Source of the DNA: Alphaproteobacteria bacterium
GTDB lineage: Bacteria > Pseudomonadota > Alphaproteobacteria > UBA828
Assembly (NCBI GenBank): GCA_965221125.1
Contig: CBDCRW010000007.1
Coordinates: forward strand, 672,001-736,000
Length of the DNA: 64,000 nt
Direction of reading: 5' to 3'
Each line of letters starts with the position of its first letter. Positions within the stretch are counted from its first letter, which is position 1. A program made the translations under genes and the position numbers. Below, in pieces: positions 1 through 64,000 of this stretch. A model generated the notes under the pieces. It saw only the letters and a program-made list of their open reading frames with translations. It was not told the origin of the DNA and ran no database searches.

Positions 1-1149
1 CCGACCGGGCTCAAGTGGTCCTTCATGCCGAAGGAGGAAGCGCCCGGCCGGCCGCACTACCTCGTCGTCAATGCCGACGAGAGCGAGCCCGGCACCTGCA
101 AGGACCGGGACATGATGCGCCACGATCCGCACAAGCTGATCGAGGGGTGCTTGCTCTCAGGCTTCGCCATGCGGGCGCACGCGGCCTACATCTACATCCG
201 GGGCGAGTTCTACGACGAGGCGGTGGCGCTGCAGGCGGCGATCGACGAGGCCTACGAGGCGGGCCTCATCGGCGAGAGCCCGTGCGGCACCGACTGGCCC
301 TTCGACGTCTACCTGCACCGGGGCGCCGGCGCCTACATCTGCGGCGAGGAAACCGGGCTGCTCGAGAGCCTCGAAGGCAAGCCGGGCCGGCCCCGCCTCA
401 AGCCGCCCTTCCCCGCGGCGGTCGGGCTCTACGGCTGTCCGTCCACCGTCAACAACGTCGAGACCATCGCGGTCGTGCCCACCATCCTGCGCCGCGGCGC
501 CGCATGGTTCGCCGGCATCGGCCGGCCCAAGAACACCGGCACCAAGGTTTTCTGCATCTCCGGCCACGTCAATCAGCCGTGCAACGTGGAGGAGGAGATG
601 GGCATCCCCATGCGCGAGCTGATCGAGAAGCACGCGGGCGGGGTGCGCGGCGGCTGGGACAACCTGCAGGCGGTGATCCCCGGCGGCGCCTCGGTGCCGC
701 TGCTGCCGAAGTCGATCTGCGACGAGGTGCTGATGGACTTCGATTCGCTGATGGCCGAGAAATCCGGGCTCGGCACGGCGGCGGTGATCGTGATGGACAA
801 GTCGGCCGACGTGGTCGAGGCCATCGCCCGGCTCTCCCACTTCTACATGCACGAGAGCTGCGGCCAGTGCACGCCCTGCCGCGAGGGCACCGGCTGGGTC
901 TACCGCGTGATGCTGCGCCTCATCCGGGGCGAGGCGTCGGTCGAGGAAATCGATCTGCTGTGGGACGTGGTGGGCCAGATCGAGGGACACACCATCTGCG
1001 CGTTGGGCGACGCCGCCGCGTGGCCGGTGCAGGGGCTGATCCGCCACTTCCGCCCGGAGCTCGAGCGGCGCATCCTCGCCGCGAAGGTGAGCGGCGGCGA
1101 GGCGGCGGGTGCAACCACCGCCACCGCCGACGCCGCGGCGGCAGCCTGA
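1..1149 (+). CDS. nuoF: NADH-quinone oxidoreductase subunit F (5' truncated by window edge)
   Basis: [38 protein letters not shown] and HTICALG motifs; frame open from base 1 ([11 protein letters not shown]). Confidence 0.98.
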
Positions 1150-1160
1150 GGACGCGGCCG

Positions 1161-3218
1161 ATGACGACGCTCACCATCGACGGCGCCGAGATCACGGTCG
1201 AGCCCGGCTCGACGGTGATGCAGGCCTGCGTGCAGGCCGGCAAGGAGATCCCGCACTTCTGCTTCCACGACCGGCTCTCCATCGCCGGCAACTGCCGCAT
1301 GTGCCTGGTGGAGATGGAGCGCTCGCCCAAGCCCATCGCGTCCTGCGCCATGCCGGCGGCGGACGGCATGGTGATCCGCACCGACACGCCGTCCGTCAAG
1401 AAGGCGCGGGAAGGGGTGATGGAGTTCCTGCTCATCAATCACCCGCTGGATTGCCCCATCTGCGACCAGGGCGGCGAGTGCGACCTGCAGGACCAGGCGA
1501 TGGCCTACGGCCGCCACTTCAGCCGCTTCGACGAAGGCAAGCGCGCGGTGCGCGACAAGGATGTCGGCCCGCTGATCGAGACCATCATGACGCGCTGCAT
1601 CCACTGCACGCGGTGCATCCGCTTTGCCGACGAGATCGCCGGCGTCGAGGAGTTCGGCGCGGTCTTTCGCGGCGAGCACATGGAAATCGGCACCTATGTC
1701 GAGAAGGCGGTCTCCTCCGAGCTCAGCGGCAACATGATCGACCTCTGCCCGGTCGGCGCGCTGACGTCGAAGCCCTACGCCTTCGTCGCGCGCTCGTGGG
1801 AGCTGCGCACGACCGAGACCATCGACGTGCTCGACGCGGTCGGCTCCAACATCCGGGTCGACACGCGCGGGACCGAGGTGCTGCGCGTCGTGCCCCGCCT
1901 GCACGACGACGTGAACGAGGAGTGGATCTCCGACAAGAGCCGCTTCGCATACGACGGTCTGCGCCGCCGCCGCCTCGACCGCTGCTACGTGCGGCGCGAC
2001 GGCGCGCTCGAAGCCGCGAGCTGGGCCGAGGCGTTCGACGCCATCGCGGCGGCTGCGGAGGGCCTGGAGGGCGAGCGAATCGCCGCGCTCGCAGGCGACA
2101 TGGCCGATTGCGAGTCGATGACCGCGCTCGCCGACCTGATGGCGGCGCTCGGCTCGCCCAATCTCGATTGCCGGCAGGACGGCGCGAAGCTCGATCCCGC
2201 CAGCCGCGCCTCCTACCTCTTCAACACCACTATCGCCGGGATCGAGGAGGCCGATGCGATCCTCCTGATCGGCACCAATCCGCGCTGGGAGGCTTCGCTC
2301 GTCAACGCGCGCATCCGCAAGCGCTGGCGCCGGGGCGGGCTCAAGGTCGGCGTCATCGGCCCCAAGGCCGATCTCACTTACCCGTACCACCACTTGGGCG
2401 AGGGGCCGGAGAGCCTGGCCAATCTCGCCAAGGGTGGGCACGCCTTCGCCGACGTGCTCAAGATGGCGGAGCGGCCGATGCTGATCGTGGGTCAGGGCGC
2501 GCTCGCGCGGCCGGATGGCGCTCACGTGCTGGCCCAGGCGAGAGAGCTGGCGGAAGCGACCGGCATGGTCGCCGACGGCTGGAACGGCTTCAACGTGCTG
2601 CACACGGCGGCGGCCCGCGTCGGCGGGCTCGACCTCGGCTTCGTGCCGGGGAAGGGCGGGCGCGATACGGCGGCGATCCGCGCCGGCGTCCGCGACGGCT
2701 CGCTCCGCCTGCTCTACCTGCTGGGCGCGGACGAGGCGGATATCGAGCGCACCGAGTCCTGCTTCGTCGTCTACCAGGGCCACCACGGCGATGCCGGCGC
2801 GCGCATCGCCGACGTGGTCCTGCCGGGCGCGGCCTATACCGAGAAGGACGGCACCTACGTCAACGTCGAGGGCCGCCCGCAGCGGGCCTACGCGGCGACC
2901 GCGCCGCTCGGCGATGCGCGGGAGGACTGGCGCATCCTGCGCGCGCTCTCCGCCCGTCTCGGCACGGCGCTTGCCTACGACACGCTGGACGAGCTTCGCG
3001 GGCGCATGGTGGAGCGCGCGCCGGTGCTCGCCGCCATCGGCGAGATCGCGCCCGCGCCGTGGGGCGCGTTCGGCACCCCCGGCGCCATGGACGAGGCGCC
3101 CTTCGCGAGCCCCATCGGCGACTTCTACCTGACCGATCCGATCACGCGCGCGTCGCAGACGATGACCGAGTGCAGCGCCGCGTTCGTCGCCGGGGCGGAG
3201 GCCCCTGCCGATGGCTGA
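1161..3218 (+). CDS. nuoG: NADH-quinone oxidoreductase subunit G
   Basis: ATG 1161 (MTTLTIDG); [30 protein letters not shown] and RCIHCTRC Fe-S motifs. Confidence 0.98.
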
Positions 3219-4227
3219 AGCGGGCGTCTGGAGCACCTACTTCTACCCGCTGTTCCTCACCATCGGGTACATCCTCGCGATCATCGTGCCGCTGATGCTG
3301 GTGCTCGCCTTCATCACCTATTTCGAGCGCAAGGTCTGGGCGGCGATCCAGCTCCGCAAGGGGCCCAACGTGGTGGGTCCCTTCGGCCTGCTGCAGCCGG
3401 TGGCGGACGGCATCAAGTGCCTGTTCAAGGAGACCATCGTCCCCGCCGGCGCCAACCGCATGCTCTTCGTGCTGGCGCCGATGGTGACCTTCAGCTTAGG
3501 CCTCATCGGCTGGGCGGTGATCCCCTTCGACCAGCACCTCGTGCTCGCCGATCTGAACGTCGGCCTGCTCTACCTCTTCGCCGTCTCCTCGCTCGGTGTC
3601 TACGGCATCATCATCGCGGGCTGGGCCAGCAACTCGAAGTACGCCTTTCTCGGCGCGCTCCGCTCGGCGGCGCAGATGGTCTCCTACGAGGTCTCCATCG
3701 GCTTCGTGCTGGTGACGGTGCTGCTGTGCGTCGGCTCGCTCAACCTCAACGCCATCGTCGAGGCCCAGCGGGGGCTCTGGTTCTTCATCCCGCTGTTCCC
3801 GATGTTCGTGATCTACTTCGTTTCCGCGCTGGCCGAGACCAACCGCACGCCCTTCGACCTGCCGGAGGCCGAGGGCGAGCTGGTGGCCGGCTACCAGGTG
3901 GAATACTCGTCGATGACCTGGCTGCTCTTCATGATGGGGGAGTACGCCAACATCGTCCTGCTGAGCGGGCTCGCCGTGATCCTGTTCCTGGGCGGCTGGC
4001 TGCCGCCCTTCCACGTGGACCCGCTGATGGCGGTCCCCGGCGTGGTCTGGTTCCTGCTGAAGACGGCGGTCGTCGTCTTCTTCTTCACGTGGACGCGCGC
4101 GACGCTGCCGCGCTACCGCTACGATCAACTCATGCGGCTCGGCTGGAAGGTGTTCCTGCCGGCCTCGCTCGCCATGGTCGTAATCGTGGCCGGCGCGCTG
4201 CACGCGTTCGACTGGTTGCCGAGGTAA
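3211..4227 (+). CDS. nuoH: NADH-quinone oxidoreductase subunit H
   Basis: [18 protein letters not shown] and [13 protein letters not shown] motifs; operon position. Confidence 0.98.
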
Positions 4228-4291
4228 GTCACTCTGGAGCCGGTGGGCGGCCTGTGCTATGGCCGCGCCCGGCGCCGACGAGGAGGTCGCC

Positions 4292-4780
4292 ATGCCAGCA
4301 ATCGAGCAGACGGTTCGATCCTTGCTCCTGACCGAGCTGGCGGTCGGACTCGGCGTCACCTTCAAGCAGATGTTCAAGCGCAAGGCGACGCTCAACTACC
4401 CTTACGAGAAGGGCATGCTGAGCCCGCGCTTTCGCGGCGAGCATGCGCTGCGCCGCTACCCCAACGGCGAGGAGCGCTGCATCGCCTGCAAGCTGTGCGA
4501 GGCGATCTGCCCCGCGCAGGCCATCACCATCGAGGCCGAGCCCCGCGAGGACGGCAGCCGGCGCACCACCCGCTACGACATCGACATGGTGAAGTGCATC
4601 TACTGCGGCTTCTGCCAGGAGGCCTGCCCGGTCGATGCCATCGTCGAGGGCCCTAATTTCGAGTTCGCTGCCGAGACCCGCGAGGAGCTGCTCTACAACA
4701 AGGAGAAGCTGCTCGACAACGGCGACCGTTGGGAGCGCGAGATCGCCGCCAACCTGAGCGCGGAGGCACCCTACCGCTGA
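4292..4780 (+). CDS. nuoI: NADH-quinone oxidoreductase subunit I
   Basis: Two CxxCxxCxxxCP motifs; start chosen at ATG 4292 after GAGGAGG (ORF extends to 4259). Confidence 0.97.
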
Positions 4781-4829
4781 GCCGGCATCGGCAGGGGCGG
4801 AACGGTAAGTCGAGCGGGACCACGGCACG

Positions 4830-5459
4830 ATGATCATTCAGACGATCATGTTCTACGTCCTCGCCGTGGTGACGGTGGGCGCCGGCGTCATGGTGATCGC
4901 GTCGCGCAACCCCGTTCACTCGGTGCTCTTCCTGATCCTGGCGTTCTTCAACTCTGCCGGGCTCTTCGTGATGATGGGCGCCGAGTTCCTGGCGATGATC
5001 CTCATCATCGTCTACGTCGGCGCCGTCGCCGTGCTCTTCCTCTTCGTCGTGATGATGCTGAACATCAACTTCGCGGAGCTGCGCGCGGGCTTCCTTCAAT
5101 ACCTGCCCATCGGCGGCGTCATCGGCATCATTCTGCTCGCCGAGCTTGTGCTGGTCTTCGCCTCCGGCGCCATCGACATCGAGGTGCCGACGAAGGTCGC
5201 CTCGCCCACGCCGCCGGCTGACGAGGTCACCAACACGCAAGCGCTGGGCGACGTGCTCTACACCCACTACGCCTACCTGTTCCAGGGCGCGGGCTTCATC
5301 CTCCTGATCGCGATGGTGGGCGCCATCGTGCTCACCCACCGGCGCCGCGCCGACGTGCGCCGCCAGCGCATCGCCGATCAGGTGGCGCGCGATCCCAAGG
5401 CTGCCGTTCGCCTTACCGACATCGAGCCGGGCGCGGAGGGGACATGGAAATCGGACTGA
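4830..5459 (+). CDS. nuoJ: NADH-quinone oxidoreductase subunit J
   Basis: [10 protein letters not shown] and [17 protein letters not shown] motifs. Confidence 0.97.
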
Positions 5460-5752
5460 CCCATTACCTCACCGTGGCCGCGGTCCTCTTCACCCTCGGC
5501 GTCGTCGGCATCTTCCTCAACCGCAAGAACGTCATCATCATCCTGATGGCGATCGAGCTGATGCTGCTCGCCGTCAACATCAACCTGGTCGCCTTCTCGA
5601 CCTTCCTCAACGACATGGTGGGCCAGGTCTTCGCCATGCTCGTGCTCACGGTCGCTGCCGCCGAGGCTGCGATCGGCCTCGCCATCCTGGTCGTCTACTT
5701 CCGCAATCGCGGCAGCATCGCCGTCGAGGACGTCAACGTGATGAAGGGTTAG
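5444..5752 (+). CDS. nuoK: NADH-quinone oxidoreductase subunit K
   Basis: [11 protein letters not shown] and [11 protein letters not shown] motifs. Confidence 0.98.
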
Positions 5753-5757
5753 GGCCG

Positions 5758-7686
5758 GTGCTCCATTACGCCGCGCCCATTTTCCTGCCGCTCTTCGGGG
5801 CGGTGATCGCCGGCCTGTTCGGCCGGGTGATTGGCGCGCGGGCTTCGCAGCTCGTCACCTGCGGCGCGATGGGCGCCGCCGCGGTGATGGCGATCGTCGT
5901 CTTCGTCCAGGTCGTGTTGCAGGGCGAGACCGCGACCATCGTGCTCTTCGACTGGTTCGCCTCCGGCGACCTCGACGTGGACTGGCTGCTCAGGTTCGAC
6001 GAGCTGACCGGCGTCATGGTCTTCGTCGTCTGCGTGGTCTCGTTCCTGATCCACGTCTACTCGATCGGCTACATGGCGCACGATCCCCATGTGCCGCGCT
6101 TCTTCGCCTACCTCTCGCTCTTCACCTTCTTCATGCTGGCGCTGGTGAGCGCCGACAACTTTCTGCAGATGTTCTTCGGCTGGGAGGGGGTCGGCCTCGT
6201 CTCCTACCTGCTGATCGGCTTCTGGTACAAGCGGCCGTCGGCGAACGCCGCGGCAATCAAGGCCTTCATCGTCAACCGCGTGGGCGATTTCGGCTTCGCG
6301 CTCGGCATCCTCGCGATCTTCCTCATGTTCGACACCGTCTCGTTCGACGCCGTGTTCGCCGGCGTGCCCGGGATGGTGGACGCCGAGCTCACCTTCCTCG
6401 GCCACTCCTTCGACTTCCTGGAGGTCGCCTGCATCCTTCTCTTCGTCGGCGCCATGGGCAAGTCGGCGCAGTTCCTGCTGCACACCTGGCTGCCGGACGC
6501 GATGGAGGGCCCGACCCCGGTCTCGGCGCTGATCCACGCCGCGACCATGGTGACCGCCGGCGTCTTCATGGTGGCGCGCCTCTCGCCGATCTTCGAGTAC
6601 GCGCCGATCGCGCTCTCGGTGGTGACCTTCTTCGGCGCGACCACGGCGATCTTCGCGGCGACCATCGCGATCACGCAGAACGACATCAAGCGGGTGATCG
6701 CGTACTCGACCTGCAGCCAGCTCGGCTACATGTTCTTCGCCTGCGGCGTCTCGGCCTACGGCGCCGGCATCTTCCACCTGACGACCCACGCGTTCTTCAA
6801 GGCGCTGCTCTTCCTCGGTGCGGGCGCCGTGATCCACGCCATGTCGGACGAGCAGGACATGCGCAAGATGGGCGGCATCTGGCGCATGATCCCGGTGACC
6901 TACGTGCTGATGTGGATCGGCAACCTGGCGCTCGCCGGGATCTTCCCGTTCTCCGGCTTCTTCTCCAAGGACATCATCCTGGAGTCCGCCTTCGCCTCGC
7001 ACACCGGGCTCGGCATGTACGCCTTCGGCCTCGGCATCCTGGCGGCGTTCCTCACCGCGTTCTACTCGTGGCGGCTGCTGTTCCTGACCTTCCACGGCAA
7101 GCCGCGCGCCGACGAGAAGGTGATGGCCCACGTCCACGAGGCGCCGGCCGTCATGTGGGTGCCGCTGGTGGGGCTCGCCATCGGCGCCGTCGTGATCGGC
7201 TACCTGATGTTGCCGATGGTGGCGACCGACATCGACTTCTGGGGCACCTCGATCCTCGTGCTCCCCATCCACAACGCGCTGGCGGAGGCGCACCACGTCG
7301 ACTTCTGGGTGAAGGCGCTGCCGATGGCGGTGGGCGTGCTCGGGATCGCCGGCGCCTTCCTCTTCTACGTGCTCAGGCCCGAGCTTCCGGGCCGGCTGGC
7401 TGCGCGGGCGCGGCCGGTCTACCTCTTCCTGCTCAACAAGTGGTACTTCGACGAGCTTTACGACATCCTCTTCGTGCGCTCCGCCAAGTATCTCGGGCGC
7501 AACCTCTGGAAGCAGGGCGACGGCGCGGTGATCGACGGCATCGGGCCGGATGGCTTCGCGGCCGCGACCCTCTCCATCGCGCGCCGCGCGGTCCGGCTGC
7601 AGTCAGGCTACGTCTACCACTACGCCTTCGCGATGCTGCTGGGCCTTGCGGCCATCGTGACCTGGTATCTGATCGCGGGCAGGTAG
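5758..7686 (+). CDS. nuoL: NADH-quinone oxidoreductase subunit L
   Basis: GWEGVGLVSYLLIGFW, GKSAQ..LHTWLPDAMEGPTPVSAL and HAFFKALLF motifs. Confidence 0.98.
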   Translation: MLHYAAPIFLPLFGAVIAGLFGRVIGARASQLVTCGAMGAAAVMAIVVFVQVVLQGETATIVLFDWFASGDLDVDWLLRFDELTGVMVFVVCVVSFLIHVYSIGYMAHDPHVPRFFAYLSLFTFFMLALVSADNFLQMFFGWEGVGLVSYLLIGFWYKRPSANAAAIKAFIVNRVGDFGFALGILAIFLMFDTVSFDAVFAGVPGMVDAELTFLGHSFDFLEVACILLFVGAMGKSAQFLLHTWLPDAMEGPTPVSALIHAATMVTAGVFMVARLSPIFEYAPIALSVVTFFGATTAIFAATIAITQNDIKRVIAYSTCSQLGYMFFACGVSAYGAGIFHLTTHAFFKALLFLGAGAVIHAMSDEQDMRKMGGIWRMIPVTYVLMWIGNLALAGIFPFSGFFSKDIILESAFASHTGLGMYAFGLGILAAFLTAFYSWRLLFLTFHGKPRADEKVMAHVHEAPAVMWVPLVGLAIGAVVIGYLMLPMVATDIDFWGTSILVLPIHNALAEAHHVDFWVKALPMAVGVLGIAGAFLFYVLRPELPGRLAARARPVYLFLLNKWYFDELYDILFVRSAKYLGRNLWKQGDGAVIDGIGPDGFAAATLSIARRAVRLQSGYVYHYAFAMLLGLAAIVTWYLIAGR

Positions 7687-7690
7687 CGGC

Positions 7691-9229
7691 ATGACCGATT
7701 GGCCGATCCTGTCCACCGTCACCTTCCTACCGCTGGCCGGAGTCTTCTTCATCCTCCTCATCCGCGGCGACGAGCGGCAGATCGCGGCCAACTCCCGCCA
7801 CGTGGCGCTCTGGACCTCGATCGTCACCTTCGCGCTCTCGGTCGTGCTGGTCGCCGACTTCGACACGTCGACGGCAGAGTTCCAGTTCGTCGAGTTCGTG
7901 CCTTGGCTGCCCGAGCACAACATCGGCTACCACCTGGGCGTGGACGGGATCTCGATCTTCTTCCTGATCCTCACCACGTTCCTCATTCCGATCTGCATCC
8001 TCGCCTCGTGGGAGGCGATCGGGACTCGCGTGCGCGAATTCATGATCGCCTTCCTGGCGATGGAGACGCTGATCGTCGGCGTCTTCTGCTCCCTCGACTT
8101 CGTGATGTTCTACATCTTCTTCGAGGGCCAGCTCATCCCGATGTTCCTCATCATCGGCATCTGGGGCGGCGCGCGGCGGGTCTACTCGGCGTTCAAGTTC
8201 TTCCTCTACACGCTGGTGGGCTCGGTGCTGTTCCTGCTGGCGATCCTCTTCATGTACCTCGATGCCGGCACCACCGACATCCCGACGCTGCTTGCGCACC
8301 ACTTCGCGCCGGCGGTGCAGACCTGGCTCTGGCTCGCGCTCTTCGCCTCCTTCGCCGTCAAGCTGCCGATGTGGCCGTTCCACACGTGGCTGCCCGACGC
8401 CCACGTGGAGGCGCCGACGGCGGGCTCGGTGATCCTCGCCGGCATCCTGCTGAAGATGGGGGGCTACGGCTTCCTCCGCTTCTCGCTGCCGATGCTGCCG
8501 GACGCGAGCGCCTTCTTCGTGCCCTTCGTCTATTCGCTCAGCGTGGTCGCGATCATCTACACCTCGCTGGTCGCGCTCATGCAGCAGGACATGAAGAAGC
8601 TGATCGCCTATTCCTCGGTCGCCCACATGGGGATCGTCACCATCGGCATCTTCACCTTCACCGCGCAAGGCATCGAGGGCGGGATCGTCCAGATGCTGAG
8701 CCACGGCATCGTCTCGGCGGCGCTCTTCCTCTGCGTCGGCGTCGTCTACGACCGCACTCACACCCGCGAGATCGCCGACTACGGCGGGCTGGTGCACCGC
8801 ATGCCGATCTACGCCTTCGTGCTCATGGTGTTCACGCTGGCCGCCATCGGCTTGCCCGGCACCAGCGGCTTCGTCGGCGAGTTCATGGTGCTGGTGGGCG
8901 CCTTCCAGTCGAACACCTGGGTCGCCATGCTGGCGCTGACCGGCGTGATCCTGGGCGCCGCCTACATGCTCTGGCTCTACCGGCGCGTGATCTTCGGCGA
9001 GCTCACCAAGGAGAACCTCAAGTCGATCACCGACCTCAACTGGCGTGAGGTCGGCATCTTCGCGCCGCTGGTCTCGCTCGCGCTGGTGCTCGGGCTCTAT
9101 CCCGAGCCCTTCCTCGACGTGCTCCACGTCTCGGTCGAGAACCTGATCGCGCAGACGAACGGCGCGCCGCCGCTGCCGGCCGCCGAGCCCGGGAGCGCAT
9201 CGGTGCCCGCGCTCGCGGCGCTGCAATAG
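7691..9229 (+). CDS. nuoM: NADH-quinone oxidoreductase subunit M
   Basis: [18 protein letters not shown] and [13 protein letters not shown] motifs. Confidence 0.98.
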
Positions 9230-9239
9230 GGGCTGGGCG

Positions 9240-10700
9240 ATGCAGAATTTCGTCGAGCCCGATTATCTGCCCGCGCTGCCGGAACTCTTCCTCGCCGGCG
9301 CCTCCGTCACGCTGCTGATGGCGGGCGTCTTCATCGGCGACCGTTCGACGCGGCTCATGACCTGGCTCGCCTGCGTCTCCATGGCGGTCGCCTTCGTCAT
9401 GGTGCTGGCGCTCCCCGACGAGCGGACGACGACCTTCTTCGGGCTCTTTGTGGTCGACCGCTTCGCCGCCTTCATGAAGTGCCTGGTGCTGGTGGGCGCG
9501 GCGGTCACGCTCATCGTCGGCATCGGCTACGTGAAGCGCGAGGGGATGAACCGCTTCGAGTTCCCGGTGCTGATCGTCTTCGCCACCCTCGGCATGCTGC
9601 TGATGATCTCGGCGAACGACCTGATCGCGCTCTACGTCGGACTCGAGCTGCAGAGCCTCTCGCTCTACATCGTCGCCGCCTTCCGCCGGGATTCGCTGCG
9701 CTCGACCGAGGCGGGCCTCAAGTACTTCGTCCTCGGCGCGATCTCGTCGGGCCTGCTGCTCTACGGCTGCTCCATGGTCTACGGCTTCACCGGCGTGACC
9801 GGCTTCGAGGGGATCGCCGAGGCGCTGGCCACCACCGTGCCCGGCAACGTGGCGGCAGAGACGGGCGTGCTGATCGGCCTCGTGTTCATCGCCGCGGCGT
9901 TGGCCTTCAAGGTCTCGGCGGTGCCCTTCCACATGTGGACGCCCGACGTCTACGAGGGCGCGCCGACGCCGGTCACGGCCTTCTTCGCCGCAGCACCCAA
10001 GGTCGCCGCCATGGCGCTGCTGCTCCGGGTCTTCGTCGGCCCCTTCCACGAGCTTGCCGACCAGTGGGATCAGATCGTGATCTTCGTCTCGGTGGCCTCG
10101 ATGGGGCTCGGCGCCTTCGCCGCCATCGGCCAGAAGAACATCAAGCGGCTGATGGCCTACAGCTCCATCGGCCACGTCGGTTATGCGCTCGTCGGGCTCT
10201 CGGCCGGCACGCCCGAGGGGATCCGGGGCGTGATCGTCTACATGCTGATCTACATGGTGATGACGCTCGGCGGCTTCGCCTGCATCCTCGCCATGCGCCA
10301 GCGCGGCCAGATGGTCGAAGAGATCAGCGACCTCTCCGGCCTCTCCAAGACCAACCCGTCGCTGGCTCTCGCGCTCGCGATCTTCATGTTCTCGATGGCG
10401 GGCATTCCGCCGCTCGCCGGCTTCTTCGGCAAGCTCTACGTGTTCCTGGCGGCCGTGGACGAGGGGCTCTACGGGCTCGCCATCTTCGGCGTGCTGGCGA
10501 GCGTCGTCGGCGCCTACTACTACATCCGCATCGTCAAGGTGATGTACTTCGATCAGCCGACCGACGGGTTCGACCGCCCGGTAGGCGTGGAGCTTTCCGC
10601 CGTGCTCGCGGGCACCGGCATCATCACGCTCCTTTTCTTCGCCTATCCGGCGCCGATCCTGGCCGGGGCGGAAGCCGCCGCCGCGGCGCTCATGCCCTGA
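9240..10700 (+). CDS. nuoN: NADH-quinone oxidoreductase subunit N
   Basis: [10 protein letters not shown] and [21 protein letters not shown] motifs. Confidence 0.98.
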
Positions 10701-10717
10701 CGACGAGACCCCTCCCC

Positions 10718-11497
10718 ATGCCGCCGGCGGCGCTGCCGCAAGGCTACACGCTGATCGCCCTCGACGAGGCCGGCAGCACCAACGACGAGGCCAAGGCGCG
10801 CGCGGCGGCAGGCGCGGCGGAGGGGACCGTCGTCCGTGCGCGGCGGCAGCGGGCCGGGCGCGGGCGGCGCGGACGCGTCTGGGACTCGCCGCCCGGCAAT
10901 CTCTACTGCTCGGTGCTGCTCCGCCCCGCCTGCGAAGCGCGGCGGGTGGCGCAGCTCTCGTTCGTCGCCGCGCTCGCCGTCCTCGACCTCGTGGACGGGC
11001 GCCTGCCCGGCCGCGCGCGCTGCAAGTGGCCCAACGACATCCTCGTGGACGGCGGCAAGGTTGCCGGTATCCTGCTGGAATCGGCGCTGCGATCGGATGG
11101 GCGCGTGGACTGGGTGGTGCTCGGCATCGGCGTGAACCTCGTGGATCATCCCGGCCTCGAGGGGCCGATCCCGTCGACGAGCCTCGTCGCCGCCGGCGCC
11201 CCGATGCTCGCGCCCGAGGAAGCGCTGCCCCCGCTGCTTGCGGCGCTGACCCGGCGGCGGTCGGCGTGGGAGGCGCACGGCTTCGCGGCGGTACGGCGCG
11301 CCTGGCTCGGCCGCGCCCACGGGCTCGGCGGCCCGGTGACGGTCGCGGGCGGCCGGGAAACGCTCGTCGGCACGTTCGAGGGGCTGGATGAGGAAGGCGC
11401 TCTGATGCTCGCGCGCGAGGGCGAAGCACCGCTCTCCATCGCGGCGGGCGACGTCTACTTCGGCGACGCGGGGGCGGCCCATGCTGCTCGCGGTTGA
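10718..11497 (+). CDS. birA: Biotin--acetyl-CoA carboxylase ligase (no HTH domain)
   Basis: GSTN, Q.AGRGRRGR.W, KWPNDI and KVAGILLE motifs; conserved position after nuoN. Confidence 0.95.
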   Translation: MPPAALPQGYTLIALDEAGSTNDEAKARAAAGAAEGTVVRARRQRAGRGRRGRVWDSPPGNLYCSVLLRPACEARRVAQLSFVAALAVLDLVDGRLPGRARCKWPNDILVDGGKVAGILLESALRSDGRVDWVVLGIGVNLVDHPGLEGPIPSTSLVAAGAPMLAPEEALPPLLAALTRRRSAWEAHGFAAVRRAWLGRAHGLGGPVTVAGGRETLVGTFEGLDEEGALMLAREGEAPLSIAAGDVYFGDAGAAHAARG

Positions 11498-12263
11498 CGC
11501 CGGCAACACCAACACGGTGTTCGCCGTCTTCGAAGGCGGCGGCGAGGCGGCGCTCGGCCAATGGCGCGCCATGACCGACGCGCGGCGAACCAGCGACGAA
11601 TACGCGGTCTGGCTGGGGCAGCTCCTGGCGCAGGCGGGCCTCAGCCTCGCCGATGTCGAGGACGCCATCGTCTCCAGCGTGGTGCCGCAGGGGATCGGCG
11701 CGCTCAAGTCCCTCTGCGCCGACCACTGCGGCTGCGCGGCAGAGGTCGTCGGCGAGCCGGGGGTCCGCCTCGGCATCGACGTGAACGTGCCCCGGCCCGA
11801 CGAGGTCGGCGCCGACCGGCTGGTGAATGCGGTGGGCGCCCATATCCGCCACTCGGGCGCGCTGATCGTCCTCGATTTCGGCACCGCGACCACCTTCGAC
11901 TCGGTGAGCGCAGACGGCGCCTACGAAGGCGGCATCATCGCGCCCGGCATCGCGCTCTCGCTGGAGGCGCTGCACCAGGCCGCGGCGCAGCTCCCGCGCA
12001 TCGCCGTCAGGCGCCCCGAGACCGTGATCGGCCAGGCGACCGTGCCGGCCATGCAGTCCGGCATCTACTGGGGCTACGTGGGACTGATCGAGGGGATCGT
12101 CGCCCGCATGAAGGCCGAGATCGCAGCACCCGTCACGACCGTCGCGACCGGCGGGCTGGCCGGCCTCTTCGGCGACGCCACGGCGGCCATCGACACGGTC
12201 GATCCCGACCTCACCATTCGGGGGCTGCGCGAGGTGCACCGTCGCAATCGGGGGGCGGGATGA
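11481..12263 (+). CDS. coaX: Type III pantothenate kinase
   Basis: DAGNTNTV, VGADR, DFGTATTFD and ATGG motifs. Confidence 0.96.
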   Translation: MLLAVDAGNTNTVFAVFEGGGEAALGQWRAMTDARRTSDEYAVWLGQLLAQAGLSLADVEDAIVSSVVPQGIGALKSLCADHCGCAAEVVGEPGVRLGIDVNVPRPDEVGADRLVNAVGAHIRHSGALIVLDFGTATTFDSVSADGAYEGGIIAPGIALSLEALHQAAAQLPRIAVRRPETVIGQATVPAMQSGIYWGYVGLIEGIVARMKAEIAAPVTTVATGGLAGLFGDATAAIDTVDPDLTIRGLREVHRRNRGAG

Positions 12264-13945
12264 ACGCGACCTCGCCGGCTGCGGCGCCTCACGTCCAGCG
12301 AGATGCGCTGCACTTCCTGCCCCTCGGCGGGGCAGGGGAGATCGGCATGAACCTCAACCTCTACGCCTGCGACGGCGCGTGGTTGATGGTCGATCTCGGC
12401 ATCACCTTCGCAGGCGACACGCTGCCGGGCATCGACGTGGTCATGCCGGACCCTGCGTTCATCGCGGAGCGCCGGAAGGATTTGCTGGCCATCGTGCTGA
12501 CCCACGCCCACGAGGATCACCTGGGCGCGGTCGCCTATCTCTGGCCGAGGCTCCGCTGCCCCGTGTACGCGACTCCCTTCGCCGCCGCCGTGCTGCGGGA
12601 GAAGCTGCGCGACGAGGGGCTGCTTTCCGAGGTGCCGCTGACCGAGGTGCCGCTCTCCGGCCGGCTCGATCTCGGACCCTTCGCGCTCACCTTCATCTCG
12701 CTCACGCATTCGATCCCCGAGCCCAACGCGCTGCTGATCGAGACGCCCTACGGGCGCGTCATGCACACCGGCGACTGGAAGATCGACGCCGACCCGCTGG
12801 TGGGCGAGCCCCTCGACGAAGTGGCGCTGCGGCAGGCGGGCGAGGCCGGCGTGCTGGCGCTGGTCGGCGATTCCACCAACGCGACGGTGGAGGGCGAATC
12901 GGGGTCGGAAGGCGCGGTACGCCAGACGCTCTCGCGCCTCATTGCCGAGCGAGAGAACGGCATCGCCGTGACCCTCTTCGCGTCGAACGTCGCCCGTCTC
13001 GAATCTGTCGCGTTCGCCGCGCGCGATGCGGGGCGGGAGCCGGTGCTGGTCGGCCGCTCGCTGCAGCGCTACGTGCGCGCGGCGCGGGCCTGCGGCTACC
13101 TGGATGGCGTGCGCCTGCTGACCGAGGACGAGGGCGCATCGCTTCACGGCAGCCAGGCGCTCCACCTCTGCACCGGCTGCCAGGGCGAGCCGCGCGCCGC
13201 GATGTCCCGCATCGCCGGCGACAGCCACCCCCGCGTGAGCCTCGGCGAAGGCGATACCGTGATCTTCTCGTCGAAGATCATTCCCGGCAACGAGCGGACC
13301 ATCGGCAACCTGCACAACCGGCTGCTGCGGCGCGGCATCGAGGTCATCACGGAGGCGGACGCGGAGGTCCACGTCTCCGGCCACCCATGCCGGGACGAGC
13401 TGCGCCAGATGTACCAGTGGATCAGGCCGCAGATCGCGGTGCCGGTGCACGGCGAGGCGCGGCACATGCAGGCGCACGGCGCGCTCGCCCGTTCGCTCCA
13501 GGTGCCCGAGCCCGTCCTCGTGGAGAACGGCGACCTGCTCAGGCTCGGCCCCGGCAAGGCCGCCATCGTCGGCCGCGCGCCGGCCGGCCGGCTCGCGCTG
13601 GACGGCGGGCAGATCGTCGCGACCGATCACGTCTCCATCGGCGCGCGGCGCAAGCTGATGCACAACGGCGCGATCTTCGTCTCCGTCATCGTCGACCGCA
13701 GCGGGCGAACCCTCGTATCGCCCATCGTCTCCGGGCGCGGCGTTCTCGATGCCGACGACCAGCAGGGGGAGCGGGAGGCGATCGCCGCGGACGTGGCGGA
13801 CGCGGTGGATTCGCTGCCGCGCGCGCAGGCGCGCAACGAGAGCGCGATCGAGGAGGCGGCGCGCCGCGCCATCCGGCGCGCGGTGCGCGACGGCTACGGC
13901 AAGCGCCCGGTGATCGACGTGCAGATCGCGCGCGTGCCAGGATGA
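12260..13945 (+). CDS. rnj: Ribonuclease J
   Basis: PLGGAGEIGMN, THAHEDH, HTGDWK, HVSGH and PVHGE motifs; ATGA overlap with coaX. Confidence 0.96.
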   Translation: MNATSPAAAPHVQRDALHFLPLGGAGEIGMNLNLYACDGAWLMVDLGITFAGDTLPGIDVVMPDPAFIAERRKDLLAIVLTHAHEDHLGAVAYLWPRLRCPVYATPFAAAVLREKLRDEGLLSEVPLTEVPLSGRLDLGPFALTFISLTHSIPEPNALLIETPYGRVMHTGDWKIDADPLVGEPLDEVALRQAGEAGVLALVGDSTNATVEGESGSEGAVRQTLSRLIAERENGIAVTLFASNVARLESVAFAARDAGREPVLVGRSLQRYVRAARACGYLDGVRLLTEDEGASLHGSQALHLCTGCQGEPRAAMSRIAGDSHPRVSLGEGDTVIFSSKIIPGNERTIGNLHNRLLRRGIEVITEADAEVHVSGHPCRDELRQMYQWIRPQIAVPVHGEARHMQAHGALARSLQVPEPVLVENGDLLRLGPGKAAIVGRAPAGRLALDGGQIVATDHVSIGARRKLMHNGAIFVSVIVDRSGRTLVSPIVSGRGVLDADDQQGEREAIAADVADAVDSLPRAQARNESAIEEAARRAIRRAVRDGYGKRPVIDVQIARVPG

Positions 13946-13958
13946 GCGGAGCCGCGCC

Positions 13959-14363
13959 ATGATCGGACGCCTGAACCATGTCGCCATCGCCGTGCCCGAT
14001 CTCGCGGCGGCGAGCGCGCTCTACCGCGGTACGCTGGGCGCCGAGGTCTCCGACCCCCTGGACCTGCCGGAGCATGGCGTGACCACGGTCTTCGTCGTGC
14101 TGCCCAACACCAAACTGGAATTGCTGCATCCGCTGGGCGAAGGCTCGCCCATCGCGGGCTTCCTCGCCAGGAACCCGGCTGGCGGGGTTCACCATCTCTG
14201 CTACGAGGTGGACGACATCCTCGGCGCGCGCGACCGCCTGGTCGCCGAGGGCGCGCGGGTGCTGGGCGACGGCGAGCCGCGCACGGGCGCCCACGGCAAG
14301 CCCGTTCTCTTCCTCCATCCCAAGGACTTCTGCGGCACGCTGATCGAGCTGGAGCAGGTCTGA
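13959..14363 (+). CDS. mce: Methylmalonyl-CoA epimerase
   Basis: LNHVAIAVPDL, GGVHHLCYEV and FLHPKDFCGTLIELEQ motifs. Confidence 0.95.
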   Translation: MIGRLNHVAIAVPDLAAASALYRGTLGAEVSDPLDLPEHGVTTVFVVLPNTKLELLHPLGEGSPIAGFLARNPAGGVHHLCYEVDDILGARDRLVAEGARVLGDGEPRTGAHGKPVLFLHPKDFCGTLIELEQV

Positions 14364-14372
14364 GGCATCGCC

Positions 14373-14615
14373 GTGGACGTCTTCGGCATCATCGTCGTCT
14401 TCGTGATCGCCTGGTGGCTCTCCTTCTTCGTCGCGCTTCCGTTCGGGATCAGGCCCATCGAGAATCCGGAGCCAGGCCACGCGCCGGGCGCGCCCCAGCG
14501 CCCGCGGCTCTGGCGCAAGGCGGCGATCGCGACCGTGGCCGGCGGCGTGATCACCGGCGCCATCGTCGGCATCGTCGATGCCGGCTGGCTCTCGATGGAA
14601 ACCTTCGCCGAGTAG
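14373..14615 (+). CDS. DUF1467 family small membrane protein
   Basis: WW..FF.ALPFG...PG...GAP..PRL.RK pattern; conserved neighbour of mce. Confidence 0.85.
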   Translation: MDVFGIIVVFVIAWWLSFFVALPFGIRPIENPEPGHAPGAPQRPRLWRKAAIATVAGGVITGAIVGIVDAGWLSMETFAE

Positions 14616-14631
14616 GGCGGGGCAGGGCGCC

Positions 14632-15177
14632 GTGACGAGCTATTGCGACATCGCGCCCGGGCACCCCTTCCACGGGCCCTATCACGACCGGGAATACGGT
14701 TTCCCGGTCCGTGACGACGACCGCCTGTTCGAACGCCTCGTGCTGGAGATCAACCAGGCCGGGCTCTCGTGGCTCACGATCCTGAAGAAGCGCGACGCCT
14801 TCACAGAAGCCTTCGAAGGCTTCGAGATCGCGCGGGTCGCCGCCTACGACGATGAGGCGCGCGCACGCCTGCTCGCCGATGCGGGCATCATCCGCAACCG
14901 GCTCAAGGTCGATGCCGCCATCGAGAACGCCCGGCGCATTCAGGCGCTGCAGGCCTCCCACGGCTCCTTCGCAGCCTGGCTCGACGCCCACCATCCCAGG
15001 CCGCATGGCGATTGGGTGAAGCTCTTCAAGGCGCACTTCAAGTTCATGGGCGGCGAGATCTGCCGGGAGTTCCTGCTGTCCACCGGCTATCTCGAAGGCG
15101 CCCACCGCCCCGACTGCCCGGTTTACGCCGAAATCCTCAAGCTGGAGCCGCCCTGGCTGCGTGCCTCTAGCGGTTAG
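14632..15177 (+). CDS. tag: DNA-3-methyladenine glycosylase I
   Basis: YHDREYG, FERLVLEINQAGLSW and IIRNRLK motifs, C-terminal H..DC; GTG start inferred. Confidence 0.92.
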   Translation: MTSYCDIAPGHPFHGPYHDREYGFPVRDDDRLFERLVLEINQAGLSWLTILKKRDAFTEAFEGFEIARVAAYDDEARARLLADAGIIRNRLKVDAAIENARRIQALQASHGSFAAWLDAHHPRPHGDWVKLFKAHFKFMGGEICREFLLSTGYLEGAHRPDCPVYAEILKLEPPWLRASSG

Positions 15178-15254
15178 AGCACAATCCGGCCGGATGGAAT
15201 CGTTCCCGGTTGCCGCCCGTTCGTGTGTTGGCTCGCTGAACGGCCGAAACGAAT

Positions 15255-15366
15255 CCCCCACCTCACCCCGGCCCTCTCCTCCCCGAGGGGAGGAGAGGGA
15301 GACTCCGCCATCGGCGTCAGCGTCCCCCCTCCGCCCATTGGGGGGAGGGGGACAGGGGGAGGTGGG
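15255..15366. repeat. Alphaproteobacterial REP/MITE-like palindromic intergenic element
   Basis: CCCCCACCTCACCCCGGCCCTCTCCTCCCCGAGGGGAGGAGAGGG followed by an inverted unit CCCCCTCCGCCC..GGGGGAGGGGGACAGGGGGAGGTGGG, between convergent genes. Confidence 0.75.
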
Positions 15367-15428
15367 AAAACTCCGTCCGCAGTGATCTCGTAAGGTCGGA
15401 AATCGGGCTAGCCCCGTCGCAATTCCGA

Positions 15429-16211
15429 TCAATGCAGGCTGGCGAGGTCCTCCTCGGTCTCCTCCTCGATCCGCTTGCCGAGGATGATCATGCCGAGCAC
15501 CTGGTCCTTGGTCACGTCCTGCGTGCGCACCGTGTCCACCACCTTGCCGCCGTTGAGCACGGTGATGCGGTCGGAGAGGTCGAAGACGTCGTGGATGTCG
15601 TGGCTGATGAGGAAGATGCCGATCCCTTCCGACTTCAGCCGCTTGATCAGGTCGCCGACCATGCGGGTCTCCTGGGGCCCGAGCGCCGCCGTCGGCTCGT
15701 CCATGATCAGGATCTTCGCGTTGAAGTAGATCGCGCGCCCGATGGCGACCGCCTGGCGCTGGCCGCCGGAGAGGTTGATCACCGGCTCCCGGATCGAGGG
15801 GATCTTGATCTGCAGGCGCTCGAGCACGCCCTGGATCTCGCTCGCCATCGCCTCCTCGTTGAGCGTGCGCGCCTTGGTCAGAAGCTCGCGCCCGAGAAAG
15901 ATGTTGGCCGACGCGTCCAGATTGTCGGCGAGCGCCAGCGTCTGATAGATCGTCTCGATGCCGAGCGCGCGCGCATCGCGCGGGTTGTTGATGTCGGCCA
16001 CCGCGCCCTCGATGCGGATCTCCCCGGAATCGCGCCTGAGCGCGCCCGAGAGGATCTTGATGAGCGTGGACTTGCCGGCGCCGTTGTGGCCGACGATGCC
16101 GACCACCTCGCCGGGGAAAAGGTCGACGCTCACGTCGGCCAGCGCGCGCAGGCCGCCGAACGACTTGTCGATGCCCTCCATCTGGACCAGCGGCGCAGCG
16201 TCGTCGCTCAT
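15429..16211 (-). CDS. Sugar ABC transporter ATP-binding protein (single domain)
   Basis: [16 protein letters not shown] and MDEPTAALG motifs; start MSDDAAP overlaps the permease stop. Confidence 0.93.
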
Positions 16212-17455
16212 CGCACCTGCAACCTCCGCTTCTGATAGACCACGTCGAACCAGACCGCGAGCAACAGGACGCCGGCGCTCACCATCTGCTGGATGGCGCT
16301 GGTGATGCCCATGAGCAGCATGCCGTTCTGCAGGCTCTGCATGATGAGCGCGCCCAGGATCGCGCCCGCCACCGTGCCGACCCCGCCGGAGAGCGAGGCG
16401 CCGCCGATCACCGCCGCGGCGATCACGTTGAGCTCCGCGAGCTGGCCGAGCGACGTGGGCGAGGCGTTGAGCCGGGCGATCGACACCGCACCGGCAATCG
16501 CGCACAGGATGCCTGAGATGATGAAGATGTAGAGGGTCATCTTCTTGACGTCGACGCCGGCGAGCTCGGCGGCCTCGGGATTGCCGCCCATGGCGTAGAC
16601 GTAGCGGCCGAAGCGCGTGATCCGGGCCACCAGGCTCATCACGATCACGATCACGATCAGGATCAGCACCGGGATCGGGATGCCCTGCGGCGTCTTGCGG
16701 ATGGGATGCAGGTAGGCGTTCATCGTCATGACGAAGCCCACCACAGCGGCGCACGCGACGGCGATCAACGCAAGCTCCACCGCGAGCGGGCGCACCCGGA
16801 AGCCGTAGCGCTGCTTGCGCAGCCGGCTTTGCACGAAGAAGAAGACGATCCCGATGATGCCGAGCCCGCCGACCACCCAACTCCAGGTCTCGCCGATGGT
16901 CCCCTCGAGGCCGCCGCCGAGCTTCTGGAAGGTCTCGTCCATGGGCGAGATGGTGACGCCGCCGCTGATGAGCCACGACGCGCCGCGCCATGCGAGCAGG
17001 CCGGCCAGCGTGACGATGAAGGACGGCAGCGCGCGATAGGCGATCCAGTATCCCTGGAAGGCGCCCAGCAGCGCGCCGAAGGCAATGCAGATGAGCAGCG
17101 TGACGATCCAGTTGTAGCCGGCGCCGACCGGAAACACCCAGACCTGGAACACGGCCGCGAACATGCCCGCCAGGCCCATCATGGAGCCGACGGAAAGGTC
17201 GATATGGCGCGACACGATGACCAGCACCATGCCGGTCGCCATGATGGCGACGACGCTGGTCTGCAGCGACAGGTTGAAGAGGTTGCGCGCGGTCAGGAAG
17301 AACCCGCCGGTCGCAAACTCGAAGCCGACCGCGATGGCGGCCAGCACGGCGAACATGGCGAGAAGGCGGGCATCGACCTCGAGCACCGCCGCCACGCGCC
17401 GGAAGGTTCCGGCGGCCTGCGCGCCTCTGGCCCGTGCTCCCACCCCGTCGGTCAT
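16208..17455 (-). CDS. Sugar ABC transporter permease (XylH-like)
   Basis: [24 protein letters not shown] and [14 protein letters not shown] motifs. Confidence 0.93.
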
Positions 17456-17487
17456 GACGTGCCCGTCATTGCCCGCAAGCCGGAAGA

Positions 17488-17518
17488 GCCGGCTCCGACA
17501 ATCGGCATCGGAGCCGGC
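17488..17518. terminator. Intercistronic stem-loop after the binding-protein gene (mRNA stabiliser or partial terminator)
   Basis: GCCGGCTCCGA-N9-TCGGAGCCGGC, a perfect 11-bp stem with no U tract. Confidence 0.5.
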
Positions 17519-17535
17519 GCCTCACGACCAGGTGT

Positions 17536-18621
17536 CTACTCGCAGCCCGCCGGCGGGTTCTTACCGTGGACCGTCTCCGGCACCGCATCGACGCCTGCGC
17601 AGAGCTCCTCCTTGGAGATCCAGCCGGCGTCGAGCACGACGTTGAGGTTGTCGCGCGTAATCGCGACCGGCGCGAGCTCGATCGCATCCTGGCAGAGCTT
17701 GTTGGGACCGCCACAGAACTTGGACGCGCCTTCGATCTGGTCGGGCGGCGTGCCCTCGGCAAGGGCGACGGCAATGTCCACGCCGGCGCGGCCGAGATCG
17801 CAGGCGTTCTTCCAGGCGCTGACCGTCTGGTAGCCCTTGGCGATGCGGTTGAGCGCCGCGATGTCGCCGTCCTGGCCTGAGACCGGAATGTTGCCGGCGA
17901 GGCCCTGCGAGGCGAGCGCCGCCACCACGCCGCCGGCGGTGCCATCGTTGGAGGCGACCACTGCGTCGACGTTGTTGTTGTTGGCGGTCAGGCACTGCTC
18001 CATGTTGACCTGCGCGTTCTCAGGCAGCCAGCCGTCGGAGTAGAGCTCGCAAACGATCTCGATATCGCCCGCCTCGATGTAGGGGGTCAGAATCTCGACC
18101 TGTCCGCCCCATACGAACTCGGTGATCTCCATGGTCGGGCTGCCCTTGATGTAGGCGAAGCGGCCCTTGTTCACGACATCGACCACGCCGCGCGCCTGAA
18201 TGCGGCCGACCTCGGCGTTGTCGAAGCTGAGGTAGAAGACGCCCGGCTCCTCGACCTGAACGTCATAGCCGATCGTGGGAATGCCGTTGGCGAGCGCCAT
18301 CTGCGCTGCCGGCTTCACCGCATCCGTCGAGTAAGGGATGATGAGGAGAACGTCTACGCCGCGGCTGACGAGCGTCTCGATATCGGCGCTCTGCTTCTCC
18401 GCCGACGCGTTGGCATCCGTCGAGATGTAATCCCAATCGGGGTACTTCTTGAGCTGATCCAGCATGCAGGCTTCGTCGTACTTCTTCCAGCGCTCCTCGC
18501 GGAAGTGCTGCCAGCTCACGCCCAAGAGCTTGTCGGCGGCAAGGGCCGGCCCGGCCGTCGCCCCGATGATGGCACTGATGCCGAGCGCCAGTGCGCCGGC
18601 CGCGAACGTCGATACCTTCAT
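17536..18621 (-). CDS. Sugar ABC substrate-binding protein (XylF-like)
   Basis: Signal peptide; EERWK, SFDN.EVG, NDGTAGG and VSGQD motifs; AGGGAGA RBS before ATG 18621. Confidence 0.9.
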   Translation of the reverse strand: MKVSTFAAGALALGISAIIGATAGPALAADKLLGVSWQHFREERWKKYDEACMLDQLKKYPDWDYISTDANASAEKQSADIETLVSRGVDVLLIIPYSTDAVKPAAQMALANGIPTIGYDVQVEEPGVFYLSFDNAEVGRIQARGVVDVVNKGRFAYIKGSPTMEITEFVWGGQVEILTPYIEAGDIEIVCELYSDGWLPENAQVNMEQCLTANNNNVDAVVASNDGTAGGVVAALASQGLAGNIPVSGQDGDIAALNRIAKGYQTVSAWKNACDLGRAGVDIAVALAEGTPPDQIEGASKFCGGPNKLCQDAIELAPVAITRDNLNVVLDAGWISKEELCAGVDAVPETVHGKNPPAGCE

Positions 18622-18743
18622 ATGAGTGGTCTCCCTTCGTGGTTGATCTGGCACATGCTCCCTCTCAGCGTCCCGCTCCCTGCCAGACCCCGCCGCCCAT
18701 GACGGCTTCGGAGAGCGGTACGCCCGATAAACCTGGTTTGAGA

Positions 18744-19916
18744 CTAGACGGTGATTTCCTCCACCCTGACCCAACGCCGCTCGGCATCGGAGAGGATGCA
18801 GGCGTCGATCACGCGCTGGACCTCCGCCGCGAATCTGAAATCGGGATAGGCCGGCTTGCCGGCCGCAACGGCCTCGATGAGGTCTTGCACCTCCATCACC
18901 TTGTAGTCGTTGTAGCCGGCGCCGATGCCGGGAACCGGATAGAACGCCGCGTAGCGCGGGTCGGTCGGGCCCATGACGACGTGCTTGAACCCTCTGGTCT
19001 CCTGCGCCCCGTCCTCCGTGTAGACCTGCAGGCTGTTGATGTTGTCGTAGAAGTAGCGCACCCCGCCCTCGGTGCCGGTCAGCTCGTAGCCGACGTCCAT
19101 GCGCTTGCCGAGCGAGACGCGGCTCATCTCCATGTGCCCGGTGAGGCCGCCCGAGGTCCTGAACATCACGGTCGCCACGTCGTCCGTATCGACCTGCACC
19201 ATCTGCCCGGTGCCGCCGGCGTCCTGGCTGAAGCCGCCGTGTTCCGCCGGCGCCGGCCGCTCGGGGATGACGATCTTCAGGTCGCACACCACCTCCTCGA
19301 CCGGCTGGCCGACGAGGTGGCTCAGGTAGGCGAAGCAATGTGCGCCGATGTCGCCGATCACGCCGGAGCCGGCCTTCGCCTTGTCGTTGCGCCAGGAGAA
19401 GGGGATCTCCGGCCGGCCCAGAAAATCCGCGCTGAACGAGCCCCGGTAGTAGTTCGGCGCGCCGATCTCGCCGTCCGCCACCAGCCGCCGGGCGAGCGAC
19501 TGCACCGGGTTCTTGATGTAGTTGAAGCCCACCATCGTCGTGACGCCCGCCTTCTCGGCCGCCTCCGCCATCGTGAACGCGGTCTTCGCGTCGTTGGCGA
19601 GGGGCTTTTCGCAGTAGACGTGCTTGCCGGCGGCGACCGCCGCCATCGCGATGTCGAAGTGAAGGTCGTTCGGCGTGTTGATGTCGACGATGTCGATGGT
19701 CGGATCGTCGATGATCTCGCGCCAGTCCGCCGTGTGGCGATTGAAGCCGAACTCGCGTGCCGCGCGGCTCGCGATCTCGTCGTTCACGTCGGCGAGGGCT
19801 TCGAGCACGGGCGCAGCGGGCTTTCCGCCGAACGCAAGCCGCTGAGCCTGGTAGCTCATGGCGTGGGTCTTGCCCATCCAGCCGGCGCCGACGAGGCCGA
19901 TCTTCAACTCTGACAT
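18744..19916 (-). CDS. Gfo/Idh/MocA family oxidoreductase
   Basis: GLVGAGWMG, TPNDLH, HVYCEKP and GDIGAH motifs. Confidence 0.92.
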   Translation of the reverse strand: MSELKIGLVGAGWMGKTHAMSYQAQRLAFGGKPAAPVLEALADVNDEIASRAAREFGFNRHTADWREIIDDPTIDIVDINTPNDLHFDIAMAAVAAGKHVYCEKPLANDAKTAFTMAEAAEKAGVTTMVGFNYIKNPVQSLARRLVADGEIGAPNYYRGSFSADFLGRPEIPFSWRNDKAKAGSGVIGDIGAHCFAYLSHLVGQPVEEVVCDLKIVIPERPAPAEHGGFSQDAGGTGQMVQVDTDDVATVMFRTSGGLTGHMEMSRVSLGKRMDVGYELTGTEGGVRYFYDNINSLQVYTEDGAQETRGFKHVVMGPTDPRYAAFYPVPGIGAGYNDYKVMEVQDLIEAVAAGKPAYPDFRFAAEVQRVIDACILSDAERRWVRVEEITV

Positions 19917-20070
19917 GCGGTGCTCCAACTCACGATTGCTGATTCCCGGCCGCCCGATTGTCGACGACGGAACCCTCAAGACACGACGCCGCGCTGCGAC
20001 CGCCGCGCGACGCCTTGAAAGCGTTCGCATCGTACCAAGCGCATGGTCTCTATGCCAGACTCGCCCGGCC

Positions 20071-21678
20071 ATGAGGACGCGAAATTACCGATTGGAACAG
20101 CGCGGAACCGGGCCCTGCGCGCCGTTGCGAGCGGTGCTCCTGCCGGCGCTTGCCGCCGCCCTGCTGACGGCCGGCCACGTCCGATCGGCGACGGCGGAGG
20201 CGGGCACGCCACGGTTCGCCGAGGTGGCGGCCGCGGCCGGCGTTTCGCATGCCTATACCGGCGACTGGCCCTATATCGTGGGCGGCGGTGTGGCGACCTT
20301 CGACTGCGACCACGACGGCGATTCGGACCTGTTCCTTGCCGGCGGTGCCGAGCCGTCCGCGCTCTTCCGCAACGAGAGCACGGGCACCCTCGCGTTCGCC
20401 GCGGTCGAAGCGCCCTCCGTGCGGATCGACGCCGTGACCGGCGCCTATCCTCTCGACCTGGACGCCGACGGCGTGATGGATCTCGCCGTGCTGCGGGCGG
20501 GCGAGAACGTGCTCCTGCGCGGGCGCGGCGACTGCGCCTTCGAGGTCGCCAACGCCGAATTCGGCTTCGACGGGGGCAACGCCTGGACCACCGCGTTCAG
20601 CGCCACCTGGGAGGACGGAAACCGGCTGCCGACCCTGGCCTTCGGCAATTACGTCGACCGGGACGACCCGAGCGGCCCCTTCAACGCCTGCGACGACAAC
20701 GTCCTGCTGCGCCCGGCGGGGCCCGGTGCATCCGGCTACGGCCCGCCCGCCAGGCTGACCGGCCACTGCACGCTCTCCATGCTGTTCACGGACTGGAACC
20801 GCTCAGGCCGGCCCGGCCTGCGTGTCAGCAACGACCGCCACTACTACGTGCGCGACGGGGAGGAGCAGCTCTGGCGCATGGATGCCGTTCCCCGCCTCTA
20901 CGGCCGCGAGGACGGTTGGCAGCGCCTGCGCATATTCGGCATGGGCATCGCGTCCCACGACGTCACCGGAGACGGCTACCCCGAGTACATGCTCACCAGC
21001 ATGGCCGACAACAAGCTGCGGACACTCACGCAAGGCGCGGACAGGCCGAGCTATGGCGATCTCGCCTACGCGCGGGGCGTCACCGCGCACGTGCCGCACG
21101 TGGGCGACGACCTGCGCCCGTCGACCGCCTGGCACCCGGCGTTCGGCGACGTCGACAACGATGGCTTCGTCGACCTCGTCATCACGAAGGGCAACGTGGA
21201 GTCGATGCCGGACACGGCGGCGCACGATCCCAACAATCTGCTGATGGGCGGCCCGGACGGCCGCTTCGTGGAGCGTTCCGTCGAGGCCGGGGTCGCCAGC
21301 ATGGCGAAGGGCCGGGGCGGTTCCCTCGTCGATCTCGACCGGGACGGCCGGCTCGATCTCGTCGTCGTCAACCGCGGCTCGCCGGTCGAAATCTTTCATA
21401 ATCGGAGCGAGACGGCCGGCAATTGGCTGCAAGTGCGTCTCGAGCAATCGGGGCCGAACCGGAACGGGATCGGCGCCTGGGTCGAGGTGAGCGACGGCAT
21501 GCGGACGTGGAGCCGCGAAGCGACGGTAGGCGGCGGCCACGCCAGCGGCGCGAACGGGTGGATTCATGTCGGCCTGGGCGCGGCGCAGGTCGTGAATATC
21601 AGCGTGATTTGGCCGGACGGTCACACCGTGCGATTCGAGGGCGTGCAGGCGAACACCTTCCTGACGCTCACGCGTTGA
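20071..21678 (+). CDS. Secreted CRTAC1 / FG-GAP repeat ASPIC-UnbV protein
   Basis: N-terminal hydrophobic stretch; repeated DxDxDG.xDL motifs; C-terminal GNWLQV..GIGA.V..HVGLG...VIWPDG domain; start uncertain. Confidence 0.88.
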   Translation: MRTRNYRLEQRGTGPCAPLRAVLLPALAAALLTAGHVRSATAEAGTPRFAEVAAAAGVSHAYTGDWPYIVGGGVATFDCDHDGDSDLFLAGGAEPSALFRNESTGTLAFAAVEAPSVRIDAVTGAYPLDLDADGVMDLAVLRAGENVLLRGRGDCAFEVANAEFGFDGGNAWTTAFSATWEDGNRLPTLAFGNYVDRDDPSGPFNACDDNVLLRPAGPGASGYGPPARLTGHCTLSMLFTDWNRSGRPGLRVSNDRHYYVRDGEEQLWRMDAVPRLYGREDGWQRLRIFGMGIASHDVTGDGYPEYMLTSMADNKLRTLTQGADRPSYGDLAYARGVTAHVPHVGDDLRPSTAWHPAFGDVDNDGFVDLVITKGNVESMPDTAAHDPNNLLMGGPDGRFVERSVEAGVASMAKGRGGSLVDLDRDGRLDLVVVNRGSPVEIFHNRSETAGNWLQVRLEQSGPNRNGIGAWVEVSDGMRTWSREATVGGGHASGANGWIHVGLGAAQVVNISVIWPDGHTVRFEGVQANTFLTLTR

Positions 21679-21839
21679 GGGTGTCCGCAGCCAGCGAAAG
21701 GGTGCTGGCCTTGGCATCCCCGATCGTTCACCATGTCGCGCAGCATGCCCCCGGCAGCGCCGGCAGAATCCGCGCTAGCCGGGACAGATACACGATGCGC
21801 CGCGCGCTCCCGCCGGCGCCCTGGACGAGGGAGTGACTC

Positions 21840-22601
21840 ATGGATCTTGGCTTGAAAGGCAGGAAGTCGCTGGTGACGGGTGGCACCAAGGGTATCGGTC
21901 GGGCGATCGCCAACGAGCTCGCCGCCGAGGGTTCCGACGTCGCGATCTGCGCGCGCACGGAAGCCGACGTGGAGGAAGCCGTCTCCGCGCTTGCCGCGAC
22001 CGGCGTCCGCGCATCGGGTCGCGCCTTCGACGTCGGCGACGGGCCAGCGATGCGCCAGTGGGTCGACGACGTGGCCGAGGAATTCGGCGGGCTCGACATC
22101 GTCATCCCTAACGTGAGCGCACTCGCCGCGACGCCCGAGCTCGAGTCCTGGCAGAAGGAATTCTCGGTCGACATGATGCACACCGTGAACACGGTGGAGG
22201 CCGCGCTGCCGCACCTTGAGAAGTCGGATGCCGGCTCCATCGTGGTCATCTCCAGCGTCTCCGGCATCGAGATCGACTTCGCCGCCGGCCCCTACGGCGT
22301 CTTCAAGGCGGCGCTGATCCACTATGCCGCCGGGCTCAGCAGGCAGCTCGCGCCCAAGGGCATCCGCGCCAACTCGATCTCGCCCGGCAACACCTACTTC
22401 GACGGCGGCTTCTGGCAGAACATCGAGAAGAACGTTCCGGACCTGTTCAATACGGCGCTCAGCATGAACAAGACCGGGCGCATGGCGACGGCCGAGGAGG
22501 TGGCCAACGCGACGGTGTTCCTCGCCAGCCCGCGTGCGACGTTCATCACCGGCACCAACCTCAAGGTCGACGGCGCGCTCACTAACGGCGTGCAGTACTG
22601 A
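21840..22601 (+). CDS. Short-chain dehydrogenase/reductase
   Basis: TGGTKGIG and catalytic YGVFK motifs. Confidence 0.93.
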   Translation: MDLGLKGRKSLVTGGTKGIGRAIANELAAEGSDVAICARTEADVEEAVSALAATGVRASGRAFDVGDGPAMRQWVDDVAEEFGGLDIVIPNVSALAATPELESWQKEFSVDMMHTVNTVEAALPHLEKSDAGSIVVISSVSGIEIDFAAGPYGVFKAALIHYAAGLSRQLAPKGIRANSISPGNTYFDGGFWQNIEKNVPDLFNTALSMNKTGRMATAEEVANATVFLASPRATFITGTNLKVDGALTNGVQY

Positions 22602-22629
22602 ACGAGCGGCGGGGGCAGGGGAGGCGTTG

Positions 22630-22863
22630 ATGGCGGAAGCAGCTGCCGAAGAGCAACCGGCGCTGGAGCTTTACGCCATCCTCACCTGCCCGGACTGCGG
22701 GCATCGGGCGCGCGAGCACATGCCCACCGACGCGTGCCTCTTCTTCCACGAGTGCGCCGGCTGCGGCGTGCGGCTCCGCCCGCTTCCGGGCGATTGCTGC
22801 GTCTTCTGCTCCTACGGCTCGGTGCCGTGTCCGCCGAAGCAGTCCGGCTGCTGTTCCGCCTGA
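22630..22863 (+). CDS. GDCCVxC-domain small Cys-rich protein
   Basis: TCPDCG..E.MPTDAC...ECAGCG..LRP.PGDCCVFCSYG.VPCPP; GGAGG RBS. Confidence 0.85.
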   Translation: MAEAAAEEQPALELYAILTCPDCGHRAREHMPTDACLFFHECAGCGVRLRPLPGDCCVFCSYGSVPCPPKQSGCCSA

Positions 22864-22879
22864 AGGAGGCGTTCTCGAC

Positions 22880-23341
22880 ATGCCGAAGATCGACATCGAC
22901 CGGGTGCCGGTAAAGACCGGCTCCGGCTATCCGGCGCCGTTCAAGGCGATGGCGGATGCGCGCGCCCGCCAGGCGCTGGGCGATGCCGGCGGGCTGACCC
23001 AGTTCGGCGTCAGCCTGACGCGCCTTCCGCCGGGTGCGGCGAGCGCGCAGCGCCATTGGCACGAGGCCGAGGACGAGCTTGTCTTCGTCGTCTCCGGAGA
23101 GCTGGTCCTGATCGAGGACGGCGGAGAGACGCCTCTGCGGGCGGGCGAGGCGGCCGCGTTCAGGGCCGGCCACGCGGACGGCCACCACCTGGTGAACCGC
23201 TCTGCGGAGGATGCCGTGGTGCTCGAGATCGGGACCCGCGCCGACGATGAGCGCGGCCACTACCCGGACGTCGACCTGGTCTATGAGAAACGCGGCGGCG
23301 CGATCCGCTTCACCAACAAGGCGGGCGAGCCCTACGACTGA
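22880..23341 (+). CDS. Cupin domain protein
   Basis: LGDAGGLTQFGV, RHWHE.EDE and GHHLVN motifs; AAGGAGG RBS. Confidence 0.9.
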   Translation: MPKIDIDRVPVKTGSGYPAPFKAMADARARQALGDAGGLTQFGVSLTRLPPGAASAQRHWHEAEDELVFVVSGELVLIEDGGETPLRAGEAAAFRAGHADGHHLVNRSAEDAVVLEIGTRADDERGHYPDVDLVYEKRGGAIRFTNKAGEPYD

Positions 23342-23362
23342 CCCGCGCGGGGCTTGCCGCGT

Positions 23363-23773
23363 CTACTCTTCGGTGGACGGCCGGTAGGTGCCGAAGTTCC
23401 AGAGATGGCCTTCGGGGTCACGGGCCGAGTAGTCGCGCGAGCCATAGGGCGTGTCCTCCAGCCCGCGCACGATCTCGGCGCCTGCGGCGACGGCCCGGGC
23501 GTAGTGGGCGTCGGTGTCCTCGACTACGACATAGATCGACTGCGTGACGCCGCCCAGGTCGCACGGAATCCTCATTTGGAGCTCGTCGTCGCGCTCGGAG
23601 CCCACCATGACCATGCCGTTGCCGAGCGCGAGCTGGGCGTGGGCAATCGTGCCGTCCGGGCCCGGCACGACCATGTTCTCGGTGAAGCCGAACGCCTCCT
23701 TGAGCCAGGCGATGGCGGCGGGCGCGTCGCGGTAGCTGAGGCAGGGAACGATGGCGGGGCCGGTCTCGGTCAT
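23363..23773 (-). CDS. VOC (glyoxalase/bleomycin-resistance) family protein, in frame with the upstream binding protein
   Basis: L.YRDA.AAI.WL..AFGF, HAQL..G.G and YGSRDYSARDPEGHLW.FG motifs; own ATG after AAGGA. Confidence 0.88.
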   Translation of the reverse strand: MTETGPAIVPCLSYRDAPAAIAWLKEAFGFTENMVVPGPDGTIAHAQLALGNGMVMVGSERDDELQMRIPCDLGGVTQSIYVVVEDTDAHYARAVAAGAEIVRGLEDTPYGSRDYSARDPEGHLWNFGTYRPSTEE

Positions 23774-25249
23774 GGCGGCGTCCTTCTGCAAGTTCACCAG
23801 TAACTGGTCGCGGAGTATATCGGCAGGGGAGGGGGGCGCCTCTTCTTCCGCGTCCGCTTCCAGAACATCGTCAGGTGTCACTGCGGCGACGTCGGTCTCT
23901 GACGGCACGGGTCGGGCCTCGGCTTCGGGTAGGGCGCGCTCCGGGCACAGCGTGTTGGCGCGGCTGGGCGGGCCGAGGGCGAGGAACGCGTCGCGCGCGA
24001 GCCCCAGCGTCTGGCCGACGTCGGTGACCGTGTAGACGGTTTCCTGCGTGAGCGAGCCGTCGGGCGCCTCGACGACCTCGACGATGAACGTGCTGGTCAC
24101 GGCCTGGCGGTACGCGTCGAGTTCGACCGGGCCGCCGAAGGGGGTATCGAATCGCAGCGCGGCGAGGGCTTCGCGCAGGCGCTCGTGTCCGTCGCCCAGC
24201 GCGCCGTCGGTCTCGTCAAGCGCAAGCAGCACCGCTTTGGTGTTCACGTAGTAGCTGAGGGCGAACAGGCTGGGCGCGGGCCCTGCATCGGGAAAGCGCT
24301 CGCGGTAGCTGTCGGCGAACGCGGTCCAGGCGTCGTTGTCGTCGCTCTCCGAGATCGGCAGGGCCGAGATCGCCCCCGTCAGCAGCGGGCGGATGCCGCT
24401 CGCCCGGAGCAGGCTGCCGCCAAGCGTCGTGGCGCCTGCCACGATGGCCGCCTGCCCGCCGGCCTCGGCGTAGGCTTCCAGAAAATTCTCCGCCGCGCGC
24501 GGCTCCAGAGCCAGGAACAGCGCGTCCGTCTCCGTGCCGGCCACGGCCCGTGCGATTCGTGCAGCGTCACCCGCGCCGGTGGAAACCCAGTGCCTCGCCA
24601 GCACCTCGCCGCCAAGCGCGCAGTAGTCCAGCATGAAGCCCATGAGCTGCGTGTAGGGCAGCGAGTAGTCCTCGGCGACCGAGACGATCGTGCGCACGCC
24701 CTTCTCCTCGTAGGCGTAGCGTCCGAGCCCCGCGACCCACTGCATGCTGTCGGGATTGAAGCGGAAGAAGTTGTCCGCCGGCGCGCGCAGGGTCGCGTCC
24801 TGCGCCGCCGAAGCCCCGTTGACGAACGTCACGTCCGGCACGCTCTTCGCGAACTCCCGGATCGCGATGCCCTCGATCCCCGCGAGCGGGCCGATGAGAA
24901 TGCTGGCGCCGCGGTCGATCAGCGCGCGTGCCTTCGCGATGACCGAGTCCGGAGTCCCGTCGGTCGACTCGACGAACGCCTCGATGGGCCGCTCGCCGGC
25001 GCGTCCCTCGTGCTCGCCCAGGGCAAGCTCGTAGCCGCGCAGGGCATCCCGTCCGAGAGGCTCGAACGCGCCCTCGAGAGGAGCGAGGACGCCGATCTTC
25101 AGGGTTTCGGTGTCGGCACTCGCCTGTGCGCCGATCAGGAAGGATGCGGCGACCAGGACGGCTCCCGCAATGCGGCGTAGCCCGCGCGGCGCACGACCGC
25201 GCACTCGTCCACGGCGCGCGCTCCCCCTTGGTGGCGGCGCCTTCGTCAC
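23363..25249 (-). CDS. Branched-chain amino acid-type ABC substrate-binding protein reading through into the VOC domain
   Basis: Signal peptide; LKIGVLAPLEG, IGPLAG.EG, NFFRF and EDYS.PY motifs; no stop before the VOC domain; start uncertain (GTG 25249 or ATG 25297). Confidence 0.8.
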   Translation of the reverse strand: MTKAPPPRGSARRGRVRGRAPRGLRRIAGAVLVAASFLIGAQASADTETLKIGVLAPLEGAFEPLGRDALRGYELALGEHEGRAGERPIEAFVESTDGTPDSVIAKARALIDRGASILIGPLAGIEGIAIREFAKSVPDVTFVNGASAAQDATLRAPADNFFRFNPDSMQWVAGLGRYAYEEKGVRTIVSVAEDYSLPYTQLMGFMLDYCALGGEVLARHWVSTGAGDAARIARAVAGTETDALFLALEPRAAENFLEAYAEAGGQAAIVAGATTLGGSLLRASGIRPLLTGAISALPISESDDNDAWTAFADSYRERFPDAGPAPSLFALSYYVNTKAVLLALDETDGALGDGHERLREALAALRFDTPFGGPVELDAYRQAVTSTFIVEVVEAPDGSLTQETVYTVTDVGQTLGLARDAFLALGPPSRANTLCPERALPEAEARPVPSETDVAAVTPDDVLEADAEEEAPPSPADILRDQLLVNLQKDAAMTETGPAIVPCLSYRDAPAAIAWLKEAFGFTENMVVPGPDGTIAHAQLALGNGMVMVGSERDDELQMRIPCDLGGVTQSIYVVVEDTDAHYARAVAAGAEIVRGLEDTPYGSRDYSARDPEGHLWNFGTYRPSTEE

Positions 25250-25600
25250 GCTGTCCCGATCATGCCAAGGAATTTGCAACCCAACGCATTCGAGCATGTG
25301 CCGCGCGCGTCGCGCCTCGCGTGTGTCGCGCTTCGCGCGTTACGACCGCAAGCACTTATAGCGGCCCGCATCGGCCTTTGCCATGCGCGCGTCGCCTTTC
25401 GGCCTCGCACCCCGGCGCCCGAGCGTTCCTGCGTCGGAGCACCGCCATGCTGCGAGGCTCTCGTGCCCTCTCTCGCCGGACAACGGCGCACGAACGATGA
25501 CATCGGCCAGAATTCCGGGCTAGGCTATGAACCAGCGGGCTGTCGGAAGGGAGGCGCAGCGCGCCACCTCCGACGCCCCTCCGACATGAGGGAGGCGAAG

Positions 25601-26899
25601 ATGGCAAAGACCACGAAGCATCGGAAACAGGGACCGAGCCGGCGCTCGATACTCAAGGGCGCTGCCGCGGTGGCCGGCGTCGCAGCCGGCACCAAGGCGC
25701 TGGGCGGTTTTCCGACCGTCTGGGCGCAGGACACGAAGGATATCGTCATCAACCATTCCGGCATGTCCTACTCGACGATCATCCAGATCGCCGAGCAGGC
25801 GACGGTCGATCTGCCGTTCTCGGTGGAGATGTCCGTCACCGATCACGCGGGCATGCTCAACCGGCTGACCACGCAGTCCGATTCCATCGATGTCGCCGAC
25901 ATCGAGCTCTGGATGCGGGTCATCACCGTGCCGCGCGGCATCTATCAGGCGGTCGACCCGTCCAAGATCACGCACTGGGACAAGGCGACCCCGATCTATC
26001 GGGACGGCCAGTTGGAGGGCAAGCAGATCTCTCGTCAGGGGGTCTCGCCCCACGAGGTGATGTACTTCACCGACGCGGACGCCAAGGAAATCGCCGACGG
26101 CAACACCGATTACGCGACCATGATCCCCGGCGTGTTCAACGCCGATACGCTCGGCATCCAGCCGGACGCGATCGGCCGCCCGATCAACAACTGGCACGAG
26201 CTCTTCAACGACGAGTTCAATGGCCGCGCCGCGGGCATGGACATCCCGCCGATCATGATCATGGATGCGGCGCTCGCCATCGAATCCACCGGCGAGTACA
26301 CCTACGCCGACAAGGGCAACATGACCAAGGAAGAGATCACGATGACCGTGGACCGGCTCATCGACCTCAAGAGGAAGGGTCATTGGCGGGCACTCTGGGG
26401 CACCTTCGACCAGTCGGTGCAGCTCATGACCTCGGGCGAAGTGGTCATCCAGTCGATGTGGTCGCCGGCGGTGACCGCCGTGCGCGCGCAGGGCGTGCCC
26501 TGCATCTATCAGCCGCTCGCCGAGGGCTATCGGGGCTGGGGCAACGGGCTCAGCCTGATGAGCCATCTCGAGGGCAAGAGACTGGGCGCGGCCTACGACT
26601 ATCTCAACTGGTACTACAGCGGCTGGATGGGCGCCTTCATCGCCAAGCAGGGCTACTATCTCGGCGTCGCCGAAACCGCCAAGGCCTTCATGGAGCCCTA
26701 CGAGTGGGATTACTGGTACGAGGGCAAGCCGGCGGAAGGCCCGATCCACGATCCCTACGGCACGCTGATGGAGAAGCCGGGGCACGTCCGCGACGGCGGC
26801 TCGTTCTCGCAGCGCTTCGGCAACATGGCCTGCTGGAACACGCTGATGGACAACCACCAGTTCCTGCTCAAGAAGTGGACGGAGCTGCAGACGGCCTAA
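25601..26899 (+). CDS. PotD/PotF-like ABC substrate-binding protein with Tat signal
   Basis: SRRSILK Tat motif; NADTLG, QSMWSPAV and EGYRGWG motifs; GGAGG RBS. Confidence 0.88.
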   Translation: MAKTTKHRKQGPSRRSILKGAAAVAGVAAGTKALGGFPTVWAQDTKDIVINHSGMSYSTIIQIAEQATVDLPFSVEMSVTDHAGMLNRLTTQSDSIDVADIELWMRVITVPRGIYQAVDPSKITHWDKATPIYRDGQLEGKQISRQGVSPHEVMYFTDADAKEIADGNTDYATMIPGVFNADTLGIQPDAIGRPINNWHELFNDEFNGRAAGMDIPPIMIMDAALAIESTGEYTYADKGNMTKEEITMTVDRLIDLKRKGHWRALWGTFDQSVQLMTSGEVVIQSMWSPAVTAVRAQGVPCIYQPLAEGYRGWGNGLSLMSHLEGKRLGAAYDYLNWYYSGWMGAFIAKQGYYLGVAETAKAFMEPYEWDYWYEGKPAEGPIHDPYGTLMEKPGHVRDGGSFSQRFGNMACWNTLMDNHQFLLKKWTELQTA

Positions 26900-26915
26900 G
26901 CAGCGTTATTCGTGC

Positions 26916-26943
26916 GGGCGGGGCCGGCGTGCCGGCCCCGCCC
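26916..26943 (+). terminator. GC-rich intercistronic hairpin after the binding-protein gene
   Basis: GGGCGGGGCCGGC-GT-GCCGGCCCCGCCC, followed by CGATCTTT. Confidence 0.55.
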
Positions 26944-26957
26944 CGATCTTTCGCACG

Positions 26958-27851
26958 ATGCGACTCAAGCTTTCACTGAGCAACGGCACCGGCGCCAGGC
27001 GGCGGCCTGGGGTGAGAGCGATGCCGCTCGGCCTCGCGCTGGCGGTCTTCTTCATTCTGCCGCTGGGCGTGCTATTGGCGGTCAGCTTCTTCGAGAACGA
27101 CATGATCTTCGGCATGCGCCCCGCGCTTACGCCGGAGAGCTATATCGAGCTGTTCACCACCATGAACACGCTCTGGCTCTATCTGAGCACGCTGAAGTTC
27201 GCGGCGATCGTCTGGGCCATCACGCTGCTGATCGGCTTCACCATCGCCTATTTCCTGGTGTTCCACGTCCGCTCGCTGCTCATCGCGATCGGCCTGTTTC
27301 TGCTTTGCACCGTTCCGTTCTGGACCTCGAACATCATCCGCATGATTTCGTGGATCCCGCTGCTGGGGAAGCAGGGGCTGGTCAATCAGGCGTTGATGGG
27401 CCTCGGCATCGTCGACGATCCGGTGGAGTGGCTGCTCTTCTCCGACTTCTCGGTGGTGCTCAGCTACGTCCACCTCTTCACGCTGTTCATGATCGTGCCG
27501 ATCTTCAACTCGATGGCGCGTATCGACAAGGCGCTGATCGAGGCGGCGCGGGACGCGGGCGCGAGTTCTCTTCGCATCATGTGGGAGGTCATCGTCCCGC
27601 TCTCGCGCAGCGGCATCGCGCTCGGCTCGATCTTCGTCATCGTGCTGGTGATGGGCGATTTCTTCGTCATCAAGGTGATGAGCGGCGGGCGCAGCGCTTC
27701 CGTGGTCTCCTCGATCTTCGAGGACATCAACGTGCTGCTCTACCCCTCCGGGGCGGCGAGCGCCGTGGTGCTGCTGATCGTGGTGGTGATGATGGTGATG
27801 GGCGTGCTGCGGGTGGTCAACATCCGCAGGGAACTCGCGGGCAGTTCGTAG
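26958..27851 (+). CDS. PotB-like ABC permease
   Basis: PFWTS..IR and LIEAARDAGA (EAA) motifs; true start may be 27021. Confidence 0.9.
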   Translation: MRLKLSLSNGTGARRRPGVRAMPLGLALAVFFILPLGVLLAVSFFENDMIFGMRPALTPESYIELFTTMNTLWLYLSTLKFAAIVWAITLLIGFTIAYFLVFHVRSLLIAIGLFLLCTVPFWTSNIIRMISWIPLLGKQGLVNQALMGLGIVDDPVEWLLFSDFSVVLSYVHLFTLFMIVPIFNSMARIDKALIEAARDAGASSLRIMWEVIVPLSRSGIALGSIFVIVLVMGDFFVIKVMSGGRSASVVSSIFEDINVLLYPSGAASAVVLLIVVVMMVMGVLRVVNIRRELAGSS

Positions 27852-27861
27852 GAGCGCAGGC

Positions 27862-28716
27862 ATGGCGCGATCGGCGAAGACCCACAAGCCTCGGCCCTGG
27901 ACCTTCTATCCGCTGGCGGTGTTCTTCGGGTTGTTCGTGCTGTTCCTCTACGGCCCGATGTTCTGCATCTACATCCTGTCGTTCCAGGGGCCGAACGCCT
28001 CGCTGGTGTTCCCCATGCAGGGCGTCTCGCTGCACTGGTTCGAGGCGCTGTTCGGCCAGGCGCGGACCGGCGACGTGGGCGGCGCGTTCGCACGCTCGCT
28101 GCCGCTCTCGCTCATCATCCTCTCGATCACCGTGCTCTTCTCGGTGGCGGCGGGGCTCGCGTTCCGCAGCCGGTTCTTCGGCAACTCGGTGATCTTCTAC
28201 ACGGCGATCGGAAGCCTCGTGGTGCCGGGCCTCGTGCTCGGCGTCGGCATCACGCTGCTGCTCCAGCTGATGGGCTGGAACGCGCATTGGTATTCGTCGG
28301 CGCTCGGCGCGCACCTCACCTGGACGCTGCCGTTCGGGCTCCTCATCATGTTCGCCGTGCTGAGCCGCTTCGATCCGCGCGTGGAGGAAGCGGCGCGCGA
28401 CCTCGGCGCGAGCAACCTGCAGTCCCTCTGGTACGTGATGATCCCGATCCTGCTGCCGGGCATCATCGCGGTGGCGCTCTTCGGCTTCACTCTCTCCTAC
28501 GACGAGTTCCCGCGCAGCACGTTCACCGTCGGGGCGCGCAACACGCTGCCGCTGGAGATCTGGAGCATGACCACCAACATCACCTCGCCGGCGCTCTATG
28601 CCCTCGGCACCGTCACGACGGCGATCTCCTTCTTCATCATCCTCGTCTCGCTGACAGCCATCGGCCTGATTCAATCGCGTCGCCAGCGCGCCCGGCGGAA
28701 GGAGCCCAAGGCGTAA
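27862..28716 (+). CDS. PotC-like ABC permease
   Basis: SLHWF, EEAARDLGAS, FTLSYDE and TLPLEIW motifs. Confidence 0.9.
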   Translation: MARSAKTHKPRPWTFYPLAVFFGLFVLFLYGPMFCIYILSFQGPNASLVFPMQGVSLHWFEALFGQARTGDVGGAFARSLPLSLIILSITVLFSVAAGLAFRSRFFGNSVIFYTAIGSLVVPGLVLGVGITLLLQLMGWNAHWYSSALGAHLTWTLPFGLLIMFAVLSRFDPRVEEAARDLGASNLQSLWYVMIPILLPGIIAVALFGFTLSYDEFPRSTFTVGARNTLPLEIWSMTTNITSPALYALGTVTTAISFFIILVSLTAIGLIQSRRQRARRKEPKA

Positions 28717-28756
28717 TCGGCTCGCGCTTGGGAGCCGCTGCCGCGATGGCGCCGGC

Positions 28757-29296
28757 TCAGGCCCTCCGCCGCGTCACCATCCTCTTGGTTCCCTCGTAGC
28801 GGAGGTTCTTGCAGAGCCGGGCGAAGCCGTCGAGGTTCTCCACGATGCGCGCGAAGATGCAGCCCTGGTTGGGGTGCGGCGTGTCGCCGTACCAGAGCGT
28901 CGTGGGGAAGCGCATCCCGGCATGGCGGCCGTAAGCGAACGTGACCTCCTTGAGCCAGGGGTCCCAGATGAAGTCGCCTGGGGCCATCCGGGTCTGCCGA
29001 TTCTCCAGCTCGTAGCCGAGCGCCGGCACCATGTCGATCCGGTCGAGGTAGAAGGCGGCGTGGCCGAAGAAGGCGCAGTGGATGATGTGGGCGTCGATCG
29101 GCATCATCTGCCAATAGGCTTCGCAGGTCTTGGGCGCGGCGGTCTCCAGCAGCGCGCCGACGCAGACCTCGCCGTCGATCTCGATCTCGAAGCGGCGGAA
29201 GCTGTCGGGGATGTCGTTCGGAATCTCGAACTGGTCGTACCACCACTCGTCCCACATCTCGCGCTGTGCAACCGTATCGACCGGCTTGTCCGCCAT
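28757..29296 (-). CDS. DUF3830-like (cyclophilin-like fold) protein
   Basis: APKTCEA....P....IHC...G, EN.....APGD and E..FAYG pattern recalled for this family. Confidence 0.6.
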   Translation of the reverse strand: MADKPVDTVAQREMWDEWWYDQFEIPNDIPDSFRRFEIEIDGEVCVGALLETAAPKTCEAYWQMMPIDAHIIHCAFFGHAAFYLDRIDMVPALGYELENRQTRMAPGDFIWDPWLKEVTFAYGRHAGMRFPTTLWYGDTPHPNQGCIFARIVENLDGFARLCKNLRYEGTKRMVTRRRA

Positions 29297-29435
29297 GAAT
29301 CCCTCCGTCCGTTTTGGCGCCGTACGCCCGAGGTACGACGGTCATAGTACGAAATCGTTGCCGGCACCGGGCAAGCTCTTTGCTGCCCGGCCATGATGGA
29401 GCCGGAGCGCGTCTGCGAACCGGCACCTGGGTGGA

Positions 29436-29482
29436 CACGAACGCACTATTGAGCTACAATGTAGCCCAATAGTGCGTTCGTG
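29436..29482. promoter_or_regulatory. Operator palindrome of the toxin-antitoxin promoter
   Basis: CACGAACGCACTATTGAGCTACA-A-TGTAGCCCAATAGTGCGTTCGTG: 23-bp arms with one mismatch; contains a TACAAT -10-like box. Confidence 0.8.
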
Positions 29483-29493
29483 AGGATCGGATC

Positions 29494-29751
29494 ATGAACA
29501 CCGTCGTCCGCGCCCGCATAGACGAAAAAACCAAAGAGGAGGCCGCTGCGGTGCTGGACGCGATCGGCCTTACGGTGTCCGACGCCTTTCGCCTGATGAT
29601 GGTGCGAATCGCCGCCGAGAAGCGACTGCCCTTCGAGCCCCTGGTGCCCAATAACGAGACGATCGAAGCCATGAAAGCTGCCCGGCGCGGCGACTTGATC
29701 GCCGTCGGCGGCGTGGATGAACTGATGGCTGATCTGAATGCGGACGATTAG
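29494..29751 (+). CDS. dinJ: RelB/DinJ family antitoxin
   Basis: VVRARIDE.TK.EA..VL..IGLTVSDA.RL....IA.EK.LPF..L.PN.ET..AM pattern. Confidence 0.92.
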   Translation: MNTVVRARIDEKTKEEAAAVLDAIGLTVSDAFRLMMVRIAAEKRLPFEPLVPNNETIEAMKAARRGDLIAVGGVDELMADLNADD

Positions 29752-30019
29752 GCTGACGGCAGCTTTCAAACGAGACTACAGACGCGAGAAGAAAGGCCGC
29801 TTCGCCAAGACCCTCGACCTGGAGGTCAAGAACGTCGTAGCCGATCTGGCAGCCGATCGGCCCCTGCCGCAACGCCATCACGATCATGCGCTGACCGGGC
29901 CGTGGAAAGACCATCGCGACTGCCACGTTCGGCCCGACCTGATCTTGATCTATCGCAAGCCGGATACCGACCACCTCGATCTCGTACGCTTGGGTTCCCA
30001 CAGCAAGCTCGGCTTTTGA
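29738..30019 (+). CDS. yafQ: YafQ family mRNA interferase toxin
   Basis: FKRDY, DHAL.G.W...RDCH.RPDL.LIY and RLGSHS motifs. Confidence 0.93.
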   Translation: MRTIRLTAAFKRDYRREKKGRFAKTLDLEVKNVVADLAADRPLPQRHHDHALTGPWKDHRDCHVRPDLILIYRKPDTDHLDLVRLGSHSKLGF

Positions 30020-30130
30020 CCGGAGCGGTTGCCGGGCCCAACGAATCCTCGCTCGATGGAGGCGGTATTGGGGTGTTCGAGCAGGCCGCCAATGGTGGAG
30101 AGGTCGGGGCAGTTCGACATCGCGCGGGTT

Positions 30131-30139
30131 TGATATAAT
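30131..30139 (+). promoter_or_regulatory. Extended -10 promoter (TGnTATAAT), probable leaderless transcript
   Basis: TGATATAAT lies 8 nt before ATG 30148 with no SD sequence. Confidence 0.55.
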
Positions 30140-30147
30140 GGCGCCCC

Positions 30148-31524
30148 ATGAACCTCCATCGGATGCTTGAGGATCGCGCGCGGGCCAGGAAGCCCGTGCG
30201 GGTCGGACTGATCGGCGCCGGCAAGTTCGGCACCATGTTTCTCGCTCAGGCCAGGCGCACGCCCGGCTTCCACGTAATGGCGGTGGCCGATCTCGTCCCC
30301 GCCCGCGCCGACGCCGCGCTGGCCCGTGTCGGCTGGGCGGAGGACGAGCGCCGGGCGCGCTCCTTCGCCCAGGCCCTGCAGAGCGGCGGCGCCTGCGTCA
30401 CCGACGACGCGTTCGCGTTAATCGCGGCCGAGGACCTCGACGTGGTGATCGACGCGACCGGCCATCCCGCCGCCGGCATCGCCCATGCGCGCGCCTGCTT
30501 CGCCGCCGGGCGCCACGTGGTGATGGTCAACGTCGAGGCCGACGCCCTCGCCGGGCCGCTGCTCGCCAGGGAGGCGGAAGAGGCCGGCGTGGTCTATTCG
30601 CTGGCCTATGGCGACCAGCCGGCATTGATCGCGGAGATGGTGGACTGGGCGCGCGCATCGGGGCTCGATGTCATCGCGGCCGGCAAGGGCACCCGCTATC
30701 AGCCGGGCTTCCACCATGTCACGCCCGACGACGTCTGGACCCACTACGGGCTCACGCCGGCGGAGGCCGAGGCCGGCGGCATGAACCCGCAGATGTTCAA
30801 CTCCTTCCTCGACGGCACCAAGTCGGCGATCGAGATGACCGCCGTCGCCAACGCTACCGGCCTCACTGCGGCGCCGGAGGGGCTCGCCTTCCCGCCCTGC
30901 GGGGTCGACGACCTGCCGTCGGTGCTGAAACCGCGCGCGGACGGCGGCACCCTGCATCACAAGGGTCAGGTGGAGGTGATCGCGAGCGAAGCGCGGGACG
31001 GCAGCGCGCTCGACGGGCACCTGCGCTGGGGCGTCTACGCGGTGTTCGAGGCCGGCACCGACTATGTCGCCGCCTGCTTCCGCGAGTACGGGCTTTGCAT
31101 CGATTCCACCGGGCGCTACGCCTCGATGTACAAGCCCTATCACCTGATCGGGCTGGAGCTTGGCATCTCGGTGGCGAGCGCCGCGCTGCGCGGCGAGCCC
31201 ACCGGCGCGCCGACCGGGTTCCGCGCCGATGCGGTCGCCTGCGCCAAGGCGCACCTGCAGTCGGGCACGCAGCTCGATGGAGAAGGGGGCTACACCGTCT
31301 ACGGCCGGCTGATGCCGGCGGCGGCAAGCCTCGCCGGCGGCTACTTGCCCATCGGCCTCGCCCACGGAGTCAGGCTGACCCGCGCCGTGGAGCCGGACAC
31401 GCCGCTGACCTGGGCCGACGTGACGGCCGACGAGGACGACGCGGCGGCGGAGGCAGTCCGCACCCGGCGCGCGATGGAGCAGGCGTTCGCGCCGCAGGCG
31501 TCGCCCTCGGCAGCGCTGGCCTGA
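30148..31524 (+). CDS. NAD(P)-dependent oxidoreductase with C-terminal SAF domain (homoserine dehydrogenase-like)
   Basis: GLIGAGKFG, MVNVEAD, GDQP, DGTKSAIEM, PYHLIGLE and LDGEGGYTV motifs. Confidence 0.9.
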   Translation: MNLHRMLEDRARARKPVRVGLIGAGKFGTMFLAQARRTPGFHVMAVADLVPARADAALARVGWAEDERRARSFAQALQSGGACVTDDAFALIAAEDLDVVIDATGHPAAGIAHARACFAAGRHVVMVNVEADALAGPLLAREAEEAGVVYSLAYGDQPALIAEMVDWARASGLDVIAAGKGTRYQPGFHHVTPDDVWTHYGLTPAEAEAGGMNPQMFNSFLDGTKSAIEMTAVANATGLTAAPEGLAFPPCGVDDLPSVLKPRADGGTLHHKGQVEVIASEARDGSALDGHLRWGVYAVFEAGTDYVAACFREYGLCIDSTGRYASMYKPYHLIGLELGISVASAALRGEPTGAPTGFRADAVACAKAHLQSGTQLDGEGGYTVYGRLMPAAASLAGGYLPIGLAHGVRLTRAVEPDTPLTWADVTADEDDAAAEAVRTRRAMEQAFAPQASPSAALA

Positions 31525-31536
31525 GAAGAGGGAGCC

Positions 31537-32361
31537 ATGCCCAAGCATCTTTCGCCGGACGCCATCGCCCGGTACGAGCGCGACGGCTTCTATTTCCCGA
31601 TCCAGGTGATGTCGGCGGCGGAGGCGCGCGCGATCCGCGCCGATGTCGAGGCCGCCGAGCGCCACTTCGCCGCGCGGGGGGAGCGGCTGCGCCACCGGCC
31701 CCATCTGGTCGTGACGGCGCTCGACCGGCTGATCCGCAACGAGACGATGCTCGACGCCGTCGAGGACCTGCTCGGCCCCGACATCCTCTGCTGGACCTCG
31801 CTCTTCTTCACCAAGAACGCGCACGACCCCGCCTTCGTCTCCTGGCATCAGGATTCGACCTACTGGGGCCTCAGCACGGCCGACGTGGTCACCGCCTGGA
31901 TCGCGCTTTCGCCCAGCACCGTCGAATCAGGCGCCATGCGGTTCGCGCCCGGCACCCACAAGCTCGACCAGATTTCCCACCGCGAAACCTTCGGCGAGCA
32001 CAACCTGCTGACGCGCGGCCAGATCGTCGAGCACGAGGTCGACGAGGATGCAGCGGTCGATGTCGTGCTGCAGCCCGGCGAGGCCTCGCTGCACCACGTC
32101 CGCCTGATTCACGGCTCCGGCCCCAACAACGCCGACGACCGGCGCATCGGCTTCGCCGTCCGCTACATCCCGACCCATGTCCGCAACGTGGTCGGCCGCG
32201 ACTACGCGGCGCTGGTGCGGGGCGTCGACGAGTACGGCCACTTCGATGTCGAGCGCCGGCCCGCGCGCGACCTGGAGCCCGAGGCGCTGGCCGCCTACGA
32301 GGCCGCGAACGCCACCCACAACGCCGTGCTCTACGCCGGTGCGGCCCAAATGCGCGGCTGA
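31537..32361 (+). CDS. PhyH-family Fe(II)/2-oxoglutarate dioxygenase
   Basis: WHQD, TAWIAL, HGSGPN and RRIG motifs. Confidence 0.92.
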   Translation: MPKHLSPDAIARYERDGFYFPIQVMSAAEARAIRADVEAAERHFAARGERLRHRPHLVVTALDRLIRNETMLDAVEDLLGPDILCWTSLFFTKNAHDPAFVSWHQDSTYWGLSTADVVTAWIALSPSTVESGAMRFAPGTHKLDQISHRETFGEHNLLTRGQIVEHEVDEDAAVDVVLQPGEASLHHVRLIHGSGPNNADDRRIGFAVRYIPTHVRNVVGRDYAALVRGVDEYGHFDVERRPARDLEPEALAAYEAANATHNAVLYAGAAQMRG

Positions 32362-32424
32362 CCCGGAGTCTCCCGCTGCTTTTGCGCGTGTGCTGGCGGG
32401 CCTGGATTTCCGAGCCGAGCTACC

Positions 32425-33252
32425 TCACGCGTCGACCCAGGGCGGGTCCCTGAAATCGTCCCAGGTCGCGCCGATGCCGGAATCGACAGGAATGGCGGCG
32501 CCGGTGATACCGCTGGCGAGCGGAGACGTGACGTAGGCGATGGCCGAGGCGATGTCCCGTGAGGTGAGAACGCGCCCCAGCGGGTGACGCGCGGCATAGG
32601 AGCGGAGCACCTCGTCCCCGTTGGGGATGGTGGCGAGCCGGCCCTCGAGCAGCGGCGTGAACGTGACGCTCGGGCACACGCAGTTCACCGTGATGCCGTC
32701 CCGTGCCAGGTCGAGCGCGGCGGCGCGCGCCATGTTCAGCAATGCACCCTTGGACGTGCAGTAGGAGAACATGCCGTGCTCGGCCTGCAGCCCGTCGAGG
32801 CTGGAGAGCAGCACGATGGCGCCCGCACGGCGCGGGCGCATGTGGCGCGCGGCCTCGCGCACCACGAGAAAGGACCCGCGCACGTTGACGCCCATGACGT
32901 GCTCGAAGTCGTCGACCGGCGTCTCGAACACCGGACCGCCGTCGCCGAGCACGCCGGCGCATGCAACCGCGACGTCGATGCCGCCCAGCGCACGCTGCGT
33001 CGCCTCGAACGCATCGACCACGGTCCGCTCGTCGCCGGTGTCTCCTTCGATGGCGAGCGCGCGGCGACCGATCGCTTCGATGCGCCCGACGGCTGCGGCG
33101 GCCGCGCCCGGCGTCCAGTCCAGCACCGCAACGTCGGCGCCGAGATCGGCAAGCGTGAGCGCCGTCTCGAGGCCAATGCCCGAGCCGCCGCCGGTGACAA
33201 ACGCCGTCCTGCCGTCATGGGAAAGGCCGGGATGAGTCGTTCTCTCGGTCAT
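32425..33252 (-). CDS. Short-chain dehydrogenase/reductase
   Basis: TGGGSGIG and YCTSK motifs. Confidence 0.92.
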   Translation of the reverse strand: MTERTTHPGLSHDGRTAFVTGGGSGIGLETALTLADLGADVAVLDWTPGAAAAAVGRIEAIGRRALAIEGDTGDERTVVDAFEATQRALGGIDVAVACAGVLGDGGPVFETPVDDFEHVMGVNVRGSFLVVREAARHMRPRRAGAIVLLSSLDGLQAEHGMFSYCTSKGALLNMARAAALDLARDGITVNCVCPSVTFTPLLEGRLATIPNGDEVLRSYAARHPLGRVLTSRDIASAIAYVTSPLASGITGAAIPVDSGIGATWDDFRDPPWVDA

Positions 33253-33340
33253 TGCGGTGCGTCCTTGTCGCTCGTGTCCCGATGGATCGGTTCCCGCCCG
33301 CCGAGAACGCCGTCGCTCGGCAGGCGCGCTATTCCGCCAC

Positions 33341-34174
33341 TCACTTCACGGCTCCCGCGGTCAGCCCGCGCACGATGTAGCGCTGCACGAAGAGCGAGAA
33401 GATCAGGATCGGCACCACCGTCACCACGCCGACGGCAGCGGCGATGTTCCAGTCGATGGGCCGCTGCGCGCTGACCAGCGTGGCGGCGCCGAGCGCGATG
33501 GTCTGGAATTCCCGCGAATCTATGACGTAGAGCGCAACCAGAAATTCGTTCCAGATGAAGATCGCGCCGAAGAGCGACGCCGTCACCAGACCGGGGCGCA
33601 CCATGGGAAGCATCACGCGCCACAGCACCTCGAAGCGGGTGCAGCCGTCCATGATCGCGGCGTCGTCGATCTCCTGCGGGATCTCGTCGAAGAACCCGAT
33701 CATGATCCAGACCACCAGCGGCAGGGAGAACGCGATGTAGGGCAGGATCAGCCCAAGATAGCTGTCCTGCGTGCCCACCCATTGCATCATCAGATAGAGC
33801 GGAATCGCGATCGCAATGGGCGGCATGAAGCGCATGCTGAGGATCGTGAACGCGAGATTCTCGTTGCCGCGAAAGCGGAAGCGGGAGAAGGCGTAGGCCG
33901 CCGGCGTCGCGATCACCAGCACCAGCACCGTGGTGGCTCCCACCACGATGAGCGAGTTGATGGTGAACTCCAGCATGCCCTGGCTGAACAGGACTTCGTC
34001 GTAGTTCTTCTTGATGCGGGACCACTTGAAATCGAGGGTCGGCGGCACCTGTGCCAGGATCTCGATGCGCTTCTTCGTCGAGAGAACGCCGAGATAGACG
34101 ATCGGCGCGATGCCGGCGAGCCCCAGCATGATCAGCACGAGGTAGGCGAAGGCCCTGCCGATCTTCCGCTTCAT
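33341..34174 (-). CDS. Carbohydrate ABC permease (MalG-like)
   Basis: AAYAFSRF, EIDDAAIMDG and WNEFL motifs; start MKRKIG overlaps the upstream stop. Confidence 0.92.
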   Translation of the reverse strand: MKRKIGRAFAYLVLIMLGLAGIAPIVYLGVLSTKKRIEILAQVPPTLDFKWSRIKKNYDEVLFSQGMLEFTINSLIVVGATTVLVLVIATPAAYAFSRFRFRGNENLAFTILSMRFMPPIAIAIPLYLMMQWVGTQDSYLGLILPYIAFSLPLVVWIMIGFFDEIPQEIDDAAIMDGCTRFEVLWRVMLPMVRPGLVTASLFGAIFIWNEFLVALYVIDSREFQTIALGAATLVSAQRPIDWNIAAAVGVVTVVPILIFSLFVQRYIVRGLTAGAVK

Positions 34175-35088
34175 TTCGCGTATCCCGGCCGTATCTGGAC
34201 GAAGCGCAGCAGCACGATCGTGCCCACCGCGAGGATCAGCAGCATCATGTACGAGACCGCGGCGGCATAGCCGTAGTTCTGCCACTGAAAGCCGTTCTGA
34301 AACGAGAAGAAGCTCAGCGTGGTCGTGCTGCGTGCCGGCCCGCCGTAGCTCAAGCCGAAGATGAGGTCGAAGGAGCGGAAGGAATCGACCGCGCGAAAGA
34401 CCGCGGCGAAGATGATCGCCGGCATCAGGAGCGGCAGCGTGACATAGCGGAAGGTGGCCAAAGGCTTGGCGCCGTCGGCGATCGCCGCCTCGAAGATCTC
34501 CTGCGGCAGCGCCTGCAGGCGGGCGTACACGATGATAAAGACGAACGGCGTCCACTGCCACGATTCGACGAGGATCAGCGTCGGCATCGCCATCTCGATG
34601 GAGCCGAACCAGTTCGGCGGCTCCAGGCCTACCGCCGCGATGCACCAGTTGATCAGCCCCCAGTCAGGGTTGAGCAGGGCCCGCCACATCACACCCACCA
34701 CGATAGGCGTGATCAGCATGGGCAGCACCAGGATGCCGCGCACGAGCCACGCACCCCTGAGGTGCAGGTTGAAGAACATCGCGAGTGCCACGCCGAGCAC
34801 GACCTGGATGGCCAGCGAGGCGCTCACCATGACCGCGCTGTTCTTGGTCGCGTTCCAGAAGTGCGGGTCGCGCAGCAGGTCGCCGTAGTTGGTGAGGCCG
34901 ACCCAGTCGCCGGTGCCCGCGGCGGCGGTCAGGTCCGTGAACGAGAGCCGCAGGCTGTAGAAGAGCGGAAAGATCGCGAACGCCAGGAGATAAAGCAGGG
35001 TCGGCGCGAGGAGCAGCCATACGACTGTCCCCGGCCGATCCAGCCTTCCCAGCTTCGTGCCGAGCCGTTCGCGACCGGCGGGGTTCAT
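34171..35088 (-). CDS. Carbohydrate ABC permease (MalF-like)
   Basis: WQWTPF, EAAIADGA and FRSFD...GGP motifs. Confidence 0.92.
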   Translation of the reverse strand: MNPAGRERLGTKLGRLDRPGTVVWLLLAPTLLYLLAFAIFPLFYSLRLSFTDLTAAAGTGDWVGLTNYGDLLRDPHFWNATKNSAVMVSASLAIQVVLGVALAMFFNLHLRGAWLVRGILVLPMLITPIVVGVMWRALLNPDWGLINWCIAAVGLEPPNWFGSIEMAMPTLILVESWQWTPFVFIIVYARLQALPQEIFEAAIADGAKPLATFRYVTLPLLMPAIIFAAVFRAVDSFRSFDLIFGLSYGGPARSTTTLSFFSFQNGFQWQNYGYAAAVSYMMLLILAVGTIVLLRFVQIRPGYAK

Positions 35089-35128
35089 CCCGTGATCGGG
35101 TTACGCGCGGTGTCGATCTTGCGTCCGC

Positions 35129-36568
35129 CTATGCGAGGTGACCCGCCTTGCGCAGAACGTCCTCCCACTGGGCCTGTACGTTGTCGCACGCTGTCTTGGC
35201 GTCCTGCGCGCCGATGAGCGCCGCGTTGAACTCGACGTTCATCATGGCGTTCATCTGGAAGAACTCCGGAATGCGCGACGTCGGGATGGTGACCGCGTTC
35301 TCGATGGCCGACAACGCGTGCTCCAGGTAGGGGAACGTCTCGAGCAGCTCGGGATCCGTGAACGCCGAGGTCCGGTTGGCGTCGATGTTGTAGGCCTCGA
35401 TCGAGTAGCGGTTGATCCGCTTGTTGGTGACCCAGGTCAGCGCCCGCCAGGCGGCGCCCCTCTTGGAGGGATCGATGTTGGCGGGAATGCCGACCCCCCA
35501 GCCGCCCTGGATTGCGCTCGGCATGTGCCCCGGCCCCGCCGGCACCGGCGCGGTCCCCGTCACGTCGGCGACAAGCGAGTTCTCCTCGTTGAGGACCGGC
35601 CCGGCAATGGTCGACCAGAAGATCATCTGCGCGATCCTGCCGGTGGAGAAGCCGTCCACGTTCTCGGCGAAGCCGTACTGCGTCACGTTCTTCGGCGCGT
35701 AGGGCAGGTAGTCGATGAGCATCTGCAGCGCGTTGATGCCCTCCGGTGAGTTGATCTGCGGCGTAAAATTCTTCTCGTTGGGGTCGCCGCTCATCAAGCT
35801 GCCGCCGGTGGTGATGAAGCGCGTGTACCAGTCCACCGTGGCGAGCGAGAAGTCGTTGGCGCCGATGAAGCTGCACCCGGCCACGTCGTCGCTGTGCAAC
35901 GCCTGGGCGGCTGCCATGAACTCGTCCCAGGTGCTCGCCGGCTGCAGCCCGGCCTCCTCGAACAGGTCCTTGCGGTAGAAGTAGATCACCGACCCGGAGT
36001 GCAGGCCGGGCACGCCGTAGACGTCCGTGCCCTTGCCGACCGTCCCCGTCGCCATGTCGTAGTAGCCGACATTCCTCATGGCCGCCGGAATGAAGTCGTC
36101 GAAGTCCCAGTCGGGCGGCGTCTCGGCCGGGTCGTCGATGAACTCGTTGAGCTGCATGAAGTAGCCGCCGCCGACCTGCTGCGTGGTCAGGAATCCCAGA
36201 TACTCGATCAGCTCGAACGACGACTGCTCGGCCTTGAGGTTCTGCAGCGTCTTCTCGATCAACGGGCCGAGGGCCGGCGCCGAGACGATCAGATCGATTC
36301 CGGTCTCCGCCTTCATCTCGGGCAGCAGGTCGTCGAGCGCCCGGTGGTCGTTCTCGTCGCCGGTCATGAGGATGTTGATCTCGGTCCCGGCGTATTTCAT
36401 CGGGTCGTAGTCGGTGGCGAACGCGCTGCGCGCGCCCACCAGGCCGGGAAGCGCCGCAGCGGTGACACCCGCCGCGCCTGCGCCCTTGATGACTTGGCGG
36501 CGATTCACCCCGCCTCGCATGTCCTTGCTCGGATCGCCCGTCCGGCCAGACGTGGTCCTCTTGGCCAT
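35129..36568 (-). CDS. Carbohydrate ABC substrate-binding protein with Tat signal
   Basis: NRRQVIK Tat motif; YRKDLFE and TWDE motifs; GGGGAGG RBS before ATG 36568. Confidence 0.9.
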   Translation of the reverse strand: MAKRTTSGRTGDPSKDMRGGVNRRQVIKGAGAAGVTAAALPGLVGARSAFATDYDPMKYAGTEINILMTGDENDHRALDDLLPEMKAETGIDLIVSAPALGPLIEKTLQNLKAEQSSFELIEYLGFLTTQQVGGGYFMQLNEFIDDPAETPPDWDFDDFIPAAMRNVGYYDMATGTVGKGTDVYGVPGLHSGSVIYFYRKDLFEEAGLQPASTWDEFMAAAQALHSDDVAGCSFIGANDFSLATVDWYTRFITTGGSLMSGDPNEKNFTPQINSPEGINALQMLIDYLPYAPKNVTQYGFAENVDGFSTGRIAQMIFWSTIAGPVLNEENSLVADVTGTAPVPAGPGHMPSAIQGGWGVGIPANIDPSKRGAAWRALTWVTNKRINRYSIEAYNIDANRTSAFTDPELLETFPYLEHALSAIENAVTIPTSRIPEFFQMNAMMNVEFNAALIGAQDAKTACDNVQAQWEDVLRKAGHLA

Positions 36569-36597
36569 GGTTTCCTCCCCTTGGATTCTTGTTGTCG

Positions 36598-36613
36598 GCA
36601 CTTGTCGTGCCAA
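36598..36613 (-). promoter_or_regulatory. Candidate sigma-54 promoter
   Basis: TTGGCACGACAAGTGC has the GG-N10-GC spacing and lies about 30 nt upstream of the binding-protein ATG. Confidence 0.5.
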
Positions 36614-36828
36614 TCGCCAGCAACGCTATCACCGAAGGAACGGGCGAGTCACCCGATTGCCGCGTGCAGATCGTGCGGGCATTCGGGGAGGCGTGGACTC
36701 TTCGCGCACCTCCGCGCGAGGCAGACCGTGACCGTGGCAAGAAATCCGGGCTAGAGTTGGAGGTTGCAGCCGCTGGTTGCGCGGTACTGGTATCGCGCGT
36801 GTGGAGCTGCTGTCGTGAAGGACGCCTG

Positions 36829-38010
36829 ATGGGTGCGATCGGTCTGAGCGGTGTCAGCAAGGTCTTTCCGGACGGCACGGTCGCCGTCAACGACGTCGAC
36901 CTCGAAATCGACGACGGCGAGTTCGTGGTGTTCGTGGGCCCTTCGGGGTGCGGCAAGACGACGTTGCTGCGCCTGATTTCCGGGCTCGAATCGATGACCT
37001 CCGGTCAGCTCCGCTTTGACGGCGAGGTCATCAACGACGTTTCGCCCCGCGAGCGAAACATGGCCATGGTCTTTCAGAACTACGCGCTCTATCCCCACAT
37101 GAGCGTGCGCCAGAATATCGCGTTCGCGCTGCGCGTGCGTAAGTTCCCTCAATCCGAGATCGACGAGCGGGTCAACGAGGCGGCCCGCATACTCGACCTC
37201 GGCCAACTGCTCGACCGCAAGCCCAAGCAGCTCTCCGGCGGCCAGCGGCAGCGAGTGGCGATGGGGCGCGCCATCGTCCGCCATCCGGGCGCGTTCCTCC
37301 TGGACGAGCCGCTCTCCAACCTGGATGCCAAGCTCAGGGTTCAGCTGCGCGCCGAGCTGCGGCGCCTGCACGCGCGGCTCGGCGTGACCACGATTCATGT
37401 CACCCACGACCAGGTCGAGGCGATGACGCTGGGCGACCGCGTCGCCATATTCTCCCACGGCTCGCTGCAGCAGTACGATACGCCCCAGGCGCTCTATCGC
37501 CGGCCGGCCAATATCTTCGTGGCCGGCTTCATCGGCAGCCCGGCCATGAATTTCATGGAGGCGACGCTTGCGAGGAACGGCGCCGAGAGCACGCTGTCGG
37601 TGGGGGCCGCAAAGCTCGTGCTGGGACCGGCGGCGGTGGCCGCGAACGCCCTGGATGCGGCGAACGGCGCGAAGGTTCTCGTGGGTATCCGGCCCGAGCA
37701 CCTCGGCTGGCGCTACGCGGAGGAGGGCGCTCCCGACGCGCTGCAGGCCCGCGTCGAGCTCAGCGAGCTCATCGAGCCGGAGGCCCATGTCTCCGTGTCC
37801 CTGACCGATCCGGACATCGTCGTTCGGATGGCCGACGAATTCGTCGGTGACACCCCCGACGAGGGGGCCACGCTGGCCGGCGACGATGGCCGCCTCCTGA
37901 CGCTGCGCGTGCCGGCGGATCGGGTTCCCGAGCGGGGGAGCGTCGTCGACCTCGTCACGGATGCGGACCGCGTCTGCCTGTTCGACATCGCGAGCGGAAA
38001 CAGCCTCTGA
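36829..38010 (+). CDS. MalK/UgpC-like ABC ATP-binding protein
   Basis: GPSGCGKT, FQNYALYPHM, LSGGQRQRVAMGR and DEPLSNLD motifs. Confidence 0.95.
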   Translation: MGAIGLSGVSKVFPDGTVAVNDVDLEIDDGEFVVFVGPSGCGKTTLLRLISGLESMTSGQLRFDGEVINDVSPRERNMAMVFQNYALYPHMSVRQNIAFALRVRKFPQSEIDERVNEAARILDLGQLLDRKPKQLSGGQRQRVAMGRAIVRHPGAFLLDEPLSNLDAKLRVQLRAELRRLHARLGVTTIHVTHDQVEAMTLGDRVAIFSHGSLQQYDTPQALYRRPANIFVAGFIGSPAMNFMEATLARNGAESTLSVGAAKLVLGPAAVAANALDAANGAKVLVGIRPEHLGWRYAEEGAPDALQARVELSELIEPEAHVSVSLTDPDIVVRMADEFVGDTPDEGATLAGDDGRLLTLRVPADRVPERGSVVDLVTDADRVCLFDIASGNSL

Positions 38011-38145
38011 CGCGCACTCTGGCCGGCAGCCGACGCGGCCAGTTGCCGAATCATGACGTTTTGGTAAGGCGCGGCACTCTTCATTGCGCTTTGCCGCGGC
38101 GTTGGGCATAAACGCGGCGCGGTCGATCGGAGCGAGGCGACGGTC

Positions 38146-39462
38146 ATGCGGCGCTCACGTTACTTCTTGCCGACCCTGAGAGAGAACCCGGCCGAGGCGC
38201 AGATCGCGTCGCACCGGCTCATGCTGCGCGCCGGCATGATCCGGCAGTCGAGCGCGGGCATATACAGCTGGCTGCCGCTGGGCCATCGCGTGCTGCGCAA
38301 GATCGAGCAGGTGGTGCGCGAGGAGATGAACGCCGCCGGCTGCCAGGAGATCCTCATGCCGGCGATCCAGCCGGCCGAGCTGTGGGAGGAGAGCGGCCGC
38401 TACCAGGACTACGGCAGGGAGATGCTGCGCATCACCGACCGGCACGACCGCCCGATGCTCTTCGGCCCCACCCACGAAGAGGTCGTGACCGACATCTTCC
38501 GCCAGTCCGTGCGCAGCTACCGCGACCTGCCGCAGAACCTCTACCAGATTCAGTGGAAGTTTCGGGACGAGCTGCGCCCGCGCTTCGGCATCATGCGTGG
38601 CCGCGAGTTCTACATGAAGGACAACTACTCCTTCGATATCGACCACGCGGGCGCCGTGCGCTCCTACAACAAGATGTTCGTCGCCTATCTGCGCACCTTT
38701 GCCCGGCTCGGCCTCACGTCGATCCCGATGCAGGCGGAGAGTGGGGCCATCGGCGGCGACTACAGCCACGAGTTCATCGTGCTCGCGGATACCGGCGAGA
38801 GCGCCGTCTATTGCGACCGCGCCTGGCTCGACACGGACCCTCTGGCGCTGGGGATTGACTACGAGGCGGACCTGCAGCCGATCGTGGACGAGTGGACCCG
38901 GCTCTACGCCGCCACCGACGACAAGCACGACTCCGGCGCCTGCCCGGTGCCGGAGGACGCGCTCTACCAGGGGCGCGGGATCGAGGTGGGCCACATCTTC
39001 TACTTCGGCACCAAGTACTCCAAGGCGATGGGCGCCACGGTGACGGACCCGGACGGCGCCGAGGTCGCGGTGGAGATGGGCTCCTACGGAATCGGCGTCT
39101 CCCGGCTTGCGGGCGCGATCATCGAGGCGAGCCACGACGAGGCCGGCATCGTCTGGCCGGAGGTCGCGGCGCCCTTCAAGGTGGGCCTCATCAACCTGCG
39201 TGTGGGCGATGCGGCGTGCGACGAGGCGTGCGAAGCGCTGTACGCGCGTCTCGTCGAAGCGGGAGTCGAGGTCCTCTACGACGACCGCGACGAGAGGGCC
39301 GGCGTCAAGTTCGCCGAGATGGAGCTGATCGGGCTGCCCTGGCAGGTGGCGGTCGGCCCGCGCGGCGTGAAGTCGGGCACGGCGGAGTTGAAGGCGCGGG
39401 CCGGCGGCGAAGCCGAAGCGCTCTCGTTCGAGTCGGTGTCGGCACGCCTGATCGGGGGCTAG
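38146..39462 (+). CDS. proS: Proline--tRNA ligase (short alphaproteobacterial type)
   Basis: [39 protein letters not shown] and MGSYGIG motifs. Confidence 0.98.
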
Positions 39463-39471
39463 CCCGGGCGC

Positions 39472-40716
39472 ATGTTCTCGGCCTTCGAGCGCCTCGTCGC
39501 GTTTCGCTATCTGCGCGCCCGCCGGCAGGAAGGCCTCGTCTCGGTCATCGCGGCGTTCTCGCTCATCGGCATCTTCCTCGGTGTGGCGACGCTCATCATC
39601 GTCATGTCGGTGATGAACGGTTTCAGGGAGGAGCTTCTCACCCGCATTCTCGGGCTCAACGGCCACATGACGACCTACGCCTACCAGGGCGGCTTCACCG
39701 ATTTCGATCCGCTTGCGGACCGGATCAGGGCGGTGGACGGCATCGTCACCGTCTCGCCCACGGTCACGGGGCAGGTGATTGCGGCGTCCAAGGGCAATGC
39801 CACCTTCGGCCAGGTGCGGGGCGTGCGCGACAGCTACCTGGAGGCGCGCCCGCTGCTGACCGGGAACATCGTCGCCGGACAACTCGAAGAGTTCGCCGCC
39901 GGCGAAGGGGTGCTGATCGGCGACCGCATGGCGCGCAAACTCGGCGTCGGCGTCGGCGACTCCATCACGCTGCTCTCGCCCCAGGGCCGATCGACGTTGA
40001 TGGGCACGGTGCCGCGCTCGCGCGCCTACACCGTGGCCGCGACGTTCGACATCGGCATGTTCGAGTACGACGCCACCTACATCTTCATGCCGCTCGACCT
40101 CGCCCAGGTGTATTTCAGGAAGCCCGGCGCCGTCACCGCCATCGAGCTGACGGTCGCCGATCCTGAGCGCATACGGGAGGTCCAGGCCGACGTGAGAGCG
40201 GTCCTGGGCGATCTCGGATGGATCGTGGACTGGCGCCGCGCCAACGCGCAGTTCGTCAACGCGCTTCAGGTCGAGCGCAACGTGATGTTCGTGATCCTGA
40301 CCCTGATCGTGCTGGTGGCCGCCTTCAACATCATCGCCGGGCTCATCATGGTGGTGAAGGACAAGGGCCGCGACATCGCGATCCTGCGGACCATGGGGGC
40401 CACGCGCGGGCAGATCCTGCGCATCTTCTTCATGAACGGGGCGGCGATCGGGGTGGCGGGCACGGTGCTCGGCGTCGGCGGGGGCATCGCTTTCGCCGCC
40501 AACATCGACAGCATCCGCGTCTGGCTGGAGAGCCTGACCGACACGGCGCTGTTCCCGGCCGAGATCCGCTTCCTCTCGCAGCTCCCGTCGCGAATCGATC
40601 CGACCGAGGTGGTGATCGTGGCAGCCATGGCGATCGGGCTTTCGTTCCTGGCGACGATCTACCCGGCCTGGCGGGCGGCGCGGCTCGATCCCGTGGAGGC
40701 GCTCCGCTATGAGTAG
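39472..40716 (+). CDS. lolE: Lipoprotein-releasing ABC transporter permease LolC/E
   Basis: GVATLIIVMSVMNGF, DIAILRTMGA and YPAWRAARLDPVEALRYE motifs. Confidence 0.95.
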   Translation: MFSAFERLVAFRYLRARRQEGLVSVIAAFSLIGIFLGVATLIIVMSVMNGFREELLTRILGLNGHMTTYAYQGGFTDFDPLADRIRAVDGIVTVSPTVTGQVIAASKGNATFGQVRGVRDSYLEARPLLTGNIVAGQLEEFAAGEGVLIGDRMARKLGVGVGDSITLLSPQGRSTLMGTVPRSRAYTVAATFDIGMFEYDATYIFMPLDLAQVYFRKPGAVTAIELTVADPERIREVQADVRAVLGDLGWIVDWRRANAQFVNALQVERNVMFVILTLIVLVAAFNIIAGLIMVVKDKGRDIAILRTMGATRGQILRIFFMNGAAIGVAGTVLGVGGGIAFAANIDSIRVWLESLTDTALFPAEIRFLSQLPSRIDPTEVVIVAAMAIGLSFLATIYPAWRAARLDPVEALRYE

Positions 40717-40752
40717 TGTTCCACTATGAGTAGTGCTCCGCCATGAGTGGCG
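40702..40752 (+). repeat. 17-bp tandem repeat, three copies, spanning the lolE stop and lolD start
   Basis: CTCCGCTATGAGTAGTG / TTCCACTATGAGTAGTG / CTCCGCCATGAGTGGCG. Confidence 0.9.
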
Positions 40753-41426
40753 CTCCTGCCCTCGAGCTGCGCGCGGTGGTGCAGACCTTCTACCAGGCCG
40801 GCAGCGCCATCGAGGTTCTGAAGGGCGCCTCGCTCTCCGTCTCGCCCGGCGAGATGGTGGCCCTGGTCGGCCCCTCCGGCGCCGGCAAGTCGACCCTGCT
40901 CCAGATCGCCGGACTCCTGGAACGCCCGCACGCAGGCGAGGTCGCCATCGTGGGCGAGCGCTGCGACCGCCTGCCGGACCGGCGCAGGACCAGGCTGCGA
41001 CGCGAACGACTGGGCTTCATCTATCAGTTCCATCACCTGCTGGCCGAGTTCTCGGCGCTGGAGAACGTCATCCTGCCGCAGATGATCGCGGGCCGCCCCA
41101 AGCGTGCGGCGCGCGAGCGGGCGCGGGAGATTCTCGGGCGCCTCGGGCTCGACGCGCGAGAGACGCACCGGCCTTCCCGGCTCTCGGGCGGCGAGCAGCA
41201 GCGCGTCGCCATCGCGCGCGCCATCGCCAACCAGCCGGCGGTGCTGCTGGCGGATGAGCCCACCGGCAACCTCGATCACGACACGGCGGACTCGGTGTTC
41301 GAATCGCTTCTCGATATCGTCCGCACCACCGGGCTCGCCGCGCTCGTGGCTACCCACAACATGGCGCTGGCCGAGCGTATGGACCGGCGGCTCGCGCTGG
41401 AGAACGGGGTCCTCGTCTCCTCATGA
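40743..41426 (+). CDS. lolD: Lipoprotein-releasing ABC ATP-binding protein
   Basis: [19 protein letters not shown] (LolD motif) and DEPTGNLD. Confidence 0.95.
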
Positions 41427-41445
41427 ACGGAACGGGCACGAGCCG

Positions 41446-42171
41446 ATGAATTCCGACCGGCCGGAGAAGCCCGTGCTGCTCGTGACCCACGTCACGGCCA
41501 TCGACGTCGGCGCAATCCCTGACCTGCTTGCTGGCCAGGGGCGGTCGTCCCGCGTCATCCGGGCGAACAAGGGAGAGCCGTTCCCGGACGACATCGAGTC
41601 GCTCGGAGGGGTCGTGAGCTTCGGCGGGCCGCAGAGCGCCAATGACGATCACGTCGACTACATCCGGGCGGAGCTGGACTGGATGCCCCGCCTCATGGCG
41701 GCCGGCGTGCCGTTGCTCGGCATCTGCCTCGGCAGCCAGATGGTAGCCCGCACGCTCGGCGCCACGGTGGCGCCCGATCCCGACGGGCTTTACGAGTTCG
41801 GCTACTACCCCATCGAGCCCCTGGACAGCGCGGCCGACGACCTCGCTCTCGATGCGACGCTCGACGTGGCGCACCGTCACGGCGAGGCGTTCACCGTGCC
41901 CGCCGGCGCGCGCCGCCTTGCCCGGCGCGACGGGTTCGAGAACCAGGCCTTCCGCTACGGCGCGACGACGTGGGGCGTTCAGTTCCACCCGGAGGTCAAC
42001 GACGCGGTGCTGACGCGCTGGGTCGATGGCGACCCGCCTGCCGAGGACCTCGCACGCAACGGCGCGCAAACACCGGCAGAGCAGCATGCGAATCATGCGC
42101 GCTATCACGCAGCCATGCACGACTGGCTCGGCCGCTTTCTCGCGCTCTGGCTCGCCAGTGCGGAGCGCTGA
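41446..42171 (+). CDS. Class I glutamine amidotransferase-like protein
   Basis: FGGPQS, GICLGSQ and QFHPE (Cys-His-Glu triad). Confidence 0.9.
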   Translation: MNSDRPEKPVLLVTHVTAIDVGAIPDLLAGQGRSSRVIRANKGEPFPDDIESLGGVVSFGGPQSANDDHVDYIRAELDWMPRLMAAGVPLLGICLGSQMVARTLGATVAPDPDGLYEFGYYPIEPLDSAADDLALDATLDVAHRHGEAFTVPAGARRLARRDGFENQAFRYGATTWGVQFHPEVNDAVLTRWVDGDPPAEDLARNGAQTPAEQHANHARYHAAMHDWLGRFLALWLASAER

Positions 42172-42172
42172 C

Positions 42173-42766
42173 GTGGCGAAAAACCTGATCGTCGGCGTGA
42201 CCGGCGCGAGCGGCGCTGTCTACGGCGTGCGCCTGCTGGAAGTGCTGCACGACACGCCGGTGGAGACCCATCTCGTCGTCAGCAAGTGGGGCCAGCGGAC
42301 GCTGGAGCACGAGACCGGCAAGACCCTCGACGATCTTCGCACGCTGGCGGACCATCACTACGGCGCGGGCGACATGGCCGCCCTGATGTCCTCCGGCTCG
42401 GCCGCCATCGACGGCATGGCGGTCGCGCCCTGCTCGGCGCGGAGCCTCGCGGCAATCGCCTGCGGACTCAGCGAGAACCTGATCCACCGCGCGGCCGACG
42501 TCATGATCAAGGAGCGCCGGCCGCTCGTCCTCATGGTCCGGGAGACACCGCTCAGCGCCATCCACCTCGAAAACATGCTCAAGCTGGCGCGGCTGGGCGT
42601 CACAATCCTCCCCCCCGTGCCGGCCTTCTACAACGAGCCCGGATCGATCGCGGAGATGGTCGACTACACCGTGGTCAGGGCGCTGGACCAGTTCGGCCTA
42701 CGGGTCGACCTGGGCGCGCGCTGGCGGGGCGGCCTCAAGCGCCGCCCGGAGCCGTCAGACCGCTAA
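42173..42766 (+). CDS. ubiX: Flavin prenyltransferase
   Basis: GVTGASG, SGS, APCS, RAADV..KE.R.L...RETP and P.PAFY motifs; GTG start. Confidence 0.95.
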   Translation: MAKNLIVGVTGASGAVYGVRLLEVLHDTPVETHLVVSKWGQRTLEHETGKTLDDLRTLADHHYGAGDMAALMSSGSAAIDGMAVAPCSARSLAAIACGLSENLIHRAADVMIKERRPLVLMVRETPLSAIHLENMLKLARLGVTILPPVPAFYNEPGSIAEMVDYTVVRALDQFGLRVDLGARWRGGLKRRPEPSDR

Positions 42767-42822
42767 GTGCGCCGATGGTCTCATGACAGGGTCGGCCAAC
42801 CCGACCGCGACAAGCTGATTTC

Positions 42823-44754
42823 TCAACTGTCCACCAGCGCGCGCGACACGAGACCCGAGAGACGCCTGGTGAACGCCGGAGGATCGGGGACCGGCTCGCC
42901 TTCGAGGATGAGCGCCTGATCCATCAGCAGGTGGGCGGCGTCCTCCAGCGCCTCGGTCGCGCCCTTCTGCCCGACCATCCTTGCCAGCGCACGTGTCAGA
43001 TCGTGCGACGGGTTGATCTCGAGCACACGCTTCTGCTCCGGCATCTCGTGCTTGTGCTGGCGCAGCAGCCGTTCCAGGTGGATGTCGAGGTCGCCGTCGT
43101 CGGCGACGAGACAGACCGGGCTGTCGGTCAGGCGTTCGGAGGTGCGCACGTCCTTCACGGTATCGGCCAGCGTCAGCTTGACCAGGGCGATGAGCTTGTC
43201 CATCTCGCCCGGCGGCGGCGCATCCGCCTCGTCGGGCTTGGTCTCATCGTTCACGGCGAACTTTTCGAGATCCGCCGCCCCCTGGGTCACGGAGCGGAAC
43301 GTCTTTTCCTTGTATGCGCCGACCATCGGCAACCAGAACTGATCGACCGGGTCGGCCATCAGCAGCACGTCGATCCCGCGCGCGCGGAAACCCTCGACCT
43401 GCGGGCTGCGGCGCAGCGCCTCGGGGTCCTCTCCGCTGATGTAGTAGATCGCCTCCTGCTGCTCCGGCATGGCGTCCACGTACTCGTCGAGCGAGAGCCA
43501 GCCGTTGCCGCCGCCCGTGGAGCGGAAGCGAACGAGGGGAAGCAGCCGGTCCTTCTGCTCGGCGTCCTCGTAGAGCCCCTCCTTCAGCACCGCCCCGAAA
43601 TTCTCCCAGAACGCCGCGTACTCGTCCGGCGCCTTCTTGGCCCGCTTCTCCAGTTCGGAGAACACGCGCTTGACCAGGCCGGTTCGGATCTTCGCCAGGA
43701 TGGGGTCGTGCTGCAGGGTCTCGCGGCTCACGTTGAGCGCGAGATCGCTGGAATCCACCACGCCCCGTACGAACCGCAGGTACGACGGGACCAGCCCCTC
43801 GCACTCGTCGGTGATGAAGACCCGCCTGACGTAGAGCCGCACCCGGCTCTGGCGCAGCGGGTCGAACAGGTCGAAGGGCCTGGAGTCCGGCACGAAGAGC
43901 AGCGCCGTGTATTCGATTCGCCCCTCGGCATGGAGATGGATGGTGTGCCAGGGGTCGCCCGGCATGTGGGCGATGTGGTGGTAGAACTCGCGGTATTGCG
44001 CGTCGTCGATGTCGCTCTTGGGCCGGCTCCACAGCGCCGAGCCCTCGTTGACCATCTCCTTCTGGCCGCTCTCGTTCTCCAGCCAGATGGGCAGGCCGAT
44101 GTGATCGGAGTACGCCTTGACGACGGTGCGGATGCGGAGCGGCTCCAGGAACTCGCGGGCGTCCTTGCGCAGGTGCAGCGCGATCCTGGTCCCGCGCGCC
44201 GCATTGGCCTCCGGCGCGATCGAGAACGATCCGGTCCCGTCCGACCGCCAGCGCCAGCCCTCGCTCTCGTCCGCCCGCCGCGTCACCACCTCGACGCGCT
44301 TCGCCACCATGAAGGACGAATAGAAGCCGACACCGAACTGCCCGATCAGCCCGGAGGCCAGGCCGTCCTGATCCTGCTTCCCATCCTGTTCGTCTTGCCC
44401 ATCGCCGCCTTGCGCATCCGCCATCTGCTTGACGAACGCCTCGGTGCCGGAGCGCGCGATGGTCCCGAGATTGTCGATCAGCTCCTCGCGGCTCATGCCG
44501 ATGCCGTTGTCGGCCACCACCAGCACACCGCCCGTGCTGTCCGGCGTGATCGTCACCGCGAGCGCGGCATCGTCGCCCAGCAGGTCCGGCTGGGTGATCG
44601 CCGAATAGCGAAGCTTGTCGCAGGCGTCTGAGGCGTTCGAGATCAGCTCGCGCAGGAAGATCTCCTTCTCCCGATAGAGCGACTTGGCCATGAGATCGAG
44701 CAGCTTGCTGACCTCGGCCTGGAACGCGTGGCGCTCCCCGTTCGATTTCGCCAT
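42823..44754 (-). CDS. htpG: Chaperone HtpG (Hsp90)
   Basis: EIFLRELISNASDA, DNGIGM, GQFGVGFYS and LNVSRE motifs. Confidence 0.98.
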   Translation of the reverse strand: MAKSNGERHAFQAEVSKLLDLMAKSLYREKEIFLRELISNASDACDKLRYSAITQPDLLGDDAALAVTITPDSTGGVLVVADNGIGMSREELIDNLGTIARSGTEAFVKQMADAQGGDGQDEQDGKQDQDGLASGLIGQFGVGFYSSFMVAKRVEVVTRRADESEGWRWRSDGTGSFSIAPEANAARGTRIALHLRKDAREFLEPLRIRTVVKAYSDHIGLPIWLENESGQKEMVNEGSALWSRPKSDIDDAQYREFYHHIAHMPGDPWHTIHLHAEGRIEYTALLFVPDSRPFDLFDPLRQSRVRLYVRRVFITDECEGLVPSYLRFVRGVVDSSDLALNVSRETLQHDPILAKIRTGLVKRVFSELEKRAKKAPDEYAAFWENFGAVLKEGLYEDAEQKDRLLPLVRFRSTGGGNGWLSLDEYVDAMPEQQEAIYYISGEDPEALRRSPQVEGFRARGIDVLLMADPVDQFWLPMVGAYKEKTFRSVTQGAADLEKFAVNDETKPDEADAPPPGEMDKLIALVKLTLADTVKDVRTSERLTDSPVCLVADDGDLDIHLERLLRQHKHEMPEQKRVLEINPSHDLTRALARMVGQKGATEALEDAAHLLMDQALILEGEPVPDPPAFTRRLSGLVSRALVDS

Positions 44755-44796
44755 CTCCCCCTCCGCTTCGCCCGTGCGCTGACGGTTCGGGGCGCT

Positions 44797-44825
44797 ATAT
44801 GTGACGAACCCGCGAGCGGTTCAAG
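44797..44825 (-). promoter_or_regulatory. RpoH (sigma-32)-type promoter of htpG
   Basis: CTTGAA-N16-CACATAT upstream of a heat-shock gene. Confidence 0.65.
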
Positions 44826-44873
44826 CCCGCGCTGGGCGGTCTTGCCCGAAATCAGAAGCGCGCCGGCGACGGT

Positions 44874-45323
44874 CTATTCCAGAGCGTCGAGCTGCCCGCC
44901 TTCGAGAATCTGCTCCAGGACGATGCCGTCGGACTGTTCGTACCGGCCATCGCCAAGCGGCGTGACGAACTTGCAGAACTCCTTGGGGCCGATCGGTATG
45001 GCCGGATAATTCGTGCAAAAATGGCCGAGATCGTTGAAGAAATACGTTCCATCGTAGTTGAACGTCCCGAACGGAGTCTTCGCCTTCAATTTGGCTGTCC
45101 CGTCGGGCGCAAAATACTCGGCCGCCTGGATATTTCTTTTCTCGTCGATGCCAATGACGGTGCTTCCTGCCACGAGCGCCTGCACTTCGGCGACGGTCAG
45201 CGCATCCAGCGTCTCGGCAGTGACCTCCGGCGGCGGCGCCTGCTGCGTCTGGCACGCCGCGGCAACGAATCCAACGGCCGCGAGCACCACGCCGGCGGCA
45301 GCGATTTTCGCGACGTTGACCAT
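44874..45323 (-). CDS. Putative lipoprotein of unknown function
   Basis: Signal peptide ending in AAAC lipobox-like motif; GGGAGG RBS. Confidence 0.65.
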   Translation of the reverse strand: MVNVAKIAAAGVVLAAVGFVAAACQTQQAPPPEVTAETLDALTVAEVQALVAGSTVIGIDEKRNIQAAEYFAPDGTAKLKAKTPFGTFNYDGTYFFNDLGHFCTNYPAIPIGPKEFCKFVTPLGDGRYEQSDGIVLEQILEGGQLDALE

Positions 45324-45459
45324 GTGAATTCCTCCCGACGAGCCGATCCTGTGAGCCGTGCGTCTCCTGCCTAGCTAACCGCGGGAGGTCACATACATGC
45401 AATTATCGCTTGCGGCGAACGGGGTTGCCAAATCGGGGCGGAGCGCCAATCCTCTCCTC

Positions 45460-47997
45460 ATGGTTCGGCACGACGCCGAAAACGCCGCCGTCACCGCGCT
45501 GCTCGGCCCGACCAACACGGGAAAGACCCATCTGGCGGTCGAGCGCATGCTGGCTCATCGCACCGGCATGATGGGCTTCCCGCTCCGCCTCCTCGCGCGC
45601 GAGGTCTACGACCGCGTGGTTGAGGCGAAGGGGGAGGGCGCGGTTGCGCTGGTGACGGGGGAAGAACGGCGGGTTCCCGAAGAGCCGCGCTACTTCGTCT
45701 GCACCGTGGAATCGATGCCGCTCGATCGGCAGGTCGAGTTCGTCGCGGTTGACGAGATTCAGCTCGCCGGCGACCGCGAGCGCGGTCACATCTTCACCGA
45801 CCGGCTGCTGCGCGCGCGCGGGACCGCAGAAACCATGTTCCTCGGCGCGGATACGATGTGCCCGTTGATCCGCGCGCTCGTGCCCGAGGCAAAGTTCACC
45901 AGCCGGCCCCGGCTTTCCACGCTCGGCCACGAGGGGCACTGCAAGCTGGCGCGGCTCAGGCCTCGAAATGCCGTCATCGCCTTCTCGACCGAGTCGGTCT
46001 ACGCGCTCGCCGAGCGCGTCCGGGGCCTCCGGGGCGGCTGCGCGGTGGTGCTGGGGGCGTTGAGCCCGCGCACGCGCAACGCGCAGGTCGGCCTCTACCA
46101 GTCGGGCGAGGTGGACAGTCTGATCGCGACGGACGCCATCGGCATGGGCCTCAACCTGGACCTGGAGCACGTCGCGTTCTCGGCCTGCCGGAAGTTCGAC
46201 GGCCGGGCGATGCGCATGCTCACGTCCGCCGAGATCGCGCAGATCGCAGGCCGCGCGGGTCGCCACCTCACGGACGGCAGCTTCGGCACGACCGGCGGCA
46301 TTGAGCCATTCGACCCCGCTCTCGTGCAGGCGGTGGAGGATCATCGCTTCCCGCCGGTACGCAGCGCCTACTGGCGCAACGCCGACCTCAGCTTCGAGTC
46401 GTTACCGGCGCTGGCCGACTCGCTGGCCGCGCCGCCGCCGCTCCCCGGTCTGAAACGAACCCACGATGCGGACGACCACCGGACTCTGCTCGTGCTCGCG
46501 CGCGACCCGGCGGTCGCGGAGACACTGACCGGCGCGGATCGCATCGCGCTCCTCTGGGAGGTCTGCCAGATCCCCGATTTTCGCAAGACCATGGCGGAGG
46601 ATCACGTGGGTCTCGTGCGGCGGATCTATCTCTCGCTGGTCGGGAGCGGCCGCCTGCCGCCGGACTGGGTCGCCCGCTCGATCGAGCGGCTGGCGCCCAC
46701 GGAAGGCGACATCGATACGCTGACGGCCCGCATCAGCCATGTGCGAACGTGGACCTACGTCTCGCACCGCGCCGACTGGGTGGACGACGCGCGCGGCTGG
46801 CAGGAGCGCACGCGCTCGCTCGAGGACGCGCTCTCCGACGCACTCCATGCGCAACTGACCCAGCTCTTCGTCAAGCGCAGGCGGGGCCATGTCCGTCCCG
46901 GCAGGCGTATGGACGAGGCCCTTTTCGCGATCGTCGAAGACAGCGGCGCGGTCATGGTGGAGGGGGAGCGGGCCGGAATCTTCGACGGCTTTCGCTTCCG
47001 CCCCGATACCGAGGTCGAGCAGAGCAGGGGCGTGCTCGCGGCCGCGCACCGCGTGGTCGAGCGCGAAGTCGCGCGACGGGTCGCTGTGGCAGAGGCGGAC
47101 GGCGACGACGCGTTCGCACTTGGACTGGAGCCCGGACGGAAAGATGCGCCGCGCTGGGGCGAGATCGCCTGGCGCGGGGCCTCGGTCGGCCGGCTCGGCC
47201 GGGGCGACACGCCGCTCCGGCCAGCCATCGCTCTCATCGGCGAAGATCATCTGAGCGCGGCGCAGCGCGAGCGAGTGCGCCGGCGCCTCCAGGCATGGCT
47301 CGATGGCTTTCTCGCCCGCAACGCGGGACCGCTCGTGGCGCTCCGCGACGCGCCGCTCGAAGGCACCGCCCGCGGGGTTGCATTCGCGCTGGGCGAAGAG
47401 CTCGGCTGCGCGCCCCGGCGGGCGCTTGCGCCCCAGATCGCCGCGCTCGATCAGGAGGGACGCCGGGCGCTCGCGCAAGCGGGCGTGCGGCTCGGCGCGC
47501 TCAGCGTGTTCATGCCCGCCATGCTGAAGCCGGCGCGCGCGCGCTGCGCCGGTCTCCTGTGGTGGGCCTGCAACGGTGCGGAGGCACGGCCGCCCACGGT
47601 CGGCTCCGCCGTCTCGGTGGAGCGCGACCCGGACGTGCCCGACGCGTGCTATGCCGCACTGGGCCTGATCCCCCTGGGCAGCCAGATGGTCCGTGCGGAT
47701 ATCGCGGAACGCATCGCCGCCCGCCTGCGCAAGGCCGCCCGCGACGAGCCCTTCGCCGTCGACCCCGGAATTTTGAAGCTGGCCGCGTGCAAGCGGGGCA
47801 AGTTCGAGGACATTCTCGACGCTCTCGGCTATGCGGTGGCCGGCATCGGCACCGATGGCCAGCAACGATATGCGCGGACCGGCCCGAGCCGCCGCAGGAC
47901 CGGCAAGAAGAAACGGCAAGAGGGGAGGGGAGCGAACCCCGATTCTCCCTTCGCGAAGCTCAGCGTTCTCGCCACCGGCACCGCCCGCCCGTCGTGA
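45460..47997 (+). CDS. Suv3/MgpS-like SF2 helicase
   Basis: GPTNTGKT, DEIQ, ATDAIGMGLN and QIAGRAGR motifs; start uncertain (45397 or 45460). Confidence 0.92.
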   Translation: MVRHDAENAAVTALLGPTNTGKTHLAVERMLAHRTGMMGFPLRLLAREVYDRVVEAKGEGAVALVTGEERRVPEEPRYFVCTVESMPLDRQVEFVAVDEIQLAGDRERGHIFTDRLLRARGTAETMFLGADTMCPLIRALVPEAKFTSRPRLSTLGHEGHCKLARLRPRNAVIAFSTESVYALAERVRGLRGGCAVVLGALSPRTRNAQVGLYQSGEVDSLIATDAIGMGLNLDLEHVAFSACRKFDGRAMRMLTSAEIAQIAGRAGRHLTDGSFGTTGGIEPFDPALVQAVEDHRFPPVRSAYWRNADLSFESLPALADSLAAPPPLPGLKRTHDADDHRTLLVLARDPAVAETLTGADRIALLWEVCQIPDFRKTMAEDHVGLVRRIYLSLVGSGRLPPDWVARSIERLAPTEGDIDTLTARISHVRTWTYVSHRADWVDDARGWQERTRSLEDALSDALHAQLTQLFVKRRRGHVRPGRRMDEALFAIVEDSGAVMVEGERAGIFDGFRFRPDTEVEQSRGVLAAAHRVVEREVARRVAVAEADGDDAFALGLEPGRKDAPRWGEIAWRGASVGRLGRGDTPLRPAIALIGEDHLSAAQRERVRRRLQAWLDGFLARNAGPLVALRDAPLEGTARGVAFALGEELGCAPRRALAPQIAALDQEGRRALAQAGVRLGALSVFMPAMLKPARARCAGLLWWACNGAEARPPTVGSAVSVERDPDVPDACYAALGLIPLGSQMVRADIAERIAARLRKAARDEPFAVDPGILKLAACKRGKFEDILDALGYAVAGIGTDGQQRYARTGPSRRRTGKKKRQEGRGANPDSPFAKLSVLATGTARPS

Positions 47998-48278
47998 CGC
48001 GCGACGCCACTGCCGCTCTGGCGACCCGGCTGGACAAGTGGCTCTGGTACGCGCGCTTCTTCAAGACGCGGGGGCTCGCGCAGAAGGCCTGCGAATCCGG
48101 GCGTATCCGTGTCAACGGCCGCCGGATCACAAAGGCGCACCGGGCTGTCGGTCCCGGCGACGTGCTGACCTTCGTGCAGGGGCGGGTGGTGAGAATCGTG
48201 CGGGTGCTGGCGGTGGCCGAGCGGCGCGGGCCTGCGCCCGAGGCCCAGCTTCTCTATGAGGAAATCGAGCAGGAGTAG
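47994..48278 (+). CDS. hslR: S4-domain RNA-binding protein (Hsp15)
   Basis: RLDKWLW.ARFFKTR and RRGPAPEAQ.LYE motifs. Confidence 0.92.
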   Translation: MTRDATAALATRLDKWLWYARFFKTRGLAQKACESGRIRVNGRRITKAHRAVGPGDVLTFVQGRVVRIVRVLAVAERRGPAPEAQLLYEEIEQE

Positions 48279-48350
48279 GGCCATTCGGGCCGGCCGCAGC
48301 CTGCCGGGCGGCTCTTGAGTCGGTCGGCTTCGGTATGATAGGCAGCGCCC

Positions 48351-48830
48351 GTGATCGATCGCATCAAGATACTCTTGCGCGGTGCCGACCTGGACGACGC
48401 CGGGCAAACGGAACCCGACGCGCCGAAGCTTGCGGCGGCCGCGCTTCTGGTCGAGGCGGCGTGCATGGACGGGCATTTTGACGGCGATGAGCGCGATGCC
48501 GTCTGCGCGGCCCTGGGCGCGCATTTCGGGCTTAGCGAGAGCGAGGCCGACACGCTGATCGAAGAAGCCGAGGCCGCCCATCACGAGGCCACCGATCTCC
48601 ACCGCTTCACGCGGGCCATCAACGACCGTTACGATCACGGGGACCGCCTCGCGGTGATGGAGATGCTGTGGGAGGTGGTTTATGCTGACGGCAGGCTTCA
48701 CGCCTATGAGGCCAATCTGATTCGCCGGGTCGGCGGCTTGCTTCACATCACGGACCGGGAACGGGGGGAAGCACGCAAGCGTGTCCTCGCCCGCGTCTCC
48801 GGCGATCCGGAGCAGGCGGCTGCCACCTGA
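48351..48830 (+). CDS. TerB-family protein
   Basis: AALLVEAA..DG....E and LWEVVYADG....E..LIRR motifs. Confidence 0.85.
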   Translation: MIDRIKILLRGADLDDAGQTEPDAPKLAAAALLVEAACMDGHFDGDERDAVCAALGAHFGLSESEADTLIEEAEAAHHEATDLHRFTRAINDRYDHGDRLAVMEMLWEVVYADGRLHAYEANLIRRVGGLLHITDRERGEARKRVLARVSGDPEQAAAT

Positions 48831-48878
48831 GGAGCCGGCCGCGGCGTACGCACGAGCGAATCACGGAGCACGAAGCGA

Positions 48879-49223
48879 ATGACCTATCTGGTGACCGAGG
48901 CCTGCATTCGGTGCAAGTATCAGGACTGCATCGAGGTATGCCCGGTGGATTGCTTTTATGTGGGCGAGAACATGCTGGTGATCCATCCGGACGAGTGCAT
49001 CGACTGCGGCGTTTGCGAGCCCGAGTGTCCCGTCGAAGCGATCATTCCCGATACCGCGGGCGACGACGACTCGGACAAGTGGCTGGAGATCAACCGCAAG
49101 TTCGCGGAAATCTGGCCCAATATCACGCGCAAGGGCGACCCGCCGGACGACGCTGACGACTACAAGGATGAAGAAGGCAAGTTCCAAAAATATTTCTCGG
49201 AAAATCCGGGGGAAGGCGACTAA
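48879..49223 (+). CDS. fdxA: 7Fe ferredoxin FdxA
   Basis: [15 protein letters not shown] and [17 protein letters not shown] motifs. Confidence 0.97.
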
Positions 49224-49394
49224 CCGACCGGCTGCTGCGCTGGAAATTCCGCCGCAACTATGCTAGGGTGTGAACCATTGCGGCGGGGCGATCGGCGCCC
49301 GGCCCGAAACGGCGGCCCCCCCGAGCGGCCGCCGTTGGCGTAAAGCCCCTCGGGCACGGCCGTACCTCAAATCGGACAGGGATACTCGGACACC

Positions 49395-50297
49395 GTGAGC
49401 AGCAAGGCGCCGCCCAAATCGAGAGCTTCCGCTAAAGAACAGTCATCCGCCAAGGCCCGAAAGGGCTCTGCAGCCTCCTCCGGCACCGCGGCACGATCGA
49501 AGGCATCGGCGCGCTCCCGGACGGCGGCGAAGAAGTCGACCGGCGCGGCAGGCAGCACGTGGCGTACCGCATCGCGGCGCGCATCGAAGCAGCCGGAAGC
49601 CTCGGAGGAAAGTTCGGTGAAGCCCCGGTCAGCGGCCGGCGGCGCGAAGAGCGCCAGGGCCGCGAAGTCCACGAAGACGGCAAAGGCCGGAAGCGGCCCG
49701 AAGGCCGGAGCCGGCGCGAAGGCCAAGCGCCCCGCCAAGGGAAGCGCCGCCGGCAAGGCGGGCGCCGCTCCTGCCGAGGCGCGGCGGAAGAAGAAGGCCC
49801 CGACCGAGATCAACGGCTTCGCCGTGGGGGATCATGTGGTCTATCCCGCCCACGGGGTCGGCCGCATCACGGGGATCGACGAGCGGACGGTGGGGGATCA
49901 GACCCTGCAGATGTTCGTCGTGGCCTTCGAGAAGGACAAGATGACCCTGCTGGTGCCGACCGACAAGGTCGACTCGGCCGGCATGCGCCGGCTCAGCTCG
50001 CGCGAGACCATGGACGCGGCCATCACGACCCTGCGCGGCCGCGCACGCACGCGCCGCGTCATGTGGAGCCGGCGGGCCCAGGAGTACGAGGCGAAGCTGA
50101 ACTCCGGCGATCCGGTCTCGATCGCGGAAGTCGTGCGGGACCTGCACCGCAACGTCGGCCAGCCCGACCAGAGCTACAGCGAGCGCCAGATGTACGAGGC
50201 GGCGCTGGATCGACTGGCGCGCGAGTTCGCGGCGGTCGACAATACCGATACCGAGCAGGCGGCGAACAAGCTGGAGGACGTCCTGCGCGCGGCGTAG
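49395..50297 (+). CDS. carD: CarD/CdnL RNA polymerase-binding regulator with long Lys/Ala/Ser-rich N-terminal extension
   Basis: GDHVVYPAHGVG, MWSRRAQEYEAK.NSG and SYSERQ motifs; alternative GTG start at 49617. Confidence 0.93.
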   Translation: MSSKAPPKSRASAKEQSSAKARKGSAASSGTAARSKASARSRTAAKKSTGAAGSTWRTASRRASKQPEASEESSVKPRSAAGGAKSARAAKSTKTAKAGSGPKAGAGAKAKRPAKGSAAGKAGAAPAEARRKKKAPTEINGFAVGDHVVYPAHGVGRITGIDERTVGDQTLQMFVVAFEKDKMTLLVPTDKVDSAGMRRLSSRETMDAAITTLRGRARTRRVMWSRRAQEYEAKLNSGDPVSIAEVVRDLHRNVGQPDQSYSERQMYEAALDRLAREFAAVDNTDTEQAANKLEDVLRAA

Positions 50298-50319
50298 GGG
50301 TCGTCCTCCCTGCAACCAA

Positions 50320-51126
50320 GTGGGCTGCGCCACCAACGAACGCTTCGTGACGATCCGCAGCGGCGGACGAATCTGGGCCGTCGGCGCTATCCACGGCGAA
50401 GCGGAGAGGTTGGCCGCGCTGCACGCCGCCATCGAGGAGCGGTTTCAGTCGGGCGACCGAATCGTCTATCTCGGCAACTACCTTGGCCTCGGCGCGCAGG
50501 TTGCCGCCACCCTCGACGAGCTGGTGGCATTCCGTGGTGCGTTGCTTGCCGTCCCGCACATGAGCGTCTGCGACGTGGCCTACTTGCGGGGCAGCCAGGA
50601 GGAGATGTGGCAGAAACTGTTCCAACTCCACCTCTCCGTCGAGCCGTCGAGCGTGCTGCAATGGATGTTGGACCGGGGCGTGCGGCAGACTCTCGCGGCC
50701 TACGGGTGGGGGCCCGACGAGGCGCACGGGCGGGTCAGCCATGGCTCGCAGGAGATCGCGCGCTGGCTTAGCGAGCTTCGCGCCAGAATGCAGCAGTATC
50801 CGGGGCACCAGGAGCTTCTGGCCAGCGTGCGGCAGGCGGCCTTTACCGACGACGGCGCCCTCCTGTTCGTCAATTCGGGGCTCGATCCCTCGCGCCCCCT
50901 CGATACCCAGCGAGACGCCTTCTGGTGGGGCGGCGATCGGCTCGCTGCGCTGGCCCAGCCCTACGCCGACTACAAGAGGATCATCCGCGGTTTCGATCCC
51001 TCGCAAGGCGGGGTCAACCTGGACGGCTACGTCGCGACGGTCGATGGCGGCGCAGGCTTCGGCGGCACGCTCGCGGCCGCCTGTTTCGATTCGGAAGGCA
51101 AGGCGCTTGACCGGATAGACGTGTGA
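50320..51126 (+). CDS. Calcineurin-like metallophosphoesterase homologue with degenerate metal ligands
   Basis: Motif skeleton VGAIHG / LGNYLG / LRGSQE / FVNSG / IIRGF / VDGG.GFGG.L; start uncertain. Confidence 0.75.
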   Translation: MGCATNERFVTIRSGGRIWAVGAIHGEAERLAALHAAIEERFQSGDRIVYLGNYLGLGAQVAATLDELVAFRGALLAVPHMSVCDVAYLRGSQEEMWQKLFQLHLSVEPSSVLQWMLDRGVRQTLAAYGWGPDEAHGRVSHGSQEIARWLSELRARMQQYPGHQELLASVRQAAFTDDGALLFVNSGLDPSRPLDTQRDAFWWGGDRLAALAQPYADYKRIIRGFDPSQGGVNLDGYVATVDGGAGFGGTLAAACFDSEGKALDRIDV

Positions 51127-51160
51127 CGACAACCTCTGCCGTCGGTAGAGGAAGGGCGCC

Positions 51161-52237
51161 ATGTCCTCTGGAAGTCCGGCAGCAAACGACCTGAACGCAG
51201 CGATCGGCGAGCGGATGCGCTCAGGCACGGTCTGGGCGCTGCCGGCGCGATGGTACGCCGACCCCGAGATCTACCAGGCCGAGCGCCGAAGCATCTTTTC
51301 GTCCCAGTGGCTCTGGATCGGTCGCGAGGCCGACGTGGACGAGCCGGGCCGATACCTGACCGCCACCCCCGCCGACTACCCGATCTTCGTCCGCCGCGCC
51401 GAGGACGGCGCGCTACACGGCTTCCACAATGTGTGCCGGCACCGGGCCTCGAAACTGCTCACCGAGCCGAGCGGGCACTGCCATGCCATCGAATGCCCGT
51501 ACCACGGCTGGCGCTACCGCGCCGACGGCGCGCTCGACCACGTGCCGCTCTTCGGCGAGGCGCCGGATTTCCCGAAGGGCGCGCTATCGCTCTTCCCCAT
51601 CTCCGTCGGTGTCTGGCGGGGCCTCGTCTTCGTGTGCCTGGAGCCGGAGGCGCCGCCGCTCATCGAGTGGCTCGGCCCCATCGAGGAGGCGGTCGAACGG
51701 ACCGCTCCGGCGCAGGCCGCGTTCGGGCGGAGCTTCGAATTCGTTATCGACTGCAACTGGAAGACCTATGTCGACAATTACCAGGAGGGGTATCACATCC
51801 CGCCGTTGCACCCCGGACTGCACCGCGATCTCGACTGGAAGCGCTACAGGGTCATCAATTTCGAGGGCGGCAGCCTTCACGACGGGCCGGCCAAGGGAGC
51901 CTCGAACCACCCCGGCGCCTTCGGCTGGCGTTTCCCCAATTTCGCGTTCAACTCGTACCCGGATGGGCTTTCGTACATGCGCATGGAGCCGGTCGGCCCG
52001 CGCCGGACACGTCTCGTCTATGACTATTGGAAGCCGGACTCGGTCAGCCAGGCGGACTTCGAGGCGACGTTGGAGTACGGCCTCCAGGTGTCGAAGGAGG
52101 ATCAATGGATCACGCCGATCATTCAGGAGAACTTAGAGGCCGGCGTGTACGAAGCGGGTCCGCTCAGCCCGCTTCACGAGAACGGCGTGCACTACTTTCA
52201 CGAGATGGTGCGGGAGGCCGTCGGCTCCGCAGCGTAA
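51161..52237 (+). CDS. Rieske non-heme iron oxygenase alpha subunit (choline/carnitine monooxygenase-like)
   Basis: CRH..CPYH Rieske site; NWK.YVDNYQEGYHIPPLH and ED..I....Q mononuclear iron site. Confidence 0.9.
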   Translation: MSSGSPAANDLNAAIGERMRSGTVWALPARWYADPEIYQAERRSIFSSQWLWIGREADVDEPGRYLTATPADYPIFVRRAEDGALHGFHNVCRHRASKLLTEPSGHCHAIECPYHGWRYRADGALDHVPLFGEAPDFPKGALSLFPISVGVWRGLVFVCLEPEAPPLIEWLGPIEEAVERTAPAQAAFGRSFEFVIDCNWKTYVDNYQEGYHIPPLHPGLHRDLDWKRYRVINFEGGSLHDGPAKGASNHPGAFGWRFPNFAFNSYPDGLSYMRMEPVGPRRTRLVYDYWKPDSVSQADFEATLEYGLQVSKEDQWITPIIQENLEAGVYEAGPLSPLHENGVHYFHEMVREAVGSAA

Positions 52238-53349
52238 GGCGTCAGGCGCGCTCCATCCGCGTCACCTGGGGCGACGGCGCCACGGCGACCTTTCATCACC
52301 TCTGGCTTAGGGACAATTGCGGTTGCGGACAGTGCCGCCACCCCGACACGCTGGAGCGAATCCTCGACCCGCTCTCCGTTCCGTCCGACCTCGCCCCCGC
52401 GTCGGTCTCGATCACCGAGTCGGGCGGACTCCGGGTCGTTTGGCGGCCCGAAGGTCATGTGAGCGACTACGAGTCGGACTGGCTCAGGGGGCATCGCGGC
52501 GGGGCCCACGATCGTTCGCATTGCGGCCTGGCTCCGGTCATGTGGGGCGCCGAGCTCTCGAAGGCGATGCCGTGTGCTGACTATGGTGCCGTCACCGCGA
52601 GCGACGGTGCCCACTTGCAATGGCTTCGCTTGCTGCGCGATTCAGGTGTCGTCGTCCTGCGCGGCACGCCACGCGAGCCGCTGAGCGTCCTCGCCCTCGC
52701 GGGTCTGATCGGCCCTGCACGAGCGACCAATTTCGGCGAGCATTTCGATGTCGTCTCGAAGCCCGAGCCCAACAGCAACGCCTACACGGCGCTCGGGCTG
52801 CTCTGCCACACGGATCTGCCCAACTGGGAACGGCCGCCCGATTACCAGTTGCTGCATTGCCTCGAGAACGAGGCGGAGGGCGGCGACTCCATTCTGGTGG
52901 ACGGCTTCCGGGCGGCCGAGGAGTTGCGCCGGCGGGCGCCTGCCGCCTACCGGCTGCTGACGCGTTCTCCCATCGACTTCCGCTTCCAGGACGACGAGTC
53001 GGACATTCGCTTCCGCGCCCCGACCATCGCGCTGGACGAGGCCGGCACGGTCACCGAGGTGCGCTTCAATTTCGCTGTGATGGACGCGATCAATGCGCCG
53101 GCGGAGCGCATCGGTCCGATCTGCCGCGCGCTCCGCGCCTTCGCAACGGTGATCCGCGATCCGGCGCTGGAGTGCCGCTATCGCCTCAGTCCGGGCGAGC
53201 TGTTGATTTTCGACAACCGCCGGGTCCTGCACGGCCGCGCCGCGTTCGATCCCTCGACCGGCCGGCGGCATCTGCAGGGCTGCTACGTGGACCGGGATCA
53301 GCTTCTCAGCCGCATCCGCGTTCTGGAGCGATCGACACCGCTTCAGTGA
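52105..53349 (+). CDS. Gamma-butyrobetaine/trimethyllysine dioxygenase-like (TauD family)
   Basis: WLRDNCGCGQC..GH Zn domain; HTD, FDNRRVLHGR and RHLQGCY motifs; start ambiguous (nearest canonical start is ATG 52105, inside the Rieske gene). Confidence 0.88.
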   Translation: MDHADHSGELRGRRVRSGSAQPASRERRALLSRDGAGGRRLRSVRRQARSIRVTWGDGATATFHHLWLRDNCGCGQCRHPDTLERILDPLSVPSDLAPASVSITESGGLRVVWRPEGHVSDYESDWLRGHRGGAHDRSHCGLAPVMWGAELSKAMPCADYGAVTASDGAHLQWLRLLRDSGVVVLRGTPREPLSVLALAGLIGPARATNFGEHFDVVSKPEPNSNAYTALGLLCHTDLPNWERPPDYQLLHCLENEAEGGDSILVDGFRAAEELRRRAPAAYRLLTRSPIDFRFQDDESDIRFRAPTIALDEAGTVTEVRFNFAVMDAINAPAERIGPICRALRAFATVIRDPALECRYRLSPGELLIFDNRRVLHGRAAFDPSTGRRHLQGCYVDRDQLLSRIRVLERSTPLQ

Positions 53350-53370
53350 GGGCAGGGACGGGGCAGCGCC

Positions 53371-54336
53371 TCAGTTGAACTCGCGCTCAAGGGCCTCGGC
53401 GAGCTCGAAGATATCCACGCAGGCGCCGTGGTGGGCGACGTTGAAGATCGGCGCCTCCGGGTCGGTGTTCACCGCGATGATCGTGTCCACGTGCTTCATC
53501 CCGGCCAGGTGCTGAACCGCGCCCGAGATGCCGAGCGCCAGGTAGAGCGAGCAGTTGCCCGCAATGGTGCCCGACTGGCCGACCTGGTGGGCCTTGGGCA
53601 GCCAGCCCGAATCCGCCACTGGGCGCGAGCAGCCGAGCGTGGCGCCGAGCCGCTCCGCCAGCGCGGCGAACTGGGGCAGATTCTTGTCCTCGCCGAGGGC
53701 GCGGCCGACCGAGAGGATGAACTCCGCCTTGCCGATGTCCACGTCGGCCGGCGGGGCCGGCAGATAGTCGATATGGCGGCCGGCGCCAGCCACGGCCTCG
53801 AATTCGACCGCGAACGGCTCGACGCTCGCGATACCTGCCTCTTCCGGGGCCTTGAACGTCGCGCCCCGCAGCGTCAGCACGATCACGGGTTTTTCCGGGA
53901 AGGCCAGGTCCATGGAGACCTTGCCGCCGTAGCCGCTCCGGGTCGCCACCGGCTCGCCACCCTCCGCCGAAAGCCCGAACACGTCGGACGCGAAGCCTGA
54001 GCCGAGGCGCGCGGCAACCGCCGGACCGAAGGCCATGCCGGCCGCGGTATGGCCGATCAGCACTATCCGCACCTGCCTGTCCTCGGCGAGCGTGCAGACT
54101 GCCTCCTCGTACAAGGCGGGATCGAAATGCGAATCGGGCTGTGCCACCGTCACGATCTGGTCCACGCCCGCGCGATTGGCGGCGTCGGCGAGCGCGTCCG
54201 CCTCTCGCCCGATGACGAGGACGGTCAACGGCCCGCCGATGCCCTTCTTGACCGCAGCGGCAGCGCCGATCATCTCCAGCGTCACGTCGCGCATGGTGCC
54301 GTCGAAATGCTCGGCGACGACGAGGATGCCGGCCAT
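53371..54336 (-). CDS. etfA: Electron transfer flavoprotein alpha subunit
   Basis: ILVVAEH, CSRP, QVGQSG and GISGAVQH.AGM motifs; TGATG coupling to the upstream fusion gene. Confidence 0.96.
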   Translation of the reverse strand: MAGILVVAEHFDGTMRDVTLEMIGAAAAVKKGIGGPLTVLVIGREADALADAANRAGVDQIVTVAQPDSHFDPALYEEAVCTLAEDRQVRIVLIGHTAAGMAFGPAVAARLGSGFASDVFGLSAEGGEPVATRSGYGGKVSMDLAFPEKPVIVLTLRGATFKAPEEAGIASVEPFAVEFEAVAGAGRHIDYLPAPPADVDIGKAEFILSVGRALGEDKNLPQFAALAERLGATLGCSRPVADSGWLPKAHQVGQSGTIAGNCSLYLALGISGAVQHLAGMKHVDTIIAVNTDPEAPIFNVAHHGACVDIFELAEALEREFN

Positions 54337-57300
54337 CACGTCTCTCCCCGCTTGTCTCGAATGATCCCGGCGATGGCCGTGGCGACCGCCGCCGCGTCGC
54401 CCTCGATCATCGCCGCGCGCCCGGTTTTGGGCGGCTCGTACAGCTGGCGCACCACGGCCCCCGCCTGATCGAGGCCCACGCCGGCGCCGTCCACCACGGC
54501 GATGGGCTTCTTTCTGGCCTGCTTGATCATGCGCATGGTGGCGTAGCGCGGCGTGCTGCCGCCGGTCTGCACCGTGAGCAGCGCCGGCGCCGGCAACGAA
54601 AGCTGCTGGCGCATGCCGCCTTCGAGCTCGCGGGTGACGGTCATCGCGTCCCCGCCGTCCCACTCGATTCCGAGAACGACGGCCGCATGCGGCAGGCCGA
54701 GAATGCGCGCCAGCGCCGAGCCCGTGGCGCCGTGGCCCAGATCGGCGGACTGCGCGCCGGTCAGCACCATATCCGGCGACTCCTGCGCAGCGACCCCCGC
54801 GAGCACGCGGGCGATGGTCACCGGGTCGGCGTCGCGCAGGCTCTCGTCCCACACCCGGACTCCCCGGTGAGCACCCTTGGCGAGCGCGCGACGGAGAGTG
54901 TCCTCGGCATCCTCGGGGCCGACGGTGACGGCGACGACCTCGCCAGCGCCGAGCCCTTCCGTCAGCAGCAGCGCTTCCTCCAGCGCCGCCTCGTCCCACT
55001 CGTTCAGCTCGTGCTCGAAATGCTCGTCCGCGATCGTGTTCGCGTCCTCGTCGATGGCGAACTCGGGGTTCAGCTCGCCCACCCGCTTGACCGCGACGAG
55101 CACCCTCGGCCCGTCCTTCTCCGGCACTTCGTAAGGAGGCAGGGTCGCCGCGCTCACCGGCGCCGCGCGCCAGGGACCGGCGGCGGGCGCTGCTTCCGCC
55201 TGCTCGACGGCCGGCTCCGCAGCGTCCACCGCAGGCGCCGGCCGTTGCGAAGCGGCAGCGGCGAGCGTGGGCGCCCGCTCGACAAGTTCGCTCACCACGC
55301 GCTCGGTCACGGCATCGGCGAGCCGGTCGGCCAGCCGGTCCGCCACGGCATCGGCAATGCGCACCGCCGCGGCCTCGGTGATGCGATCGACGAGCGCCGG
55401 CACCTCCTTGAGGTCGATGCTCTTCAGGTCGATCGCCTCGGCCACCAGCTCCGCCAGGTCCTGGACGACGAAGTCGTCCTCGTGGCCGCTGGTCTTGCGG
55501 GCGTCCTCGAACATGGTCATGTCCTTGGGGCAGCAAACGACGAAGGTGTCGAGATTACCGAGAGACGCCGCCTCGTGCATCCTGTTCTCGGCGGGCCGCT
55601 CCTTGCCCACCGGATCGGGCATCCAGATGCGCCCGCCGCCGGCGCCGCAGCAGAACGAGTTGTCGCGGCAGCGCGGCATGTCCACCAGCTCGCAGCCGAT
55701 CAACTCCAGCACCCGGCGGGGCTCGTCGTAATGGCCGTTGAACCTGCCGAGATGGCAGGGGTCGTGGAGCGTCACCCGTAGCCCGAGGGGCTTCACGACG
55801 GTAAGCCGCCCGCTCTCCAGCAATTCCGCGAGGACGCTCGTGTAGTGGCGGATCGGCGCGGTCTCGCCGAAGTCGGGATACTCGTTGCGGATGGTGTTGT
55901 AGCTGTGGGGGTCCGTGGTGACGATCGCGTCGAATTGCTCCGCGGCCGCCATCGCTTCCAGGTTGTGTTCCGCCAGCGATTCGAAGAGGCCTTCCTCGCC
56001 GACCCGGCGCACGTCGTTGCCGGCGGTCCGCTCGCTCTCGTAGAGCAGGCCGAAGTCGAGGCCGGCCGTGCGGAAGAGACGCGCGACCGTGCGCGAAACA
56101 TCCTGGTTGCGGGGATCGTAGGATGCGTAGTCGCCCACGAACCAGAGGTTTTCCGCCGCCTCCGCGCGGACGTCCTTGACCGGGAACTCAAGCGCCGCGG
56201 TCCACCCGCCGCGGCTGCGCGGGCTTTCGCCAAAGCTGTTGCCGCGATTGGCGATCATGTCGAGGGTGTCGCGGAGCTGCTGCTCCATGTCGCCGTCCTC
56301 GACGAGCTGGCGCCGCATCTGCACGATCATCGGCGGATGCTCGATGCCGACCGGGCAGATTTCCATGCAGGCGCCGCAGGAGCGGCAGGACCAGAGCGTC
56401 TCCGCCTCGATCACGTCGCCGATCAGCGATGCGCCGTTCGCCCCCGGCCTGAAGGCGCTCCGCGCGGCGTGGGAGCGCAGGTCGAGGATCAGGTCGCGCG
56501 GGCTGAGCGGCGCACCGCTCGCGGTTGCCGGGCAGGCCTCGTGGCAGCGGCCGCACTTGGTGCAGGCGTCGAGGTTGAGCAGGTCCTTCCACGAGAACTG
56601 CCCGATGCTGCCGAACCCCACGTCGGGCTCGGCGTCCTCCGCGCCGCCGGCGAGGGCCGGCTTGGGCAGGCGGCGGAGGGCCAGGGCGTCGCGCGTGGAA
56701 AGCGAGCCGAGCACGGCGATGATATGCTTCGCCTTGGTCCAGGGGATCGCCGCGATGAACGCCAGCGCCGCGATGCCGTGGATCCACCAGTTGGCCCGGC
56801 GCACGGCGGCGGCGCCCGCTTCGTCCATGCCGAGGCCCAGGAAAATCTCGGCGAGCACCCAGCCGACCGGCGACCACGCCCCCCAGGCCGGCTGATCCAT
56901 GGCGAGCCGCACGCCCTCCTGCAGGAAGCCGGTGACACCGATCAGCAGCAGCGCCCAGAGGAACAGCGCGTCGTCGCGGAGCCAGGCGCGGGCGCGGGGC
57001 CGCTCCTCGGTCTCGCCGCGGTACTCCCGCTTGTAGTCCAGCTTGGCGGGCCGGACCTGCCAGCGCCGCCACATCATGTAGACGCAGCCCACGATCAGCC
57101 CGAGGCCGGCAAGATCGGCGATCAGGCTGAAGACGAGATAGAAGGTGCCGTGCCAGAAGGTGAAGCCGAAGAAAGGCTCCGAAATGTCGTACTCGACCGT
57201 GATGATGCTGGTCGCGGCGAGCAGCAGGAGAAAGCCGTACATGATCGGCGTGTGCGCGTGGCCTGCGGCGCGGTCGCGCCGGTGCACGGTCCGCTGCGAG

Positions 57301-57491
57301 AAGACGTCGAACACCATGCGCCAGAAGCCGCGCCAGGGATGCACCGGGACCGGGCTGCGCCGCGCCCGCGCGTAGCGCCAGACGTGCCAGGCGACGCCGG
57401 CTGCGGCCACCGCCATCGCCGCCCCTGCGACGACGAAGAAGAGCGTGTGACCGAGGGAGGTGATCTCCCAGAAGAGCTCGCGGGTCTCCAC
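54336..57491 (-). CDS. Fusion of a FadF/EMO/DgcB-type membrane Fe-S oxidoreductase and an ETF beta subunit
   Basis: NarI-like transmembrane domain with His residues; CTKCGRCHEACP and CRSCGACMEICP; CCG domains (HDPC, FCCGAGGG); ~100-aa linker; EtfB motifs (VLVAVK, NEWD..ALEEA, G.QS.D, RELEGG, PRYA). Confidence 0.9.
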   Translation of the reverse strand: METRELFWEITSLGHTLFFVVAGAAMAVAAAGVAWHVWRYARARRSPVPVHPWRGFWRMVFDVFSQRTVHRRDRAAGHAHTPIMYGFLLLLAATSIITVEYDISEPFFGFTFWHGTFYLVFSLIADLAGLGLIVGCVYMMWRRWQVRPAKLDYKREYRGETEERPRARAWLRDDALFLWALLLIGVTGFLQEGVRLAMDQPAWGAWSPVGWVLAEIFLGLGMDEAGAAAVRRANWWIHGIAALAFIAAIPWTKAKHIIAVLGSLSTRDALALRRLPKPALAGGAEDAEPDVGFGSIGQFSWKDLLNLDACTKCGRCHEACPATASGAPLSPRDLILDLRSHAARSAFRPGANGASLIGDVIEAETLWSCRSCGACMEICPVGIEHPPMIVQMRRQLVEDGDMEQQLRDTLDMIANRGNSFGESPRSRGGWTAALEFPVKDVRAEAAENLWFVGDYASYDPRNQDVSRTVARLFRTAGLDFGLLYESERTAGNDVRRVGEEGLFESLAEHNLEAMAAAEQFDAIVTTDPHSYNTIRNEYPDFGETAPIRHYTSVLAELLESGRLTVVKPLGLRVTLHDPCHLGRFNGHYDEPRRVLELIGCELVDMPRCRDNSFCCGAGGGRIWMPDPVGKERPAENRMHEAASLGNLDTFVVCCPKDMTMFEDARKTSGHEDDFVVQDLAELVAEAIDLKSIDLKEVPALVDRITEAAAVRIADAVADRLADRLADAVTERVVSELVERAPTLAAAASQRPAPAVDAAEPAVEQAEAAPAAGPWRAAPVSAATLPPYEVPEKDGPRVLVAVKRVGELNPEFAIDEDANTIADEHFEHELNEWDEAALEEALLLTEGLGAGEVVAVTVGPEDAEDTLRRALAKGAHRGVRVWDESLRDADPVTIARVLAGVAAQESPDMVLTGAQSADLGHGATGSALARILGLPHAAVVLGIEWDGGDAMTVTRELEGGMRQQLSLPAPALLTVQTGGSTPRYATMRMIKQARKKPIAVVDGAGVGLDQAGAVVRQLYEPPKTGRAAMIEGDAAAVATAIAGIIRDKRGET

Positions 57492-57522
57492 AGCCTCACC
57501 CGGCCTTCATGAGGCCTGACCG

Positions 57523-58230
57523 CTAACCGCCGAGGTACACCTTGCGGACGTGCTGGTCGTCGCGAATCCGCTCGGCCTCGCCTTCCAGCGCGACGCGGCC
57601 GGTTTCCAGCACGTAGGCATAGCGCGCGAGCTTGAGCGCGAGCTCCGCGTTCTGCTCGACCAGCACGACGGGCACGCCCCGCGCGTTGATGTCGACGACG
57701 ATCCTGGCGATCTCCTGCACCATCACGGGGGAGAGGCCCAGGGAAGGCTCGTCGAGCAGCAGCAGCTTCGGCCGCGCCATCAGCGCCCGGCCGATCGCCA
57801 GCATCTGCTGCTCGCCGCCGGAGAGCGTCTTGCCGTACTGGGTGCGCCGCTCCTTGAGCCGGGGGAAGCGCTCATAGACGGCTTCCAGGTCCTGCTTGAT
57901 CCCGTCCTTGTCGCGCCTGAGGAACGCGCCCGTGTTCAGGTTCTCGAAGACCGTGAGCTCGGGAAAGACATGCCGGCCCTCGGGCACGTGCGCGATGCCG
58001 CGCTTCACCACTTCGTCAGGCGGCAGCGAGTCGATGCGCGCACCGTCGAACCAGATCTCGCCCTTGCTCGCGCGCACCAGGCCCGAGACGGTACGCAGCG
58101 TCGTGCTCTTGCCGGCGCCGTTTGCGCCGATCAGGGTCACGATGTCGCCCTCGCCGACCTCCATCGAGACCGCGCGCAGCGCCGTCACCTTGTTGTAGTG
58201 GACGGTCAGCGACTTGATCTGGAAGAGCAT
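57523..58230 (-). CDS. livF: LivF-like ABC ATP-binding protein
   Basis: GANGAGKST, VPEGR.VF, LSGGEQQMLA and VEQN motifs. Confidence 0.92.
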   Translation of the reverse strand: MLFQIKSLTVHYNKVTALRAVSMEVGEGDIVTLIGANGAGKSTTLRTVSGLVRASKGEIWFDGARIDSLPPDEVVKRGIAHVPEGRHVFPELTVFENLNTGAFLRRDKDGIKQDLEAVYERFPRLKERRTQYGKTLSGGEQQMLAIGRALMARPKLLLLDEPSLGLSPVMVQEIARIVVDINARGVPVVLVEQNAELALKLARYAYVLETGRVALEGEAERIRDDQHVRKVYLGG

Positions 58231-58983
58231 TCAGGCCGTCCCCAGGTAGGCTTCGATCACGGCTGGGTCGGCGCGGATTTCCTCGGGCGTGCCTTCCGCC
58301 AGCAGTTCGCCGAAGCTCAGCACCGTGATCTGGTCGCACAGTCCCATGACCGCCTGCATGTCGTGCTCGACCAGCAGGATGGTGACGCCCTGGCCGCGCA
58401 CGCGCTCCACCAGCACCATCATCTGCCGCGTCTCTTCAGGGTTCATGCCGGTAAAGGGCTCGTCGAGCAGGATCAGCTTGGGCTCGGCGGCGAGCGCCAC
58501 CGCAATGCCGAGCGCCCGCTGGTGGCCGTGCGGCAGGTTGACCGTCTCGTCGTCCTGGCGATCGCCCAGGCCCATGAACGCGAGTATTTCCTTTGCGCGC
58601 GCTTCCGATTCTCGTTCGGCGCCCCGGCTGGTGCCGAGCAGCGCGCTGAACGGCCCGACGTGGGACTGCATGTGGCAGCCGATCAGGACGTTCTCCAGAA
58701 CGGTGAGCTCCTGGAAGAGCGTGGTGGCCTGAAACGTGCGAACCACGCCCCGCGCCGCGATCCGGCTCGGGCGCAAGCCCGAAATCTTGCGGCCGCCGAA
58801 CACGATGTCGCCGGCGGTCGGCTTGTAGTAGCCGCTGATGACGTTGAAGGTCGTGGTCTTGCCGGCGCCGTTCGGGCCGATCAACCCGTGAATCTGCCCC
58901 TCGTCGACGGTGAACGAGAGGTTATTCACCGCGGCGAGACCGCCGAAATGCCGTGACAGTTCGCGGACTTCGAGCAAGCTCAT
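58231..58983 (-). CDS. livG: LivG-like ABC ATP-binding protein
   Basis: FGGLAAV, GPNGAGKTT, RTFQ, VEHDM and VIEAYLG motifs. Confidence 0.92.
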   Translation of the reverse strand: MSLLEVRELSRHFGGLAAVNNLSFTVDEGQIHGLIGPNGAGKTTTFNVISGYYKPTAGDIVFGGRKISGLRPSRIAARGVVRTFQATTLFQELTVLENVLIGCHMQSHVGPFSALLGTSRGAERESEARAKEILAFMGLGDRQDDETVNLPHGHQRALGIAVALAAEPKLILLDEPFTGMNPEETRQMMVLVERVRGQGVTILLVEHDMQAVMGLCDQITVLSFGELLAEGTPEEIRADPAVIEAYLGTA

Positions 58984-59098
58984 GGGCGCCGGTCGGACTC
59001 GCTATCGTGACGCGGGGAAGCCTAACCCCGCGCCGCTCGCCACGCCACAAGAGATCGCTGCGCGCAACGATGCGGCTTGGCGATGCGGGCGGGTTCGC

Positions 59099-60301
59099 TC
59101 AGGAGCCGGCTGCTGCCCGCAGGGCCTGCTCCAGATCGGACTGCAGATCGGTCTCCGCTTCGAGCCCGACCGAGAGGCGGACGAGGCCATCGCCGATCTC
59201 GAGTTCGGCGCGGGCTGCGGCGCCGATCTTCTGATGCGTGGTGCTGGCAGGGTGGGTGGCGAGGCTCTTGGCGTCGCCCAGGTTGTTCGAAATGTCGATC
59301 AGTTCAAGCGAATCGAGAAAGCGGAAGGCGGCGTCCCACCCGCCGGCAAGGTCGAACGCGATGACGCTGCCGCCCCGGCTCATCTGCTTCGCCGCGAGGG
59401 CGTGCTGAGGGTGGCTCGGCAGGCCCGGATAGTGAACGGCCGCGACGGCTGGGTGGCTCTCAAGGAACGCCGCCAGTTGCGCCGCGGTCTCGCACATGCG
59501 CGCGGTGCGAAGCTCCAGCGTCTCGAGCCCCTTGAGCATGACCCAGGCGTTGAAGGGGCTCATGACCGGGCCCGTGGTGCGCATGAAGGGCACGAGGTCG
59601 CTGGCGAAGAATTCGTCGTCACCCAGGATGGCGCCGCCTAGGGCGCGGCCCTGGCCGTCGATATGCTTGGTCGTCGAATAGACGACGATGTCGGCGCCGA
59701 GGGCGAGGGGGCGCTGGACCATGGGCATGCCGAGCACGTTGTCCACGACGACGCGCGCGCCGACGCGATGCGCCAGCTCTGAGACCGCTGCGATGTCCAC
59801 GATCGCCATGGTCGGGTTGCCGGGGCTCTCGAGAAAGACGCAGCGGGTCTCCGGCCTCAGCGCGCGCTCCCATGCGCGCAAGTCGGTGCCGTCCACGAGA
59901 TCGGTCTCGATGCCGTAGCGCGGCAGCAACTGGTCGATCACCACGTAGCACGCGCCGAACATGACCCGGGATGCGACCACGTGGTCGCCGGCGCGCAGCT
60001 GGCACATGAGCGATGCGAAGACCGCCGCCATGCCGGTCGCCGTCGCCTGGCAGGCGTCCGCGCCCTCGATCAGGGCGAGACGGTCCTCGAACATGGTGAC
60101 GGTCGGGTTGCCGAAGCGGCCGTAGACGTAGCCGTCCTCCTCGTCCGCCGTGCGCGCGTTGCCCTGCGCCGCCGTGTCGTAGACGAAGCCCGAGGTCAGG
60201 TAGAGCGCCTCGTTGGTCTCTCCGTGGTGCGAGCGCTCGGTTCCGCCCCGCACCAATTGGGTCGCGGGTGCCCACGCCCGCTCGCGTTCCTTTCGTCCCA
60301 T
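59099..60301 (-). CDS. metZ: O-succinylhomoserine sulfhydrylase
   Basis: EALYLTSGFVY, Y.RFGNPT, YSTTKHIDGQGR (PLP lysine) and NNLGDAKS motifs; SAM riboswitch upstream. Confidence 0.93.
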   Translation of the reverse strand: MGRKERERAWAPATQLVRGGTERSHHGETNEALYLTSGFVYDTAAQGNARTADEEDGYVYGRFGNPTVTMFEDRLALIEGADACQATATGMAAVFASLMCQLRAGDHVVASRVMFGACYVVIDQLLPRYGIETDLVDGTDLRAWERALRPETRCVFLESPGNPTMAIVDIAAVSELAHRVGARVVVDNVLGMPMVQRPLALGADIVVYSTTKHIDGQGRALGGAILGDDEFFASDLVPFMRTTGPVMSPFNAWVMLKGLETLELRTARMCETAAQLAAFLESHPAVAAVHYPGLPSHPQHALAAKQMSRGGSVIAFDLAGGWDAAFRFLDSLELIDISNNLGDAKSLATHPASTTHQKIGAAARAELEIGDGLVRLSVGLEAETDLQSDLEQALRAAAGS

Positions 60302-60305
60302 ACGC

Positions 60306-60333
60306 AAAAACCCCGGCCGCGCCGGCCGGGGTT
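60306..60333 (-). terminator. Terminator-like hairpin in the metZ leader
   Basis: AACCCCGGCCG-GCG-CGGCCGGGGTT followed by TTT on the minus strand. Confidence 0.65.
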
Positions 60334-60342
60334 CCCTCCCTT

Positions 60343-60402
60343 CGACCTTTTAGCGCGCTTGTTTAGCGTGGCCGCAAGCCGGTCGCTCAAATCGCCACGT
60401 AC
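60343..60402 (-). ncRNA. SAM-II (SAM-alpha) riboswitch
   Basis: GTGGCGATTTG..GCTTGCGGCCAC..TAAACAAG..GCTAAA fits the SAM-II pseudoknot consensus; lies upstream of metZ; boundaries approximate. Confidence 0.88.
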
Positions 60403-60612
60403 TCGAACTAGAGACTACGGAAGGGCGCGCGTCAAGGCATCTTCTTGTCCGGCAGTCGCGCCGGCAGGCGCGCGGAATCGCAGTCACGCGGAATCGCAGG
60501 ACGGCCGGCTGCCGCGAGCGACAAATGCGCAGAGCGTTTCCGTGCAAAACGGAAACGCTCTATAGTGCGCGCGGCCCGGCGGCGGCGGTACGCTGTCGCA
60601 GCCTGGGCCGGT

Positions 60613-60689
<77 letters not shown>

Positions 60690-60745
60690 TTTCTCGTCTG
60701 GTCGGCAACGGCGTTCAGCGTGACTTCGGCGAAGGCCGAAGCGGA

Positions 60746-61504
60746 TCACGTGGGCGAGCGCTCGGCCCAGCCTGCGAAGATGCGCTCCAGCATCACGACG
60801 ACGTAGTAGAGCAGGATGCCAAGGGCCGCGAGCGCAATGAGCACGGCGAACATCAGGGGATAGTCCGCGCTGATCTTGCCGCTGTCGAACAGATGGCCAA
60901 GGCCGCGGCCGTGCGGCTCCACGATCTCCATCAGGTTCGTGCCGATGAAGGCAAGCGTCACCGCAACCTTGAGAGACCCGAAGAACTCCGGCAGCGTCTT
61001 GGGAAGCGCGATCTTCCAGAAGATCGTGAGGCGGGACGCGCCGAGCGAGGCGAGGATGTCGCGGTACTCCGGCTCCAGCGTAGACAGTCCGATCGAGACG
61101 GAAACGGCGATCGGGAAGAAGGAAATGAGGAACGCGATCAGGATCGTGTTCATGTCGTGCCGGCCGACGAACAACAGCGCGATGATGGGGACGACGGTCG
61201 CCTTGGGTATGGCGTTGAAGCCGACGAGCAGCGGGTAGAGCGCATCCCGCATGGTCCGGTTCAGCCCCATGATCATGCCGATGAGCACGCCGGCGGCGAC
61301 GGACACCAGGAGCCCCGCCACGGTTCGCCAGAGCGTGTCCCATCCGTACTCCAGGAACAGCCAGCGGAACTTCCAGAAGGCAGGTCCGAGATCCGAGGGC
61401 GAGGCCATCTTGTAGTTGGGCCAGTCGTTCACCCACACCAGCGCTTCCCAGAGCAGGCAGAACACGACGAGCGCGATAAGCGGCGCAAAGACGCGCCAGT
61501 TCAT
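60746..61504 (-). CDS. NitT/TauT-family ABC permease
   Basis: P.....NAIPK, FFPI and LGASR..IFWKI.LP motifs. Confidence 0.9.
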   Translation of the reverse strand: MNWRVFAPLIALVVFCLLWEALVWVNDWPNYKMASPSDLGPAFWKFRWLFLEYGWDTLWRTVAGLLVSVAAGVLIGMIMGLNRTMRDALYPLLVGFNAIPKATVVPIIALLFVGRHDMNTILIAFLISFFPIAVSVSIGLSTLEPEYRDILASLGASRLTIFWKIALPKTLPEFFGSLKVAVTLAFIGTNLMEIVEPHGRGLGHLFDSGKISADYPLMFAVLIALAALGILLYYVVVMLERIFAGWAERSPT

Positions 61505-62295
61505 GCGTCGCCCTCCCGCGAGGTCCTGCCCTGCGCGATCTGTATCTGGCGCCGAAGCTCCCCCAGCATGTCCGTCGCCTCGGGGCCGTAGAGGCGGTCG
61601 AGATCCCGTTCGCCCTCCCACGGGACCACCATCGTGTACTGCGTGACCGCCGGACGGCCGGAAAGCACGATCACCTCATCCGCCAGAAAGATCGATTCCC
61701 GAAGGTCGTGCGTGATCATGACGCCGGTGAACGGCTCCTCCGACTTCACCTTCTGCATTGTCTGCCAGAGGTCTTCGCGCGTGAACGCATCCAGCGCGCC
61801 GAAGGGCTCGTCGAGGATCAGCACGTCCGGCTTGTGCACGAGCGAGCGGCACAGTGAGGCGCGCTGCCGCATGCCGCCCGACAGCTCGCTCGGCCGCTTG
61901 TCCTCGAATCCCTCGAGGCCGACAAGCGCCAGAAGCTGCCGTGCGCGTTCCTCTTTCTCGCGCTTCGGCATGCGCGGGGCCACGAGTTCGAGCGGCAGCG
62001 TCACGTTCCGCAGCACGGACCGCCATTCGAGCAGGACCGGGTTCTGGAACGCCATTCCGACCGAGGATTTCGGGCCCGTGACCCGCTCCCCGTGCAGCCA
62101 GACCTCGCCTGCATCCGGCGCCAGCAAGCCGGCGATCAGGCGCGTCAGCGTCGACTTGCCGCAGCCGGACGGGCCGACCACGGCAACGAAGCCACCCTCG
62201 GGAACCCGCATGTCGACGCCATCGAGGACGGGCAGCCGTCCGCCCTTCGTCTCGTAGGTAAGCTTGACGTCCCTGATGTCGATCAGGGCATCCAT
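61501..62295 (-). CDS. NitT/TauT-family ABC ATP-binding protein
   Basis: GPSGCGKST, LSGGMRQR and DEPFGALD motifs. Confidence 0.93.
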   Translation of the reverse strand: MDALIDIRDVKLTYETKGGRLPVLDGVDMRVPEGGFVAVVGPSGCGKSTLTRLIAGLLAPDAGEVWLHGERVTGPKSSVGMAFQNPVLLEWRSVLRNVTLPLELVAPRMPKREKEERARQLLALVGLEGFEDKRPSELSGGMRQRASLCRSLVHKPDVLILDEPFGALDAFTREDLWQTMQKVKSEEPFTGVMITHDLRESIFLADEVIVLSGRPAVTQYTMVVPWEGERDLDRLYGPEATDMLGELRRQIQIAQGRTSREGDA

Positions 62296-62410
62296 GCGGA
62301 GCCGCCTGCTGACGGTTGGACACCCTGCGTTTGGCCGCCGGCCGGAGAGATCATTCGCAACGAGACGGCTTCCCCGGCCGGCGCATGCAGCAAACCCTGC
62401 CGTGGTCAGG

Positions 62411-63418
62411 CTATTGAAGCATCCTCATTTCGGCCGCCGGCAGATAGGCATCCGTGAAATACAGCGAAGCGTCCGGCTCATTCTGGAACTCGTAGGTCTC
62501 CGCGATCTGCATGAGCGCCTTCTCCATGCGCGCCGCATCGATGCCGCCGATTCCGTTGGCACTCGTGTAGTCCGTGAGCACGTTGGCGTCGATGGAGAGC
62601 TGGAGCCGGCGCGTCTCGAGCGCCGCATCGGCGGCGGGATTCCGCTTCACCAGCGACTCGACGGCCTTCGCCGGATCGGCGATGGCGTCCTTCCAGCCCT
62701 TGGCCACGGCGGCGATGAACCCCGTGACCTTGTCGGCGTTGGCCGCCGCATAGTCGGTGTTCACGATGATCGCGTTGCCGTAGAGCGCAAGCCCGTAGTC
62801 AGCCATCAGGATGGTCGAAATGTCGTCCTCCGGCACGCCGAGGCGGACGAGGTTCAGGAAGGACGAGAAGGAATAGCCGGTCACGGCATCGACATTGCCT
62901 TCCGCCAGCATCGGCTCGCGGGTGGGGAAACCGACGGGCTCGACGGTGATCTTGTCGACATCGAGGTTATTGGCCGTGGCGAAGGCCGGGAACTGGGCCC
63001 AGGCGCCATCGGGCGGCGGCGCGCCGAGCACCCGCCCTTCGAGGTCCTTCGGCACCATGATGCCGAGGCTCTTGCGGCCGACGACGGCGAAGGGCGGCTT
63101 GTCGTAGACCATCATGACCGCGGTGACCGGCGCGCCCGGATTCTGGTCCAGGAACTTGACCAGGGAATTGATGTCGGCGAAGCCGACCGGAAAGGCGCCG
63201 GTTGCCACCTTGGGAATGGCATCCAGAGAACCTTGGCCTGCAGAAATCTCGACGTTGAGGCCCGCGGCCTCGAAGTGTCCGTTGTCGATAGCCGCAAAAT
63301 ACGGCGCCGAGGGACCTTCGAACTTCCAGTCAAGCGCGAACGGCATGTCCTCCTGGGCGCTGGCGGCCCCTGCCAGGGCCACGGTGGCGGCCAGGAATGC
63401 GAGAGCGAATTTGCGCAT
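62411..63418 (-). CDS. NMT1/THI5-like ABC substrate-binding protein
   Basis: Signal peptide; LDWKFEG and GAPPPDGA motifs; GAGGAGG RBS. Confidence 0.88.
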   Translation of the reverse strand: MRKFALAFLAATVALAGAASAQEDMPFALDWKFEGPSAPYFAAIDNGHFEAAGLNVEISAGQGSLDAIPKVATGAFPVGFADINSLVKFLDQNPGAPVTAVMMVYDKPPFAVVGRKSLGIMVPKDLEGRVLGAPPPDGAWAQFPAFATANNLDVDKITVEPVGFPTREPMLAEGNVDAVTGYSFSSFLNLVRLGVPEDDISTILMADYGLALYGNAIIVNTDYAAANADKVTGFIAAVAKGWKDAIADPAKAVESLVKRNPAADAALETRRLQLSIDANVLTDYTSANGIGGIDAARMEKALMQIAETYEFQNEPDASLYFTDAYLPAAEMRMLQ

Positions 63419-63718
63419 GGTTTGCGACCTCCTCTGTTTCGGTTTGCGCCGCGCGCGTCCCCCTTAGCGCGGAAGACAGGTGACGGGCGCGGTTCGCGAC
63501 CAAATTATGTCAGTCTGCTTGGCACCCTACCGGAATACGGTGCCGGCGGAAACAAGAGACGGTCCTGTGCAACGGGCATAGGCATGACGCTGGCCGCGGC
63601 TACCTGAACCGCTCACACCGAGGCCGGATTTCGGGAAGGCTCGGATTGATCGACGTGCGTCAACCTCTGGCCCGTCACGCGAACGCGCTCCGCCGCCAGG
63701 ACAACCCATTGATCTGGT

Positions 63719-63795
63719 TGGCGCGCCCGGCAGGACTCGAACCTGCGACCCCTTGATTAGGAATCAAGTGCTCTATCCGGCTGAGCTACGGGCGC
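63719..63795 (-). tRNA. tRNA-Arg(CCT)
   Basis: 77 nt GCGCCCGTAGCTCAG...CTTGA-TTCCTAA-TCAAG...GGTTCGAGTCC...CCA; TTGACA -35 box at 63829-63834. Confidence 0.98.
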
Positions 63796-63865
63796 TCCTT
63801 GTTCCATCGATAGCGGGGCCGGGGCGTTTGTCAATCGGGGAGGGCTGCTGCGTCCACAAGCGGCC

Positions 63866-64000
63866 TCAGGCGTCGGCGAGCGCGGCCGGGCTTTCCGGCA
63901 GGATCTGCCCGCCGTCGAGCACCAGCGCCTGGCCGGTGATGTAGCGCGCCTGATCGCTGGCGAGGTAGACCGCGGCGTAGGCAATGTCGTCGGTCTCCCC
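63866..64000 (-). CDS. C-terminus of an SDR oxidoreductase (truncated by window edge)
   Basis: [32 protein letters not shown] is a typical SDR tail. Confidence 0.85.

Follow-up and report, generated by a model that had tools for sequence, protein, structure and literature searches.

The window (the whole stretch of 64,000 nucleotides of alphaproteobacterial DNA analyzed here) encodes a genuine fusion, not an artefact, in which EtfB is joined to a membrane ETF:quinone oxidoreductase of the EtfD/DgcB/FadF type. Together with the cotranslated EtfA, the fusion probably constitutes a membrane-tethered ETF that serves trimethylamine dehydrogenase (TMADH) as a dedicated variant of the EtfD/DgcB-type ETF:quinone oxidoreductases. 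A soluble carrier would be tethered to its own membrane acceptor by one gene, an arrangement that recurs in other bacteria and is unstudied. As an earlier interpretation made from the DNA letters (the sequence-only reading) had stated, the frame is uninterrupted over 1051 aa; it starts with GTG. Contigs of metagenome run X1, possibly the source sample, covered positions 53719-57204, including 54990-55649, with zero differences, and pieces of the independent sponge metagenome run X5 at 54799-55072 and 55398-55607 were indel-free. Neither a stop codon or frameshift nor an indel was present in the linker in the contigs examined. The full-length fusion was found in 113 further clusters, which gives 114 sequences with the query, and the N terminus is kept in homologs (E2, T3, and R4 are invariant). 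The frame across the junction was open in the window and in all 23 related loci with the fusion. The fusion is thus a recurrent family in metagenomes and neither rare nor a singleton. A cultured Roseovarius isolate is among its carriers (WP_371225827.1). The suspicion that the architecture might be both common and already characterized was borne out only in its first half: literature searches found no publication describing the fusion, in agreement with the proposal that it is uncharacterized. The features of the region are compiled in Table 1.

Table 1. Positions of the fusion gene, its parts, and its neighbors in the window
Feature	Position	Strand	Basis or description
livG-like ABC ATPase	58231-58983	-	Pfam, NCBIfam
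livF-like ABC ATPase	57523-58230	-	Pfam, NCBIfam
Fusion gene	54336..57491	-	1051 aa; EtfD/DgcB-type membrane Fe-S/heme module, linker, EtfB module
Membrane domain, residues 1-265	56697..57491	-	AF2 helices, invariant His
Two cubane [4Fe-4S] motifs, residues ~300-400	56292..56594	-	Fer4 dicluster 304-383
Degenerate first CCG region, residues ~445-535	55887..56159	-	Alignment to EtfD
Second CCG domain, residues 573-660	55512..55775	-	Pfam CCG 573-655
Linker, residues 691-795	55107..55421	-	Helix, then Ala/Pro stretch
EtfB module, residues 796-1051	54339..55106	-	Methylophilus/TMADH type
etfA, 321 aa	53371..54336	-	Pfam ETF and ETF_alpha
GBBH/TmpA-like Fe(II)/2-oxoglutarate dioxygenase	52027..53349	+	Pfam TauD and GBBH-like_N
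Rieske oxygenase, quaternary-amine group (CntA/GbcA/Stc2-like)	51161..52237	+	Pfam Rieske and Ring_hydroxyl_A

The N-terminal 780 residues of the fusion matched EtfD of Mycobacterium smegmatis (PDB 9ojn) with a phmmer E value of 7.6e-71, and Foldseek aligned the AF2 model (pLDDT of 77.8, pTM of 0.71) to the same structure with an E value of 2.3e-32 and a TM score of 0.75 over 772 columns. Pfam recognized the Fer4 dicluster, a single CCG stretch, and ETF (820-1001, 1.3e-37). Five transmembrane helices were predicted in the AF2 model (12-41, 74-98, 116-145, 165-199, and 224-252). The multihelix membrane domain of the sequence-only reading was therefore retained, but not its NarI-like character: no Pfam NarI match was obtained at E≤0.01, and the domain is EtfD/HdrE-like, with a weak QmoC match (E 3e-6). 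H80, H238, and H256 are invariant in all 114 full-length homologs. H80 and H238, which agree with the candidate heme histidines suggested earlier, are the putative axial ligands of one b heme; in EtfD, the b-heme ligands are His78 and His241 (PMC13083937), and the equivalence is drawn from position and invariance without a printed residue alignment. Both CxxCxxCxxxC motifs (C310/313/316/320 and C369/372/375/379) are present as expected, are invariant at 8/8 Cys in 114/114 homologs, and align with the D3/D4 ligands given there for EtfD (PMC13083937).

The first CCG region proved to be free of Cys and the second nearly intact, as had been noted before. At the D1-binding positions of EtfD (C503/C538/C581/C584), the fusion carries D454, T489, D527, and S530; among the homologs, both Asp residues are found in 114/114, position 489 is T, N, or S, and position 530 is S or T. 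H529, the counterpart of EtfD His583, is invariant and belongs to the residues retained for the second CCG region. In the second CCG domain, C579, C614, C615, and C654 are invariant, C653 is present in 104/114 homologs, and the position of EtfD C712, the sixth D2 ligand, is taken by D657 in all 114. Judged from these residues, the second CCG domain would bind the noncubane [4Fe-4S] cluster D2.

The linker, counted as residues 690-795 (106 aa), has the expected layout of about 100 aa of helix and Ala/Pro stretch. Across the 114 homologs it spans 54-138 aa (median of 104.5; A 24%, P 15%), and a conserved amphipathic helix is followed by a variable, Ala/Pro-rich disordered stretch, a conserved motif (W774..P778..Y787..P790.K792.G794.R796), and EtfB. 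The motif is found in stand-alone EtfBs too. In the AF2 model, helix 697-746 has a pLDDT of about 50, and the disordered stretch 747-795 has one of about 35. The EtfB module is complete, as proposed, and matched the β subunit of the Methylophilus ETF (1o94_C) at E 4.6e-58, with 42% identity, a TM score of 0.86, and an rmsd of 2.7 Å; housekeeping ETFs gave E values of 7e-33 (Paracoccus) and 3.5e-32 (human). EtfA matched 1o94_D at E 9.1e-85 versus 1e-38 for human ETF. Both subunits therefore match the Methylophilus ETF far above housekeeping ETFs, which upholds the assignment to the TMADH type. The partner-recognition loop, P981-M988, is invariant (alignment A1). The ATG of etfA and the TGA of the fusion share their A; this TGATG coupling, which had been pointed out, or a spacing of only several bases was seen in all related loci that reach past the stop codon of the fusion. 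The window genome also encodes a second, separate EtfBA pair.

The sequence-only reading had named a methylamine or betaine dehydrogenase as the electron donor, and synteny and co-occurrence narrowed this to a TMADH ortholog. Such an ortholog lies immediately upstream of the fusion in eight other genomes or loci. In locus L033, the same-strand gene directly upstream is a TMADH ortholog (1djn E 3.7e-249), and same-cluster TMADH-family genes occupy this place and strand in L030, L034, and L040; these are 4 of the 18 loci with enough upstream DNA. The adjacency was also found in genomes G028, G103, G017, and G081, and in L032 a TMADH-family gene is divergent at 1.2 kb from the fusion. No TMADH gene adjoins the fusion in the window or in the 10 loci of its clade. 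The ortholog of the window genome resides on contig 4 (1djn E 3e-287), with GcvT, and shares 88.6% identity with the gene next to the fusion in L030. Its neighbors include a Liv-type binding protein and a pair of permeases, without ATPases, whereas the window holds the livG-like and livF-like ATPases directly upstream of the fusion and no permease or binding protein near them. L030 combines the fusion and TMADH with GcvT, the binding protein, the two permeases, and a single ATPase gene; in L032, the same set lies inside a 23-kb locus. For the window and its clade, the link to TMADH therefore draws on orthology to genes that adjoin the fusion elsewhere and on transporter parts that complement each other. 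In a class sample of 401 genomes, with two candidates scored per genome and with related genomes that are not independent, fusion and TMADH were found together in 6 genomes of 5 families, the fusion only in 1 (G222), TMADH only in 1 (G300), and neither in 393. TMADH was thus accompanied by the fusion in 6 of its 7 carriers; the remaining one, G300, has a split form, with EtfB-EtfA beside TMADH. A point against the link is that the TMADH of the window genome carries E and R at the sites of Methylophilus V344 and Y442, which we take to be on the electron path to ETF.

Two further genes lie on the other strand. The product of the Rieske oxygenase gene, which is convergent on the ETF genes, matched CntA (6y8j) at E 8.5e-33 over residues 23-350 and 3n0q at E 2e-34 and scored 137 bits against the GbcA model (cutoff of 670). 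The dioxygenase, whose start is probably later than the first TTG of its ORF, reached 359 bits for TIGR02409 (cutoff of 414.75) and 347 bits for TmpA NF049936 (cutoff of 400).

In the scheme that we infer, the cofactors, the way in which electrons flow, the reduction of quinone, the swinging arm, and the substrate are as follows. Trimethylamine, or a similar N-methyl amine, would be oxidized by cytoplasmic TMADH, whose 4Fe-4S cluster would pass single electrons to the FAD of ETF. The base of ETF β (domain III), which holds ETF on TMADH in the solved TMADH-ETF complex, would be covalently tied to the membrane module through the helix and Ala/Pro stretch. The mobile FAD domain could then deliver the electron to D2 in the second CCG domain, D1 being missing as in DgcB and FadF, and from D2 it would pass over the two cubane clusters and the b heme (H80 and H238) to the quinone pool. 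The Asp at one of the six D2 ligand positions is a point against this scheme. When the Fe-S/CCG core was docked in silico with the EtfB module and EtfA, the prediction weakly supported this contact, with a score of 0.41 and a best control of 0.14; the runs agreed in at least 85% of contacts, with a partner pLDDT of at least 85. The docking mark was reached by 58/80 solved complexes and 2/110 mismatched pairs, and at scores of ≤0.60 by only 7/80 solved complexes plus both mismatches.

We regard it as very improbable that EtfB is translated mostly by itself, beginning at an internal GTG (~55103, near residue 797), and that the fusion is functionally minor. A purine-rich stretch does lie upstream of the GTG at V797 in the window DNA, same-clade stand-alone EtfBs are known (G300, P0141, and P0177), and a handful of database entries 247-263 aa long with 76-91% identity begin near residue 797 (P0127, P0128, P0129, and P0136). 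The start points of these short proteins all differ, however, which is the pattern expected if genes were called on broken or truncated ORFs. The start itself is not conserved: of the 114 homologs, 79 have Ile, 27 have Val, and 7 have Leu at position 797, and none of the positions 786-803 holds a conserved Met. Moreover, the linker frame is open in 24/24 loci despite its varying length, and the stop codon with which etfA is coupled is that of the long ORF.

The tethered ETF might instead collect electrons, as a general hub, from a broad set of amine or N-methyl dehydrogenases, with TMADH as one client among several. The window genome has eight Oxidored_FMN paralogs (ORFs of 660-840 aa), and a DAO+GCV_T (DMGDH-like) gene directly follows etfA in L033 and L035, so the ETF may serve several donors. 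Trimethylammonium compounds are the substrates of the convergent neighbors in the window, the upstream genes of L021 and L037 are unrelated to TMADH (MocA-type oxidoreductase, amidase, and GST), and G222, which is 100% complete in 120 contigs, carries the fusion but no TMADH ortholog at E≤1e-200 (best match, 45% identical). Nevertheless, we consider a hub unlikely: the co-occurrence of fusion and TMADH is tight in each direction (6/7), the recurring direct upstream neighbor is a TMADH ortholog, and other clients could use the separate EtfBA pair and classical ETF-QO. HdrD-like and CCG modules operate in both directions in other systems, which would allow quinol electrons to run through the membrane module and ETF into a reductive reaction. 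The syntenic partners, though, are oxidative amine dehydrogenases, a formaldehyde-handling GcvT, and an aldehyde dehydrogenase, and flow from ETF to quinone is reported for EtfD, the closest solved relative (PMC13083937); we give reverse flow almost no credence.

The proposed dedicated TMADH route has its nearest counterparts in four systems described earlier. Mycobacterial EtfD (M. smegmatis MSMEG_0690; M. tuberculosis Rv0338c) is the closest solved relative of the membrane module and shares five transmembrane helices, one two-His b heme, two cubane [4Fe-4S] clusters, and two CCG domains. It takes electrons from ETF and reduces quinone, as the fusion presumably does; its report, in the part available, gives a wire from clusters over the b heme to menaquinone together with an activity assay, and a long nonglobular C-terminal extension with an AlphaFold3-predicted ETF contact (PMC13083937). 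However, EtfD has a linear [3Fe-4S] cluster D1, all four ligands of which are replaced in the fusion, and Cys as the last D2 ligand, where the fusion has Asp. Its tail is disordered with a free end, whereas that of the fusion ends in a complete EtfB. EtfD works with acyl-CoA dehydrogenases and menaquinone; the fusion would work with TMADH and, since the host is an alphaproteobacterium, presumably with ubiquinone. Pseudomonas aeruginosa DgcB and Bacillus subtilis FadF are described in the same source as members of the EtfD family that lack the D1 cysteines, are thought to pass electrons from ETF directly to D2, and have C-terminal tails of <3 kDa (PMC13083937); by that description, they are unfused. 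Unfused DgcB-like proteins of the class sample are 33-42% identical to the fusion over residues ~25-690. DgcB is said, in work ascribed to Wargo in 2008, to be encoded beside DgcA, an amine demethylase of the OYE/TMADH family, and dedicated etf genes. The classical ETF-QO (PF05187) has the same proposed job, from ETF semiquinone to quinone, but is unrelated in fold and cofactors, being monotopic with FAD and one 4Fe-4S cluster. The window genome encodes one separately (C6:872640-872942), besides the EtfBA pair; the suggestion that the classical enzyme is bypassed thus holds as a parallel dedicated route but not as an absence. For both ETF parts, the best solved relative is the ETF of Methylophilus methylotrophus W3A1, solved along with its TMADH complex (PDB 1o94-1o97 and 3clr-3clu), which has the same kind of partner, as TMADH orthologs adjoin the fusion in relatives. 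The fusion retains the recognition loop but has Met where W3A1 has Leu194; the W3A1 β subunit is a free protein of 264 aa without the N-terminal W..P..Y..P.K.G motif.

All elements that the sequence-only reading had described in the fusion were recovered by analysis of the ORF and by Pfam and NCBIfam searches. Pfam placed an ETF domain at residues 820-1001 (PF01012, E 1.3e-37), one CCG domain at 573-655 and a 4Fe-4S dicluster domain at 304-383, and the product of etfA matched ETF and ETF_alpha. NCBIfam matches to the fusion were sub-threshold only, to HdrD-like proteins (TfrB, TmcB, DsrK and GlpC) and to EtfB models. A search for homologs of near-equal length, in which 8000 candidates were scored, gave 2852 matches at E<=1e-3, and 114 of 121 sequences (the query and the best 120 of this search) were 980-1090 aa long. 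The source names of the homologs were generic ([quoted passage not shown] and [quoted passage not shown]). One of them, WP_371225827.1, is a RefSeq protein of a cultured isolate, Roseovarius sp. 2305UL8-3.

Two alternatives to a genuine single chain were considered. An assembly artefact or a frameshift was ruled out: the frame across the junction was open in 23/23 related loci from species genomes (60-94% identity) as well as in the window, and contigs of sequencing run X1, which may be the source sample and not independent, tiled the linker with zero differences. No indel was present in the pieces of run X5 that fall in the linker; thus, the stop or frameshift that the sequence-only reading had held up against the fusion was seen in none of the 24 loci, the X1 contigs or the X5 pieces. 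In every related locus reaching past the fusion stop, etfA came next, with overlapping codons or a gap of a few base pairs. Two RNA libraries from relatives (X19 and X20, ~88-93% likeness) yielded contigs on parts of both fusion halves, and none of the pieces listed bridged 55103-55300; such libraries can hold DNA. The other alternative, that EtfB is produced mainly in free form from an internal GTG near 55103, is very unlikely. This GTG encodes V797, a position occupied by Ile in 79, Val in 27 and Leu in 7 of 114 homologs, so the start is unconserved. A search for shorter homologs did return some proteins of 247-263 aa with 76-91% identity; they begin at four different junction positions and resemble gene calls on cut or frameshifted ORFs.

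A shadow ORF of 721 aa (window 53371-55536, minus strand, other frame) starts within the fusion gene and extends into etfA. The database protein P0034 (1378 aa) was considered as a triple fusion with EtfA and rejected, as its match to the fusion ends at residue 828, past which it continues in the shadow frame; judging by this course, it stems from a frameshift in the assembly or in the gene call. The fusion-type match of the sampled genome G017 has one TGA and an open frame of 1345 aa. The fusion in locus L025, from a record titled Chloroflexota, was 91% identical to that of the window, and the one in L030, from a record titled Gammaproteobacteria, was 77% identical. Gene neighbors at both loci were the same as in alphaproteobacterial loci, and the two labels are probably binning or labelling errors, not signs of gene transfer.

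The best solved relative of the N-terminal 780 residues was the cryo-EM structure of M. smegmatis EtfD (9ojn_A; phmmer E 7.6e-71, residues 285-774). In an AlphaFold2 model of the fusion, built on 42 homologs (mean pLDDT 77.8, pTM 0.71), residues 12-252 form five long helices, which precede the Fe-S/CCG core; a long helix at 697-746 was modelled with low confidence, residues 747-795 are disordered, and the EtfB fold is confident. Foldseek ranked 9ojn first for this model (E 2.3e-32; TM 0.75, normalised to the target) over 772 columns, compared to 742 modelled residues; therefore, the membrane part of the fusion also matches EtfD. Its earlier description as NarI-like did not hold. No Pfam NarI match was found at E<=0.01, a QmoC match was weak (E 3e-6, 27 bits against a cut-off of 300), and three His are invariant in this part (H80, H238 and H256, each in 114/114 homologs), compared to the four that serve two hemes in NarI. 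H80 lies in predicted transmembrane helix 2 and H238 in helix 5, with numbering near that of His78 and His241, the heme b ligands of EtfD according to the accessible part of PMC13083937; H80 and H238 would be their equivalents and are candidate b-heme ligands.

The same part of PMC13083937 assigns the EtfD clusters as follows: cubane D4 to Cys301/304/307/422, cubane D3 to Cys311/412/415/418, linear [3Fe-4S] cluster D1 to Cys503/538/581/584 and noncubane [4Fe-4S] cluster D2 to Cys637/672/673/709/712 plus His583. The corresponding fusion positions were counted along the printed 9ojn alignment, and conservation was scored in 114 full-length homologs. Eight Cys align to the D3 and D4 ligands and are invariant (114/114). 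Five of the six D2 ligands are likewise invariant (C579, C614, C615, C654 and H529), while the sixth position (C712 in EtfD) is D657 in 114/114, with an extra C653 in 104/114. The D1 positions are held by D454, T/N/S489, D527 and S/T530, with Cys in 0/114 at all four, which agrees with the Cys-less first CCG domain that had been read from the sequence. Mycobacterial EtfD proper, in contrast, has the D1 Cys ligands. Since PMC13083937, in the part available, states that the D1 cysteines are absent from DgcB and FadF too and that ETF electrons probably enter at D2, we placed the fusion in the D1-less DgcB/FadF subgroup; on these sequence features, it belongs to the EtfD/DgcB/FadF-type (HdrD-like) membrane ETF:quinone oxidoreductases. 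Three Asp, D454, D527 and D657 (window ~56128-56130, 55909-55911 and 55519-55521), replace EtfD cluster Cys (two of D1, one of D2) and are invariant in 114/114 homologs; a role in binding or in shaping the D2 site is possible.

The EtfB module (residues 796-1049) aligned end to end with residues 2-263 of 1o94_C, from the ETF of Methylophilus methylotrophus W3A1 that was solved in complex with trimethylamine dehydrogenase (TMADH) (phmmer E 4.6e-58, 42% identity, TM 0.86, rmsd 2.7 A). Matches to housekeeping ETF beta were far weaker (Paracoccus, 7e-33; human, 3.5e-32). EtfA behaved in the same way, with E 9.1e-85 to 1o94_D compared to 1e-38 for the human and 6e-29 for the Paracoccus protein. Thus, the resemblance of both ETF parts to the Methylophilus ETF, which the sequence-only reading had proposed, is real. 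Scores of the EtfB module against the NCBIfam FixA and bifurcating ETF models were far under the cut-offs. The stretch P981-M988 aligns to the W3A1 recognition loop, with Met986 at the position of Leu194, which we take to be the hydrophobic anchor of that partner-recognition loop; P981, R982 and A984-M988 are invariant in the alignment of homologs (A1). In the W3A1 ETF-TMADH complex, as described in the accessible part of PMC8097209, domain III (mostly beta subunit) anchors the ETF, and the FAD domain is mobile.

The linker (query residues 690-795) measured 54-138 aa in the 114 homologs (median, 104.5), with 24% Ala and 15% Pro, and its last ~25 residues are conserved (W774, P778, Y787, P790, K792, G794 and R796). 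This W..P..Y..P.K.G motif is absent from W3A1 ETF beta but is N-terminal in genuine stand-alone EtfBs of the same clade, namely those of genome G300 (300 aa, 54% identical over 773-1050) and database proteins P0141 and P0177. Therefore, the motif is a feature of an EtfB subfamily and not filler. A docking role for it would be a guess by analogy, prompted by an AlphaFold3 prediction, reported in the accessible part of PMC13083937, in which ETF binds EtfD via the disordered tail of EtfD. In an EtfB tree, all fused modules fell in one clade inside a stand-alone W3A1-like radiation; since the tree took every third fused sequence (38/114), its branch supports were uninspected and its intended housekeeping-EtfB outgroup was an EtfA-like ETF-domain ORF, it allows no firm statement on whether the fusion arose once or on which way fission went.

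No dehydrogenase gene adjoins the fusion in the window, and the same picture holds for the 10 loci that belong to the window's own clade. In more distant relatives, the same-strand gene directly upstream of the fusion encodes a three-domain Oxidored_FMN enzyme. At L033, it is a full-length TMADH ortholog (1djn_A, E 3.7e-249, residues 5-722 against 2-719); with L030, L034 and L040, TMADH-type genes occupy this place in 4/18 loci with enough upstream DNA, and at L032 such a gene lies divergently, 1.2 kb from the fusion. The same adjacency was found in sampled genomes G028, G103, G017 and G081. Further upstream, L033 and L034 carry aldehyde dehydrogenase and GcvT genes; at L033 and L035, etfA is followed by a DMGDH-like gene, and genes for a Liv-type binding protein and two permeases are also present at L030 and L032. 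In the window's own genome (G000), the TMADH ortholog is encoded on contig 4; it shares 88.6% identity with the fusion-adjacent protein of L030 and 81% with its counterpart in L040. Beside its gene lie those of GcvT and a further Rieske oxygenase; a divergent set encodes a Liv-type binding protein and two permeases but no ATPase. Exactly these transporter parts are what the two orphan ATPases before the fusion lack; judging by gene order, a TMADH-fusion-transporter unit came apart in the window's clade and now occupies two sites. We ask whether the split ABC importer takes up trimethylamine or a related amine.

Coordinates of the fusion, its neighbors and the linked genes on contig 4 (window positions unless stated otherwise)
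Feature	Position	Strand	Remark
Rieske oxygenase (CntA/GbcA/Stc2-like) and dioxygenase (GBBH/TmpA-like)	51161-53349	+	convergent on ETF genes
etfA	53371..54336	-	321 aa; ATG overlaps fusion stop (TGATG)
Fusion ORF	54336..57491	-	uninterrupted, 1051 aa, GTG start
livG/livF-type ABC ATPases	57523-58983	-	upstream of fusion, with metZ
TMADH ortholog of G000	contig 4, locus L043 10127-12388	-	1djn_A, E 3e-287
Liv-type binding protein and two permeases	G000:C4:270700-274100 (L043 12728-16110)		beside TMADH ortholog

To follow co-occurrence, 401 genomes were sampled evenly across the class, with G000 among them, and two candidates were scored per genome in each search; the tallies include two unpublished genomes (G240 and G040), on which none of the claims depends, and related genomes are not independent. 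Fusion-type matches were found in 7/401 (G000, G048, G028, G017 and G103, plus G222 and G081, cut by a contig end) and TMADH orthologs (E<=1e-200) in 7/401 (G000, G048, G017, G028, G081, G103 and G300). Six genomes from five families hold both, and 393/401 hold neither. The fusion of G222 stands without a TMADH ortholog (best TMADH-family match, 45% identical), and G300 has TMADH without the fusion; there, the TMADH-family gene is directly followed by the stand-alone EtfB of the same clade and EtfA. Taken together, synteny and co-occurrence indicate a TMADH ortholog as the methylamine-type dehydrogenase that had been proposed as donor for the tethered ETF. The proposal that this route does without the classical ETF-QO needed revision. 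Contig 4 of G000 carries a further ETF pair, encoded separately, and contig 6 carries a classical ETF-QO; the fusion is thus a dedicated branch that runs in parallel, rather than a substitute made necessary by the loss of these components. The ETF-QO domain Fer4_ETF_QO (PF05187) gave no Pfam match in the fusion and is present elsewhere in G000. Locus L045 (G210:C1:762000-781900) encodes an unfused DgcB-like protein of 659 aa, 42% identical to the N-terminal part of the fusion, with an ETF-domain gene (264 aa) and two GMC oxidoreductases nearby; by its gene content, this locus pairs an acceptor of the same kind with other clients.

The TMADH of G000 keeps Cys30, Tyr60, Ser74, Trp105, Trp264 and Trp355 of the Methylophilus enzyme as well as the four cluster Cys. 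We take Cys30 to be the FMN link and the other five to be the substrate bowl, in which Tyr60, Ser74 and Trp105 presumably differ in dimethylamine dehydrogenase; the kept bowl residues would favor trimethylamine as the substrate. Glu and Arg stand at the positions of Methylophilus V344 and Y442, which we assume to lie on the electron path to ETF, and this may be a co-adaptation with the tethered ETF. For the Rieske protein of the window, carnitine monooxygenase CntA was the sole full-length solved relative (E 8.5e-33), and no reductase partner was found nearby; the dioxygenase scored just below the cut-offs of the gamma-butyrobetaine dioxygenase and TmpA models, and its gene directly follows etfA at L020 and L023. 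These two neighbors suggest, as a lead and not a finding, that trimethylammonium compounds are the source of trimethylamine or related compounds, and together with TMADH they suggest catabolism of such compounds. The idea that the ETF supplies the adjoining Rieske oxygenase was dropped, as its sole basis was the high potential that W3A1 ETF presumably has. Beside the Rieske gene, a 268-aa ORF (c4; window 50320-51126, plus strand) without Pfam or NCBIfam matches is kept in 10/23 related loci and the window. Near-identical DNA was found only in sponge-metagenome runs and coded organism samples.

In the mechanism that we propose, TMADH would oxidize trimethylamine, and GcvT and aldehyde dehydrogenase would handle the formaldehyde. 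Single electrons would leave TMADH for the FAD of the ETF, which is fixed to the membrane module by its anchor domain; the FAD domain, mainly from EtfA, would then swing to cluster D2, from which each electron would pass via the two cubane clusters and a b heme to quinone. The cofactors, the direction of flow, the type of quinone and the tether function of the fusion are what we infer. Docking was predicted with three chains, the core (300-690) as partner, EtfB (773-1051) and EtfA, using our own alignments, a set-up unlike that of the tool's calibration. The score was 0.41 (runs, 0.41, 0.41 and 0.38), compared to 0.14 for the best control; at least 85% of the contacts agreed between runs, and partner pLDDT was at least 85. 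The docking mark is reached by 58/80 solved complexes and 2/110 mismatched pairs, and at scores of 0.60 or less by only 7 of the 80 solved complexes plus both mismatches. The predicted docking of the fused ETF on the Fe-S/CCG core therefore gives weak support and adds little.

With somewhat more doubt than belief, we further hypothesize that the fusion could be the core of a membrane-bound trimethylamine:quinone oxidoreductase metabolon, in which the ETF anchor domain is tethered, TMADH sits on the invariant loop, a single FAD domain moves back and forth between D2 and the 4Fe-4S cluster of TMADH, and the linker motif is a docking peptide. A diffusible carrier would then be needless, and the W..P..Y..P.K.G motif would be the covalent counterpart of the disordered EtfD tail predicted to hold ETF. 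If true, the family would be a natural preassembled ETF:EtfD complex and could reveal the electron-accepting cluster; in the accessible part of the 2026 EtfD structure work, the ETF:EtfD complex was not captured and the entry cluster is stated to be unknown (PMC13083937).

As gene-fusion ("Rosetta stone") evidence, the single chain marks D1-less EtfD/DgcB-type proteins as direct physical partners of ETF and fixes which ETF end faces the membrane partner; a natural single-chain version is also an obvious cryo-EM sample. It likely provides a link from the long-studied TMADH-ETF pair to the respiratory chain, at least in these alphaproteobacteria, and a dedicated route by which carriers could respire trimethylamine. 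A cultured carrier for experiments exists in the Roseovarius isolate. A full-text search of the main texts of non-subscription journals found no description of the fusion; the words "fused" and "fusion" are absent from the accessible part of the EtfD structure paper (PMC13083937), database names for the fusion are generic only, and the literature searched held no description of a link from TMADH-ETF to the respiratory chain. The EtfD/DgcB-type oxidoreductases, the TMADH-type ETF and TMADH itself are already known parts; what is new is an oxidoreductase covalently joined to EtfB and its tie to TMADH.
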